From: an uncultured Gemmatimonadales bacterium
Lineage (GTDB): Bacteria > Gemmatimonadota > Gemmatimonadetes > Gemmatimonadales > GWC2-71-9
DNA length: 64,000 nt
Direction of reading: 5' to 3'
Assembly (NCBI GenBank): GCA_963844035.1
Contig: CAWJMT010000035.1
Location: forward strand, 224,001 to 288,000
A program made the translations under genes and the position numbers. The notes beneath the pieces are model-generated. The model was not told the origin of the DNA. It ran no database searches and saw only the letters and a list, made by a program, of their open reading frames with translations. Positions 1-64,000 of the stretch are shown piece after piece. Position 1 is the first letter of the stretch; every line of letters starts with the position of its first letter.

Positions 1-161
1 ACTGCCGACTCCGCGCGTCTCCAAAACGTGCAGGCGGAGGGGACGCTGCCTTCGAAGGTTCGGACTCCCGCAGGCGGGGCGTCTGCCAGCGCGAGCGCGA
101 CCGGCGGCGATGCGAGCCCCAAGGTCGTGGTGAGCGTGGTTGCCATGTCCCGCACGTGCAT
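1..161 (-). CDS. DUF169-like protein, N-terminal part (runs off window)
   Basis: Manual translation from ATG 161 (GGAGGA upstream): MHVRDMATTLTTTLGLASPPVALALADAPPAGVRTFEGSVPSACTFWRRAES, resembling the DUF169 N-terminus (L..PPVA...P....C.FW). Confidence 0.55.
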   Translation of the reverse strand, partial: MHVRDMATTLTTTLGLASPPVALALADAPPAGVRTFEGSVPSACTFWRRAESA

Positions 162-178
162 GTGTCGCGATCCTCCCG

Positions 179-433
179 TTATGAGACTTTGAAAACCTGA
201 TCCTTGGGCCGGGCCCGGTCGCCTACCTGGATCGCGACCTCGACGCCCGCCTGTGCCTGCTCGACCGGCTGATGGTTCACCTGCATCGAGGTGATCGTCG
301 CCGTAAAGTCGGTGGTGTGGCCATGAAAGTGCAGCCGGTCGCCCACCACGAGCTCTCCCGCGGTCAGCTGGACCATCGCCACGCTCGGTCCCTTGAAGAA
401 GTGAATGACGGTTCCGACGAGGTCTTCGGGCAT
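179..433 (-). CDS. small translation-factor-like beta-barrel protein (EF-Tu domain II / U32 peptidase C-terminal-like)
   Basis: 84 aa: VGTVIHFF..PSVA...L.VGD.LHF.GHTTDF...I.SMQ.......A..G..V.I.V..R.R..D.VFK; GGAGG upstream. Confidence 0.7.
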   Translation of the reverse strand: MPEDLVGTVIHFFKGPSVAMVQLTAGELVVGDRLHFHGHTTDFTATITSMQVNHQPVEQAQAGVEVAIQVGDRARPKDQVFKVS

Positions 434-449
434 ATCGCGCCTCCTGGGA

Positions 450-1358
450 TCACGGTGTGTGTGGTTCGGGTCCGGGCGCGGCGCGCGCCCGGGTCAACGT
501 TTTCACCAGCACCTGGTGCTGCGTGCCGAGCTGCATCGCGGCATCGTCCCGCAGTCGCTCGGTGGCGTACACCGCGCCGACCGCGCTGCCGGATCCGCAC
601 AGCCGCACCCAATATGGATGCGTGGCCGCGACGCGCTCGAATAGCGCGCGCAGCACCGGATGACGGCCAAAGACCGGGAGCTCGAAATCGTTTCCGCCCA
701 GCCGTCCCACGCTCCCCCACGTCGCGAGCGCCGGCGCGTCCAGCACGACGGCGCCGCGCGGCGCGGGGGTGACGTGCGCTTCGTCCCACCACCGGTAGGC
801 ATCGGGCGTCGGCACTCCGATCGGCGGCACCGCCACGAGCGCGGGGTTGGCGGGGAGCGGGTCGAGCTGCAGTATCCGCTCCCCCCGACCCCAGCCCAGC
901 GCGAGCGCGGCACCGCTCGCGAAGAACGCGACGTCGGAGCCGATGCGAGCCGCCATCTGCACCAGCTCGGCGCGGGGGACGGCATTGCCGGCAAGCGCAT
1001 TGACGGCGTGGAGCGCCGCTGCTGCATCGCTCGAGCCGCCGCCCAAACCGGCGCGAATGGGAATCCGCTTGGTCAGCTCGATCGCCACGCCGAACCGGTG
1101 GCCGGTCGCCTCGAGCACGGCGCGCGCCGCGCGCGCGGCGAGGTTCTCGTCGGGGCTCCCGAGATCGGGACCTCCCGGGGCGACCTCGAGCGTCACGCCG
1201 CGAGGCGTGCGACGGACCACCAGCTCATCGGCCAGCTCGAGCAGCGCGAACGCGGTCTCGATCTGGTGAAAGCCGCTGGTCTCGCGCGCCAGGATGCGGA
1301 GAAACAGGTTCACCTTGGCGTGAGCGGCGATGCGCACCTGTTCGGCAGCCACGCTCAT
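450..1358 (-). CDS. ispE: 4-diphosphocytidyl-2-C-methyl-D-erythritol kinase
   Basis: AHAKVNLFL, KRIPIRAGLGGGSSDAAA (GHMP kinase motif), GSDVAFF, NDFE, GSGSAV; ATG at 1358 overlaps the upstream stop. Confidence 0.93.
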   Translation of the reverse strand: MSVAAEQVRIAAHAKVNLFLRILARETSGFHQIETAFALLELADELVVRRTPRGVTLEVAPGGPDLGSPDENLAARAARAVLEATGHRFGVAIELTKRIPIRAGLGGGSSDAAAALHAVNALAGNAVPRAELVQMAARIGSDVAFFASGAALALGWGRGERILQLDPLPANPALVAVPPIGVPTPDAYRWWDEAHVTPAPRGAVVLDAPALATWGSVGRLGGNDFELPVFGRHPVLRALFERVAATHPYWVRLCGSGSAVGAVYATERLRDDAAMQLGTQHQVLVKTLTRARAAPGPEPHTP

Positions 1359-2342
1359 TGCTTCGCTCCTTCGCCCCGCCGCAGCTCGTGCAGGCGCACC
1401 TGCGTCCGCGACAGCGAATACAGACCGAGCAGCGTGATCGGGACGAAGCCGCCGAGGTGATACGCGACGGCGTAGCTCACGGCCTGGTCGGGGCCGATCG
1501 CGTACAGCCCGAGTGTGGCGCGCGTGACCGCTTCGAACGGTCCGAAGAACCCCGGGCGATGACGGCAACGCGACGCCGAACCCGATCAGGCCCTGGAGCA
1601 GGAACGCGGCTTCCCACGGGACGGCAAGCCCAAAGGCCCGGAAACAGACGGCGAACGATAACCCGTTCACCACCCACAGTACGAGCGACCAAGCGACGAC
1701 GCCGGCGAACCGTCGCGGATTCTTGAGCACCGCGAGCCCGGCGACCAGCCCCTCCGCCACGACGCTCAATCGCGCGGCGTAGCGCGCGGGAAGTGCGGCG
1801 TGCAACGCCCGCCGTGCAAACCCGAGCCACGGCGCGGGCCGATAGGCCACGAGCATGGCGACGCCGAGCATCAGGAGGAACAGCGCCGCCGCCCAGGCCG
1901 CGATTTGCGACAGCGTTGCTCCGCCGACCGTGCCATGACGGGGAAAGGACGGCGCGGCGATCGCGGCTGTGAGCAGCGCCACCATCACGAGCCCGTCGAA
2001 TACGCGCTCCACCGCGATGGAGGCCAGCGCCGTCGCGAAGCTCACAGGGAGCTGGCGGTTGGCGAGATACGCTCGCGCGAATTCGCCCGCGCGCGCAGGG
2101 AGGAGGTTGTTCGCCATGAATCCCACGGCCGTGGCGTGCCACATGGGCGTCAGGGGGAATGGCCGCTCGTCGGCATCGCGCAGAATTACGCGCCACCGGA
2201 CCGTACGGAGCGGGAAGCTTGCGGTGGCGAGCGCGATGGCGGTGGCGAAGAGCAGCGGATCGGCGCGGCGCATGTGGCCGAGCACGGCACGCGCATCGAC
2301 TCCGTGCAGGGCCCAGGCCAGGAGCAACGCGGTGACGACCAA
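1355..2342 (-). CDS. lysylphosphatidylglycerol synthase TM / flippase-like (YbhN-type) membrane protein; apparent frameshift near 1550
   Basis: R..RW..IL, GFMANNLLPARAGEFARA, SIAVERVFDG, PSSPG; C-terminus (FGPFEAVTRATLGLY...YHLGGFVPITLLG) lies in another frame; start uncertain. Confidence 0.8.
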
Positions 2343-2379
2343 CCCGATCGCCCACGCCCAGGGCGACGCGGGTCGCCCG

Positions 2380-4125
2380 CTACGGACCGGGGTGGGCAGC
2401 GGGCGGGGGTCCCGGCTCGATCGCGAGAGCGACGAGGTCGCAGACCTCGTCGATCAGGTCATGGAGGGCGTCGCCCGAAACGAGGCGCGCCTTGGCGCGC
2501 AGCTCCTGCGCACGCGCCAGCGCACTGTTGCCGCGGTAGAGCAGGGAGCGCACGTCGACGACCGGCGGCTCTGGCGTCGGCACGGCGGCGTGGGCCACGG
2601 GCGCTGGAGCACGCGGCGGCACCGGGCGCGCCGTATCGCGCGAGGGTGTCGCGAGCAGCGTTTCGAGGGACGAGGGCCGATCCCGGCGTCCACCAGCCGC
2701 TGGTACGACACCCACGACCCGACGAGGTCGGCGGATTCGGGGATCGCGTCTTCACCTGCGGGGGCCGGAGTTGGCGCGGCAGCCGCGGGTGTGGTCGGCA
2801 CCGCAGCGGCCGGCCTGGCGTGGACGGCGGGTCCCGGCGGCGGGCGCCGGCGGGGATGCCAGTGCGGAGCGCGGCAGTGCCCGGAACCAGCAGTGCCCGT
2901 ACCGCCGCGGTCAGCCCGTCCAACTCTCCGACCAGCGCTGCTTCGTCACCCGACCCCGATTGCGTCGAGCAGGTCACCGACCCGCCGCAGCAAGGCCGCG
3001 AACGGGTTAGGGGCCCGAACCGCGACTCCGCTCGTCACGACCTCCCGCGCGGCGACGGCGAACTGCGCGACCCGATCGGCGAGCGGCCCACCGCCCGACG
3101 TCGGCGAGCGCGCGGAACGTGCTGGCGAGTGTATGGGCTCGCAGCTCGCGCTGCGTGGTGCTGGGCGCGCGCTCGAGCGAGTCAGCCGCCTGGCGGAGGT
3201 GCTCGCCGTGGCTCACCAGCTCGAGCCGCCCCAGGGTCGCGGGGCGCGCGGCGGCGACGCCCTGTTGCACGATGTGCGGCCCGGCATCGTCGAAGTAGAG
3301 CGAGGAGACCGGCACGACGTCCGGCTCGGTCTCGCTGAACCGCAGCAGCAGATCGGCAAACTGCCGGAAGGCCGGCTCCCTCGGGATCGGGCCGGCCCAT
3401 CTCCGCCACTTCCCGAGCGCCACGCGCGATCGCCCCGGCCGCGGCCTGGAACACCTCGGCGACGTTGGCGGGCACCGTGAACTCGGGCCGCGCCAGCTCG
3501 CCGATGGTGCGCTCGATCCCTTCCAGCAGGTCGGGGAGCGGCGGCAGGTCGGTCAGGGCCGCGAGGCCGCGCAGCGGCTGGAGCGCGCGGAGCACGTGCT
3601 GCAGCGGATCCTGGGCTCGAGGATTGGCGCGCAACGCCTGTGCAGCGCGGTCGAGCGCGCTGGCGATGGCCGCTCCTTCACGCGCCACGAAGGCGCGCGC
3701 GCCCGCATCCAAACCCACCGCCGCCGCGACCTGGGCAGGCGGCCCGGGACGCCCGCCGCGCTGTTCGAGCTCCGCGGCGAGGGCTTCGGCCTTGGCCGTG
3801 TCGGCCTCGGTCCACGCGGCGGCCCGACGAACGAACACCTTGAGGTCGTCCACGGCGCGGATGGCGATCTGCTTCGTCTGCGGATCCCAGGTGTTGCGTC
3901 CTTCCCGGATGCCGCGCGCCACCGCCTTCCACGCCGGCGGCTGCCCGGGCGATGGCGGGCTGGCTCGCCATCAACGCGCTGCCCCGCAGCGCGCGCGCCA
4001 GCCGTACGAACTCGTCGGTCGCGAGCGTCGGGTTTCTGCATCACCGCGTCCAGACGCTCGAGATACTCCCCCGCCTCGAGGGCGAAGAAGTCGGACATCC
4101 CGAGCGGTTTACCGGGCTCCGTCAT
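2380..4125 (-). CDS. Hpt/CheA-P1-like helical-bundle protein; several apparent frameshifts
   Basis: Stitched path: MSDFFALEAGEYLERLD...FVRLARALRGSALMA...VLRALQPLRGLAAL...VVDVRSLLYRGNSALARAQELR. Confidence 0.6.
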
Positions 4126-4150
4126 GGGAGAGAACTTAAGCAATCAGACG

Positions 4151-4868
4151 TCAGCTGGCAGCCTCATCGACCAATCTCCTCATTCTCCGCACCGCCTCTT
4201 CCAACCCCCAGTACACGGCGTTGCTCACGATCGTGTGACCGATGTTCAGCTCTTCGATCTCCGGAATTGCGGCGACGGGCTGGACGTTTTCGTAGGTCAG
4301 GCCATGCCCCGCGTGGACCGCGAGGCCGCGTTCGGCGGCGTGGCGTGGCGGCGCGGCGCAGCTGTCGCAAGGCCGCGTCGCTCTTGCGCCACGTCTGCGC
4401 GTAGCGCCCGGTGTGCAGCTCGATCGCGGGGACGCCCAGGGCGGCCGCGCGGTCGATCGTGCGGAGATCGGGGTCGATGAAGAGACTGACGCGGACGCCG
4501 GCGCGCATGAGCCGGGCCACTGCGTCGGCGACGCGACGGTCGCCCGGCCTGAGCGCCAGGCCGCCCTCGGTGGTGATCTCGCGACGCCGCTCGGGGACGA
4601 CCGTGGCCTGGAACGGACGTGCCCGGCATGCGAAGCGGACGATGTCGGGGTGCGCGCCGAGCTCGAGATTCACGAGCGTGCGGACGCTGCGCTGCAGTGC
4701 GCGAATGTCCGCGTCCTGAATGTGCCGCCGGTCCTCGCGCAGGTGCGCCGTGATGCCATCGGCGCCACCGCGTTCGCACTCCGCTGCGGCGCGCGCGGGA
4801 TCGGGTTCGTCGGTCTTGCGCGCCTCGCGCAGCGTCGCGACGTGATCAATGTTGACGTAGAGCCGCAT
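4151..4868 (-). CDS. pdxJ: pyridoxine 5'-phosphate synthase; apparent frameshift near 4340
   Basis: [50 protein letters not shown] and ELNIGH in the second frame, stop at 4151. Confidence 0.93.
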
Positions 4869-4917
4869 GCTCCCTTACCTTCGGATCACTTCGTCAATCG
4901 CAAGGTGGTGCCTCGTG

Positions 4918-5376
4918 ATGCGACGGCTGTCTGTGCTCCTGGTGTTGGGCAGCCTCGGTTGCGGGTCGCAGCCCCAATCGACGACGGCGCCGACGCCGCA
5001 ATCCCTCAACGACGCGGTGGTCCAGTTCATGGCTGCCGTGAAAGCCAAAGATATCGAGCGGATGGGCAACTTGTGGGGCACCGAGCGCGGGCCCGCCGCC
5101 GATTGGATGAAGCCCGAAGAGCTGAAGATGCGGCTCACCGTGATCCAGAAATACCTCGCATCCGACGGGTACAGAATTCTCGAGGGCCCGCTCCCGGTCC
5201 CGGGCCGCGACGACATGCGCGCGTTCAAAGTCGAGCTCCAGCGCGCGCAGTGCAACACGGTCGCAACGCTCGACCTCATGCGCGCCGGCAGCGGCAGATG
5301 GCTGGTCTCCGATCCGCACCTGGAGACCCTCAGCAATCCCGCCGCTGCCTGCAAGCCCCGGAGCCCCGGAACCTGA
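4918..5376 (+). CDS. hypothetical lipoprotein
   Basis: MRRLSVLLVLGSLGC lipobox-like signal followed by a globular domain (AVVQFMAAVKAKDIERMGNLWG). Confidence 0.65.
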   Translation: MRRLSVLLVLGSLGCGSQPQSTTAPTPQSLNDAVVQFMAAVKAKDIERMGNLWGTERGPAADWMKPEELKMRLTVIQKYLASDGYRILEGPLPVPGRDDMRAFKVELQRAQCNTVATLDLMRAGSGRWLVSDPHLETLSNPAAACKPRSPGT

Positions 5377-5394
5377 CCGTTGGCATCGGCGTTC

Positions 5395-5793
5395 CTACTC
5401 CGTCAGCTCGACCAAGATGCCGGCAGTAGCTTTGGGATGCAGGAACGCGATGCGGCGGCCGCCGGCGCCGGCCCGTGGGGTGCTGTCAACCAGCTGGTAA
5501 CCCGCGGCGCGGCATTGCTGGAGAGCGCGGTCGAGATCCGGGACCCGGTAGCAAATGTGGTGGATCCCCGGGCCGCGGCGGGCCAGGAACTTGGCGATCG
5601 GGCTGTCGGTTGCGACAGGCTCGAGCAGCTCCACCCGGACGTCGCCGAGTGTCAGGCTGACGATCGTGGCGCCGTCGGCGGTTTCCGGAGGCCCGGGCAC
5701 CAGTCCGAGGACGTCGCGATAAAAAGGAAGGGCGGCGGCGATGCTGGCCACCGCAATGCCGACATGAGCGACCCGAACCGGTGCGTCCACCAT
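5395..5793 (-). CDS. mce: methylmalonyl-CoA epimerase (VOC family)
   Basis: HVGIAV, VELLEP...SPIAKFL..RGPGIHHIC, R.GAGG..IAFLHPK...GILVEL. Confidence 0.9.
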   Translation of the reverse strand: MVDAPVRVAHVGIAVASIAAALPFYRDVLGLVPGPPETADGATIVSLTLGDVRVELLEPVATDSPIAKFLARRGPGIHHICYRVPDLDRALQQCRAAGYQLVDSTPRAGAGGRRIAFLHPKATAGILVELTE

Positions 5794-5836
5794 AGCGGTC
5801 GCAACTTAATGATTACGCGAGAAGGAGTGCAGGGTC

Positions 5837-6169
5837 ATGGAAGGTGTGCATCCGATAGCCGTTACCGACGCCTCATTCGGGAGTGAGGTAGAGCAGCATC
5901 AGGGGCTTGCGATCGTCGATTTTTGGGCGACGTGGTGCGGCCCCTGCCATATGGTGGCCCCGATCATCGACCAGCTTGCCGGGGAGTACGACGGCAAGGT
6001 CAAGGTCACGAAGGTGGACGTGGACGCCAACCAGCGGACCGCCATGCGCTTTAACGTTCGCTCCATACCGAGTATTCTATTCTTCAAGGACGGACGCCAC
6101 GTGGATACCCTCGTGGGCGCGTATCCCAAGACGGTGCTCGACCAGAAGATTCAACAGCACCTGTCGTAG
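5837..6169 (+). CDS. trxA: thioredoxin
   Basis: DFWATWCGPC, VRSIP, 110 aa; GAAGGAG RBS. Confidence 0.95.
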   Translation: MEGVHPIAVTDASFGSEVEQHQGLAIVDFWATWCGPCHMVAPIIDQLAGEYDGKVKVTKVDVDANQRTAMRFNVRSIPSILFFKDGRHVDTLVGAYPKTVLDQKIQQHLS

Positions 6170-6187
6170 CATCCTCCCCGGAGGGCC

Positions 6188-7186
6188 ATGCGCGCGAGCA
6201 CGGCTCGCTTGATGAACTCGCCGGTTCGCCTTGCGGATCTGTCGTTTCCGCAGGCGGGTCGGCTCGTTCATCGTACCCGCCTGGCCTTCATCCATCTCGA
6301 CAATCTGCTCGCGTTCGGGAAGCGAGACCGCGACGGGCGCGTGGACGGATACCTGACCGCGCACCTCCCCGACGAGTGCCTGATCGTGTTCCTCCGTAAA
6401 GGGGACGCGGTCAACGCCGCGTCCATGCACACGACGGGCCGCGAAGTCATCACGATCACCGAAGCCCTCCGGCGGATGCGCGCGGAGGTCGAGCGGGGCG
6501 ATCTGGCCTACTCGACCGCGCCGATGGTGCAGCTTGCGTGGATGTATCAATCGTGCGCCGTCGACCTGCAGCCACGCACGCTCGACCCGAAAGAGCCGCA
6601 GGCGTTCTTTCCCTCGCTCCGTCAAGAGCAAGTGACGGGCGTCATCGAGTTGATCTCCGACGGCCGGGTCTCCTACCTTCGCTTCGACGGTGGACGATTC
6701 GCCGAAGGGTTTTTCTGTGACAAACCCGATCAGGTGGAGGCAGCGCCGTACCTGGAGTTACAGCTGCGGGCCCACACGCTCTCGGCGGTCATGTTCCCCC
6801 CGGTGTCGGATCTGCCGGCGCAGGCACCCACGTCGCTCATCAACACGTACCGCGAGTTGTACTGGCGCATCGCCGATGAAGTAGAGAAGGAGCTCCCCGG
6901 TCAGGGACGCCGCCGGGCCCAGAAGGTGTGTACCGGAATCATGGGAACGCACAAGGCGCTTGCGCTGCTCAGCTCGCCGCGCGGAACGGACCTGCCCGAA
7001 ACGGTGGTTCGGCCCGAAGATCTCTCCAGCGCCCTGTCCGACTGGTCGCTGCAGCTGCTCGAGGGCGTCGAAGTCATGATGCCGGGCACCGCCCCGAGGA
7101 TTCTGAAGGAAGCGACGAAGGAGCACCGGTACGTGCTGCAGTCGGCCGGATTCTACGGCCCACTGCCGTGGCAATTGGCGTGGTGA
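6188..7186 (+). CDS. conserved hypothetical protein
   Basis: 332-aa ORF with protein-like composition between trxA and rsmI; no recognised motif. Confidence 0.65.
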   Translation: MRASTARLMNSPVRLADLSFPQAGRLVHRTRLAFIHLDNLLAFGKRDRDGRVDGYLTAHLPDECLIVFLRKGDAVNAASMHTTGREVITITEALRRMRAEVERGDLAYSTAPMVQLAWMYQSCAVDLQPRTLDPKEPQAFFPSLRQEQVTGVIELISDGRVSYLRFDGGRFAEGFFCDKPDQVEAAPYLELQLRAHTLSAVMFPPVSDLPAQAPTSLINTYRELYWRIADEVEKELPGQGRRRAQKVCTGIMGTHKALALLSSPRGTDLPETVVRPEDLSSALSDWSLQLLEGVEVMMPGTAPRILKEATKEHRYVLQSAGFYGPLPWQLAW

Positions 7187-7187
7187 G

Positions 7188-8018
7188 ATGTCGGGCACCC
7201 TCTATATCGTCGCCACGCCGCTTGGCAACCTCGACGACCTGTCCCCCCGCGCTGCGGCCACCCTGTGCCGGGTGACCACCGTCGCTGCTGAAGACACACG
7301 GCGAACAAAAACGCTGATGGTGCACGTCGGCTCCAACGCCGACTTGACGAGCTTCCACGCCCACTCCTCCGACTCGGCACTGCAACGCATCCTGCACTTG
7401 CTCGGCACCGGCAAGGACGTCGCCCTGGTGACCGACGCCGGTACCCCCACGGTGAGCGATCCCGGCGCCCTGCTGGTGGCCGCCGCGCGAGCGCGCGACG
7501 TTCCCGTGGTGTCGATCCCGGGACCCACCGCCGTGGCTGCAGCGCTGTCGGTATCCGGGATCTCCGGCGACCGCTACGTGTTTCTGGGATTCCTGCCCCG
7601 CAAGGGCACGGACCGGCGACGCCTGCTGGACACCATCGCGAAGAGCGAATGGACCGTCGTGGTGTTCGAAGCGCCCAACCGGGTCGCGGAGCTGTTGAGC
7701 GACCTCGCGTCGGCTTGTGGCGGCGAGCGCTCCGCGGCGGTTGCCCGGGAGCTCACCAAGATTTTCGAGGAGACGCGGACCGGGACGCTGGCTGAGCTGG
7801 CGGCGTACTACGCAGAGGCTCCCCCGCGCGGCGAGGTGACGGTCGTGGTGTCCGGGACCGGCCGCCCGGTCCAAGCGGACGAACGGCCTCCCGATCCGGA
7901 AGAGCGAGCCCGCGCGCTCCTGGCCCAGGGCATGACCCGCAAGGACGTCGCCGAGCGGATTGCGACGGAGACGGGAATCACACGAAATACGGCGTACCGG
8001 TTGGTGAACGAACTGTGA
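7188..8018 (+). CDS. rsmI: 16S rRNA (cytidine1402-2'-O)-methyltransferase
   Basis: GTLYIVATPLGNLDDLSPRA, AEDTRRT, VTDAGTP.VSDPG, ARELTKIFEE, RGEV. Confidence 0.95.
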   Translation: MSGTLYIVATPLGNLDDLSPRAAATLCRVTTVAAEDTRRTKTLMVHVGSNADLTSFHAHSSDSALQRILHLLGTGKDVALVTDAGTPTVSDPGALLVAAARARDVPVVSIPGPTAVAAALSVSGISGDRYVFLGFLPRKGTDRRRLLDTIAKSEWTVVVFEAPNRVAELLSDLASACGGERSAAVARELTKIFEETRTGTLAELAAYYAEAPPRGEVTVVVSGTGRPVQADERPPDPEERARALLAQGMTRKDVAERIATETGITRNTAYRLVNEL

Positions 8019-8028
8019 GAGGCGGGAT

Positions 8029-8111
8029 GGACGGGCAGGCGGTTAGGCGGTGTGGCGGTCGTCTGCCTGGCGGTTCTTGCTACCGCCTGCCCGCCCAACC
8101 GCCCGACCGCC
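8029..8111. repeat. inverted pair of 8-bp tandem arrays (NGGCGGTN x4 / NACCGCCN x4)
   Basis: ggacgggc aggcggtt aggcggtg tggcggtc ... accgcct gcccgccc aaccgccc gaccgcc. Confidence 0.75.
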
Positions 8112-8711
8112 GCCTCACTCACCATCGGTCGTCTCCACTACGACGGCGGCGGCGATTGGTACGCCGGTCCATCGTCGTTGCCCAACCTGCTCGCCGCGAT
8201 TCGCGCGCGGACGTCGCTGCAGGTGGCGGAGCGGGAGCGCATCGTCACGCTGCGCAGCGCCGACCTGTGGGACGTCCCGTACCTGTTCATGCGAGGACAC
8301 GGCAACGTCCACTTTGCCGACGACGAGGTGACGCTGCTGCGCCGCTACCTGGAGCAGGGTGGGTTTCTCCATGCTGACGATGACTACGGAATGGACGCTG
8401 CGTTCCGGCGGGAAATCCAGCGCGTGTTCCCCGACCACCCCCTCGTAGAAGTGCCGTTGACGCACCCCATCTATCATCTGGTGTATGACTTCCCTCGCGG
8501 CCTGCCCAAGATCCACGAGCACGACGGCCTCCCTGCGCAGGGCTTCGGGATTTTTTTGGGAGAGCGACTCGCCGTATACTATTCCTACCAGACTGATCTC
8601 GGCGACGGTTGGGAAGACCCGGAGGTACACCACGACCCCCCAGAGCTCCACGAAGCGGCGCTGCGCATGGGCGTCAATCTCTTCACGTACGCGGTGAGCG
8701 CGATCCGGTGA
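8052..8711 (+). CDS. DUF4159 domain protein (exported)
   Basis: RLHYDGGGDWY..PSSLPNL, PYLFM.GHG, GGFLHADD.YG, GLPKIHEHDG, DLGDGWED, ALRMGVN; true start may lie slightly upstream. Confidence 0.85.
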   Translation: MAVVCLAVLATACPPNRPTAASLTIGRLHYDGGGDWYAGPSSLPNLLAAIRARTSLQVAERERIVTLRSADLWDVPYLFMRGHGNVHFADDEVTLLRRYLEQGGFLHADDDYGMDAAFRREIQRVFPDHPLVEVPLTHPIYHLVYDFPRGLPKIHEHDGLPAQGFGIFLGERLAVYYSYQTDLGDGWEDPEVHHDPPELHEAALRMGVNLFTYAVSAIR

Positions 8712-11700
8712 CGGAAACCGCCAGGCGGTTGCGGCGTCTCGGGCGGCCACATGCCCGCGCCCGCGTCACCGCCACGGTCCTTGGGAGCGCTGGTGTCGCG
8801 CTCGCGATCGCCGCCGCGGGACTGTGGCTCGCGCCATGGGGCTTGGGGATAGCCGCCGCGTGGCTCGCGATTATTGCGGTCGGGGGGGTGGCGGTGCGCG
8901 TGGCAGGGCGCGCCGGCCGCGCGCTCGAGCCACGGATCTTGGCCCGGATGCTCGAAGGCACGAGCGAGGCACGTGCTGGAAGCGTGATCGGGACCATCGA
9001 ACCTGCCGGGGGCGATCTCTTCGCCCTCGCGGATGCGCACGCGGCGCGCGCCGTGACGGCGGCCGCGCCGCAGGTGCGCAGGATACTCGCCCGCGGCACG
9101 CGAGCCAGGCTCGTGGTGGGAATGGTAGCGGCGGCGGCTGGTGCCGCGCTGTTTGTCGCAGCCTCGCCCGCAGCGGGGCGCGCGGCGTTCTGGCATCCGC
9201 TGCGGGCGCTCGCCGACGCACGTGCGCCGGTGCGTCTCGAGGTGGATCGTTCGAGCGCGCGGCGTGGCGACATCGCCACGGTCACCATCGAGGCACCAGC
9301 GGCGACTGCCGCGATCCTCTGGACGCGGGGGCCGGGCGAGCCGTGGCGGTCGATCCCGGTGGCGCTCGACTCGGCGGGTCGCGCGGTTCAACGGGTGGGA
9401 CCGCTCGAGGCCGATCTCTACCTCCGGGCCACGAGCGGTGTGCGGCGCAGCGACGATCGCAAGATCGCCGTGGCGCTCCCCGCCTTTCTCGCCGCCCTCG
9501 ACGTGACGGCCCGGTTCCCCGCTTACCTGGAGCGCGCCGACGAATCGGTCCTTCCCGGTCCCGACACGATCCTCGTCCCGGAGGGAACGGAAATCGTCAC
9601 GGGCGGCGCCGCCAGCGTGGCGCTCGGGAGTGCGGCATGGATCGGTCGGGGTAGGGCCCGCGGGGATGGGGCTAGCGGTGGCGGGATCGCAGTTCAGAGG
9701 CCGGTTCAGGCCCGTCGCCTCGGGCACGTGGCAGCTCGTCCTCGTTCCGGCCGATGGTGGTGGTCTCGAGGGGGATGTGCCCGCGCTGCACCTGCGCGTG
9801 GTGCCCGACTCCGCTCCGACCGTCTCGGTTCCTGTTCCCGGACGCGACACGATTCTCCCGATTACGCTACGCCAACCGCTCGTGATCGATGCGCGCGACG
9901 ACCATGGCGTGAGGCGCGTCGACATCGTGAGCTGGCGCGTGAGCCAGACCGGCAAAGTGGGTGACACGCTGCGCCGGTCGGTCGACGTGAGCGGCGCAGG
10001 CGACCGCGCGTTGCTGCAAGGTGCGCTCGATGCTGAGGGCCGCGGGTTGCTTCCCGGCGACACCCTACGGTTCCGAGTCGAGGCGTGGGACAATGCGCCC
10101 GTGGCGCACCGCGGGCAGAGCGCGGAGGTCGCGCTCCGGCTGGCGAGCCTTGCGGAGCTGCGGGCGGCCACGCGGTCCGCAACGCAGGACGTCGGGTCGA
10201 GCGCCGACTCGCTCGCGACGGCGGCGGCCGACCTTTCCCGGCGCATGGCCGATCTGGCGCAGGAACGTCCGCGCGAGGGCAGTGCGGCTGGCGAGCGTGC
10301 CGCGGGTGCCCAGGCGGGAAGCCTCCCGTTCGAGGTGAGCGAGCGCGCCACCGCGATCGCCGACCAGGTGGCCGAGCTGCAGGAGCGCGCGCGACAGCTC
10401 GCCCAGGCGGTGGAGCGGGTGGCGCGGGTTGCGCAGCAGGCCGGCTTGACCGACACCGCGTTCCAGTCGCGTCTGGAGGAAGTGCGACAGCTGTTGCAGC
10501 AGGCGCTCACACCCGAGCTGGAGCAGCGACTGCGCGACCTGCAGGCGGCCCTGGAGCGACTCAACCCCGATGCCACGCGCCAGGCGCTCGAGCAGCTGGC
10601 CGAGTCGCAGCGCCAGTTCCGCGAGGCCCTCGAACGCAGCCGGTCGCTGTTCCAGCGCGCCGCCGTCGAGGGTGCACTCGAGTCTCTGGCCGCAGACGCA
10701 GAGGATCTGCGGCGCAGGCAAGGCGACTGGAACCGGGCGCTCCCGGCGCGGTCCGATAGCGCGGCCGGCCGGCGCGAGCGGGCGCTGGCGGTGCGCGCCG
10801 ATTCGCTGACCCGGGCGATCGCGCGGATGGGTGGCGATCTCGCGCGGACCGGGTCCGCCCGGAGCGGAAGCGCGCCGCTCGCGACTCCACAGGCGGCGGC
10901 GGCCCGGGCGACGGGCGCCATGCAGGGGGCGGCGTCCGCGGCGGACGCGAATGATGCGGCGCGGGCGATGCGCGACGGCGCCGTCGCGGAGTCGGCGCTG
11001 GCGGAAATCCCCGACCAGTTGCGTGCCCAACGGGATTCGGCGGTGCGGGCCTGGCGTCAGGAAACGCTGGACGCCCTCGACCGCGCGCTTTCCGAGAGCG
11101 CGGCACTCGCGGAACGGCAGCTGCGGATCGCGGAAGGCCTGCGCGCGGGCGAGGCCGGCGCTGCGGCGCGCTCCCGCCAGGCGTCGGTGGAGGAGGGCAC
11201 GCAGGTGATCGGACGGCAGATTCGGGCGGCGTCGGGCCGGCATGCCCTTGTCTCACCGGAGCTCGAGGGCGCCTTGGCCCTCGCGCGCCACCAGATGCGC
11301 GCGGCGCGCGAACAGCTCGAGGCCCCCGTTCCCAACCCGGATGCGGCAGCGGCGTTGGCGGAAGGGTCGGTGGATGCACTGAACGCGACCGCGTATGCAC
11401 TGGCACGGACTCGCAGCGACGTAGCCAACGCGAAGTCGGGGAGTGGATTCGCCGAGGCCATGGAGCGCCTCACGAAGCTGGCAGGCCAGCAGGGAGCATT
11501 GAACGCCCAGGCGCAGGGTCTGCTGCCGCTCGGCGCCGGCGCCGGCGATGCGGTACAGGAGCAGCTGCGCGCGTTGGCGGCGCAGCAGCGGGCGCTCGCG
11601 GACCAGCTTGACCGGCTGCGGGCCGAGGGTGCGAGTTCAGCGGCGGGCGCGCTGGGGCAGGAGGCCCGCGATCTCGCCCGGCAACTCGAGGCAGGGCGAC

Positions 11701-11984
11701 TCGATTCTCAAACGGTGCGACGCCAGGATCATCTGTATCACCGTCTGCTCGATGCGGGCCGGACCCTGACCAGCGCCTCGCCCGACGAGCAGCGGGCGCG
11801 GGTCAGCCGGCCGGCGACGGAGGGCGACGTGCACACGCCGGCCTTGTTGGCACCGGGCGCCACGGGCTCAGGTCCGCCGCTCCGCTATCCCACGTGGGAT
11901 GAGTTGATGGCGCTGACACCAGAGCAGCGCCGGCTGGTGCTCGAATACTTCCGACGCATCAATGCGCCACCGGTTGCGCACTAG
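8708..11984 (+). CDS. DUF4175-like membrane-anchored coiled-coil protein; apparent frameshift near 9640
   Basis: N-terminal TM helices, PAYL motif, VVPDSAPTV..DDHGV, LLPGD.L..RVEAWDN, long Q/A/E/R coiled coil, C-terminal LVLEYFRRI. Confidence 0.7.
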
Positions 11985-13710
11985 CGGCCTGGTGGGCACC
12001 GCGCTCATGGCGCTCGCGCCGTGTGGTGCGACCGCGCAGGCCATCGGCGGGGGCTTCGACCTCGAGCGGGCCGGTCAGCCCGCGCGGGCGGCCACCGTCT
12101 ATCTGTCCACCCTGCGCAGTGACCCCACCAACCTGGCCGCACTGCTCGGCCTCGAGCGCGTGCTCCCGCAGCTGCAGCGCATGCCGGAGCTGCTGCCGCT
12201 GGCACAGCAGGCGGTCGCGCGCGACTCCGCGAGCGGCTCGTTGCGCGGCCTGCTGGTGCGGACGTACGTCGCGCTCGACATGCCCGACAGCGCGATGGCG
12301 GTGGCGGAGCGTTGGGCCCGGAGTCGTCCTCAAGACGAGGAGCCGTATCGGGAGTGGGCACTTGCGCTGGCGGAGCATCATTTCAGTACCGAGGCCCGGC
12401 GGGTGCTCGGCGCCGGCCGGAAGGCATTGGGTGGGCCCGCCACCTTTGCCCTCGAGCTGGCCGCGCTCGCACAGCAAGCCGGTGATTGGGAGGGCGCGGC
12501 GCAGGAGTGGGTATTAGTCATCACGGCAACGCCGGCGCAGGCGCAGACAGCGCTGACGCAGCTCGCCGACGCGCCAGCAGAGCAGCGCGAACGGATGGTC
12601 CGAGCGCTTACACCGCGCGGCGGCCCGGTGCTCGGCGTGCGGCTCGCCGCGGAGCTCCTGCTCGGATGGGGCGACCCCGCGCGCGCGTGGACCATTTTCG
12701 CGACCACGGTCGAGACCCCATCGGCGGATGCCGGCTACGCGCTGCGGCGCTTTGCCGATCTGGCCGGCGCGCTCAGAACGCCCGCTGGGTGGCGCGTGCG
12801 CGGGCTCGCCCTCAGCCGGTTCGCCGGTTTCGCTCCCGCGCGCGTGGCGGTCCGGGCGCGAGCGGAGGCCGCGCGATCATTTCTGCAGGCCGGGGACGCG
12901 GCGGCGGCGCGCATCGAGCTCGAACGCGTGGTGGATGACGGCAGCGCACCGCCTGATGCGCAGCGGCTCGCGACCGCCACGCTGATCGGCGTCTTGATCG
13001 GAGAGGGGCAGCTCGACAGCGCGACGGCGCGGCTGCAGGCCGCACGCATCCGCCTCGGCGCAGAGGATCGGGCGGCGCTCCGGGCGGCGCTCGCGCGGGC
13101 ACGCATTCGCCGGGGCGAGTTGATCCGAGCCGACTCCCTGGTGGCGAACGACTCCAGCGTCGAAGCCCTCGCACTGCAGGGCTGGCTCGCGCTGTACCGC
13201 GGCAATTTGCGCGAGGCGCGCGCGCGACTCGGGGCGGCCGGCCCCTATGCCGGTGATCGTCGTGAGGCGACTGCGCGCACCGCGATGTTGGCCCTCATGG
13301 AACGTCTCCCGCGCGACACTTTCCCTGCGCTGGGCCGCGCACTGCTCACGCTGGCGCGCGGCGATTCGGCTGTCGCGGTGACGGAGCTGCGGCGCGCCGC
13401 GGATGAGCTCACGGCGGAGCAGGGCCGGGGAGATGTCCTGCTCGTGGCCGGCCGGATCGCTGCGCAGCTTGGCCCGCAGGGCGAAGCGACGGCGATCGTG
13501 CTGTTCGAGGAGGTCGTGCGCATCGGTGGCACCGGGTCGGCGCCGCCGGCGGCCGAGCTGGCCTGGGCCGAGCTGCTGCTGCGCCAGGGGCACCTCGAGG
13601 CCGCGATCAAACACCTCGAAAGTGTCATTCTTGCGTATCCCGAAAGCGCGGTCGTGCCCGAGGCGCGCCGGCGGCTCGACGCAGCGAAGGGAGCGATTCC
13701 CAAGTCGTGA
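11962..13710 (+). CDS. tetratricopeptide-repeat protein (exported)
   Basis: Signal-like N-terminus, Ala/Leu-rich helical repeats, C-terminal AIKHLESVILAYPESAVVPEARRRL. Confidence 0.75.
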   Translation: MRHRLRTSGLVGTALMALAPCGATAQAIGGGFDLERAGQPARAATVYLSTLRSDPTNLAALLGLERVLPQLQRMPELLPLAQQAVARDSASGSLRGLLVRTYVALDMPDSAMAVAERWARSRPQDEEPYREWALALAEHHFSTEARRVLGAGRKALGGPATFALELAALAQQAGDWEGAAQEWVLVITATPAQAQTALTQLADAPAEQRERMVRALTPRGGPVLGVRLAAELLLGWGDPARAWTIFATTVETPSADAGYALRRFADLAGALRTPAGWRVRGLALSRFAGFAPARVAVRARAEAARSFLQAGDAAAARIELERVVDDGSAPPDAQRLATATLIGVLIGEGQLDSATARLQAARIRLGAEDRAALRAALARARIRRGELIRADSLVANDSSVEALALQGWLALYRGNLREARARLGAAGPYAGDRREATARTAMLALMERLPRDTFPALGRALLTLARGDSAVAVTELRRAADELTAEQGRGDVLLVAGRIAAQLGPQGEATAIVLFEEVVRIGGTGSAPPAAELAWAELLLRQGHLEAAIKHLESVILAYPESAVVPEARRRLDAAKGAIPKS

Positions 13711-15019
13711 GGCGGAGAGAGTTCGTACGGGCGGTCGGGCGGACAGGCGGTCTGGCGGTCACGGCGGATCTCCTTGGCCTGCCGTCTCTGACCGCCCGAC
13801 CGCCCGACCGTCTGACCGCCCAGCTTCTCATCCCCATGGACGAGGCGCAAACCGACCATCTCAAAGCGTACGGCGTGACGTATCGAGTCATCCAAGCCGG
13901 TATGCAGGCGGAGTGGCTGCTCAACTATCGCGGCGGATCGTTTCTCGTCCCCGATGGGACGGCGATCCGACGTGACGCCGGGCTGACCGGCGCGCGGGTC
14001 GAGCCCGTCACGCGCGGACGACATCGCCGCGATCCGCGGAACGATCGGGGCGACGAATGCGGACTGCCATCCCGCTCGAGAAGGCGCCCAAGATTGCCGT
14101 GTACGTGCCGCCCAACGCCCCCCCGTGGGACGATGCGGTGACGATGGCGCTCCAGTACGCCGGCGTCCCGTTCGACAAGGTGTGGGACTTCGAGGTGATT
14201 GGCGGGACACTCCCGCGGTACGACTGGCTGCACCTGCACCACGAGGATTTCACGGGTCAATACTCGAAATTTTCTCTGACGCACGCCGGCAAGCCGTGGC
14301 TCGCCGAGATGGTGCAGGTCAATACCGACGCGGCGAAACGCCTCGGGTTTCGCAACGTCCCCGATCTCAAGGGCGCTGTCGCCCGGGTGATCCGCGACTA
14401 CGTCGCGAACGGTGGCTTTTTGTTCGCCATGTGCACCGCGACGGAGACGATCGACCTTGCGCTGGCCGCCGAGCACGTCGACATCGCGGCGCGACTGGCG
14501 GACGGGACCCCGATCGACCCCGCGGCCGACCGGAAGCTCGACTGGAGCCGGAGCATCGCCTTCACCGGCGCGCACATCGAGCCGGACGCGACGGTCCCGA
14601 GCTTCTCCGACATCGATGGTCACCAGGTGAACGTTCCCACCCGGCAGCGACCGCTGGGCGCGTTCAAGCTCTTCAACTTCAGCGCCAAATTCGACCCGGT
14701 GGCCGCGATGCTGGTGCAAAACCACCGCGACTCGATTCCGGACTTCTACGGGCTGACGACTTCGTTCATGCGCGACCGGCTGAAGCCCAGCGTGGTGGTG
14801 CTGGCCGATGAACCCGGTGCGCCGTGGGTGAAGTACATCCACGGCAACCTGGGGAAGGGTACCTGGACGTTCTTCGGTGGCCACGATCCCGAAGATCCCC
14901 AACACGTGCTGGGCGAAGCGCCGACGGACCTGTCGTTGCACCCGCATTCGCCGGGGTATCGCCTCATCCTGAACAACGTGCTTTTCCCGGCCGCCAAGAA
15001 ACGGGAGCTGAAGACGTGA
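13707..15019 (+). CDS. Tat-exported protein of the family often labelled 'asparagine synthetase B' (GATase-like fold); apparent frameshift near 14020
   Basis: RRREFV Tat-like motif; LIPMDEAQTDHLKAYG, WLLNYRGGSF, PWDDAVT.AL.YA, DWLHLHHEDFTGQY, GGFLFAMC, GGHDPED, SPGYRLILNNVLFPAA. Confidence 0.8.
13729..13821. repeat. inverted pair of 8-bp tandem arrays (GGGCGGTC-type x4)
   Basis: gggcggtc gggcggac aggcggtc tggcggtc a ... tgaccgcc cgaccgcc cgaccgtc tgaccgcc c. Confidence 0.9.
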
Positions 15020-17532
15020 GCGTCGACCGGCTGTCGCCCGCGGTGCAGGCGCTGCTCAGCGTCGAGATCGCTGCCGCGCAGGGACGCGAGGTGTCGTTCG
15101 TGGCGCGGCCCGATGCGAGCGGCCGGTTGGTCGAGGCGCGGGTCGCGGCGCGGGGCACGGTCGACGCCGTGCTCGCGCTCCCCGGGATCGCCGAGCGTGG
15201 AGAGATGCTGCTCCACAACCACCCGAGCGGCGTCCTCGACCCGTCGGGCGCGGACCTGGCGGTCGCCGCCCGGCTGCATGACGGCGGCGTGGGCTTCGCG
15301 ATCGTGAACAACGCGGTGACCGATTGCTACGTCGTGGTCGAGATCCCGCGCCGCCGCGCGACGATGCGCCTCGACGCCGTAGACGTCGCCGGGATGCTCG
15401 CCGAGCACGGCCCGGTGGCGAAGGGCATGGGCGCGTTCGAGGATCGCCCGAGCCAGCGGGATATGGCGGCGTACATCGCCGACGTCTACAACGACGGCGG
15501 CGTGGCCGTGCTCGAGGCCGGCACCGGGGTGGGGAAGTCGTTTGCCTACCTGGTGCCGGCGCTGATCTGGGCGCGTGAAAACGGCGAGCGCACGGTCGTT
15601 TCCACCAACACGATCAACCTGCAAGAGCAGCTGGTCGGGAAGGATCTGCCGGTGCTCGCGCGTGCGCTCGCGACCGGGGACCATACCCCCAGCTTCGCAC
15701 TGCTCAAGGGATGGCGGAACTACCTGTGCCTCGCACGGCTCGAGCAGGCTCGGGGCGCGCAGGACTCGATGTTCGACTCCGCGCGGGCGGCCGAGATCGA
15801 AACGCTCGCGGCGTGGGCGGCACGCACCGGCGACGGCAGCCTCGCCGACCTGGCCGACGAGCCCACGGCGGAGGTGTGGGACGCGGTGGCGGCGGAGTCG
15901 GACCTGTGCCCGCGTCTCGCGTGCCCGCACTTCGAGCACTGCTTCCTGTTTCAAGCGCGCCGGCGTGCCGCGGAGGCCGACGTCGTCGTGGTGAACCATC
16001 ACCTGCTGGCGTCCGACCTCGCCGTGCGGATTGCGTCGGAGAACTGGCTGGAGGCGGCCGTGCTGCCTCCTTACCGGCGTCTCGTGCTGGATGAGGCGCA
16101 TCACGTGGAGGACGTCGCGGCCACGCACCTCGGCGCCCATGTCAGCGCCATCGGCGTGCAGCGGTTGCTCGCGCGGCTCGAGCGCAACGGGCGCGGGCTG
16201 TTGCCGACGATCATCGCCGAGCTGGCGGCGCGGGACGACGCCTCGAGCCCGGTCAACCGGCAGCTCGCAGGCCAGAGCCTCGTGGACGCGCTTGTGGCGG
16301 CGCGCCGGGCGGCCGACACGCTCTTCCTTCTTCTCGGTGTGCACCTCGACGGCGTGGCGGGGCAGGGACCCGTGCTGCGTCTCACGGACGCGTTCGCCGC
16401 GGATCCTGTGTGGGGCCAGGGCCTGGGCGTCGCGTTCGAGAACCTGCTGGTGAGCTTGAACTCGCTGCGCAGCGGGGTGGAGACGATCGCCGACCAGCTG
16501 ACGCTGGAGGATCCCGCCGACCGCAAGGCACAGCTGATCGCCGAGCTGCGGGGAGTGGTGCGCCGCCTAGACGCCGCGGCGCAGGGGCTCACGGCGGCAC
16601 TGCAGCCGCCGCCGGGCGGCCCGGCCGCCGTGCGCTGGCTCGAGCGCCGGGGCAAGAAGGGGGGGAACCTGTCGCTCGCCTCCGTCCCGCTCGACCTGGC
16701 GCCGTTGCTCAAGGAGAATCTATTCGACCGGGTCGAGACGGTCGTCCTGACGAGCGCCACACTCGCCGCCAGCGGGGATTTCAGTTTCCTGGAAGAGCGT
16801 CTGGGCCTCGATCTCCCGCCGGCGCGCGTGGTGGTGCGGGAAATTCTCGCGTCACCATTCGACTTCGGGTCGCAGTGCCTGTTCGGGATCCCCAACGATC
16901 TCCCCGAACCGCGGGATGACGAGGCGGGGCATGACGCCGCCGTCGCGCGGGTACTGCTCGACCTCGCGCGGGCCGCGGACGGGGGCATCTTCGTGCTGTT
17001 CACGAGTCACGCGGCGCTGCGCCGCGCGGCGGCGGCGGTGCGCGATCACGTCGGGGGACGCTGGCCGCTGCTCGTGCAGGGCGAGGGGCAGCGCGATCAG
17101 ATGCTGCGCCGGTTTCGCGAGTCGGGCTCGGCGATCCTGCTCGGCACCGACTCGTTCTGGGAGGGAGTGGACGTACCGGGCCGCGCCCTACGCGTATTGA
17201 TCCTGACCAAGCTGCCGTTCAAGGTGCCCACGGAGCCGCTCACCGCGGCGCGCCTCGAGCGTCTCGAGGAGCGGGGCGTGAACGGTTTCACGCGCTATCT
17301 CGTGCCGCTCGCCGCGCTCAAGTTGAAACAGGGGTTCGGGCGGTTGATTCGCACGCGCTCGGACGCGGGTGTCGTGCTGCTGCTGGACCGACGCGTTGTG
17401 ACGAAACCGTATGGGGCCCGCATGCTCGAGGGTTTGCCTGCCACGGACCCCATCATCGGGAGCTGGGACGAGATCCGGCGGCGCTCCGAAGAGTTCTTTG
17501 CGGAACATGGGATCGGCGCTCCCGCGGTCTGA
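15016..17532 (+). CDS. DinG/YoaA-family helicase with N-terminal JAB/RadC-like domain
   Basis: HNHPSG...PS..D; EAGTGVGKS Walker A, STNTINLQEQL, KG..NYLC, Fe-S cysteines, DEAH, TSATL, SFWEGVDVPG, QGFGRLIR. Confidence 0.9.
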   Translation: MSVDRLSPAVQALLSVEIAAAQGREVSFVARPDASGRLVEARVAARGTVDAVLALPGIAERGEMLLHNHPSGVLDPSGADLAVAARLHDGGVGFAIVNNAVTDCYVVVEIPRRRATMRLDAVDVAGMLAEHGPVAKGMGAFEDRPSQRDMAAYIADVYNDGGVAVLEAGTGVGKSFAYLVPALIWARENGERTVVSTNTINLQEQLVGKDLPVLARALATGDHTPSFALLKGWRNYLCLARLEQARGAQDSMFDSARAAEIETLAAWAARTGDGSLADLADEPTAEVWDAVAAESDLCPRLACPHFEHCFLFQARRRAAEADVVVVNHHLLASDLAVRIASENWLEAAVLPPYRRLVLDEAHHVEDVAATHLGAHVSAIGVQRLLARLERNGRGLLPTIIAELAARDDASSPVNRQLAGQSLVDALVAARRAADTLFLLLGVHLDGVAGQGPVLRLTDAFAADPVWGQGLGVAFENLLVSLNSLRSGVETIADQLTLEDPADRKAQLIAELRGVVRRLDAAAQGLTAALQPPPGGPAAVRWLERRGKKGGNLSLASVPLDLAPLLKENLFDRVETVVLTSATLAASGDFSFLEERLGLDLPPARVVVREILASPFDFGSQCLFGIPNDLPEPRDDEAGHDAAVARVLLDLARAADGGIFVLFTSHAALRRAAAAVRDHVGGRWPLLVQGEGQRDQMLRRFRESGSAILLGTDSFWEGVDVPGRALRVLILTKLPFKVPTEPLTAARLERLEERGVNGFTRYLVPLAALKLKQGFGRLIRTRSDAGVVLLLDRRVVTKPYGARMLEGLPATDPIIGSWDEIRRRSEEFFAEHGIGAPAV

Positions 17533-17559
17533 CGGGGCCGCCCACGTGTAGATTGCAGG

Positions 17560-18417
17560 GTGTTTGAGCTTCGCAGGATTGCTACCCGGCCCGCGCGGGC
17601 TACATGGCTCGCGAGCGCGGCGCTGCACGCGATTGTCATCGCGGTCGTTGCGGCGGTCGCGTGGCGGGCAAAGCCCACCACGCAGTTCATCACGTTGAGC
17701 GCACCGGTTGTGCGGAAAATGCCGTCGCTGCCGCCTCGCGGGGGCAGCGCCCGGGCTCGGGGCCCTAGTGGGGGGCTCGGCAATCCGGTGCCGGTGGCGC
17801 CCCCCCCGGTCACCCAGGCGGCCCCGGCGCCGGTGGGCATCGTGGACTCCACCCCGGCGGTGCTCCCCCCCGTCGTCCGTCGTCCTGTCGGTGTCGAGCC
17901 CCGTCTTCCCGACTCGCTCATCTGGGCGATGCCGCGACCGGCCCTGCCCGCCGACGTGGCGGAGCTGCTCTATAGCCCTAGCGATCCCAAGGTCCCGCTG
18001 CCAAGGGATTCCATCGTCAAAGTACGGCTGCGTGCGATGGTGGACTCGATGAACCGCATCATCGATGCGGAACAGCGTGCGGGCCGGAAACCAACGTGGA
18101 TGACGGATGTGGCGGGGAAGAAATTCGGGATGGACTCGCAGAACATCTACATCGCCGGAATGAAGATCCCCACGCCGGTGTTGATGGCGTTCGGAAGCCT
18201 GCTGCCTCAGGGGAATTTCGACGAAGCCATGCGCGGGCGGCAGCTCGCCTATATACGTGAGGATATTTTGCAGGCGGCTGCCCGCACGCAGAATCTCGAG
18301 GAGTTTCGCAAGTACGTGCGTGAGCTGCGACAGCGTAAGCAGAGCGAGCGCGACGCGGCCAAACACCAGCGGGATTCGGTAGTCGCGAAACCGGATACAG
18401 AACGAATAGTGCCGTAG
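17560..18417 (+). CDS. hypothetical membrane-anchored Pro-rich protein
   Basis: S..LH TM segment (TonB-like anchor), Pro-rich linker, C-terminal helical domain. Confidence 0.6.
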   Translation: MFELRRIATRPARATWLASAALHAIVIAVVAAVAWRAKPTTQFITLSAPVVRKMPSLPPRGGSARARGPSGGLGNPVPVAPPPVTQAAPAPVGIVDSTPAVLPPVVRRPVGVEPRLPDSLIWAMPRPALPADVAELLYSPSDPKVPLPRDSIVKVRLRAMVDSMNRIIDAEQRAGRKPTWMTDVAGKKFGMDSQNIYIAGMKIPTPVLMAFGSLLPQGNFDEAMRGRQLAYIREDILQAAARTQNLEEFRKYVRELRQRKQSERDAAKHQRDSVVAKPDTERIVP

Positions 18418-18427
18418 AGGGGGAGAC

Positions 18428-18455
18428 GACGCTAAGACGCTAAGACGCTATGAGC
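18428..18455. repeat. 8-bp tandem repeat (GACGCTAA x3), copy 1
   Basis: gacgctaagacgctaagacgctatgagc; 27/28 identical to 25589-25616. Confidence 0.85.
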
Positions 18456-19721
18456 TGCCGCCTCCAGTCGCTTCAGTGCCGCTTCTTTCCCCACCACGTG
18501 CAACAGCTCGTTCACCGGCTCCGACACGGTACCGCCGGTCAACGCAATGCGGATCGGCTGGAATACCTTGCCGGCGGCCACGCCGCGCTCGGTCGCCAGC
18601 GCGCGCAGCCGCTGCTCGAGCGCCGCCGCCGTCCACTCGGCGTCCCGCAACGCGGTGACGCTCGCTTCGAGGGCCGCCTTGTAGGCGGCCGGATCCTTCG
18701 CGATTTCCTGTTTGGCCTTCTCGTCGTGTACGACGAATTGCGGATCGAGACGGACGGCAACCTGACGCGCCACGTCGAGGGTCGTGCGCGAGCGGGTCTT
18801 GACTGCGCCGATCGCCACGAGGATCGCCTCACGCGAGCTCTGCAGTCCGAGCTTTTCGAGTTGTGGCGCCACCAGGGGGTACAGATCGTCGCCCGTGGCC
18901 AGCGAGAGGTACTGCCCGTTCATCCACTCGAGCTTGGTCGTATCGAAGATGGCGCTCTTCTTCTGGACGCCCTCGAACGAAAACAGCTGCACCATCTCGT
19001 CCAGCGTCATGATCTCCCGGTCGCCGCCGGGGCTCCAGCCGAGCAGCGCCAGGAAGTTGCGCATCGCCGCGGGCAGGATGCCGAGATGCTGATAGTCGCC
19101 GACGGCGGTCGCCCCGTGACGCTTCGAGAGCTTCTTCCCGTCGGGGCCGTTGATCATGGGAACGTGGCCGAACACCGGCGGGTCGGCCCCGAGCGCGCGG
19201 TAGAGCGCGATCTGCTTGGGGGTGTTCGAGATGTGATCGTCGCCGCGCAGCACGTGGGTGATGCGCATGTGGATGTCGTCGGCGACCACGGCCAGGTTGT
19301 AGATCGGGGTGCGGTCGGAGCGGAGGATGATGAGATCCTTCAGGTCCTGGCCCTGAAAGCTGATGCGGCCGTGCACCGCGTCGTCCCAGGCGATCTCTCC
19401 CGGAGGCATCCGGAACCGGATCGCGCCCTCGTCCATGTAGGCCTTGCCTTCGGCGAGGAGGCGGTCGGCCAGCTCCTGGTGGCGCTTGAGGCCGGCGCCC
19501 TGGAACACGAGCTCCTCGTCCCAGTCGAGGCCGAGCCAGGTGAGGCCCTCGAGGATCACGCGGGTGTGCTCTTCGGAGGAGCGCTCCTTGTCGGTGTCCT
19601 CGATGCGCAGCAGGAAGGTGCCGCCCACGTGGCGCGCATACAGCCAGTTGAGCAGGGCGGTGCGCGCGCCCCCGACGTGCAAGTAGCCCGTGGGGGACGG
19701 AGCGAAGCGGACGCGGGTCAT
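18432..19721 (-). CDS. gltX: glutamate--tRNA ligase (compact form)
   Basis: RFAPSPTGYLHVGGART, LRIEDTD, ITHVLRGDDH..NT, KLSKRHG. Confidence 0.95.
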   Translation of the reverse strand: MTRVRFAPSPTGYLHVGGARTALLNWLYARHVGGTFLLRIEDTDKERSSEEHTRVILEGLTWLGLDWDEELVFQGAGLKRHQELADRLLAEGKAYMDEGAIRFRMPPGEIAWDDAVHGRISFQGQDLKDLIILRSDRTPIYNLAVVADDIHMRITHVLRGDDHISNTPKQIALYRALGADPPVFGHVPMINGPDGKKLSKRHGATAVGDYQHLGILPAAMRNFLALLGWSPGGDREIMTLDEMVQLFSFEGVQKKSAIFDTTKLEWMNGQYLSLATGDDLYPLVAPQLEKLGLQSSREAILVAIGAVKTRSRTTLDVARQVAVRLDPQFVVHDEKAKQEIAKDPAAYKAALEASVTALRDAEWTAAALEQRLRALATERGVAAGKVFQPIRIALTGGTVSEPVNELLHVVGKEAALKRLEAAAHSVLAS

Positions 19722-19725
19722 GAAG

Positions 19726-19803
19726 CAGGTGTCAGGTGTTAGGTGTCAGGTGTCAGGGGATTCGCGGTGTCTCTGGCACCTGACACCTGGTACCTGACAC
19801 CTG
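19726..19803. repeat. inverted pair of 7-bp tandem arrays (CAGGTGT x4-5 / ACACCTG x4) forming a long hairpin
   Basis: caggtgt caggtgt taggtgt caggtgt cagggga ... gcacctg acacctg gtacctg acacctg, between the tRNA-Ser 3' end and the gltX start. Confidence 0.9.
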
Positions 19804-19812
19804 TCTTTCACA

Positions 19813-19902
19813 CGGAGAGGGGGGGATTCGAACCCCCGATAGAGCTTTTGACCCTATGACGGTTTAGCAAACCGTTGCCTTCAGCCACTCGGCCACCTCT
19901 CC
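19813..19902 (-). tRNA. tRNA-Ser (anticodon GCT), CCA not encoded
   Basis: GGAGAGGTGGCCGAGTGGCTGAAGGCAACGGTTTGCTAAACCGT...long variable arm...GGTTCGAATCCCCCCCTCTCCG. Confidence 0.95.
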
Positions 19903-20080
19903 CAGAGGTGGACAACGTCGCCACGCGCTTCGACTTGTGCAACCCCCGCCCGCATTGACTCCGCGTGGCGCCCTGGTTTCCTTGCGGGAGCCGGCATCTC
20001 ACAGTTCGCGACGCGCCCGACGACGGCCCGTCCCGTGTCTCCCTCGATCTGCACAGCGCGAAACACTGCGAGGAGTCCCG

Positions 20081-24932
<4,852 letters not shown>

Positions 24933-25136
24933 GCCGCTGCAGGCGTTTCGCCCTCCCCGGCAAGTTGCCCAATTCATTGCCGAATGAGCGCGCCCCAACC
25001 CCGCCAGGCAACTGCTGCTGGAGAGCAACAAGTTAGGCCATTTCGCGGTGAGTCCGCCGGTTTGGGCCTAAATCACGTCCTGACATGATGCTGCGTCCCC
25101 CGTCAGGTGGCACCGGGATTGCTATGACGATGCCGC

Positions 25137-25586
25137 ATGAGACTCCTCCATGTCATCGTCGTCATCGCCATCGCGGCCGCGGGGCTCGCATTCCCTCGTC
25201 GCGCGGTTGCCCAGCGCTTTCAGGCGGGGAACGCACCCAATGCCCTGAGCGTCGGCAGCACGGTTCCGGCACGGATCCCGTGGACGCGCACCGAGGTCGC
25301 ATTGGCGGCGGGGTTCACCACCGCGCTGTTGATGGACGCCGCGCAGACGCGCGGTCTGGCGCGGGGCGGCTGGGAGGGATTCCGTGAGGCGAATCCACTG
25401 CTGGGGTCGCAGCCCAGCGTCGCGCGGATCAATGCCTATACCGCCGTTGCGGGGCTGACGGTGCTGGGCGTGGCTGCTGCCGCACCGGCACGCTTCCGGC
25501 CGTGGCTGCTGGGCGCGGCGTTCGTGGTCGAGGCGCTCACGGTGGCCAGAAACGCCCACGCGGGGATCACGCTGAGCTTGCCGTAA
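25137..25586 (+). CDS. hypothetical membrane protein (DUF5658-like D..T/EANP motif)
   Basis: Signal-like N-terminus, MDAAQT...EANPLLG, further hydrophobic helices. Confidence 0.55.
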   Translation: MRLLHVIVVIAIAAAGLAFPRRAVAQRFQAGNAPNALSVGSTVPARIPWTRTEVALAAGFTTALLMDAAQTRGLARGGWEGFREANPLLGSQPSVARINAYTAVAGLTVLGVAAAAPARFRPWLLGAAFVVEALTVARNAHAGITLSLP

Positions 25587-25588
25587 GA

Positions 25589-25616
25589 GACGCTAAGACG
25601 CTAAGACGCTACGAGC
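25589..25616. repeat. 8-bp tandem repeat (GACGCTAA x3), copy 2
   Basis: gacgctaagacgctaagacgctacgagc. Confidence 0.85.
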
Positions 25617-25637
25617 CCACCCTGTTTCTCCCGGACA

Positions 25638-25675
25638 TCCCTGACACCTAACACCCAGCACCTGACACCTGCTTC
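25638..25675. repeat. 7-bp tandem array (ACACCTG-type x4), single arm
   Basis: tccctg acaccta acaccca gcacctg acacctg cttc; close to the reverse complement of 19722-19760. Confidence 0.8.
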
Positions 25676-26340
25676 TCTCAACCGCGCAGTCGTTTCCTGC
25701 GAGCGATGCATGCGCCTGCGCGCCTACTGCAGGCGCGTGGCGCGCGAAAAGAAGCGCGAGTACAGCGACTGGGAGTACTGGGGTAAGCCGGTTCCGGGGT
25801 TCGGCGACGTGCGTGCACGGCTGTTGATCGTCGGTCTCGCCCCCGGGGCTCACGGGTCGAACCGCACGGGACGGATGTTCACGGGAGACTCGAGCGGACA
25901 CTGGTTATACGAGGCGCTGTACCGCTTCGGGTTCGCCAGCCAGCCCGACGCCGTCGCCCGGGATGATGGTCTCGAGCTACGCGATTGCTACATCACGGCG
26001 GCGGCGCGGTGCGCTCCACCCGCCAACAAGCCGACCCGCGCCGAGCTGGAGCGGTGCCGCCCGTTCCTCGCGACCGAGCTGCAGATCCTGTCGCGTGTGC
26101 GGGTCGTGGTAACGCTGGGCCAGGTGGCGCACGAGAGCTGGCTGCGCACGGCAGGGTGGTGGGAGGCGCTTCCGCCGCGCGAGCGGCCGCGCTTCTCGCA
26201 CGGCGCGGTGACGCGGCTGTCGAACGATACGACGCTGATCTCCTCCTACCACCCCAGCCGGCAGAACACCAACACCGGCAAGCTGACGCGTCGCGATGTG
26301 GCATGCGGTGTTTCGGAGCGTGCGGCGAGATCATTTCATT
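25641..26340 (+). CDS. uracil-DNA glycosylase family 5 (UdgB-like, Fe-S); start and end approximate
   Basis: C..C.RL (in frame upstream of ATG 25710), YWGKPVPGFGD, GLAPGAHGSNRTGRMFTGDSSG, RCAPP.NKP, YHPSRQNTNTGKLT. Confidence 0.88.
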
Positions 26341-26864
26341 GCCTTGATCTTGGCGCGGGTGATGGAGTCCTCGAGGGCGAAGGCGCGCTTGGTGTCCCAC
26401 TTGTGGTAGAGGATCAGGCAGGACGCCACGCTCGATTGCTTCTGGTGCTGGCAGCGCTGGACCTGGGTTCGATGCTTGGAGGCGTCCTGCCGCCATAGGG
26501 AGTCAGCGCCCGCGACGGCGTGTGCATCGTCCCACCCGTAGTTGTTCGCGAGACAACGCACCACATCACCGCCGACGGCGCCGCAGTTGGCGAGCTGCTG
26601 GCGGTGGACTTTCGCGTCCAGGTGCCACAGTGAATCGCGTTGGAATACCGCGATGCTGTCGAGCTCGCGCTGGCGTGCAACGCCGGCGGCCGCGGCCTTG
26701 GGCTCCTTCCATCTGAATTGAGCCACGAGACACGCGGAGATCCCGCGGGCGTCCAGACTAATGGCGCTGCAGTCCTTCACTTCCTGACGGAGCCGGCTCG
26801 CCGACTTGCCACAGCTCAGGGCCGCGAGGCCGAGGAGCGCAACGGTGCAGGGGAAGCGTCGCAT
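26331..26864 (-). CDS. hypothetical lipoprotein with three Cys-pair repeats
   Basis: MRRFPCTVALLGLAALSC lipobox; three C-x(7-12)-CL-x5-W units. Confidence 0.7.
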   Translation of the reverse strand: MRRFPCTVALLGLAALSCGKSASRLRQEVKDCSAISLDARGISACLVAQFRWKEPKAAAAGVARQRELDSIAVFQRDSLWHLDAKVHRQQLANCGAVGGDVVRCLANNYGWDDAHAVAGADSLWRQDASKHRTQVQRCQHQKQSSVASCLILYHKWDTKRAFALEDSITRAKIKAMK

Positions 26865-26949
26865 CGATTGTCCCAGGTGAGGGGGGCACGGGGCGCCCGT
26901 CAAAATCGGGCGCGTGCCCGGTGGGGTCAAGCCGGTAGGGCGTGCGGCG

Positions 26950-27282
26950 CTACGGTTCGAGCCGCCGCAGGCGCTCGATCGCGAAGTGGAGGCGGAAGAT
27001 GGCGGCGTCGAGGTCGCGCCGCACCTCATCGTCCAGCTCTCCCGAATCGACGATGGTGTTCAGGAGCTGGAGCGCGTTGCGCACATGCTCTTCGGCGGAC
27101 TCGGTGCTGGGAGGGTTCTTTCCCTCGCGCCGGTCCCCGGGGCGGCGCCGCGTGCCGGGGGCACGCCGCTCCACCGTCGGAACGAGCACGAGCTGCCGGC
27201 GCTCACCGGCTCGGCGCTCTGGCGTGGCGCGCCGCTCGGGGGGCTTCGGGGCTGGGGCGTCTGGATCGGGGGAGGTAGACAC
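26950..27282 (-). CDS. small hypothetical protein with ERR/DRR repeats
   Basis: PPERRATPERRAGERRQ...VERRAPGTRRRPGDRRE followed by a helical C-terminus (HVRNALQLL...RRDLDAAIFRLHFAIERL); start uncertain. Confidence 0.6.
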   Translation of the reverse strand: MSTSPDPDAPAPKPPERRATPERRAGERRQLVLVPTVERRAPGTRRRPGDRREGKNPPSTESAEEHVRNALQLLNTIVDSGELDDEVRRDLDAAIFRLHFAIERLRRLEP

Positions 27283-27504
27283 GTACCGCGAAATGTGCCC
27301 CCCGGAGGCAGGTTCCGCCACTCGGATTTCGTGACATTGGCCGGCGGACTCCTATATTGGGGGGCAGCGTGCAGACCACACATTCGCCGCCCTCCGGGGT
27401 ATCGCGATGGTCGCCGCTCCTGACGCGGCATCGCTCGATCCTTTCGGATTGCGCGCGACGCTCGCTGACCCGCTGGAATTCACCCTCCCCTTCCGACTGC
27501 AGCC

Positions 27505-29032
27505 ATGTTGCCCTCTGACCTCCCCGACGATCGCCGCGCGACGCCGGGACGCCGCCGTGGCGTTCATCGGCGCGTGGGCGAACGCCGCCTGGAGGTCATG
27601 CCGGTGACGTTGGATGCGCGCACCGGTGTCGAGCGGCGGCACGACGCTGAACGTCGGACCGGCATCGGACGTCGTCGCGAGGAAGGGAGCCGCCCCGAGG
27701 GTCGGCGACCGGTCGTGCTGTTCGTGGGCGAGGACCCGGCCGATGCGCGGTTGCTCGAGGGGTTGCTGCAGAAGTCGACCGGGGAGCCGTTCGAGCTGGT
27801 GACGATCGCGCGGCGCGCCGCGGCGCTCGACCTTGTGGCCCAGGGCACGGTGGACGTCGTGCTGGTCGATCTGTCATTCCCGGGCGGCCTGGAGCCGTTC
27901 GCGGCGCTCAATACGGGGAAGCCCGTCGCCCCATTCCTGGTGCTGTCGCGCGTAGGCGACGAGCAGCGCGCGCTCAATGCCGTGCGCGCGGGGGCGCAGG
28001 ACTGCCTGGTGAAAGGCCGGTTCGACGGGTCGCTGCTGTCGCAGACGCTGCGCTTCGCGATCGAGCGACACCGGATGCGCAGCGCGCTCGGCGACCTGGC
28101 GCTCTCGGACGAATTGACGGGCCTGCACAATCGGCGGGGGTTCGTCACCCTCGCGACGCAGGACCTGGCCCTGGCGCGGCGGGGGAAGAAACACCTGCTG
28201 GTCGCATTTGGTGATCTGGACGACCTGAAGGGCATCAACGACACGCTGGGCCACGCCGAGGGCGACGCGCGCGCTGCGCGACGTGGCCGGCGTCCTGCGA
28301 CGCACCTTCCGGGAGTCGGATCTCATCGCGCGGATCGGCGGGGACGAGTTCGCGGTGCTGGTGCGCAGTGCGGAGGACAGCAACGTGGAGGTGCTGCGCC
28401 GGCGCTTGAGCGACCAGCTCACCGACTTCAACCGCCGCGCCAAGCGGCGTTACCGCCTGTCGATCAGCCTCGGATTCGCCCACCGGGCGGCGGCGGGAGT
28501 GTCGTCGGTCGAGAGCCTGCTGCGCCGGGCCGATAAGGCGCTGTACCAGGAGAAGCGCCGCCGCGAGAGCGACCCGGGCAAGGGGCACGCGCCGGCGGCG
28601 CGACCCTACGAGGCGCGGCCGATCGAGATCCTGCTGATCGAGGACGAGCCCCGCGATATCGAGCTGACGCAGCAGGCGCTGGCGCGCGCCAAGCTACAGA
28701 ATCGGTTGTCCGTCGTCCGGGACGGCGCGGACGCCCTCTCGTTCTTGCGGGGAGAGGAGCCGTACGAGGGCAAGGCGCCGCCCGACGTGGTGCTCCTCGA
28801 CCTCAACCTGCCCCGGGGCGATGGGCGGGACGTACTGCGGGCGATGCGGCACGACCCGGAGCTGCGGGACATCCCGGTCGTCATCCTGACGGGGACCAAC
28901 GCCGAGCACGCCGAGTTCGAAGCGCTGCGCCCGGACGCCTTTCTAACCAAGCCGATCGACTTCGATCGCCTGGCGCAGGCGGTCCGAACGGTCGCCAACC
29001 TCGGGTTTACCATCGTCAAACTCCCCGCCTAG
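27505..29032 (+). CDS. REC-GGDEF-REC diguanylate cyclase / response regulator; apparent frameshift near 28270
   Basis: REC (DVVLVDL, GAQDCLVKG), DELTGLHNRRGF, RESD I-site plus RIGGDEF, ADKALY, second REC (IEILLIEDE, LLDLNLP..DG, FLTKP). Confidence 0.88.
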
Positions 29033-29114
29033 GCTGAGAGCCAGTACGCATTTAGGACCTGAACTTGTTACATTGCAACGGGAAATTTTCGGGCTCTCAT
29101 GGGAGGAAGAACGG

Positions 29115-29822
29115 ATGACGTTGCCAGCGTCGAAGCAGTCGTCCACGGTAGGAGAGCTGCTCGGCCGCCGACTGAAGGAGGTTAACCGCTCAGCGCAGCA
29201 ACTGGCCGAGGTCGCCCAGGTCCCCGCGACGTACATCGACGACCTGATCAGCGGCTCCCGCCGGGCGCCGTTGCCCGCCCGCACCGACATCTACGAGAAG
29301 ATGACGTCGTTCCTGCGCCTCGGCCGCAACGATCTCGTGAGTTGCGCGCGCTCCGAGCGCGCCAGCGTCGTGATGCCGGGCGTCGGTCCTGACGCGGCGG
29401 TGCGGCGCCTGCTGCTGGACCTGTGCGAGCCAGCGACTGCCAAAATCCTCGAAAAGCGCCAGGGGAAGCGCGGCAAGGATGATCTGGTGGACTTCATCCA
29501 GCGGCTGCTCGACATCACCCAGGGGGCGGTGCGGCGGCTGCTCGACGACCAGGTGAGCCTCCGGCTTGGGGCGACACAGCGCGGGATTTCGTACGAGGCC
29601 CTGCGCCTGAGCGTGCTCGAGTTCCTGGACGCCACCCCTGACACGTTGACGCCCGAGGACGTGGCGCAGTTCGTCCAGCCGCGCATCGCGCGCTGGGACG
29701 TGGACCTCGAGACGAAAGTCTTGCGCGTGGCGCTGCGCGGCCAGGAGCCGCGCGACCGCGGCCGCCGCGGCCTCGGCGAGGCCAGGCCCGCGATCACTCC
29801 GGACGCCGAGGGCGACGGCTAA
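29115..29822 (+). CDS. hypothetical protein with N-terminal XRE-type HTH
   Basis: VGELL.RRL....RSAQQLAE...VP.TYI.DL.SG.R; GGAGG RBS 8 nt upstream. Confidence 0.6.
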   Translation: MTLPASKQSSTVGELLGRRLKEVNRSAQQLAEVAQVPATYIDDLISGSRRAPLPARTDIYEKMTSFLRLGRNDLVSCARSERASVVMPGVGPDAAVRRLLLDLCEPATAKILEKRQGKRGKDDLVDFIQRLLDITQGAVRRLLDDQVSLRLGATQRGISYEALRLSVLEFLDATPDTLTPEDVAQFVQPRIARWDVDLETKVLRVALRGQEPRDRGRRGLGEARPAITPDAEGDG

Positions 29823-29845
29823 GGGCGTCGCAGCTTGGCACGAAG

Positions 29846-29880
29846 GCAAACGGGGCGCCCGCGAGGACGCCCCGTTTTGC
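29846..29880 (+). terminator. probable intrinsic terminator
   Basis: gcaaacggggcgccc-gcga-ggacgccccgttttgc hairpin after the stop codon. Confidence 0.6.
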
Positions 29881-29947
29881 ATTGACGCCCCGCGAGGGGG
29901 CTTGGTACGTTCAGCGGAGCGGGTCATTCCTGATCGGGGGGGACGTC

Positions 29948-30547
29948 ATGGACAGCAGGGATTTGCGATCGAGCCACGGGATACGAGTGATCCTCCTGGC
30001 GGGCTTGCTGGGCGCGACTATTTGCGGAGGCGTCGGCGCCCAACAAACAGCGGTGTCTGCGCCGGAACCGATCGCGGTCGGCACTTCCGCGCCCGATTTT
30101 ACGTTGCTCGGCGCGACTCGCTATGGGGTGCTGGCGCGACCGGTCCAGCTCCGCGACTTCAAGGGCAAGACCGTCGTCCTGGCGTTCTTCCCCAAGGCGC
30201 GCACCAGCGGCTGCACGATCCAGATGCAGGCCTATCGTGACAAGTACGCGACGTTGTTCAAGGGCGGCCGGGACGTGGTACTGATCGCCATCAGCAGCGA
30301 CCTTCCGGACACGCTGGCCGCCTGGGCGCGCGATGCCGAGTTCCCGTTCCTGTTCGCGAGCGACACCGGCATGGTGGTGGGAAAGGCGTATGGCGCTGGA
30401 CCGTCGCGCTGGGGCTACGAGAATCGCATTCTGTTCGTCGTCGACGGTGGAGGGAAGATCGCCTACCGGCAGACACCGTTCCGGGAAATTGACCCCACCG
30501 CGTATGACGAGCTCGCGGCCGGGCTCGAGAAGGTGCTGCCGCACTAG
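29948..30547 (+). CDS. exported peroxiredoxin/BCP-like redoxin (AhpC/TSA)
   Basis: Signal peptide, APDFTL, VVLAFFPKARTSGCT, FASD, R..FVVD..G.I. Confidence 0.85.
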   Translation: MDSRDLRSSHGIRVILLAGLLGATICGGVGAQQTAVSAPEPIAVGTSAPDFTLLGATRYGVLARPVQLRDFKGKTVVLAFFPKARTSGCTIQMQAYRDKYATLFKGGRDVVLIAISSDLPDTLAAWARDAEFPFLFASDTGMVVGKAYGAGPSRWGYENRILFVVDGGGKIAYRQTPFREIDPTAYDELAAGLEKVLPH

Positions 30548-31050
30548 TTCGCTGCTACCGCTCGCTCCAGCGCCGCTTCGATTTCCTGATCGGCGCCCAC
30601 GCCGGTGTAAACGACGTTCCCCGCGGCGTTCAAGATGACGACGAACGACGTGGTCGGCGCCTCGAACGCGCGGACCGCGGTGCCGTTCGCGTCCCACAGG
30701 TACGGGTACGGCATCGGATGCCGGTCCAGATGGCGCCGCACCGTTGCGGGTGTCTCGTTCACGGCTACGGCCACCGCGATGAACTGCACCCGGGTCCCGT
30801 AGCGCGCGTGGGCCGCCGCGAGCTTGGGCTCGAGCGCCCGGCAGAGCGCGCACCAGGTCGCCCAAAACTCGATCAGCGCGGGGCGCGCCTTGATGACATG
30901 GGCCAGCTCGACGCGCGTGCCCTCCAACGTCTCGATCGCGACCGGAAGCGGCGTGCGACCGAGGGAGATGCCGGCGCCCTCGCTCTGTGCGGAGAGGTGC
31001 GTTGCGGAGACCAACAATAGCAGCGCCACCATCGCCCGTCGGATCGTCAC
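30544..31050 (-). CDS. TlpA-family thiol:disulfide oxidoreductase (exported)
   Basis: Signal peptide, LIEFWATWCALC, APTTSFVVIL..G.VVY. Confidence 0.85.
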   Translation of the reverse strand: MTIRRAMVALLLLVSATHLSAQSEGAGISLGRTPLPVAIETLEGTRVELAHVIKARPALIEFWATWCALCRALEPKLAAAHARYGTRVQFIAVAVAVNETPATVRRHLDRHPMPYPYLWDANGTAVRAFEAPTTSFVVILNAAGNVVYTGVGADQEIEAALERAVAAN

Positions 31051-31778
31051 ATGACCCTTCCCATCTGAATCAGGTAGTACTCCGCCATCGCCAACATGGC
31101 GATGCCGGCCGCCTTCTTGATCCACACGGTCCAGGCACCCGCGCGGGGCAGGGCCGCGAGCACTCCTGAGGAGATGCCGGCGGCGGCCAGCACGGCGCTC
31201 ATGCCGAGCGAAAACACGAACAGATAGATGAAGCCGAGTGCTCCGCTCCCGGTTGCGGCGACCCAGGTGAGCACGACGGCGAACGCGGGCGCGCCGCAGG
31301 GCGCGGCCACGATCCCCGATGTGGCGCCGAGCACGAACACCGCGGGCAGGGAGCCGCCCGAGAGGGTGCCGGCCCAGGTTGCCAGGCGCTCGGGCGCCGC
31401 GACCGGGATGACGTCCAGCATCGCGAGTGCGAACACCAGCAACAGGTTGGCCATTCCGAACAGCACCCACGGATGCGACGACACCGATCCGAAGAGCGAT
31501 CCGGTGAGTCCGGCGAGGACCCCTAAGCCTGCGTAGAACAGGGACAGTCCCGTCACGTAGGCGAGCGTGAGTGCCACGGTGCGACGGCGGGTAGGCACGG
31601 TGCGGGCGGCGCGCGCGCTCCCCGCGATCACGCCCACCGTGATGGGGATCATGGGATAGATGCAGGGGGTGAAGCTCGTCACCAGCCCCGCGCCGAACAG
31701 GATTCCGAGCGCGGCGAGTGGATGGTGTCCCAGTGCGTCGGAGAGACCGGGAGAAGCGAGGGGTAGCACGCCGAACAC
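31047..31778 (-). CDS. ccdA: CcdA / DsbD transmembrane electron transporter
   Basis: GLVTSFTPCIYPMIPIT, AAPCGAP, FSLGM, W..WIKK. Confidence 0.88.
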   Translation of the reverse strand: MFGVLPLASPGLSDALGHHPLAALGILFGAGLVTSFTPCIYPMIPITVGVIAGSARAARTVPTRRRTVALTLAYVTGLSLFYAGLGVLAGLTGSLFGSVSSHPWVLFGMANLLLVFALAMLDVIPVAAPERLATWAGTLSGGSLPAVFVLGATSGIVAAPCGAPAFAVVLTWVAATGSGALGFIYLFVFSLGMSAVLAAAGISSGVLAALPRAGAWTVWIKKAAGIAMLAMAEYYLIQMGRVM

Positions 31779-31828
31779 GACTGTAACAGTACACCAGGGA
31801 TACGCAGGGCGCTCCCTCGAGATCTTGC

Positions 31829-32425
31829 CTAGTGCCAGCTCACACCCACGCCAGTCTGAAACAGCATCAGGCTGACACCGTCAAGCACAGGTTCGCCGTT
31901 GAAGTTGATCCCGCTGCCGAACGACGCGATCCACAAGCTCACGAACGGCGTCCAGGAAACCGACTTGTTCATCGGCATGTCATAACCGGCGCCGAAGTTG
32001 ACCCCGAAGGCGGTGGAGCTCAGGCGGCCATCTCCGTCGGTCGCCTGATAGAACAACACGCCGGGGCCGCCCTTGTAGAACAGCCGCTTGTGCGGGTTGG
32101 GGTAGAAGTAAAATTCGCCGGCCAGACCGGCCAAGAGCTCGTTCACGCCGTTGGCGCCACGCATCCAGACATCCGTTTCCACGCCGAGCAGCCAGCGCCG
32201 GCTCAACGTGCCCCCCGCCTTGAAGTACCCGGAGAACGACGTGCGGCGGTTCGTCTCGCAGATGTCGCAGCCCACGCGTCCGACACCGGGACCAATCCCG
32301 AATCCGATCCACTGCCCGCTGCGATTCGGGTTCGCTTTCGTCTTCTGCTTCTGCGCCGCGAGGCTGCCGGCCGTGAGCGCGAATGCTATGAGGGCGAAGA
32401 CCAACCGAAGTCTGAGCATGATCAT
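31829..32425 (-). CDS. outer-membrane beta-barrel protein
   Basis: Signal peptide, alternating amphipathic strands (YFYP, FYKGG.G, GAGYD), C-terminal GVGVSWH. Confidence 0.7.
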   Translation of the reverse strand: MIMLRLRLVFALIAFALTAGSLAAQKQKTKANPNRSGQWIGFGIGPGVGRVGCDICETNRRTSFSGYFKAGGTLSRRWLLGVETDVWMRGANGVNELLAGLAGEFYFYPNPHKRLFYKGGPGVLFYQATDGDGRLSSTAFGVNFGAGYDMPMNKSVSWTPFVSLWIASFGSGINFNGEPVLDGVSLMLFQTGVGVSWH

Positions 32426-32452
32426 TACTAACTCCACTGCGGCCAGTCGCGG

Positions 32453-32468
32453 CGTGACAATCGTCACA
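32453..32468. promoter_or_regulatory. CRP/FNR-like palindrome in divergent intergenic region
   Basis: cGTGA-caatcg-TCACa. Confidence 0.5.
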
Positions 32469-32501
32469 GCCTGGAAGGACATGCGGGGGAAGTGTTGACC
32501 C

Positions 32502-33752
32502 ATGCACTCACCGTCTCGCACTTTCGCGGCGGCGTTCGCCGCGCTCGCCATCGTCGCCTGTGACGAGTCGGCGCTGAACCCGCACCCGATGCTCACGCCG
32601 ATCGGACCCGGCAGGTCGTTCGGGATCTGGATCCCGGGTCCAAACGAGACGTGCACCAAGGAAGATCACGACCGCTACAGCACGGTCGGTCCGGACGCCA
32701 AGGTCTATCCGATCTGGCATCCGCCGGTGGATCCCGTGACCGGCTGCACCTTCGGGCACGAGCACGGGCGCGACCCACACGGCTCCAAGTTGTACGCCTC
32801 GGTCGGGGACATCCCGCTCGGCTACGCGAACGAGCAGCTCGATACGTGGGATCCCTCGGGCCAGCGGCACGAGGACCATGTGGGGCACAAAATCGAATGG
32901 GAGAACGACATCGAGCTGGAATTCGAGAGCGACGCGGCCGACCAGCTGTTCCACGTGCGCTGCGACGTGCTCACCAAGTTGCACCAGGGCACGCACTCCA
33001 AAGACGCTTTCACGAACAACCTGCACGAGCTGGTTTACCACATCCGCTGCAACGACCGCACCGAGATGCACGTGACGGTGATGGCGGCCATCGGGATCCC
33101 GGGGCAGTTCGAGCGGTCGTGCGACCGCGCCACGATCGCGGTCGGTCCGGCCGTGCCGGCCAACAGCCCCGAAGGGGGCGGCGTGCGCATCATCCCGGAC
33201 CGTTACTGCGTGGAGCGGGAGATCCTGGTGGCACCGGGTCAACGGTCCGATTTCGAGGCGTTACACGAAAACTGGGAAACGTCGATCTCCATCCGAACGA
33301 CCAACGGCCGCACCGTGGCGTTCTTCAATCCCTATTACCAGGTGCTGCTGCCGAGCCGCTTCTACGATCCGGCGGCGGTCAACATCACCGGCCGGCCGAT
33401 CGACGTGTGCTATGAGGTGACACCGGCGGGGGAGCGCGCGTCGGGGAGCTCGTGCGACCGCTCCACGAGCAACGGTACCGTGACCGGCCTGCTGTATGAC
33501 GATCCGCGCTCCGAGTTCAACGGCGTGCGGCGCCAGGTGGACATCAACGAGAACTCGATCGACAACGCGGATGGGCCCACCATCTGGTATAGCGATCCGT
33601 TCGGCCGGCACGCCCGGCCCGACAGTTTCCCCGGCGCGATCCGCCAGTTCGTGGCCCGGGTGAACACGAATCGCAACAACCTTGGCAGCTCAGGGCCCGT
33701 GCTGGGACGCGAGCGGCGCTATGGGGGGACCGGAACGCACGCGCCGAACTAG
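32502..33752 (+). CDS. His-rich hypothetical lipoprotein
   Basis: LAIVAC lipobox; WHPP.....GC.FGHEHG.DP, RHEDHVGHK, LHQGTHS, NLHE. Confidence 0.75.
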   Translation: MHSPSRTFAAAFAALAIVACDESALNPHPMLTPIGPGRSFGIWIPGPNETCTKEDHDRYSTVGPDAKVYPIWHPPVDPVTGCTFGHEHGRDPHGSKLYASVGDIPLGYANEQLDTWDPSGQRHEDHVGHKIEWENDIELEFESDAADQLFHVRCDVLTKLHQGTHSKDAFTNNLHELVYHIRCNDRTEMHVTVMAAIGIPGQFERSCDRATIAVGPAVPANSPEGGGVRIIPDRYCVEREILVAPGQRSDFEALHENWETSISIRTTNGRTVAFFNPYYQVLLPSRFYDPAAVNITGRPIDVCYEVTPAGERASGSSCDRSTSNGTVTGLLYDDPRSEFNGVRRQVDINENSIDNADGPTIWYSDPFGRHARPDSFPGAIRQFVARVNTNRNNLGSSGPVLGRERRYGGTGTHAPN

Positions 33753-33755
33753 TGA

Positions 33756-33782
33756 TAGGCGGTTAGACGGTTAGGCGGTTAG
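33756..33782. repeat. 8-bp tandem array (TAGGCGGT x3)
   Basis: taggcggt tagacggt taggcggt tag, directly after the stop codon. Confidence 0.75.
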
Positions 33783-33891
33783 CACAAACCGTCCGGCCCT
33801 AACCTTCGAACGGGTTCTGCTGGATGACAAGAGAGGCCGTGGGCACGACGCTCACGGCCTTTCGCGTGCCGGGAACTTGGCCACGGTCGGG

Positions 33892-33959
33892 GTGACGACG
33901 CTCACTCAGATGGTGTGGGTGACGATCGTCACGCAGGACATTGTGGGTGACGATGTCAC
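33892..33959. promoter_or_regulatory. three phased GTGA-N5/6-TCAC palindromes upstream of the pilin gene
   Basis: gtgacgacgctcac (33892), gtgacgatcgtcac (33919), gtgacgatgtcac (33947). Confidence 0.6.
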
Positions 33960-34056
33960 CGAGACCGCTCCAGTGCCGAGCAACAGATTGGAGCAGCGGC
34001 GAGGGGCGTCTCGACTGACAGTCGCCGCGACTCATACACTCGGAAGGGAGTCCCGC

Positions 34057-34473
34057 ATGAGCCGCAAGGGTTTCACGTTGATCGAGCTGCTGATCGTCGT
34101 GGTGATCATCGGCATCTTGGCCGCCATCGCGATCCCGAAGTTCGCCAACACGAAGGAAAAGGCGTACATCGCCTCCATGAAGTCGGACCTGCGCAACCTG
34201 GTGACCGCCGAGGAGGCGTACTTCGCCGACTCGATCAAGTACACCACGGCCATTTCGTGCGCCAATCCGGCGCCGGCGGGTTCGGTCTCGTTCTGTACGA
34301 CGCAGGGAAATACGCTGGGCACCGTCACGACCGGTGTCGGCACGCAGGCGGGTTGGACGACGAACGTCACCAACACCAACACGTCCAAGAGCTGCGGCAT
34401 CTACATCGGCGCCGTGACGCCGACGGCTCCGGCTTCGGCCGCGTCGCCTGAAGGCGCGCCGGTTTGCCAATAG
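34057..34473 (+). CDS. type IV pilin (prepilin N-terminal cleavage/methylation domain)
   Basis: MSRKG/FTLIELLIVVVIIGILAAIAIPKF, MKSDLRNL..AEEAYF, C-terminal cysteines; GGGAG RBS. Confidence 0.93.
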   Translation: MSRKGFTLIELLIVVVIIGILAAIAIPKFANTKEKAYIASMKSDLRNLVTAEEAYFADSIKYTTAISCANPAPAGSVSFCTTQGNTLGTVTTGVGTQAGWTTNVTNTNTSKSCGIYIGAVTPTAPASAASPEGAPVCQ

Positions 34474-34482
34474 GCTAGGCGC

Positions 34483-34509
34483 AGACGCAGAGACGGGTAG
34501 GCGGGCAGA
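34483..34509. repeat. degenerate 8-bp tandem array
   Basis: agacgcag agacgggt aggcgggc aga. Confidence 0.5.
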
Positions 34510-34514
34510 ACCTG

Positions 34515-34550
34515 AGGGGGAGCATGGCGACATGCTTCCCCTTTGTGTTT
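34515..34550 (+). terminator. intrinsic terminator of pilin gene
   Basis: agggggagcatg-gcga-catgcttcccct followed by ttgtgttt. Confidence 0.8.
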
Positions 34551-34559
34551 CCGGGGAAA

Positions 34560-34642
34560 CGGAGGGCACAGGATTCGAACCTGTAAGGGCTTGCGCCCGC
34601 CGGTTTTCAAGACCGGTGCCTTAGCCATTCGGCCAGCCCTCC
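34560..34642 (-). tRNA. tRNA-Ser (anticodon TGA), CCA not encoded
   Basis: GGAGGGCTGGCCGAATGGCTAAGGCACCGGTCTTGAAAACCGGCGGGCGCAAGCCCTTACAGGTTCGAATCCTGTGCCCTCCG. Confidence 0.95.
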
Positions 34643-34652
34643 TGGAGACAAA

Positions 34653-34716
34653 ATAGGCGGGAAGCCGGGAAGGCGGGTAGAGGGACAGCTTCCCGTCTTC
34701 CCGCCTGCCCGCCTAT
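34653..34716. repeat. inverted pair of 8-bp arrays (AGGCGGGA-type x3), hairpin
   Basis: ataggcggga agccggga aggcgggt ... ttcccgtct tcccgcct gcccgcct at; overlaps the DUF2723 stop codon. Confidence 0.8.
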
Positions 34717-36830
34717 CGCTGGTCCGCGTAGCTCGTGTTCTTGAAGATCGAGTCGGCGATGGCGCCGGCCTGGGCCGCAAGCTTCGCGTCCTTGTCCTTG
34801 AGCGTCGATGACAACGCCTGGTACATCAACCCATACAGCGCGATGATCCCTTCCGACGGCCGGTCCACCCAGCCGCGCGGCCGGGGTTTGGCCGCCGTGC
34901 TCGAGTGGTACACGTCGAGCATGAGCGCGGTGGTGCGCGGGATGTTGGCGTAGCCGAGCTGGCCGATCGCTTGAATACTGTCGGACGGCACGATCGGCGT
35001 GTAGTGCAGCTTGCGGGCGAAGCCCTGGCCCTCAACGTAGGCGGTGAGGCCGAACTGATCGGCGTACAACCCCACCGTACGCGAGAAGTAAATCGGCCGC
35101 TTCCCCTGATTGTCCTTGATCGCCTGCAGCACCACGACATCGGCGCGCTCCAAGTACTCGCGACCGATCAGCCCGGGATCGAGCGTGGTGACGATCGTGC
35201 CCAGCGACACGTTGGTCTTCTTGTCGAGCACGTAGTAAGGCTGAAGCGCGGCGAGCTGCTCGTCGGAAATGTTCAGCACGCGGTCCGTCGGCTTGGGCCA
35301 GCTGCGTCCCTGGTAGATCGCCGGCGCGCGCGCCGAATCGAACGTGAACACCGGGCGGCGCTGCATCTGCCGCAGGTACCAATCGGTGTTGCCGAGCGAG
35401 AGGTTCAAGACGGTGACGTCCTTGCGGACGCCCTCCACCTCCTGGGCGTACCACAGGGGGAAGGTGTCGTTGTCGCCCGCCGTCACCAGCACGCCATAGG
35501 GCTCGACCGACTGCAGCATGTCCACCGCGAAGTCACGCGCCAGGGTCTCGCCGGCGCGCGACGCGGTGAGACGGTTGCCGACCAGCGGAATGAGCGAGAA
35601 CAGCAGCACCGGCGTAGAGAGGAGCCAGCGCCGCTCCGCATTCGGCTCGCGCTGCGCGAGCGCCTCGCCTACCCATTCCATCAGGGTCGCCAGGCCGATC
35701 GCCACCCACAGGCCCCACAGGGCGTACGACGCGATGAAGAAGTAGTCGCGCTCGCGTACCTCACGCGGCAGCTGCGGCTTGTCGGGGTACTCGGAGTAGC
35801 CGTACTTGAAGTTCAAGTAGAAGATCAACAGCAGCGTGAGCGTGGCGATCAGCGCGGTCATCGCCGCCGCGGAGCGCTTGTCGGCCTTCCAATGGCGCCA
35901 CGCGCCCAGCAGGCCGACGGCGCCGAAGATCACGCCGAGCCCGCGGCGTACCGCCGGGTGCCAATCGTGTCCCCACTGCCAGGTGAAGTACTGCACCCAC
36001 ATGCCGAGCTGAGCGACCAGCGTGGCCTGCCGCTCGATGAGAGACGGCTTGCCGTACTGCTCGCGGTTCAAGACCGCCTGCAGCGCGGCCCAGGTGGTGG
36101 GCTCGCCCTCGTTGATCGCGGGATAAAAATGCGCGCGGATGTACAGGAAGGCCCACACGCTGACCCCCACGGCCCCCACGCCGACGGCGGCGACGAGAAA
36201 CCGCGGGTTCAAGAGGGCCTTGGGGTCGGTGTAGAGCACGTAGATCAGCACCGCGGGCGCAACGAGCAGGCCCATCAAATGATTCGTCGCCGTGAGCGCC
36301 AGGATGTACACGATGACGAGCAGATGGTGATCGCGCCGGTCGGCGCTCGTCTGGTCGCCCCACCGCACGATCAGCCACAGCACCAGCGCGATCGAGCAGA
36401 GGCTGACGGTGTAGACCTTCTCGTTCACGACCGACTGGTTCCAGACGGTGAACGCGGTCGCTGCGACGATCGCCCCCGCCAGCGCCGCGAGGCGGCGCGG
36501 CAAGCTCGCTGGAACGATGGGACGGAGCCAGCGCTCGCCGATCAGGAACCAGCACCCGGCCGCCACGGCGCTGGTGGCCGCTGCGAACAGGTTGATCCGC
36601 GTCGCGTAGGCCGCCGCGAACGGGATCAACCCCCACACGTGCGCCAGCATCACGAAGAAGGGATTGCCCGGCGGATGGGGGATCCCCAGCACGTACGCCG
36701 CCGCGATGTACTCGGACGTGTCCCAGAACTGTGTGGTCGGGGCCAGCGTGATGATGTAGAGCAGCAGTGTGCCGAGCGCCACCAGCCCGGCCCAGAGGTA
36801 CGGCGGTCGTTGCTCGAGGCTCTCGTCCAT
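34713..36830 (-). CDS. DUF2723 / TMEM260-like membrane glycosyltransferase-type protein
   Basis: TLAPT..FWDTSEYIAAA..LGIPHPPGNP, W.QSV..E.VY, NHL, REVRERDYFF, GDNDTFPLWY.QEVEG.R.DV. Confidence 0.88.
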   Translation of the reverse strand: MDESLEQRPPYLWAGLVALGTLLLYIITLAPTTQFWDTSEYIAAAYVLGIPHPPGNPFFVMLAHVWGLIPFAAAYATRINLFAAATSAVAAGCWFLIGERWLRPIVPASLPRRLAALAGAIVAATAFTVWNQSVVNEKVYTVSLCSIALVLWLIVRWGDQTSADRRDHHLLVIVYILALTATNHLMGLLVAPAVLIYVLYTDPKALLNPRFLVAAVGVGAVGVSVWAFLYIRAHFYPAINEGEPTTWAALQAVLNREQYGKPSLIERQATLVAQLGMWVQYFTWQWGHDWHPAVRRGLGVIFGAVGLLGAWRHWKADKRSAAAMTALIATLTLLLIFYLNFKYGYSEYPDKPQLPREVRERDYFFIASYALWGLWVAIGLATLMEWVGEALAQREPNAERRWLLSTPVLLFSLIPLVGNRLTASRAGETLARDFAVDMLQSVEPYGVLVTAGDNDTFPLWYAQEVEGVRKDVTVLNLSLGNTDWYLRQMQRRPVFTFDSARAPAIYQGRSWPKPTDRVLNISDEQLAALQPYYVLDKKTNVSLGTIVTTLDPGLIGREYLERADVVVLQAIKDNQGKRPIYFSRTVGLYADQFGLTAYVEGQGFARKLHYTPIVPSDSIQAIGQLGYANIPRTTALMLDVYHSSTAAKPRPRGWVDRPSEGIIALYGLMYQALSSTLKDKDAKLAAQAGAIADSIFKNTSYADQR

Positions 36831-36842
36831 GTCCGCTCTTGG

Positions 36843-38374
36843 CTAGTGTCGGAATTGGCGGGTGCCGGTGAGCACCATCGCCATGTCGTGCTGGTCCGCG
36901 GCCGCAATCACTTCCGCATCCTTTACCGAGCCGCCCGGCTGGATGATCGCGCGCACCCCCGCCCGGGCGGCCTCTTCGACACCGTCGGCGAACGGAAAGA
37001 ACGCGTCGGAAGCTAACACCGCGCCCGCCGGATCGTGCCCCTGCTGGCGCGCCTTGTGGACGGCCATGAACGAAGCGTCCACCCGGCTGGTCTGGCCCCC
37101 GCCGATGCCGATCGCCGCTTCGGCGCGCGCCAGGAGAATCGCGTTCGATTTGACCGCCCCGACCGCTGCCCAGGCAAACCGCAGGTCACGCCACTCGGTC
37201 TCGTCCGGCGCGCGCCGCGTTGCGACTTTCCACGCCGCTTCGCCCGCCGGCTGGAACCGGTCCTGCGCGAGAAACCCGCCGCGCAACCGCTTGAAATCAA
37301 GCCCGGCGCCGCCCGGCGGGAAGGGCAGGGTCACCACGCGGAGATTTTTCTTCTGCTGGAAGGTGGCGAGCGCATCATCCGCGAACCGCGGCGCGACCAC
37401 CACCTCGACGAACAGGTCGCGCATCGCCTCGGCGGTGGCCCGGTCTACTTCGACATTGAACGCGATCACCGACCCGAACGCCGACGTCCGGTCGGTGGCG
37501 AGCGCGCGCTCGTAGGCGTCCTGGGCGCTCCGGCCCAGCGCGATCCCGCACGGCGTGGTGTGCTTGATGATGGCGCACGCCGGGCGGTCGGTCCACAAGG
37601 CGGCCGCCATCAGCGCGGCATCCAGGTCGAGCAGGTTATTGAACGACAGCTCCTTGCCGTGGAGCTGTCGCAGGTCACGAACGCCGGGCTCGTCGCCCGA
37701 GTACAGTGCCGCGCGCTGGTTGGGGTTTTCCCCGTAGCGCAGGCTCTGCTGCTGCGACAGCACCAGCGCCAACGCCGGTGGCAGCTCCGTCGGCGTCGCG
37801 CGTGAGATAGTTGAGGATCGCGGCGTCGTACGCCGCCGTGTGGGCGAAGACCTTGGTGGCGAGGGCCCGGCGCAGGTCGGGAGTGATCCCCGGGCTCGCG
37901 CCCGGGGTGCAGCGCCGCGACGATCACAGGATAGTCGTCCGGTTCGACGACGACGATCACGTCCTGATGGTTCTTCGCCGCCGAGCGGAGCATCGAGGGG
38001 CCGCCGATGTCGATCTGCTCGATCGCCTGCTCGAAGGTCGTCTGGGGTTTCGCGACGGTCTCCCGGAACGGGTAAAGATTCACGGCGACGAGATCGATCG
38101 GCGTGATGCCGTGTTGCTTGAGGGAGGCACGGTCGCCCGGGTGGGCGCGGCGGGCCAGCAGGCCGCCGTGCACCTTGGGGTGCAGCGTCTTGACGCGGCC
38201 GTCCATGATCTCGGGAAACCCGGTCACGTCGTCGATCGGGATGACCGCGATCCCGGCGCGCCGCAGTGCCTCCGCGGTCCCGCCGGTAGAAACGATCTCC
38301 CAGCCGAGTTTGGCGAGTGCCTGCGCGAACTCGACGATGCCGCGCTTGTCGGAGACGGAGAGGAGCGCTCTCAT
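36843..38374 (-). CDS. purH: bifunctional AICAR transformylase / IMP cyclohydrolase; apparent frameshifts near 37800-37900
   Basis: [65 protein letters not shown]. Confidence 0.95.
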
Positions 38375-38386
38375 GTGCGGCGCGCC

Positions 38387-39049
38387 TTAGGCCTCGAACG
38401 TGATCGCACCATCGCCTCCGGCCATGAACGCGGCGCCCGCAGGGAACAGGCGGACCGGCCGCTGCGGCAAGCCGCGCTCGGCCAGCGCGATCACGACAGC
38501 GGGGAGCAGGCGGTGCTCCGCCTCCAGGACGCGCGCGGCAAGCGACTGCTGCGTGTCGCCCGCATGCACCGGGACCGGCCACTGCGCGATGACCGGTCCG
38601 TGGTCGAACTCCTCGTCCACGTAGTGGATCGTCGCGCCCGACACGGTGGCGCCGCTCGCGAGCACACCCTCATGCACGCGGCGGCCGTACATCCCCGCAC
38701 CCCCGAACGACGGCAGCAGGGCGGGGTGGATGTTGATCATCCGCAGGTGAAACACGGAGACGACCGGAATCGGCACGCGCTTCAGGTACCCCGCCAGGAC
38801 CACGAGCCGCGCGTCGCCGATCGCCCCCAACATCTCGGCGGGGTCGGTGGGATCGGCCAGCACGGCCGTCGGGACGCCGGCCTTCCGGGCCCGCTCGAGC
38901 GCGCCGGCCTTCGGGTTGCTCGAGATGACACGCACCACCCGCGCGACGGTGGAGCCGCGCAGCCCGTCCAGCAGCGCCTGCATGTTCGTGCCGCTGCCGG
39001 ACACGAGGACAGCGACGGAAAGCGGCGTGGGGGTGGGCGTGGGGGTCAA
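38387..39049 (-). CDS. purN: phosphoribosylglycinamide formyltransferase
   Basis: AVLVSGSGTNMQAL, LAGY, NIHPALLPSFGG, SGATIH.V..E.D.GP; start may be 39061. Confidence 0.93.
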   Translation of the reverse strand: MTPTPTPTPLSVAVLVSGSGTNMQALLDGLRGSTVARVVRVISSNPKAGALERARKAGVPTAVLADPTDPAEMLGAIGDARLVVLAGYLKRVPIPVVSVFHLRMINIHPALLPSFGGAGMYGRRVHEGVLASGATVSGATIHYVDEEFDHGPVIAQWPVPVHAGDTQQSLAARVLEAEHRLLPAVVIALAERGLPQRPVRLFPAGAAFMAGGDGAITFEA

Positions 39050-39468
39050 TGCTGGCGGCAACGGCTGAGCACCTTCGGTTTCGAGCCGCTGGCGACGCTG
39101 AGGGTGAACGGGCCGGCTTGCAGCTTCTCGGTGCTGGTCACGGCAATATGATACACTCCCCGCTGGGGAAACCGTACGGTGAGCCGCGCATTACACAGCC
39201 CGCCCGAATCGTCGTCCTGCAAGTCGTTGGCGAGCCCGGGGCCGTACACGATCAGGTACGCGTCGAAGCTGTCGGATACGAGATCGATCGTCACCACCGC
39301 GCCCTCCGTGGCCACGATCTCCCATCGTTGCACGTAGGTCTTGTCACGGGTCTGGGCGTCGCCGCGGCGCAGGGCGCCATGGATCGTCTGGCCCACCGCG
39401 ATCGTGTCGGCGGACGGTGGCGACCCGAGCCACCCCGCGGCCGCGAGCAGCAAATGTGCTCCGGTCAC
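39046..39468 (-). CDS. exported PPC (pre-peptidase C-terminal)-like domain protein
   Basis: G.L...D, V.IDL.S..FDAYL...GP....DDDSGG..NARL...P..G.Y.I. Confidence 0.7.
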   Translation of the reverse strand: MTGAHLLLAAAGWLGSPPSADTIAVGQTIHGALRRGDAQTRDKTYVQRWEIVATEGAVVTIDLVSDSFDAYLIVYGPGLANDLQDDDSGGLCNARLTVRFPQRGVYHIAVTSTEKLQAGPFTLSVASGSKPKVLSRCRQH

Positions 39469-40013
39469 GCCGCGCGCACAATCTGCTCGGCCGCAGCGGC
39501 GAGATCGGCGACGACCGGCACCCCCAGCACACGGGCCTGCTCGCGGTGCTCGGCGCCGCGCCCCGTTTCCACGAGGAAGCCCCGGCCCCCGAGGACGCGC
39601 GCCGGCTCGACGTCGCTCAAGCGGTCGCCCACCCAAAAGGACCGCGCGAAATCGATCCCGAGTGCTGCCTGCGCATCGCGGAACAGCTTGAGTCCGGGTT
39701 TGCGGCACTCACACGGGCCGCTGATCGCCGGGTAATGCGGGCAGAAGTACGACCCATCGAGCCGCGCGTCGTGCGCGGCGAGCAGCTCGAACAGCCGCTG
39801 CTGCACGGCGTTGTATGCGGTCTCGTCGTACATGCCCCGCGCGATCCCCGACTGGTTGCTCACGCTGACCACCACAAATCCAGCCGCGTTCAGGCGATGG
39901 ATCGCCTCGGCCGAGCCGGGGATAAACCGCACCCGCTCCGGTTGGTGCAAGTAGGCCGGGTCCACGAGAATCGTGCCATCGCGGTCGAGAAATGCCGCGC
40001 GCCGTTCAGCCAC
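39465..40013 (-). CDS. gmhB: D-glycero-D-manno-heptose-1,7-bisphosphate phosphatase-like HAD IIIA hydrolase
   Basis: FLDRDGT, SNQSGIARG, CPH....C.CRKP, GDRLSD. Confidence 0.85.
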   Translation of the reverse strand: MAERRAAFLDRDGTILVDPAYLHQPERVRFIPGSAEAIHRLNAAGFVVVSVSNQSGIARGMYDETAYNAVQQRLFELLAAHDARLDGSYFCPHYPAISGPCECRKPGLKLFRDAQAALGIDFARSFWVGDRLSDVEPARVLGGRGFLVETGRGAEHREQARVLGVPVVADLAAAAEQIVRAA

Positions 40014-41368
40014 CGAGCGCAGCCCCCGCGACGCGCACCACGCTCGCGTCATCGCCTGGCAGCATGGTGCGCGGGTCGAGGACCACGTGGTCCCCCTCGA
40101 TGCGTGCGATCACCGGTGGATCTCCGTCGCGCATGCGGGCCACCAGCTCATCGGCGCTGAGCCCCGAAGGCGCCAGCCGCACCAGCCAGGTAGGGAGCGC
40201 GGCCCCGGGGAAGGAACCGCCCCCGACTTCGGAGACGCCTTCGACGGTCTGGGCGTGCGCCGCGGCGGGCAGCGCCCGCGCGAGCGCCTCAGCGCGGCGG
40301 CGCAAGTCGCCCGCGTCGGCGGTGAGCATCTGGAGCACGGGAATCTCGCGGCGCGCGGCCTCGGGATCGCGATACAGCGCCAGGGTTGCCTCGAGCGCCG
40401 CCAGGGTGAACTTGTCGGCGCGCAGCGCGCGGGCCAGCGGATCGCTGCGGCACGCGGCGATCACAGTCGTCGTGCCGAGCAGGATGCCGGCCTGCGGGCC
40501 GCCGAGCAGCTTGTCGCCGCTGAACACCACTGCGTCCATCCCGCTTGCCACGGCGTCGCGCACGCGTGGCTCGCCGGTCAGGCCCCACGGGGCGAGATCG
40601 AACAGCAGGCCGCTCCCCAAATCGTACAGGCTCGCGACGTGGGCGTCGCGCGCCAGCACCGCGAGCGCCGCGGCCGGCACCTCGGTCGTGAATCCCGTCA
40701 CCTGAAAGTTGGAGCGGTGCACCTTCAACACGAGCCGAGTGGCGGCGCCGATGGCGCGGGCGTAGTCGTCGGGATGCGTGCGGTTGGTGGTGCCCACTTC
40801 GACCAGCGTGGCGCCGGAGCGCGCCAGAATGTCGGGGATGCGGAACTGACCACCGATCTCGACCAGCTCGCCGCGCGAGACGATCGCCTCAGCCGCCGCG
40901 CGCCAGCGCGCTCAATGCCAGCAGCAGTGCCGCCGCGGCGTTGTTCACCACCAGCGCATCCTCTGCACCGGTGAGCTCAACCAGGAGATCACGACATAGC
41001 AGGTGGCGTGACCCACGCGCGCCTCGGTCCAGGTCGTATTCGAGCGCCACGTATCCTGTCGCGACCCGGGCCAGCGCGTCGGCGGCGCGGCGCGCCAATA
41101 CGGCGCGGCCGAGGTTGGTGTGCAGGACGACTCCGGTGGCGTTGATGACCGACGCGAGCGCCGGTGCGGCGAGCCGGCCGGCGCGGGTCACGACGGCACT
41201 CCCCCAGCCTTCCGGGGGCGCGGCACCGCCGCCGGCCCGCGCCGCCTCGATGGTATCGCGCACGGCGCGGACCACCAGCGCACGCGGATGGGTCGCGAGC
41301 AACGCGGCCACCGGCAGCTCGGCGAGCAGGGCGTCCACCGCGGGGAGCTGGCGGCGCGGGTCGCTCAT
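40006..41368 (-). CDS. selA: L-seryl-tRNA(Sec) selenium transferase; apparent frameshift near 40890
   Basis: VINATGVVLHTNLGRA, LEYDL..G.RGSR, VNNAAAA, SRGELVEIGGQFRIPD, EVGTTNRT, VH.SNF, DLGSG, FSGDKLLGGPQAG. Confidence 0.93.
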
Positions 41369-42690
41369 CGCGGCTTGGCCGGCGCCGCCGGCGCCGGGGG
41401 TGCCGTACGCGTCGAGTCCTTCTTGGCGGAGCGGCTCCTTGGGGACGGGGACGGCAAGCACCGCCTCTCCGTTGCAGGTGGCGCCGTTCAGATTCATGGC
41501 GCGGACCCGCACGAGGTATTTCTTGCCGGGGACGAGCATGGTGCTCGTGCGGACGACCCAACGGTCGGTGGGTACCGGCCGGGTGCGGAGCAGCTGGCGC
41601 ACGTGGGCGGTGTCGACGCGCGCCGCGCCGCTCTCCTTCTGCACCCCGGGCCGGGGGCGGGCACCCGCCACTGCGCGCGCGCCGGCGTCGAATCGCGCTT
41701 CACCGCGCCACGCGCCGTGGTGTCCTTGGCGCGCTTCAGGGAGTCGGCAATCGCACGCTCGCGCGTCTGCAGCGAATCGAACACCGTGGTCGTCCAGATC
41801 GCCCGCACCGGCACCGCGGTCGTGTCCGGCAGCGCGAACAGGCGCACGCGCGCTGTGTCGAGCGGGAGGTAGGGATTGATCTGCGACGAGAACGTCATCC
41901 GGAACGTGACGGAGTCGGCCGGCGCCGCATCTTGCAGCCGCGGACCGATGGTGTCGTGGGCGAACGTCCAGAACATGGTGCTGCGGCTCGTGTCCACGGT
42001 CACGGTGACGGAATCGAACGCCTCACGGTCGTCGCGCTGCCGGTTCGAGTTCTGGTCGTGAATGGCGTAGACGCGGTACCGGCCCGGCAGGGATGTCCCG
42101 CAACGAGAAGGTGCCGGCAGAATCGGTGAAGGTCAGGTACGCGACGGTGTCCGGCAGGTGGGCGGCGCGGATCAGGGCTTGTGGCATGATCCGCTGTTCG
42201 ACCCACTGGAGCACGGTTCCCGAGAGTGCGGCATGGGGCAGGGCCGGCCCGGTCGAGAAGATCACTTTCTTGCCCTTGCTCATGATGTTGTGCCGCAGGT
42301 CGGTGATGCCCGGGAGGATCTCGAGGTGGTACACGCGCCCCTGCTTCCATCCTTCGCGCGGTTTGATATGAAGTGACGAGCGGTGCCATGAGACGTGCAC
42401 AGGCCCAGCGACGGGGGAGAGCACGATCTTGCTGGGGAGCCCGCTCAGTGGGCCTCCGCCTTTGCCCTCTCCGCCCACGCCGCCCATCTCGTCGATCAGC
42501 TCGTCGAACCGGATCACGGCATCGCCCTTGAAATCGGCGCGCACCGCACCCGATTCCGGCCGTGTGACGATGATGCGGGGCGGCAACGAGTCGGGCGGGC
42601 CACCTGGTGGCACCGCCATGTTCGCGCACGCGGTCCCGAGTGCGAGGACTAGTGCCGTTCCAACAATCTTCGCCGAGCGTCGATGATTGA
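41365..42690 (-). CDS. Ig-like (Big_5-type) domain lipoprotein; several apparent frameshifts, ends approximate
   Basis: LGTAC lipobox, PPGGPPD..PP, I.FDE.I, I.DLR.N, FSTGP, TDSAG.F, DTIGPRL. Confidence 0.65.
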
Positions 42691-42714
42691 TTGTCCCATG
42701 AAGTTGGAACGGCA

Positions 42715-45491
42715 CTAGGAGCAGCCCAGCGACTTCAGCTTGCTGTCCAGCACGTCGCGCTGGAATCGCCACTCCCGCTCCTTTTCGCGCTCCTTGGCGA
42801 CCACATCCGCGGGCGCCCGGGCGACGAAGTTCTCGTTGGACAGCTTGGCCGTGAGGCCCTTGAGTAATTGATCGAGCCGCTCCCGCTCGGTGGAGAGACG
42901 CTTGCATTCCTGACCGAGGTCGATAGCGCCTTCGAGCGCCACGAACACCTCGGTGCCGTCCCCCAGCACCGCATGCGCGCCCGCACCGTTCGGCTGCTTG
43001 GCGAGGGTCAGGCCTTCGAGCTGCCCGAGCCGCATGATGGTTTCCCGCTCGCCGGCGAACGCCTCCGAGCCATCGGCGCTGCGGGATACGATGGCGGCTT
43101 TGAGCCGCGTTTTGGGCGGCACCCGGTAGTCGGCGCGGATGGCGCGGATCCGCTCTATCGCCTGCTTCACGCGCTCGAACTGTGCCTCGGCCGCAGCATC
43201 CTCGAATTCAGCGCGCCGCTCGGGCCACGACGCGACGGCGAGCAGCTCGTTGGGCTGCCGGCCCGGGAGCTTCTGCCACAGCTCCTCGGTAATGAACGGC
43301 ACCACCGGGTGTAGCAGGCGCAGCGCCGAGTCGAAACAGTAGGTGAGCACCCAGCGGGCGCCCGCTGCTTCGGGGGCGCGCCTGCCGCGGCTAGCCGCGG
43401 TTTCACGGCCTCGACGTACCAGTCGGCGAGGTCGTGCCACACGAAGTCAAAGCAGCGCTTCGCACCCTCGTCTAGACGGAACTGTTCGAACGATGTAGTG
43501 ACGTCGCGAATCGTGCGTCTGCAGGCGCGAGAGGATCCAGCGGTCTGCGAGCGTGATGCACGTCGGCCGGCGCGACCGGGTGTCCCGGAGCAGCGGGCGC
43601 CCTCTGGGCTGCTGCGGAGGGAGACCCGGTCGTGCCGGCCGAGTCACCCAGTTGTGCGAGGACGAACCGCCCGATGTTCCAGAGCTTGTTCGCAAAGTTG
43701 CGACCGGGCGCGAAGGTGGTCTCGAGGTCGTTGGGATCGAGCACGACGTCGGCACCGAGCGAGCTCCCGGCGATCAGGGTCCAGCGCAGCGCGTCGGCGC
43801 CGGTGAGCTTCACGACGTCGAGCGGATCGATGCCGTTGCCGAGCGACTTCGACATGCGGCGGTGCTTCGTGTCGCGCGCGGTGCCGTGCAGGTACACCGT
43901 CGTGAACGGCTTGCGTCCCAGGAAGTGATATCCCGCCATGATCATGCGGGCCACCCAGAAGAACAGGATCTCCGGTGCCGTCACGAGCGTGGTGCCGGGA
44001 TAAAACCGCTTCAAGTCGGGGGTCTCGTCGGGCCAGCCGAGCGTCGCGAACGGCCACAGCCACGAGGAGAACCACGTGTCCAGCACGTCGGGGTCCTGCG
44101 TGATCTTCCCGTCGCCGCATTTGGGACAGCGGCTGGGATCCTCGCGCGCGGCCCAGACGTGCGCGCACTTGCCGCAGGTGAACACCGGGATGCGGTGTCC
44201 CCACCAGAGCTGCCGCGAGATGTTCCAGTCGCGGATGTTCTCCATCCAGTGCTCGTAGGTCGCGTTCCACCGCTCCGGCACGATGCGGATCTCGCCCGCG
44301 CGGTAGGCCGCGAGCGCCGGCTCGGCGAGCGGTTTCATCTTCACGAACCACTGGTCGGAGAGCCGCGGCTCGACCACGGTGTCGCAGCGGTAGCAGTGCC
44401 GCACCGCGTGCGGATGCGGCTCGATCTTCACGAGGAGCCCTTGCTCCTTGAGCATCCCGACGATCTTCTCGCGTGCGGCGAATCGGTCGAGCCCCTCGAG
44501 GTCCGCAGGTACGCGAGCGCTTTGACCGCCTGACCGCCCGACCGCCTGACCGCCGCCGTTGTCTCCCATCGTTCCGTCTTCCCGCATCACGAGCGGCATC
44601 GGGAGCTTGTGCCGCAGGCCAATCTCGAAATCGTTCGCGTCGTGCGCCGGCGTCACCTTCACAAAACCGGTGCCGAATTTCGGGTCCACGGCATCGTCGC
44701 CGACGATGGGGATGGTCACGTTCGCGATCGGGACCCGGGCGGTCTTCCCGATGAAGCCGCGGTGCCGCGGATCGTCGGGATGCACCGCCACCGCGCTGTC
44801 CCCCAGCATGGTCTCCGGGACGCGTGGTGGCGACCGTGAGATAGGGCGCCGGTCCTCCCTCCACGGGATAGCGGATGTGGTACAGCTTGCCGGTTTCGTC
44901 CGTGAACTCAGCCTCTTCATCAGACAGGGCGGTGCGGCACCGGATGCACCAGTGGATCACGCGGTGGCCGCGGTAGATCAGGCCCGTCTCCCACAGCCGC
45001 ACGAACACTTCGCGCACCGCCCGCGAGTAGGCCGGGTCAAGGGTAAAGCGCGTGCGGCTCCAGTCGCAGGAGGAGCCGATCACCTTGAGCTGCTCGAGGA
45101 TGGTGGCGCCGGTGGTGCGCACGAACGCCCACACCCGTTCCACGAACTGCTCGCGGCCCACGTCGAATCGGGTTTTTCCTTCCTTGCCGAGCAGCCGCTC
45201 GACCACGTTTTGGGTGGCGATCCCTGCGTGGTCGGTGCCCGGGACCCAGAACGCTTCGTGCCCCCGCATCCGCGCGCAGCGGATCAGGGCGTCCTGGATC
45301 GAGTTGTTCATCCCGTGGCCCATGTGCAGCACGCCGGTCACATTGGGCGGCGGCATGAAGATCACGTAGGGCGGCTTGGGGGAATCGTTCCGCGCGGTGA
45401 ACACGCCCGCGTCGAGCCAGCGCTGGTACAACCGCGGCTCGACCTCGTGGGACTCGTACTGGGGCGCCAGCGCGAAGGTGGGTTGCGGCAT
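42715..45491 (-). CDS. valS: valine--tRNA ligase; apparent frameshifts near 44820 and 43380-43520
   Basis: PPPNVTGVLHMGH, GTDHAGIATQ, FGTG.VKVTPAHD.ND, DWNISRQLWWGHRIP, DVLDTWFSS, RMSKSLGN, KL.NE.FV..AP. Confidence 0.95.
44523..44554. repeat. 8-bp tandem array (TGACCGCC x4) inside valS
   Basis: tgaccgcc tgaccgcc cgaccgcc tgaccgcc; translated in valS as GGQAVGRSGGQ. Confidence 0.88.
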
Positions 45492-45528
45492 TTCCTTAAG
45501 ATAGCCCTTCTACTAGAATTCTCTCCGA

Positions 45529-45684
45529 ATGTCCGACCAATCTAATGCTCTGAGCCGTGTCGTCCGCTGGGGTGCCGTCGGGGTGCTGCTGTGCGTTGCC
45601 ATCCTGCTGTACTTCCGGATGGGGACTCACCTCGAGCCACTGACCGCGCATCCAGCGGACGCGACCGCCCAACCGGCACACTGA
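45529..45684 (+). CDS. small single-pass membrane protein (51 aa; not in ORF track)
   Basis: MSDQSNALSRVVRWGAVGVLLCVAILLYFRMGTHLEPLTAHPADATAQPAH*; stops 5 nt before the thrS ATG. Confidence 0.6.
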   Translation: MSDQSNALSRVVRWGAVGVLLCVAILLYFRMGTHLEPLTAHPADATAQPAH

Positions 45685-45689
45685 CCGCC

Positions 45690-47620
45690 ATGGCAGCCTC
45701 GGAAATTCGCGTCACGCTCCCGGATGGGAGCGAACGGACCCTGCCCGCCGGCGCCACCGGCGCCGACCTGGCGCGGGCGGTCGGGCCCGGTCTGGCCAAG
45801 GCGGCGCTCGCCATACGGGTCGACGGTCAGGTGCGCGATCTCGCGCGTCCGCTCCCCGATGGCGCCAAGGTGGCGGTGGTGACCGATCGCGACCCCCAGG
45901 CGCTCGAGGTGCTGCGCCACTCGAGCGCCCACGTGCTCGCCACCGCGGTGCGGCAGCTCTTCCCGCACGCGAAGATCGGGTTCGGTCCGCCAATCGAGGA
46001 CGGGTTCTACTACGACTTCGAGGTGCCGACCCCGTTCACCCCCGCGGATCTGGAGCAGATCGAGGCCAAGATGCTCGAGGTGGCCCAGGCCGACTACCCG
46101 TTCACCCGCGAAGAGGTGAACCGTGCCGAGGCCAAGAAACGCTTCGTGGACGATCCGCTCAAACTGGAGCGCATCGACGACCTCGGCGAAAACGAGGTGA
46201 TCACCGTCTATACCGACGGTCCGTTCATCGACTTATGCCGCGGCCCGCACGTGCCCAGCACCGGCAAGATCAAGCACGTCAAACTGCTGCACGCGGCCGC
46301 CGCGTACTGGCGTGGCGATTCCCGTCGCCAGATGCTGCAGCGCATCTACGGCACCGCGTGGTTCAAGAAGGAAGACCTCGAGCAGTACCTCCACCGGCTG
46401 CAGGAGGCCGCCAAGCGCGATCACCGCAAGGTGGGTCGCGAGCTGGACCTGTTCATGTTCCATCACTGGGCGCCGGGCGCCGCGTTCTGGACCAGCCGCG
46501 GCACTGCGATGATCAACGAGCTGAACGGCTACCTGCGCCTGCTGCAGCGCGACGGCTACCACGAGATCAAGACGCCGCTGTTGTACAACAAGGGGCTGTG
46601 GGAGCAGTCGGGACACTGGGGCAAGTACCAGGAAAACATGTTCCTGGTACTCGACAACGAGACGAAGGAGCACGACTTCTCGTTGAAGCCGATGAATTGC
46701 CCGTCGCACTACCTCATGTATCTGGCGGGGAAGCACAGCTATCGGGAGCTGCCGCTGCGCTACAGCACCTACGACGTGCTGCACCGCAACGAGATCTCCG
46801 GCGCGTTGTCGGGCCTGACGCGGGTGCGCCAGTTCCAGCAGGACGACTGTCACATCTTCCTGATGGAGAGCCAGATCGCCGACGAGGTCAAGCGGCTGGT
46901 GGATTTCATCCTCGCGTTCTACAAGACCTTCTCGCTCACGGCGGAATTGCGGTTCTGCACCCGGCCCGCCGTGCGCATCGGTGACGACGCGATGTGGGAC
47001 CGGGCCGAGGGGGCGCTGCGCGGCGCGCTGGAGGCCACGGGGCTCGCGTACACGACCAACGCCGGAGACGGCGCCTTCTACGGGCCCAAGATCGATTTCC
47101 ACGTGGCCGATTCGATCGGGCGGACCTGGCAGCTCGGCACCATTCAGCTCGACTACGCGGCGCCCGAGCGGTTCGGAATGATCTACGTCGGTGAGGACAA
47201 CACCGAGCATCGCCCGGTGGTCATCCATCGCGCGGTGAGCGGGTCGTTCGAACGGTTCATGGCCATCCTCATCGAGCATTTCGCCGGCGCGTTCCCCCTC
47301 TGGCTCTCGCCGGAGCAGGTGCGCGTGCTGCCGATCGCGGAGGGCCAGCTGGCGGCGGCGCGCACCGTCCACCAGCGGTTGCGCGACGCCGGGATCCGCT
47401 CGCACCTGGATGAGCGCAACGAGACGTTGAACTACAAGGTGCGCGACGGGGAGGTGCAGAAGGTCCCGTACCTCGCGGTGGTCGGGGAGCGCGAAGCGCA
47501 GGCCGGAACAGTGGCGCTGCGCGCGCGCGGCGCCGGCAACAAGCAGGTCGTCATTCCCGTGGAAGAGCTTCTCGGCCGGCTGACCGAGGAGATTCGCACG
47601 CGGGCATTGCCCTCGTTAGT
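45690..47620 (+). CDS. thrS: threonine--tRNA ligase; true stop probably near 47620 (ORF runs on to 47777, probably through an indel)
   Basis: TGS domain, HSSAHVLA, GPPIEDGFYYD, DLCRGPH, RDHRK.G, KPMNCP.H, GLTRVR.F.QDD, FYGPKID, GS.ERF. Confidence 0.96.
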
Positions 47621-47657
47621 TGAGGTAGGGGCGAGGTCCTGCCTCGCCCGTACCGAC

Positions 47658-48849
47658 ATGAGCCGCCGACACCACCACCCCCGTCATCCTCAGTGCGGTC
47701 CGCACGCCGGTCGGGCGCTATCTGGGCGGGCTCGCTGCGCTCCCCGCGCCACAGCTCGGCGCCCGCGTCATTCGTGAAACCGTGCGTCGCTCTGGGATCG
47801 ATCCCGCCGCGGTGGACGAAGTCATCATGGGGAACGTGCTGCAGGGCGGGGTGGGGCAGGCACCCGCCCGCCAGGCCGCTATCCACGCGGGACTCCCCGG
47901 CACCATCCCGGCACTCACGATCAACAAGGTGTGCGGCTCCGGCCTCAAAGCCGTGATGCTCGCGGCGCAGGCGATCCGCGCGGGGGACGAGCAGTGCATC
48001 GTCGCCGGCGGGATGGAGTCCATGTCCAACGCCGTGCACTACGTCTACGGGATGCGCAGCGGGATCAAAGCGGGGAACAGCCAGCTCGTGGACGGCATGA
48101 TTCACGATGGGCTCTGGGATTCGTTCTCGAACACCCACATGGGCAACCTCGCCGAGTACACCGCCAAGAAGGCCGGCATCACGCGCGAAGACCAGGATCG
48201 CTTCGCGGTCGAGAGCCATCAGAAAGCGGTGGCGGCGATGGCGGCCGGTCGCTTCAAGGCCGAGCTGGTACCGGTCGAAATCGCCGGCAAGAAAGGTCCC
48301 ACGGTCGTCGATCAGGATGAGGGGCCGCGCAAAGACACCTCCCTCGCGGCGCTCGCGGCGCTGTCGCCCTCCTTCGAAAAAGGAGGGACGGTCACCCCGG
48401 GCAACGCGCCCGGGCTGAACGACGGTGCGAGCGCGCTGGTCGTCACGTCCCTCGCCTTCGCGCGCGCCCATGGGCTCGCTCCGATGGCGCGCATCATGGC
48501 CTACGCCACCGGCGGCGGGGACCCGAAGGACCTGTTCTTCGCGCCGATCGTCGCGGTGAAATCGCTGCTCGCCAAAACCGGCTCGGTCGTCGGCGACTAC
48601 GACTTGATCGAGGCCAACGAGGCGTTCGCCGTGCAAGCCCTGGCCGACGGACGGGCCCTCGGCTGGGACTGGGACCGCGTGAACGTGAACGGGGGCGCGA
48701 TCGCGCTGGGGCACCCGATCGGCGCGTCGGGCGCGCGCGTGCTCACCACGTTGCTCCATGCCCTGAGGGATCGGAAACGGAGCTCCGGCCTCGCCACGCT
48801 GTGCCTGGGTGGCGGCAACGCGGTCGCGTTGAGCGTGGAGCTGATGTGA
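47658..48849 (+). CDS. acetyl-CoA C-acetyltransferase (thiolase); apparent frameshift near 47670
   Basis: SAVRTPVG, GQAPARQA, INKVCGSG, GGMESMS, NEAFA, GGAIALGHPIGASG, LCLGGG. Confidence 0.93.
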
Positions 48850-49742
48850 CGTCCCGCGCGCGCCTCTGGCTCGAGGGCGTGCGCCCGCTGGGCGTCGCGC
48901 TGGTCTGGATCGCGTTGTACGCCGTCGTCTCCGGTGGAATCGGGCTGGGCCTCACCCAAGCCTGCTGGTTTGCGGCTGATCGCAGCGGCGTTGCGCTTCC
49001 CGACCTGTCCTCCCCCTGGTTCCTCGCCGTCCTCGCGCCTTGCTGGGTCGCTGGATTTGGCGTGGCGACCTGGCTCGTCGGTGCCCGCCTTGCCAAGCAT
49101 TCACGCGTGGAATTGGGTTGGCGCGCAGAAGGCGGCGCGCTGCGAGCGATGGTCCTGGGATGCGGACTCGGCACCCTGGCGGCAGCGCTCGCGGTGGCGC
49201 TCGCGATCGGTGTGGGCGGGGCGCGGCTGCGCTTCGCGCACCACTGGCACGCCTATTTCGCGGTGGCGGCGCCGGTCGCTCTCGGGTTGCTCGCCGCGGC
49301 CCTGGCCGAGGAGCTCGCGTTCCGCGGATTCCCGCTCAGCCGGCTGGGCCGCGCGCTCGGCGCTGGGCGGGCGACGATCGTGCTCGCGGTCGTGTTCGGG
49401 GTGGCGCACGCCATGAACCCCAATGCGAGTGTGTTCGGCATAGTGAATGTCGCGCTCGCCGGGGTGTGGTTGTCGGTGGCCTTCTTCTCGCCCGGCGGCA
49501 TCGTGCTGGGGTGGGGGTTGCATTTCGGCTGGAATTTCGGATTGGCGCTGCTGGGCGCGCCGGTGAGCGGCATGCGGCTCGGTCCGCCGCAGGCGGCTTA
49601 TCACCCGGGTTCACACCCCTGGTTCGACGGCGGGGCGTTTGGGCCGGAAGGCGGGCTGGTGGGGACGATCGCGATTGCGGCGGGCCTCGCCGCGCTCGTC
49701 GGCTCGCGCCTGCGCCGTCCGCGCGCCTGGGTGACGGTATGA
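48846..49742 (+). CDS. CPBP (CAAX/Abi) family intramembrane metalloprotease
   Basis: EELAFRG, FG.AH..NP, HFGWN, GG.FGPEGG. Confidence 0.88.
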   Translation: MTSRARLWLEGVRPLGVALVWIALYAVVSGGIGLGLTQACWFAADRSGVALPDLSSPWFLAVLAPCWVAGFGVATWLVGARLAKHSRVELGWRAEGGALRAMVLGCGLGTLAAALAVALAIGVGGARLRFAHHWHAYFAVAAPVALGLLAAALAEELAFRGFPLSRLGRALGAGRATIVLAVVFGVAHAMNPNASVFGIVNVALAGVWLSVAFFSPGGIVLGWGLHFGWNFGLALLGAPVSGMRLGPPQAAYHPGSHPWFDGGAFGPEGGLVGTIAIAAGLAALVGSRLRRPRAWVTV

Positions 49743-50587
49743 GCCGGGTCGCGGTACTGGGTGCGGGAACGATGGGGTGTGGCATCGCGCAGGTGTTCGC
49801 CCAGTCCGGTTGGACGACGGCGTTGTCGGATGTCTCAGGACCCGCGCTCGAGCGGGGCCTCGAGACCATCCAGCGCAACCTCGAGCGTCAGGTGAAGAAA
49901 GCTGCTCTCACGCCGGCGCTGCGCGACGCCGCGCTGGGGTTGATCCGTCCCGCCACGCTGGCCGAAGCCGCGGCGGATGCGGAGCTCGTGATCGAGGCGG
50001 CGACCGAAGATCGTCTCACCAAGTTCAAGATCTTTCAGGAGGCCGATCGCACCGCGCCTCCCGGCGCGATTCTCGCGAGCAACACATCGTCGATCTCTAT
50101 TACGGCGATCGCCGGTCAGACGCGGCGCGCCCCGCAGGTGATCGGCATGCACTTCATGAATCCGGTGCCCGTGATGCAGCTCGTCGAAGTGATCCGCGGA
50201 CTCGACACCTCCGATCAGACCACCCAACGAGTGCTCGAGATCGCCACCGCCCTCGGGAAAACACCGGTGACGGTGCGCGACGCACCCGGGTTCGTGTCCA
50301 ACCGCGTGCTGCTGCCGATGATCAACGAGGCGATCTTCTGCGTGATGGAGGGCGTGGCTAGCCCCGAGGCGGTGGACACGGTGATGAAGCTCGGCATGAA
50401 CCATCCCCTCGGCCCCCTCGCGCTCGCGGACCTGATCGGCCTGGACGTCTGTCTCGCGATCCTGGAAGTGCTGCATCGCGATCTGGGGGACGACAAATAC
50501 CGCCCGGCGCCGCTGCTCGCCCAAATGGTCGCGGCCGGCCGCTTGGGAAAAAAGAGCGGACGTGGTTTCTATGTCTACCGCGCTTGA
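49739..50587 (+). CDS. hbd: 3-hydroxybutyryl-CoA dehydrogenase
   Basis: GAGTMG.GIA, ASNTSSISIT, GMHFMNPVP, PGFV.NR, HPLGPL.LAD.IGLD, G.KSG.GFY. Confidence 0.92.
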   Translation: MSRVAVLGAGTMGCGIAQVFAQSGWTTALSDVSGPALERGLETIQRNLERQVKKAALTPALRDAALGLIRPATLAEAAADAELVIEAATEDRLTKFKIFQEADRTAPPGAILASNTSSISITAIAGQTRRAPQVIGMHFMNPVPVMQLVEVIRGLDTSDQTTQRVLEIATALGKTPVTVRDAPGFVSNRVLLPMINEAIFCVMEGVASPEAVDTVMKLGMNHPLGPLALADLIGLDVCLAILEVLHRDLGDDKYRPAPLLAQMVAAGRLGKKSGRGFYVYRA

Positions 50588-51725
50588 GTCGACCGGCCTC
50601 TCCGAGACCCAACGGCAGATCGTCGAGCTGGCGCGTGAGTTCGCGCACAACCGTGTCGCGCCACACGCCGCCGAGTGGGACCGCACATTACAGCTGCCGC
50701 GCTCCGTCCTGACCGAGCTGGGCGCGCTCGGATTCCTGGGAATGATGACGCCCGAAGCGGACGATGGGATGGGGCTCGACACGCTCACCTATCTGCTCGC
50801 GCTCGAGGAGCTCGCGGCCGCCGATGCGAGCGTCGCGGTCGCGGTCGGGATCCAGCACGCGGTGCAGAGCGGTTTGTTGCAGCGGCACGGGAGCGCGGCG
50901 CAGCGGGAGCGCTGGCTGCGGCCGCTGGCGCGCGGCGAGCTGCTCGCGGCGTTCGCACTCGCCGAGCCCGACGCCGGCTCCGACACCGGGGCGTTGCGCA
51001 CGCAGGCCGTGCGCGAGGGCGACGGCTGGGTCCTGACCGGTACGAAGGCGTGGGTGACCAACGGCGCCTCCGCGGATGTCATCATCGTGCTCGCCCGCAC
51101 GGCGTCGCGGACCGATGCGGCGGCGATGTCCGCGTTCATCGTCCCAGCGGTGCTCGCGGGTTACCGGCCGCGCGCGGACACCATGGGTCTGCGGGCGGCG
51201 AGCCTGGCTTCGGTGACGCTCCAAGACGTGGCCGTGCCGGCGGACCACCTCGTGGGCGAGGAGGGACGGGGGTTGGAGTACGCGCTCGAGGTGCGTGACA
51301 TCAGCCAGCTGGGCACGGCGATCGTGGCGGTGGGGATTGCGCGGCGGGCGCTCGAGCACGCGGTCGGCTACTGCGCGGAGCGGAAGCAGTTCGGCCAGGC
51401 GCTGCGCGAGTTCCAAGCCCTGCAGTTCAAACTCGCCGACATGGCCACGCGCGTCGCGGCGGCCCGGGCCCTGGCGCATGCCGCGGCGGCGGCGCGGGAT
51501 CGCGGCGAAGCGAGCGCGCGCCCGGCCAGCATGGCCAAGCTGCTCGCCTCCGAAACGGCGATGTGGGTGACGACCCAGGCGATTCAGTTGTTCGGCGGCT
51601 ACGGCTACATGCGTGACTTCCCGGTCGAGAAGCTGTTTCGGGACGCCAAGGGCACGGAGTTGTTGGACGGGACGAGTGAGATGCAGCGTGTCACGATTGC
51701 CCAGGGGCTCTATCAGGGCGGGTAG
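50571..51725 (+). CDS. acyl-CoA dehydrogenase
   Basis: FALAEPDAGSD, GTKAWVTNG, R.QFG, MAKL.ASE, Q.FGGYGY, GTSEMQR. Confidence 0.92.
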   Translation: MSTALESTGLSETQRQIVELAREFAHNRVAPHAAEWDRTLQLPRSVLTELGALGFLGMMTPEADDGMGLDTLTYLLALEELAAADASVAVAVGIQHAVQSGLLQRHGSAAQRERWLRPLARGELLAAFALAEPDAGSDTGALRTQAVREGDGWVLTGTKAWVTNGASADVIIVLARTASRTDAAAMSAFIVPAVLAGYRPRADTMGLRAASLASVTLQDVAVPADHLVGEEGRGLEYALEVRDISQLGTAIVAVGIARRALEHAVGYCAERKQFGQALREFQALQFKLADMATRVAAARALAHAAAAARDRGEASARPASMAKLLASETAMWVTTQAIQLFGGYGYMRDFPVEKLFRDAKGTELLDGTSEMQRVTIAQGLYQGG

Positions 51726-51747
51726 GCGGGCAGGCGGGTGGGCAGGC
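51716..51747. repeat. 8-bp tandem array (RGGCGGGY x3-4) over the ACAD stop codon
   Basis: gggcgggt aggcgggc aggcgggt gggcaggc. Confidence 0.65.
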
Positions 51748-51817
51748 GCCTTGCCCGGATGGCGTTGGGAGCTATCATGTGGCGGAGGACGGCACGCCGC
51801 AACGCGGAGGGAGCACG

Positions 51818-52255
51818 GTGGCTGAGCAGATCTACATCGGTGCCGATCACGCGGGCTTCGCGCTCAAGCAGAAGCTCGTGGAGGAGTTGAAGCGCCTGGG
51901 ATACGAGCCGGTCGACGTGGGTCCCAAGACCATGGATCCCCTGGACGATTTTCCCGACTTCGCCAAGCCGGTGGCGGCGGCGGTGAGCACGGGTAAGGCG
52001 CCGCGGGGGGTGCTGACCTGCGGGTCGGGGCTCGGGATGTCGTATACCGCGAACCGCTTCCCGCACGTCCGGGCGGCCGTCGCCTGGAGTGCGGAAGTCG
52101 CCGAGTTGGCGCGCAAGCACAACGACGCCAACATCCTCGTCCTGCCGGCGCGCTTCGTGAGCGACGCGGAAGGGCTGGAGATCCTGCACAAGTGGCTGGA
52201 CACGGCCTTCGAGGGCGGCCGCCACGCGCGGCGCGTCGAGAAGATCGAGTCATGA
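51818..52255 (+). CDS. rpiB: ribose-5-phosphate isomerase B
   Basis: GADHAGF.LK, D.PD, CGSG.G, AN, R.HNDAN, FEGGRH.RR. Confidence 0.93.
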
Positions 52256-53538
52256 GCGACCGTTTAGCCCCGCTGGCCAAGGCCGATCCCGCCATCGCCG
52301 GACTGGTGCGGCGTGAGCAGGAGCGGCAGGAGCACGGGCTCGAGCTGATCGCGAGCGAGAACTTCGTCTCGGTCGCGGTGCTCGAAGCGGCGGGTACGGT
52401 GCTTACCAACAAGTACGCCGAAGGCGTGCCCCGCAAACGGTATTACGGCGGGTGCGAGGTGATCGACGAGATCGAGCAGCTCGCGGTCGATCGCGCCAAG
52501 CAGCTGTTCGGCGCCGAGCACGTCAACGTGCAGCCGCACTCGGGCGCGCAGGCGAACATGGCGGCATACCTCGCCGTCGCGAAACCCGGCGACAAGCTCA
52601 TGGGTCTCGCCCTGCCGCACGGTGGGCACCTGACGCACGGGTCCCCGGTCAACTTTTCCGGCACCCTGTTCCAGGCGTCCTCCTATGGCGTGCGGGAAGA
52701 AACGGGCCGCATCGACTACGATCAAGTCCGCGACCTGGCGCGGCGCGATCGGCCTCGCCTGCTCATCGGCGGTGGTAGCGCCTACGCGCGCATCATCGAC
52801 TTTCCGGCGTTGCGCAGCATCGCGGACGAAGTGGGCGCCATCCTCGTGGTAGACATGGCGCATTTCGCAGGGCTCGTGGCGGCGGGACTGCACCCCTCGC
52901 CCGTGCCGCACGCGCAGATCGTCACGACCACCACGCACAAAACGCTGCGCGGCCCGCGCGGCGGGATGATTCTGTGCCGCGAGGTGCATGCGAAGGACGT
53001 GGACAAGCAGGTCTTCCCCGGAACCCAGGGTGGACCGCTCGAGCACATCATCGCGGCCAAGGCGGTGGCGCTGGGCGAAGCACTGGCGCCCGACTTCAAG
53101 CAGTACGCCGCGCAGGTGATCAAGAATGCTCAGGCCCTCGCCGCCGGGTTGATCGCGCGCGGCTACGCCATCGTCTCGGGGGGCACCGACACGCACCTGA
53201 TGCTGGTCGATCTGCGTCCCAAGCAGGTGACCGGGAAGGATGCGCAGGAGCTGCTCGACAAGGCGCAGATCACGGTCAACAAGAACACGATCCCGGGCGA
53301 TCCCCAGAAGGCGTTCGTCACGAGCGGCATCCGCCTCGGCACGCCCGCGGTCACGACGCGCGGGCTGCGCGAGCCGGAGATGGACGTCATCGCCGAGCTG
53401 ATCGACACCGTGCTGACCAAGAAGGACGACGCGACCATCGCGCGCGTGAAGGTCAGCGTGCGCGAGCTTACCGATCGGTTCCCGCTGTACGCCGCGCCGC
53501 GCCCGTCGGCTCCCCAGGCCGCGGCGTCGCGCGTCTGA
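52252..53538 (+). CDS. glyA: serine hydroxymethyltransferase
   Basis: [51 protein letters not shown]. Confidence 0.97.
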
Positions 53539-53567
53539 CGCCCCCCGCCCGAGACTAGCGCATCCGC

Positions 53568-54023
53568 ATGGCAGACACCGGGTCGGGTCAGGATCCCAGG
53601 AGCTCAGGGGGGTTCACCGTCCACATCGCGGACGAGCTCGAGGTCTACTTCAATGAAGTGGCGCGCGGGCGGCCCGTCGGATTCGTCGGCTCGCTCAAGT
53701 GGAAGCCGCCGACCGACGTGTACGAGACCGAGGATGCCGTCGTCGTCCACATGGACATTGCGGGCATGCGCTCGGGCGACTTCCACGTGGAGCTCGCCGA
53801 GAGCATCCTGACGATTTCGGGTGAGCGGCTGCCGCGGCGTGACGGCAAACGGCACTACCACGCGATGGAAATCCAGATCGGGCCGTTCGAGCGGCGGCTG
53901 CGCATCCCCGCACCGGTCGATCCCGACAGCGTGCACGCGAGCTACGAGGCCGGCTTCCTCGAGGTTCGCCTCCGGAAACTCCCGGTGCGGCGCTCCGGCA
54001 CGCACTCCGTCAAAGTCGAATGA
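53568..54023 (+). CDS. Hsp20/alpha-crystallin small heat-shock protein
   Basis: W.PPTDVYET, L.I.GER, EI..G.FER...P, A.YE.G.L.V.L.K. Confidence 0.88.
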   Translation: MADTGSGQDPRSSGGFTVHIADELEVYFNEVARGRPVGFVGSLKWKPPTDVYETEDAVVVHMDIAGMRSGDFHVELAESILTISGERLPRRDGKRHYHAMEIQIGPFERRLRIPAPVDPDSVHASYEAGFLEVRLRKLPVRRSGTHSVKVE

Positions 54024-56458
54024 CGGCTCCCGTCCCAGACGCGGTGCCCGTGTCGCCGGTCTCGTCCACTGAGCAGTGGGCGCTCCCGGTCCTGCCGCTC
54101 GGCCAGCTCGTCGTTTATCCGCACGTGGTGCTGCCGCTGACGCTCGACGATCCGCACGCGGTGCAGCTCATCGATGAGGTGGTCCAAGGCTCGAAGCGGC
54201 TGCTGCTCGGCGTTGTGAAGCCGCGGGGCGGCACGGAGCCCGCCGAGGGCTCGCTGATGGGTGCGCGCGGCGACGAGCTGTATGAGGTGGGCACCCTCGG
54301 CGTGTTGGTGCGCATGCTCAAGCTCGGCGACGGCTCGACGCGCGTGATGGTGCAGGGGCTGGAGCGCGCCAAGTTGATCGAGTTCGCTCCCGGCGATAAC
54401 TGGCTCGTGGCGCGCTACGAATCGCTCCCCGAGTCGGTGCTCGAGGACGCGCACACCGAAGCGCTGAAGCGCACCGTGCACGCCCAGTTCTCGCGTGTCG
54501 TGGACATCGCCCCGTACCTCGGCGAAGAGCTGCACGAAGTGCTGGCCGGGATCCATGGCGCCGGGAGACTCGCGGACTTCGTGGCCGCGAACCTCGATCT
54601 CGCGCTCCCCGCGAAGGCCGAGCTGCTCGCCCTGAACGACGTGAACCGCCGGCTGGAGCGGCTCACGGAGCTACTGGGGCAGGAGCTGCAGGTGCTCGAA
54701 GTTGGGAGCCAGATCCAGGAGAAGACGAAGAGCCGCCTCGACGCCAACCAGCGCGAGTACGTGCTGCGCGAGCAGCTCCGGGTGATCCGCCAGGAGCTGG
54801 GCGAAGAAGACGGCGACGACGAGCTCACCGAGCTGGGGCACAAGCTCGACGAGGTCGGCCTTTCACCTGAGGCACGTAAGGTCGCCGATCGCGAGCTGAA
54901 GCGGCTGCGCCAGATGTCGCCGCAGTCGGCCGAGTACCAGGTGGCGCGGACCTATCTCGACGTGCTGGCCTCACTCCCGTGGAGCCGCGTGTCGGAGGAT
55001 CGCCTCGACTTGAAGGCCGCGCGCGAGATCCTCGACCGCGATCACTACGACCTCAAGCTCGTCAAAGAGCGGATCCTCGAGTACCTCGCGGTCCGCACCC
55101 TCAACCCTCAGGCGAGAGGGAGCATCCTCTGTTTTGTCGGGCCTCCCGGCGTGGGGAAGACCTCGCTCGGCCAGAGCATCGCGGAGGCGCTGGGACGTCG
55201 CTTCACGCGGGTCTCGTTGGGTGGGGTGCGGGACGAGGCAGAAATCCGCGGCCACCGGCGCACCTACGTCGGCGCGCTCCCGGGCCGCATCATTCACGCG
55301 CTGCAGCGCGGCGAAACGCGCAACCCGCTGCTCATGCTCGACGAGGTGGACAAGATGGCGAGCGACGCGCGTGGCGATCCCACGGCGGCGCTGCTCGAAG
55401 TGCTCGACCCCGCGCAGAACCACACGTTCGGCGACCACTATCTGGAGGTGCCGTTCGATCTCTCCGGGGTGATGTTCATCGCGACCGCGAACAGCCTTAG
55501 CCCGATGGCCGATGCGTTGCTCGACCGGATGGAGGTGCTCACCCTCCCCGGGTACACGCCGGGCGAAAAGCTCGCCATCGCCAAGCGCTATCTGCTCCCC
55601 CGCCAACTCAAGGAAACCGGCCTCGACGCTGCCCGCGCCGCCGTGGCGGACGGGGCGCTGGAGCGGGTGATCGCCGAATACACCCGCGAAGCCGGGGTGC
55701 GCCAGCTCGAGCGCGAGATTCAGGGCGTGCTCCGCAAGGCGGCGCGCGAGGTGGTGGAAGGGCGGACCGAGATGGTGAAGATCACCGCCAAGAACCTCGA
55801 GAAGTACGCCGGCCAGCCCACCGTGCAGAGTGAGGTAGCCGGGCGACACCCGGAGGTGGGGGTTGCCACGGGGCTGGCGTGGACGCCCACCGGCGGCGAC
55901 ATCATCTTCGTGGAAGCGATCCAGATGCCCGGCCGGGGCCATATCACCCTCACCGGACAGCTCGGCGACGTGATGAAGGAGTCGGCGCAGGCGGCATGGA
56001 GCTTGCTCCGTGCACGGGCGGGAGCCTTAGGGATTCCCCTCGATACGTTTACGGAGACCGACGTCCACCTGCATGTTCCAGCGGGCGCGGTGCCGAAAGA
56101 CGGCCCGTCGGCCGGGATCACGATTGCGACGGCGCTGGCCTCGCTGCTGTGCCGCCGCCCGGCGCGCCACGACGTGGCGATGACGGGCGAGCTGACGCTC
56201 CGAGGGCGCGTCTTGCCGATCGGCGGGCTGAAAGAGAAACTGATTGCGGCCGCGCGCGCGGGCGTAAAGACGGTGCTCGTGCCGGCTCGCAATCAGAGCG
56301 ATCTGGTGGAGGTGCCGGACGAAGTGAAGAAGCTCATCGACATCAAGACCGTGGAGACGCTCGATCAGGTGCTCGAGGCGGCGCTGCTCGAGCCCAGGTC
56401 GCCGCGCGCCGTCGCCCTGCGTGTGAACAAGAGTCTGCCGCGGGAAGCGGCGCCATGA
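54020..56458 (+). CDS. lon: ATP-dependent Lon protease
   Basis: LON N-domain, GPPGVGKTS, RGHRRTYVGA.PG, LDEVDK, PKDGPSAG, MTGE.TLRG.VLPIGGLKEK. Confidence 0.97.
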   Translation: MTAPVPDAVPVSPVSSTEQWALPVLPLGQLVVYPHVVLPLTLDDPHAVQLIDEVVQGSKRLLLGVVKPRGGTEPAEGSLMGARGDELYEVGTLGVLVRMLKLGDGSTRVMVQGLERAKLIEFAPGDNWLVARYESLPESVLEDAHTEALKRTVHAQFSRVVDIAPYLGEELHEVLAGIHGAGRLADFVAANLDLALPAKAELLALNDVNRRLERLTELLGQELQVLEVGSQIQEKTKSRLDANQREYVLREQLRVIRQELGEEDGDDELTELGHKLDEVGLSPEARKVADRELKRLRQMSPQSAEYQVARTYLDVLASLPWSRVSEDRLDLKAAREILDRDHYDLKLVKERILEYLAVRTLNPQARGSILCFVGPPGVGKTSLGQSIAEALGRRFTRVSLGGVRDEAEIRGHRRTYVGALPGRIIHALQRGETRNPLLMLDEVDKMASDARGDPTAALLEVLDPAQNHTFGDHYLEVPFDLSGVMFIATANSLSPMADALLDRMEVLTLPGYTPGEKLAIAKRYLLPRQLKETGLDAARAAVADGALERVIAEYTREAGVRQLEREIQGVLRKAAREVVEGRTEMVKITAKNLEKYAGQPTVQSEVAGRHPEVGVATGLAWTPTGGDIIFVEAIQMPGRGHITLTGQLGDVMKESAQAAWSLLRARAGALGIPLDTFTETDVHLHVPAGAVPKDGPSAGITIATALASLLCRRPARHDVAMTGELTLRGRVLPIGGLKEKLIAAARAGVKTVLVPARNQSDLVEVPDEVKKLIDIKTVETLDQVLEAALLEPRSPRAVALRVNKSLPREAAP

Positions 56459-56844
56459 GCGAGTTCGCCACGCTCGAGCAGGCGTTCGCCGAGATCCGGG
56501 AACGCGACGGCCGCTATCAGGAGCGCGGCTACCTGTTCGTGCTGGCGGCGCTCGAGTTCGCCCAGGGCCGCCTGCCGGCCCGGCGCCATTTGACCGGCGC
56601 GGAGCTCGCGTGGGCGTGCCGCGACTTTGCGCAGGAGCAGTTCGGACTGCTGGCGCCCGCCGTGCTCGAGTACTGGGGGGTCACCACTACCAACGACTTT
56701 GGTCGCATCGTCTTCATGCTCATCGACGTGGGGCTGCTGGCGCGCCAGGAATCCGACCGGGTCGAGGATTTCGACAGCGTGTACGATTTCGACGGTGTGT
56801 TCCGGGTCGGCTACCGCTGGCCCGGCGTTGGGGGACGCACGTAG
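56455..56844 (+). CDS. Minf_1886-like conserved hypothetical protein
   Basis: D.RY....Y.FV..AL, RH.TG.EL...C...A...FG.LA..VL..WG...T.DFG.IVF.LI..G. Confidence 0.75.
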   Translation: MSEFATLEQAFAEIRERDGRYQERGYLFVLAALEFAQGRLPARRHLTGAELAWACRDFAQEQFGLLAPAVLEYWGVTTTNDFGRIVFMLIDVGLLARQESDRVEDFDSVYDFDGVFRVGYRWPGVGGRT

Positions 56845-56852
56845 GCGCAGAC

Positions 56853-57678
56853 TTGGCCGCCGTGCGCGCGCCCGCCGTGAGCGGCCGCTTCTATCCGGGC
56901 ACACCGCGCGAGCTCGAGGGCGCCGTCCGCGACTTGCTCGCCCAGGTGCCCAACGCCGTCCCCGGACCGGTTCGCGGAGCGCTCGCCCCGCACGCCGGAT
57001 ACCTCTACTCCGGATTCACCGCTGCCTGCGTGTTCGCACGCGTCACGATTCCTCCGCTGGTCGTCATTCTGGCCCCGAACCACACCGGGGTGTGCCGCGC
57101 TCCCGGCGGCGCGTCCCTGTGGGAAGCGGGTGCGTTCCGCACGCCGCTTGGGGATGTCACCGTGGACGACCGCTTCGCCGCTTTACTCCTCGGTGCCAGT
57201 CCGCTCGTCGCTGCGGACCCCGATGCCCACCGCGGTGAACACGCCATCGAAGTCCTGTTGCCGTTTCTCCAGGTGCTGCGGACCGACGTTCGGATCGTGC
57301 CGGTGGTGCTCGCATGGGATTCGTGGACGGCGTGCCGGGCAGCTGGGTCTCGCCCTGGCGCAGCTGGTCACACGGTGGCCCGAGCCGGTGCTCCTGCTCG
57401 CGTCGAGCGATCTCAGCCACTACGAACCGGCGGCGGTGTCGCAGCGAAAGGACGCCGCCGCGTTGGACGCGATGACGGTGCTGGATGGCGAGGAGCTGCT
57501 CGCCCGCTGCGCGCGCGAGCCGATCTCGATGTGCGGGCGGGCGCCAGCGGCGGCAATCGCGGTGGCGACGCGCGCGCTCGGCGCGGCGCACGGTACGGTC
57601 GTGGATTATCGGCACTCGGGCTGGGTGACCGGGGATGAGACCGCGGTGGTGGGCTACGGCGGAATGGTGATCGCGTGA
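56853..57678 (+). CDS. AmmeMemoRadiSam system protein B (MEMO1 family); apparent frameshift near 57340
   Basis: R.PAVSG.FYP, PHAGY.YSG, PNHTG, TPLG, EHAIEV.LPFLQ, ASSDLSHY, SMCG, VVGY. Confidence 0.88.
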
Positions 57679-59198
57679 ATCAGATTCCGGTGCTGTCGGC
57701 CACCGAGGCGGCCGCGTGGGATACCGTGTCGCGCACGCAGTACCGCGTACCGAGCCGGGTCCTGATGGAGGCGGCCGGGCGGGCCGCGGCACAGGTGCTC
57801 GTCCGCGAGTTCCCGGCGGCGGTGACCGATGGTGCCCTGGTGGTCGCGGGGGCGGGAAATAACGGCGGCGACGGCTGGGTGATCGCGCGCGCCCTCCACG
57901 CCTCGGGCGTGCCGGTGTGGGTCGCGGCGCTCGATCCCAAGACCGATGACGCGATCGACAACCGTGCGCTGGCCCGCGTCGATGGCGTGCGCGAGCTGGG
58001 TCGGGCCGAGCCCTGGCCGGTGGCGGCCGTCGTGGTGGACGCGTTGCTCGGCACCGGAGCGGCAGGGCCGGCGCGCGGGGACGTGCTCGCGCTGGCGCAG
58101 CGCATCGTCACGTACGGCGCTCCCGTGGTGGCGATCGACGGACCGACCGGCCTCGATCTGTCGAGCGGCGAGGCGCACGGTCCGGTTCGCGCGCGCGTCA
58201 GCATCACCTTTGGCGGCGTGCGGCGCGGCCACCTGCTGGCGCGCGAGTGGTGCGGGCGCGTCGTGGTGGTGGACATCGGTCTCCCGCCCCCCGATCCCGC
58301 GTGGCCGCTGCTCGTGACCGACGCCTGGGCCAGCGCACGTCTGCCGCGGCTCGCGCCGACCATGCACAAGGGAGACCGGGGCCGCGTGACCGTGGTGGGT
58401 GGCGCCGCCGGCATGACCGGCGCGGCGCTGCATGCGGCGCGGGCCGCACTCGCTGCCGGCGCCGGCCTCGTGAAGCTGGTCGCGGCGGCGGATACACTCG
58501 CAGCCGCGCGCGCCAGCCTTCCCGATGTGCTCACCGTCGAATCGGCGCTCGGGCCCGAGCTCGAGCCTGCCGTCGCCGAAGCGCTGGACTGGGCGGACGC
58601 GTTGGTGGTGGGACCGGGTCTGGGTCGCGAGTCGGCGCGCGGCGCGTTCTTGCAGGCCGTACTCGCGCGCCGTTCGATTCCCACCGTTGTGGATGCCGAC
58701 GCGTTGACGCTGTTCCAGGGCGAGGCGACCCGGCCCACAGTGTTCACGCCCCACCTGGGCGAGTTTCGCGCGCTGTTCGGCGATCAGCTCGCCGATGCCG
58801 CGGCCAATGATCGCTGGGGCGCTGCGGCGAAAGCCGCGCAAAGGGTCCGGGGCACCGTCCTGCTCAAGGGCGTTCCCACCGTGATCGCCGACTTGCGGGG
58901 GCCGGCGCACGTCGTCGCGAGCGGCAATCCAGGACTCGCGACCGGCGGATCGGGGGACCTGCTCGCGGGGTTCATCGGCGCGTTCCTGGCGCGCGGCGGC
59001 GCCCCGCCCGAAGCCGCCGCCCTCGGTGCCCATGCCCTCGGCCGCGCCGCCGAGCACGGCGCGCGGCAGTGGACGGCCCGCAGCCTCCGACCTGCCGACG
59101 TGCTCGCCGCCCTCCCCGACATCTGGCGTGCGTGGGCGGACACGAAGCCGTGCACCCCACCCGTCATCACGCTGCTCGAGTCGCCGGAGACGGAATGA
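57675..59198 (+). CDS. nnr: bifunctional NAD(P)H-hydrate epimerase/dehydratase
   Basis: LME.AG, G.GNNGGDG, DALLGTG, HKG..G, GPGLG, DADAL, TPH.GE, LATGGSGD.LAG. Confidence 0.93.
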   Translation: MNQIPVLSATEAAAWDTVSRTQYRVPSRVLMEAAGRAAAQVLVREFPAAVTDGALVVAGAGNNGGDGWVIARALHASGVPVWVAALDPKTDDAIDNRALARVDGVRELGRAEPWPVAAVVVDALLGTGAAGPARGDVLALAQRIVTYGAPVVAIDGPTGLDLSSGEAHGPVRARVSITFGGVRRGHLLAREWCGRVVVVDIGLPPPDPAWPLLVTDAWASARLPRLAPTMHKGDRGRVTVVGGAAGMTGAALHAARAALAAGAGLVKLVAAADTLAAARASLPDVLTVESALGPELEPAVAEALDWADALVVGPGLGRESARGAFLQAVLARRSIPTVVDADALTLFQGEATRPTVFTPHLGEFRALFGDQLADAAANDRWGAAAKAAQRVRGTVLLKGVPTVIADLRGPAHVVASGNPGLATGGSGDLLAGFIGAFLARGGAPPEAAALGAHALGRAAEHGARQWTARSLRPADVLAALPDIWRAWADTKPCTPPVITLLESPETE

Positions 59199-60803
59199 AG
59201 GCGGTCAGGCGGACCGGCGGTCTGGCGGTCGGCTTCTTGGCCGGAGCATTGGTGACCGCCCGACCGCCCGACCGCCTGACCGCCCAATCTCTCTGGCGTC
59301 CCGACGAGCGGGTGCTCATCAGTGATTTCTCCTACGTCCGCGCGATCGCCGCGTCACCTTCGCTGGTCGTCGCCGCCACCACCCATGGCCTGACGATCTA
59401 TGATCGTCTCGCGCGCGCCTGGCAGCTGCCGGTGACGGCGCTGGATGGCTACCCGGTCGCGCCGGTGCGCGTGGCGCTCGCCGATGTGGTGGGCAACGCG
59501 GTTTGGTTCGGGACGGAGATGGGCTGGGCCCGCTTCGACGTCGATATCCGCCGCTGGGAGGAAGGGTACGCCGCGGGGGGCGTGAGCAACCTCATGATCG
59601 ATGCCGGCGATCCCGCGAGCGGGGCATACGTCCAAACTGGTGCGGGGTGGGGGTTCCTGGCCCGCGGCATGCCGGCGCCGGTCCTCGGTGGGCCGCTGCC
59701 GCCGCCGGGACGCCGCGTGGTTCCGCTGACCCCCGAGGCCGCATTGCGGCTGGCGCCGGCAGCGGACGCGCTGCGCGCCTTCCTGCTCACGGATGCGCGG
59801 CTGCGCACCGCCCGGTTCACCAGCGCCGCGCGCACCTCCGACCGCTCCGAGCTGTTCTTCGGTACCAGCGGTGTGGGTGTCGTGCGATTCGACCCGACGA
59901 GCACGGAACGCGAGCCGCTGCCGTTCGGACTGCTGGCACCTCGCAGCGGTGCGCTGGCCCTTGAGGGGAACGGTGTGTGGGTGGCGAGCCTGGCGCGCGT
60001 GGGCGAGCGCAGCGGGCTCAGCTGGGTCGCCGCCGATCTTTCCACCGTCAAGACGTTCCAGGGCGCGGGCGTCACCGGCTACGGCTTTTTGGAGGGTCGC
60101 CGGCTCGTCGCCGCCGGGCCGTTTCTGTGGCTCGCGTGTGAGCGTGGCGTACTGAAGATCGACCCGGGGAGCGAGCGGAGCCGTCTGTTCGAAGCACGCA
60201 GCGTGCTGCCCGATGCGGTACTGAGTCTCGCACCGGCCCCCGATGGTGTGTGGGTGGGGACGGCGCGCGGGCTTGCCCGCATCACGCCCGACGACCGCGT
60301 GCTCACGATCGGAACGCTCACGCATCCCGTGCTCTCCCTGCTGGTCGTGCACGACAGCCTATGGGTCGGCACGACTGCCGGGCTCGGATTACTCCGCTAC
60401 GGCGATGAAGAGGTGGGCGTCCCGCCGGAAATCGCCGAGCAACCCTCATTGCGAGCGCCGATTCTCGCGCTCGCCACCGTCGGCGACGTGCTCGTCGTGG
60501 TGACCGTGGACCAGTTCGCCTGGCGCGATCCCGCCACGAGCCGGTGGACGCTGCTTCACGCCCGCACCGACCTGGGCGCGATCACCGCGCTCGCGGGCGA
60601 TCCCGAGGCCGGCGGCGTGTGGATCGCGGGGACGACCGGCGTGGCGTTCTGGGAGCTGCCACGCGGCACGTTCCACGTCTTGCGGGCGCCCGATGACGTT
60701 CCGGCCGCGGTGCACGATATCGCCGTCGATGCGCGACTTCGTCTGGGTTGCCACGGACAGCGGACTGGTGCGCTTCACTCGCTCCGCGGCGCTGGGCCGA
60801 TGA
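59195..60803 (+). CDS. secreted beta-propeller protein; apparent frameshift near 60740
   Basis: Signal peptide; repeated (V/L)W(V/F)GT..G(L/V) blades; C-terminus VWVATDSGLVRF in the next frame, stop overlaps the thiL ATG. Confidence 0.7.
59199..59285. repeat. inverted pair of 8-bp tandem arrays (AGGCGGTC-type x4)
   Basis: aggcggtc aggcggac cggcggtc tggcggtc ... gaccgcc cgaccgcc cgaccgcc tgaccgcc c. Confidence 0.9.
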
Positions 60804-61765
60804 AATCGGGTCTGCCGCTCGGCCCGGGCGCGGAATTCGACCGGCTGCGCGCCATCTTCACGCGGCTGGGCGCGGTGGGGCAGGGGCTGGGCGACGACAC
60901 GGCGTTGCTGCGGCTCGGCGCGACCACGCTGGCCGTAAGCATGGATCTGAGCCTCGAAGGGGTGCACTTCCGCACCGAATGGCTCTCGTTCGCCGAGATC
61001 GGATGGCGGGCGACGGCGGCGGCACTCTCGGATCTCGCGGCTGAGGGAGCGAAACCGGTCGGAGTGCTGGTGTCACTCGGAATTCCCGGGGGACGGGGGA
61101 AGGGGGAAGGGGGAAGCGGTGAGATCCCGGCGCGGACATCATGGCGGGCGTCGCGGCGGCAGCGAAGCATGTCGGCGCCAAGGTGCTGGGCGGCGACTTG
61201 GTGCGCTCGGAGCGCTATCTCGTGGATGTCTGCGTGCTCGGGACGGTGCAACGGCCCGTGCGTCGCAGCGGAGCGCATGCCGGGGACGGCGTCTGGGTGA
61301 CTGGGGAGCTCGGTGGGGTGGCACGCGCGCTCGAGGAATTTCGCTCAGCGACGTGCACCCGAGGGAGCGCTGCGCGAGCGGTTTTCCCGGCCCATGCCGC
61401 GCATCCCAGCGGGGCGCTGGTTGGCGCAGCACGGCGCCCGGGCCATGATCGACATCTCCGACGGGCTCGCGGCGGACGCCGGCCACCTCGCCGCCGCGTC
61501 GGGGATCGCACTCGAGATCGAGCTGGAGCGGATTCCCTGCTGGTCCGGCATGACCCCGCGCGACGCGCTCGCGAGCGGCGAGGAGTACGAGCTGCTGGTC
61601 GCGCTGCCCAAGGGCTTCGGGGAGCGGAGCGCGCGGGCGTTCACGCGCGCGACCGGTCTCGCGCTCACGCTCATCGGGCGTTGCGTGAAGGGCGCGGGAG
61701 TGCGGCTCACCGAAGCCGGTCGTTCGGTCCCGGCGCCCGCGGGCTTCGACCATTTCGCCCCATGA
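60800..61765 (+). CDS. thiL: thiamine-monophosphate kinase; apparent frameshifts near 61125 and 61345
   Basis: EFD.L, GLGDD.A, D...EGVHF, LSDLAA.GA.P, GGDL, RRSGA..GD.VWVTG.LG, IDISDGL, GEEYELL. Confidence 0.9.
61088..61122. repeat. 7-bp tandem array (GGGGGAA x4) inside thiL
   Basis: gggggac gggggaa gggggaa gggggaa gcggtga; translated as GGRGKGEGGSGE. Confidence 0.8.
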
Positions 61766-62500
61766 TCCGGTTCTTCTGGGTCACCCTGATCTCGCTGCCG
61801 TCCACGTTTGTGCACGCGCTCGCGGCGGTGTTGGCGGCGCTCCTGGGCGTGAAACGGCGGCCGGGCGGCGTGTACGACTGGGCCACCGTTGATTGGTCGC
61901 GGGACATCCTGCGCGCGGCGGGGACGCCAGTCGTGGCCGCGGGGTTGGACCGGATTCCCCGCGACCGGCCCGTGCTCTATGCTGCGAACCACACGTCGAT
62001 GTTCGACATCTGGGCGCTCGCGGCCACGCTGCCCGGGATCGACACGGTTCGTCGCCAAGGAGGAGCTGGGGCGGATCCCGCTCGTCGGTCTCGCGATGCG
62101 GCGCGCCGGGCACATCATGATCGATCGCTTCAACCGGGCGCGGGCGTTCGCGGCCTACGAGCAGGCCGCCGAAACGATCCGCAGCGGCATCTCGCCCGAT
62201 CGTGTTTCCCGAAGGGACGCGCAGCCGCACCGGGGAGCTGCAGCCCTTCAAGAACGCGCCGTTCGGGCTCGCGATCGCGGCCCAGGTCCCGATCGTCCCG
62301 CTGTACGTGGATGGCACCTACCGCATCCTTCCGAAGGGCGGGCTGCGCCTGCACCCGATGCCGATCCGCATCGAGATCGGGGAGCCGATCCCGACCGCCG
62401 GCCTGACCCGCGGCCGATCGCGACAAATTGCGCGACCGCGTGCGGGCGGCGATCTCCGGCGCTCAAGGCGCGCGTTGACGCAGGCGCCCCGGTCCACTAG
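61762..62500 (+). CDS. plsC: 1-acyl-sn-glycerol-3-phosphate acyltransferase (PlsC family); several apparent frameshifts
   Basis: ANHTSMFD, FVAKEEL..IP, GH..IDR, FPEGTRS, PFK. Confidence 0.82.

Positions 62501-64000
<1,500 letters not shown>

Follow-up and report, generated by a model that had tools for sequence, protein, structure and literature searches.

The window analysed here (the whole stretch of DNA under study, 64,000 nucleotides) comes from an uncultured Gemmatimonadales bacterium, and the locus of interest within it consists of a gene for a TPR-repeat protein followed by a gene for a conserved protein whose first codons contain an inverted repeat (Table 1). The second gene starts at a GTG that shares bases with the TGA stop of the TPR gene (13708-13710), and the left arm of the repeat begins 18 nt past that stop. 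The first-pass annotation had described a hairpin with 33-bp inverted arms and a 27-nt loop, and these coordinates are correct: the arms, each made of about four copies of an 8-nt unit, are complementary at 28 of 33 positions, and the RNA of 13690-13850 folds with an energy of -93.8 kcal/mol (z -5.64), a stability equalled by none of 200 shuffles. Its translation from the GTG at 13707 was reproduced as well, namely MRRREFVR-AVGRTGGLAV-TADLLGLPSL-TARPPDRLTA-Q-LLIPMD. The peptide assigned to the left arm, AVGRTGGLAV, is right, the arm starting at the second base of codon R8 and ending at the first base of codon T19; that of the right arm, given as TARPPDRLTAQ, needs shortening to TARPPDRLTA, as the arm starts at the second base of codon L28 and takes in no more than the first base of the Q39 codon. 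The RR-E-F-V motif lies outside both arms.

Table 1. Features of the hairpin locus and two related elements of the window; a slash marks the predicted cleavage site.
Feature	Positions	Strand	Description
Upstream TPR-repeat protein gene	11962..13710	+	From the ORF list; weak TPR-type NCBIfam matches below cut-off
Predicted 38-residue Tat-type signal	13707..13820	+	GTG start, predicted cleavage after A38 (L-T-A/Q); RR in 159 orthologues, TatC in genome
Twin-arginine motif R-R-R-E-F-V	13710..13727	+	Fits the TatP pattern RR.[FGAVML][LITMVF] (PMC6085387, available part)
Left arm	13729..13761	+	About four G-rich 8-nt units; codes AVGRTGGLAV
Loop	13762..13788	+	27 nt; codes TADLLGLPSL, not repeat-derived
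Right arm	13789..13821	+	Reverse-complement array; codes TARPPDRLTA
Mature domain, conserved protein	13821..15019	+	No Pfam/NCBIfam family; interrupted in this assembly by +1 insertions near 14013 and 14065
Sister paired octamer array	8032..8109	+	In the predicted signal of a gene a few genes upstream, same strand
Sister element	59200..59284	+	Nearly the whole predicted Sec signal of a gene from ATG 59196 (MKAVRRTGGLAV...TARPPDRLTA/Q)

The protein is conserved in the order: the family is matched in 131 of 151 Gemmatimonadales genomes, and its named relatives are Gemmatimonadales proteins. Searches of Pfam and NCBIfam returned no family for the protein or for its signal, and a profile search of solved structures gave a best match at chance level (E 0.33). 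The Atlas clusters of the protein are automatically named 'asparagine synthetase B' and have no common Pfam family; these, and Atlas matches to BPL_N/GATase-like clusters with scores of 0.77-0.82, serve as leads only.

Downstream of the hairpin the gene is broken by single-base insertions near 14013 and 14065. Contigs 92-97% identical to the region lack the base at 14013 in all four runs and the base at 14065 in all three runs that cover it; since 33 of 124 genes tested in the assembly also show frame changes (0.28 per kb), the two breaks are likely assembly or sequencing errors, a genuine strain-specific lesion being the less probable alternative. Programmed frameshifting at the two positions was considered and rejected, given that near relatives carry neither extra base, that frame changes recur through the test genes and that most orthologues are intact. 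No sequencing run contains half of the words of the region, and RNA runs contain 5-6% of them. Because public contigs stop short of spanning the hairpin, the evidence for it comes from the present assembly and from the similar alleles of relatives (L056, L057 and L074).

Residues 3-7 of the translation, RR-E-F-V, fit the TatP pattern, which is sought in the first 35 residues (PMC6085387, available part); 158 of the 159 orthologues of the RR class fit it too, a figure that is partly circular in that the class was defined with a similar pattern. The genome encodes TatC (E 2.8e-65). Outgroup orthologues mostly carry ordinary Sec-type signals with an A/Q end at the equivalent place, and the predicted L-T-A/Q site aligns to within one residue of it. 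The segment resembles canonical Tat signals, as far as these are set out in the available part of PMC6085387, in its RR-x-F, its Gly-rich core, its length of 38 residues and the basic residue of its c-region. It differs from them in its core, which is interrupted by R, R and D and reaches a longest uncharged run of 8, and in matching no Tat-signal model: among the curated profiles, no Pfam family was hit by residues 1-48 or by four full orthologues at E values up to 10, and no NCBIfam family was hit. The TATFIND rule asks for 13 uncharged residues within 22, and the run of 8 in the present allele is too short for it. The best 10-residue hydropathy is 1.84, similar to the median of 1.79 in repeat-free orthologues. 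The comparative evidence from these sequences is strong, and we conclude that the N-terminus is likely a Tat-type signal, predicted and atypical. The GTG at 13707, from which the first-pass annotation had translated, is very likely the true start, with the RR motif and an open frame present in 159 orthologues, 146 of which have a start codon that overlaps the upstream TGA.

The orthologue survey began with 228 loci, of which 198 contained the anchor motif; 183 were non-redundant and had sufficient upstream sequence, and 180 entered the tree. With two Sec-type signals that matched the RR pattern by chance set aside, the RR orthologues number 159. A hairpin is present in 48 of these and an array without hairpin in 31 (one row of which, L009, is from the unpublished genome G020), and the other 80 are repeat-free. 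Comparison of the signals of homologues, which had been suggested as a check, thus goes against the claim that the repeat builds the Tat signal: the RR motif lies outside the arms, and 80 of 159 orthologues carry an RR signal with no repeat at all. What survives of the proposed exaptation is faint, namely that the repeat now codes the predicted cleavage region of a signal it did not build.

The repeats of the orthologues are built from many different 8- or 10-nt units, and neighbours on the tree carry differing 8-mers and 10-mers that code different peptides. Median signal length is 36 aa in hairpin alleles, 34 in array-only alleles and 33 in repeat-free alleles; because this length is nearly constant although the arms occupy about 22 codons in the present allele, we infer replacement rather than insertion. 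Wherever a start could be recognised, repeat-bearing loci keep the reading frame (81 of 81), despite units of 8 or 10 nt, and no target-site duplication is evident by eye in the aligned alleles. In L051, L070 and L045 the two arms belong to differing unit families, one arm having been replaced.

On the tree, a well-supported clade (0.956) is repeat-free in 56 of 58 members, the clade of the window (support only 0.42) is repeat-bearing in 68 of 73, and a separate family-level clade is repeat-bearing in 7 of 8, its paired alleles placing the arms further downstream. The persistence of repeat-bearing alleles across the 73-tip clade could mean that they are useful. FastTree placement gives 12 changes of presence and 25 switches between hairpin and array-only states. 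Unit labels number 51 and change 60 times, against a shuffled mean of 65.9; these values overstate the number of families, degenerate copies being labelled separately, and are usable only for the rate, and turnover of units at this locus is fast.

The hairpin is one of many such elements. The genome contains 108 paired mirror-image arrays of 7-, 8- or 10-nt units (a shuffled control on three contigs gave 1, against 38 real), in which the G-rich arm always comes first and the loop differs at every site. With stop-codon distances taken from our own gene caller, 26 of the 108 begin 0-10 nt past a stop codon, where random intergenic placement predicts 2.8%; a further 14 overlap a stop, some possibly since the array supplies it. 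Inspection by eye assigns 11 elements clearly to predicted signal peptides and 3 probably, two of the 11 sitting in copies of a single gene family, each with its own unit, and the start overlaps the upstream stop in 9 of 13 such elements examined. By our own heuristic, signals occur in 540 of 2991 genes; as a rough estimate, they make up about 1.4% of the DNA but hold 10-13% of the elements. Other in-frame copies lie in internal loops and linkers. Dispersed copies, inverted repeats and a stable stem-loop are thus present, as in MITE- or RPE-type elements, and a conserved interior that adds length is not, the loops being different and the signals 36 versus 33 aa long.

Within the window itself, the array at 8032-8109 follows an overlapping GTG at 8015 whose frame is off by one base relative to the array in the present assembly. 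Turnover at this locus is of the same kind as at the hairpin gene: of 31, 13 carry a hairpin and 3 an array only. Units are common to this locus and to the hairpin gene within the same genome in 7 of 17 genomes, with permutation p values of about 0.001 (10-mers) and 0.012 (12-mers) that overstate the case, as the genomes are kin and not independent.

An association with genes of the four-helix-bundle family PF05635 is also evident. The 7 PF05635 genes in this genome, which represent 5 distinct loci, all lie, by eye, between convergent arrays, and the family occurs in 30 of 32 relatives searched. Among 60 cassette loci of 9 relatives, arrays were found at our threshold on both sides in 23, on one side in 15 and on neither in 22. 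Several cassette arms carry signal-peptide units, in G110 and G041 and, as 10-mers, in G002 and G006, but signal arrays match the cassette arms of their own genome only weakly, with a borderline p of about 0.05 over 10 genomes, which as kin are not independent. In the present genome no cassette has exactly the unit of the hairpin, the nearest differing by one base; the element at 13729-13821 has no cassette gene inside, and its architecture is that of the arrays that flank PF05635 genes, with which units are shared across genomes.

The explanation that we consider probable, with appreciable room for doubt, is that the hairpin is one copy of this genome-wide family of paired arrays and that it overwrote the middle and end of a pre-existing predicted Tat signal. 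The arrays would be the ends or relics of a PF05635 cassette, written or rewritten in the vicinity of stop codons; in genes whose start overlaps the stop before it, an array would fall in the first 40 codons. The G-rich arm reads as Gly/Arg/Ala/Val, like an n-region, and the C-rich arm as Pro/Arg followed by L-x-A, like a Pro-rich c-region, and it is presumably because of this resemblance, and because the signal peptide is cut off after export, that arrays would be tolerated there and persist mainly in signals. In Tat signals an array would have to spare the RR motif, which fits starts at nt 17 or later, and in Sec signals it may begin at codon 2. Selection likely acts on the frame, the RR motif and a cleavable end, and not on the repeat or the hairpin. 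A bolder proposal, which we regard as a long shot, is that PF05635 cassettes drive a transposase-free rewriting, in place and with unit-specific mirror arrays, of short sequences next to stops; in Gemmatimonadales this would repeatedly renew the n-region and the c-region of Sec and Tat signals across the genome, and so would act as an export-signal diversifier that tunes secretion or translational coupling.

The alternative that fares best among the others, though we judge it unlikely, is exaptation at the protein level, in which the right arm was positively selected as a ready Pro-rich c-region with an L-x-A/Q signal-peptidase site. In 10 clear signals of the genome, Sec or Tat, the right arm does end in L-x-A/Q or L-P-S/Q, and it appears to be retained more than the left, the 31 array-only alleles keeping, by eye, mostly the right arm. 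In 30 of the 48 hairpin alleles it also stops no more than 5 nt from the conserved domain, a placement that fits protein-level use as well. The search for TARPPDR[LP]TA that had been proposed as a check gave 8 six-frame matches in the genome, of which 3 lie in signal peptides and are followed by Q. The first-pass view of the right arm as the predicted cleavage region holds for the present allele, with its predicted L-T-A/Q, but not for the family, in which AQ stands directly before the conserved domain in only 8 of 159 orthologues. Further against selection for the encoded peptide are the repeat-free RR signals counted above, the wholly different peptides coded by different unit families, and the poorer uncharged cores of the hairpin alleles, at least 13 uncharged residues in a row being found in 19 of 48 hairpin alleles versus 59 of 80 repeat-free ones.

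Somewhat less credible is selection on the mRNA hairpin itself, as a device that slows early elongation, controls translational coupling or serves as an RNase processing site. The fold is very stable, the hairpin alleles begin 17-53 nt past the start codon, which keeps the start free, and G-U outnumber A-C oppositions in the orthologue hairpins (39 vs 17); the bias is reversed, however, in 49 oriented elements of the genome (22 vs 51). For REPs, ribosome stalling is reported when they lie within 15 nt of a stop (PMC12306157, available part), but the present hairpin, at 18 nt, begins beyond that window. The median fold z is -4.89 in the hairpin class and -0.23 and -0.01 in the two classes without it, which together comprise 111 of the 159 orthologues, and the 25 switches between hairpin and array-only states and the exchange of arms in close relatives also speak against it. 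The suggestion that the hairpin is a conserved site of ribosome pausing is accordingly not supported by the sequences compared, and they offer no consistent support for any RNA-level function.

About equally improbable is an origin in place, by slippage from unit-like codons and template switching that gives the mirror arm, with no cassette or dedicated protein. Such a process would explain why there is no gain in length and no obvious target-site duplication, why one-armed alleles exist, and why one unit is contained in cleavage-site codons such as those of L-T-A; it does not readily explain units that recur at unlinked loci and at cassette ends, or that two genes have in common within one genome, nor a G-rich arm that is first in every case, and its steps of 8 or 10 nt should usually break a frame that is kept in all 81 loci. 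Finally, a true start at ATG 13836, which would make the repeat an ordinary intergenic hairpin, agrees with the many database proteins called from that Met (393 aa entries) and with the missing match to a Pfam or NCBIfam Tat-signal model, but is scarcely tenable against the RR motif and open frame of the 159 orthologues with their 146 starts overlapping TGA, the conserved LLIP residues that precede the Met, the Sec signals at the equivalent place in outgroups and the 81 of 81 repeat-bearing loci in frame.

Enterobacterial REP/BIME elements are associated with RAYT transposases, the counterpart here being PF05635 genes. Like the present arrays, they are palindromes often found just past stop codons, and unlike them they are not tandem 7-10-mers and are mainly extragenic (PMC12306157, available part). 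The GGGAATC heptamer pairs of Xanthomonas are closer in form, being convergent tandem arrays of a short unit, often near stops, of which 7-11% are intragenic; they have one unit per genome and were studied as G-quadruplexes, and the available part of that account (PMC4692102) describes no link to signal peptides or four-helix bundles. The Rickettsia RPE is a dispersed hairpin repeat of about 100 nt that, like ours, lies both between genes and in frame inside them, where it is considered neutral or slightly detrimental and tolerated (PMC2229807, available part). It has a fixed sequence and adds residues, whereas the present elements have tandem 7-10-nt arms, a gene-specific loop and an almost constant length, and the Gemmatimonadales units turn over among relatives and favour signal peptides. 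The nearest precedent in function, also in the accessible text of PMC2229807, is the Yersinia YPAL/RU-2 MITE fusion YPO1552, in which a predicted signal peptide consists in part of a bacterial repeat; that is a single locus and a proposed new exported protein, while here 11-14 genes of one genome are concerned, and exported proteins that are old and conserved retain a signal within which the repeat family is exchanged. Borg proteins with repeats are enriched for signal peptides in what is a different system (PMC9879509, available part), and the partial texts of PMC2653234 and PMC4679880 added nothing on signal peptides. In-gene bacterial repeats and one MITE-formed signal peptide are thus already known (PMC2229807, same part), and a literature search with most subscription journals outside its reach turned up no account of signal peptides built from arrays in Gemmatimonadota, nor any of PF05635 genes flanked by arrays.

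In the present case the length, frame and signal of conserved exported proteins stay as they are, while the coding DNA of the signal appears to be repeatedly replaced by differing repeat families. This explains why gene callers drop such signal peptides, as in the 393-aa calls, and it offers an allelic series ready for asking how sequence-specific Tat and Sec signals are. For the Gemmatimonadales, the arrays would be dated traces of a process, as yet unexplained, that rewrites DNA and is linked to the long-orphan PF05635 proteins.

Across the 49 paired arrays of the genome assembly that could be oriented (G000; C-numbers denote its contigs), A-C mismatches between the arms outnumber G-U mismatches on the sense strand by 51 to 22, which is the reverse of the bias that RNA pairing would be expected to favour.

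Paired arrays also lie within proteins. At C3:75634-75790 and C9:91759-91886 each arm is in frame in a separate surface loop of the same protein, the arms being separated by 25-35 codons that encode ordinary protein sequence. Further in-frame paired arrays occupy linkers or loops at C3:382426, C9:94286, C12:1062, C4:13908, C5:164058, C13:9583, C17:3772 and C32:10827; judging by their motifs, the hosts of these eight appear to be housekeeping proteins (RadA-, YidC-, KsgA-, EngB- and PdxA-like).

Between genes, the window holds arrays built of other units (table). Elsewhere in the assembly, which is 67% GC, an AT-rich paired octamer array lies at C20:13738-13859; it shares its architecture with the other paired arrays, and its unit is foreign-looking. 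A palindrome of another type, with CCCTCACCCC-like ends and distinct from the arrays studied, is found at C5:259790-259898.

Intergenic arrays of other units in the window
Position	Feature
18420-18455	array
19722-19812	array
25589-25680	8-nt array adjoining a 7-nt array of a different family

Multiple diverged copies of the same loci are present in the assembly, which suggests mixed strains or species: a four-helix gene ahead of a gidA/mnmG-like gene occurs three times (C9:145127, C30:5309, C1:103422), a crcB-like gene twice (C1:11340, C17:4730), and an exported-protein gene twice (C3:12136, C35:283196), its two signals being made of different octamer units. Within the window, two long ORFs that overlap (8609-9964 and 9630-11984) appear to be parts of a single gene broken by a frameshift, which fits the indel load of the assembly.

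In the orthologue tree of the hairpin-containing gene (GTG start at 13707), the protein family alternates between Sec-type and twin-arginine signals; most outgroups carry a Sec signal, two families carry a twin-arginine signal, and the latter appears separately in a few further lineages (orthologue loci L188, L190 and L195).
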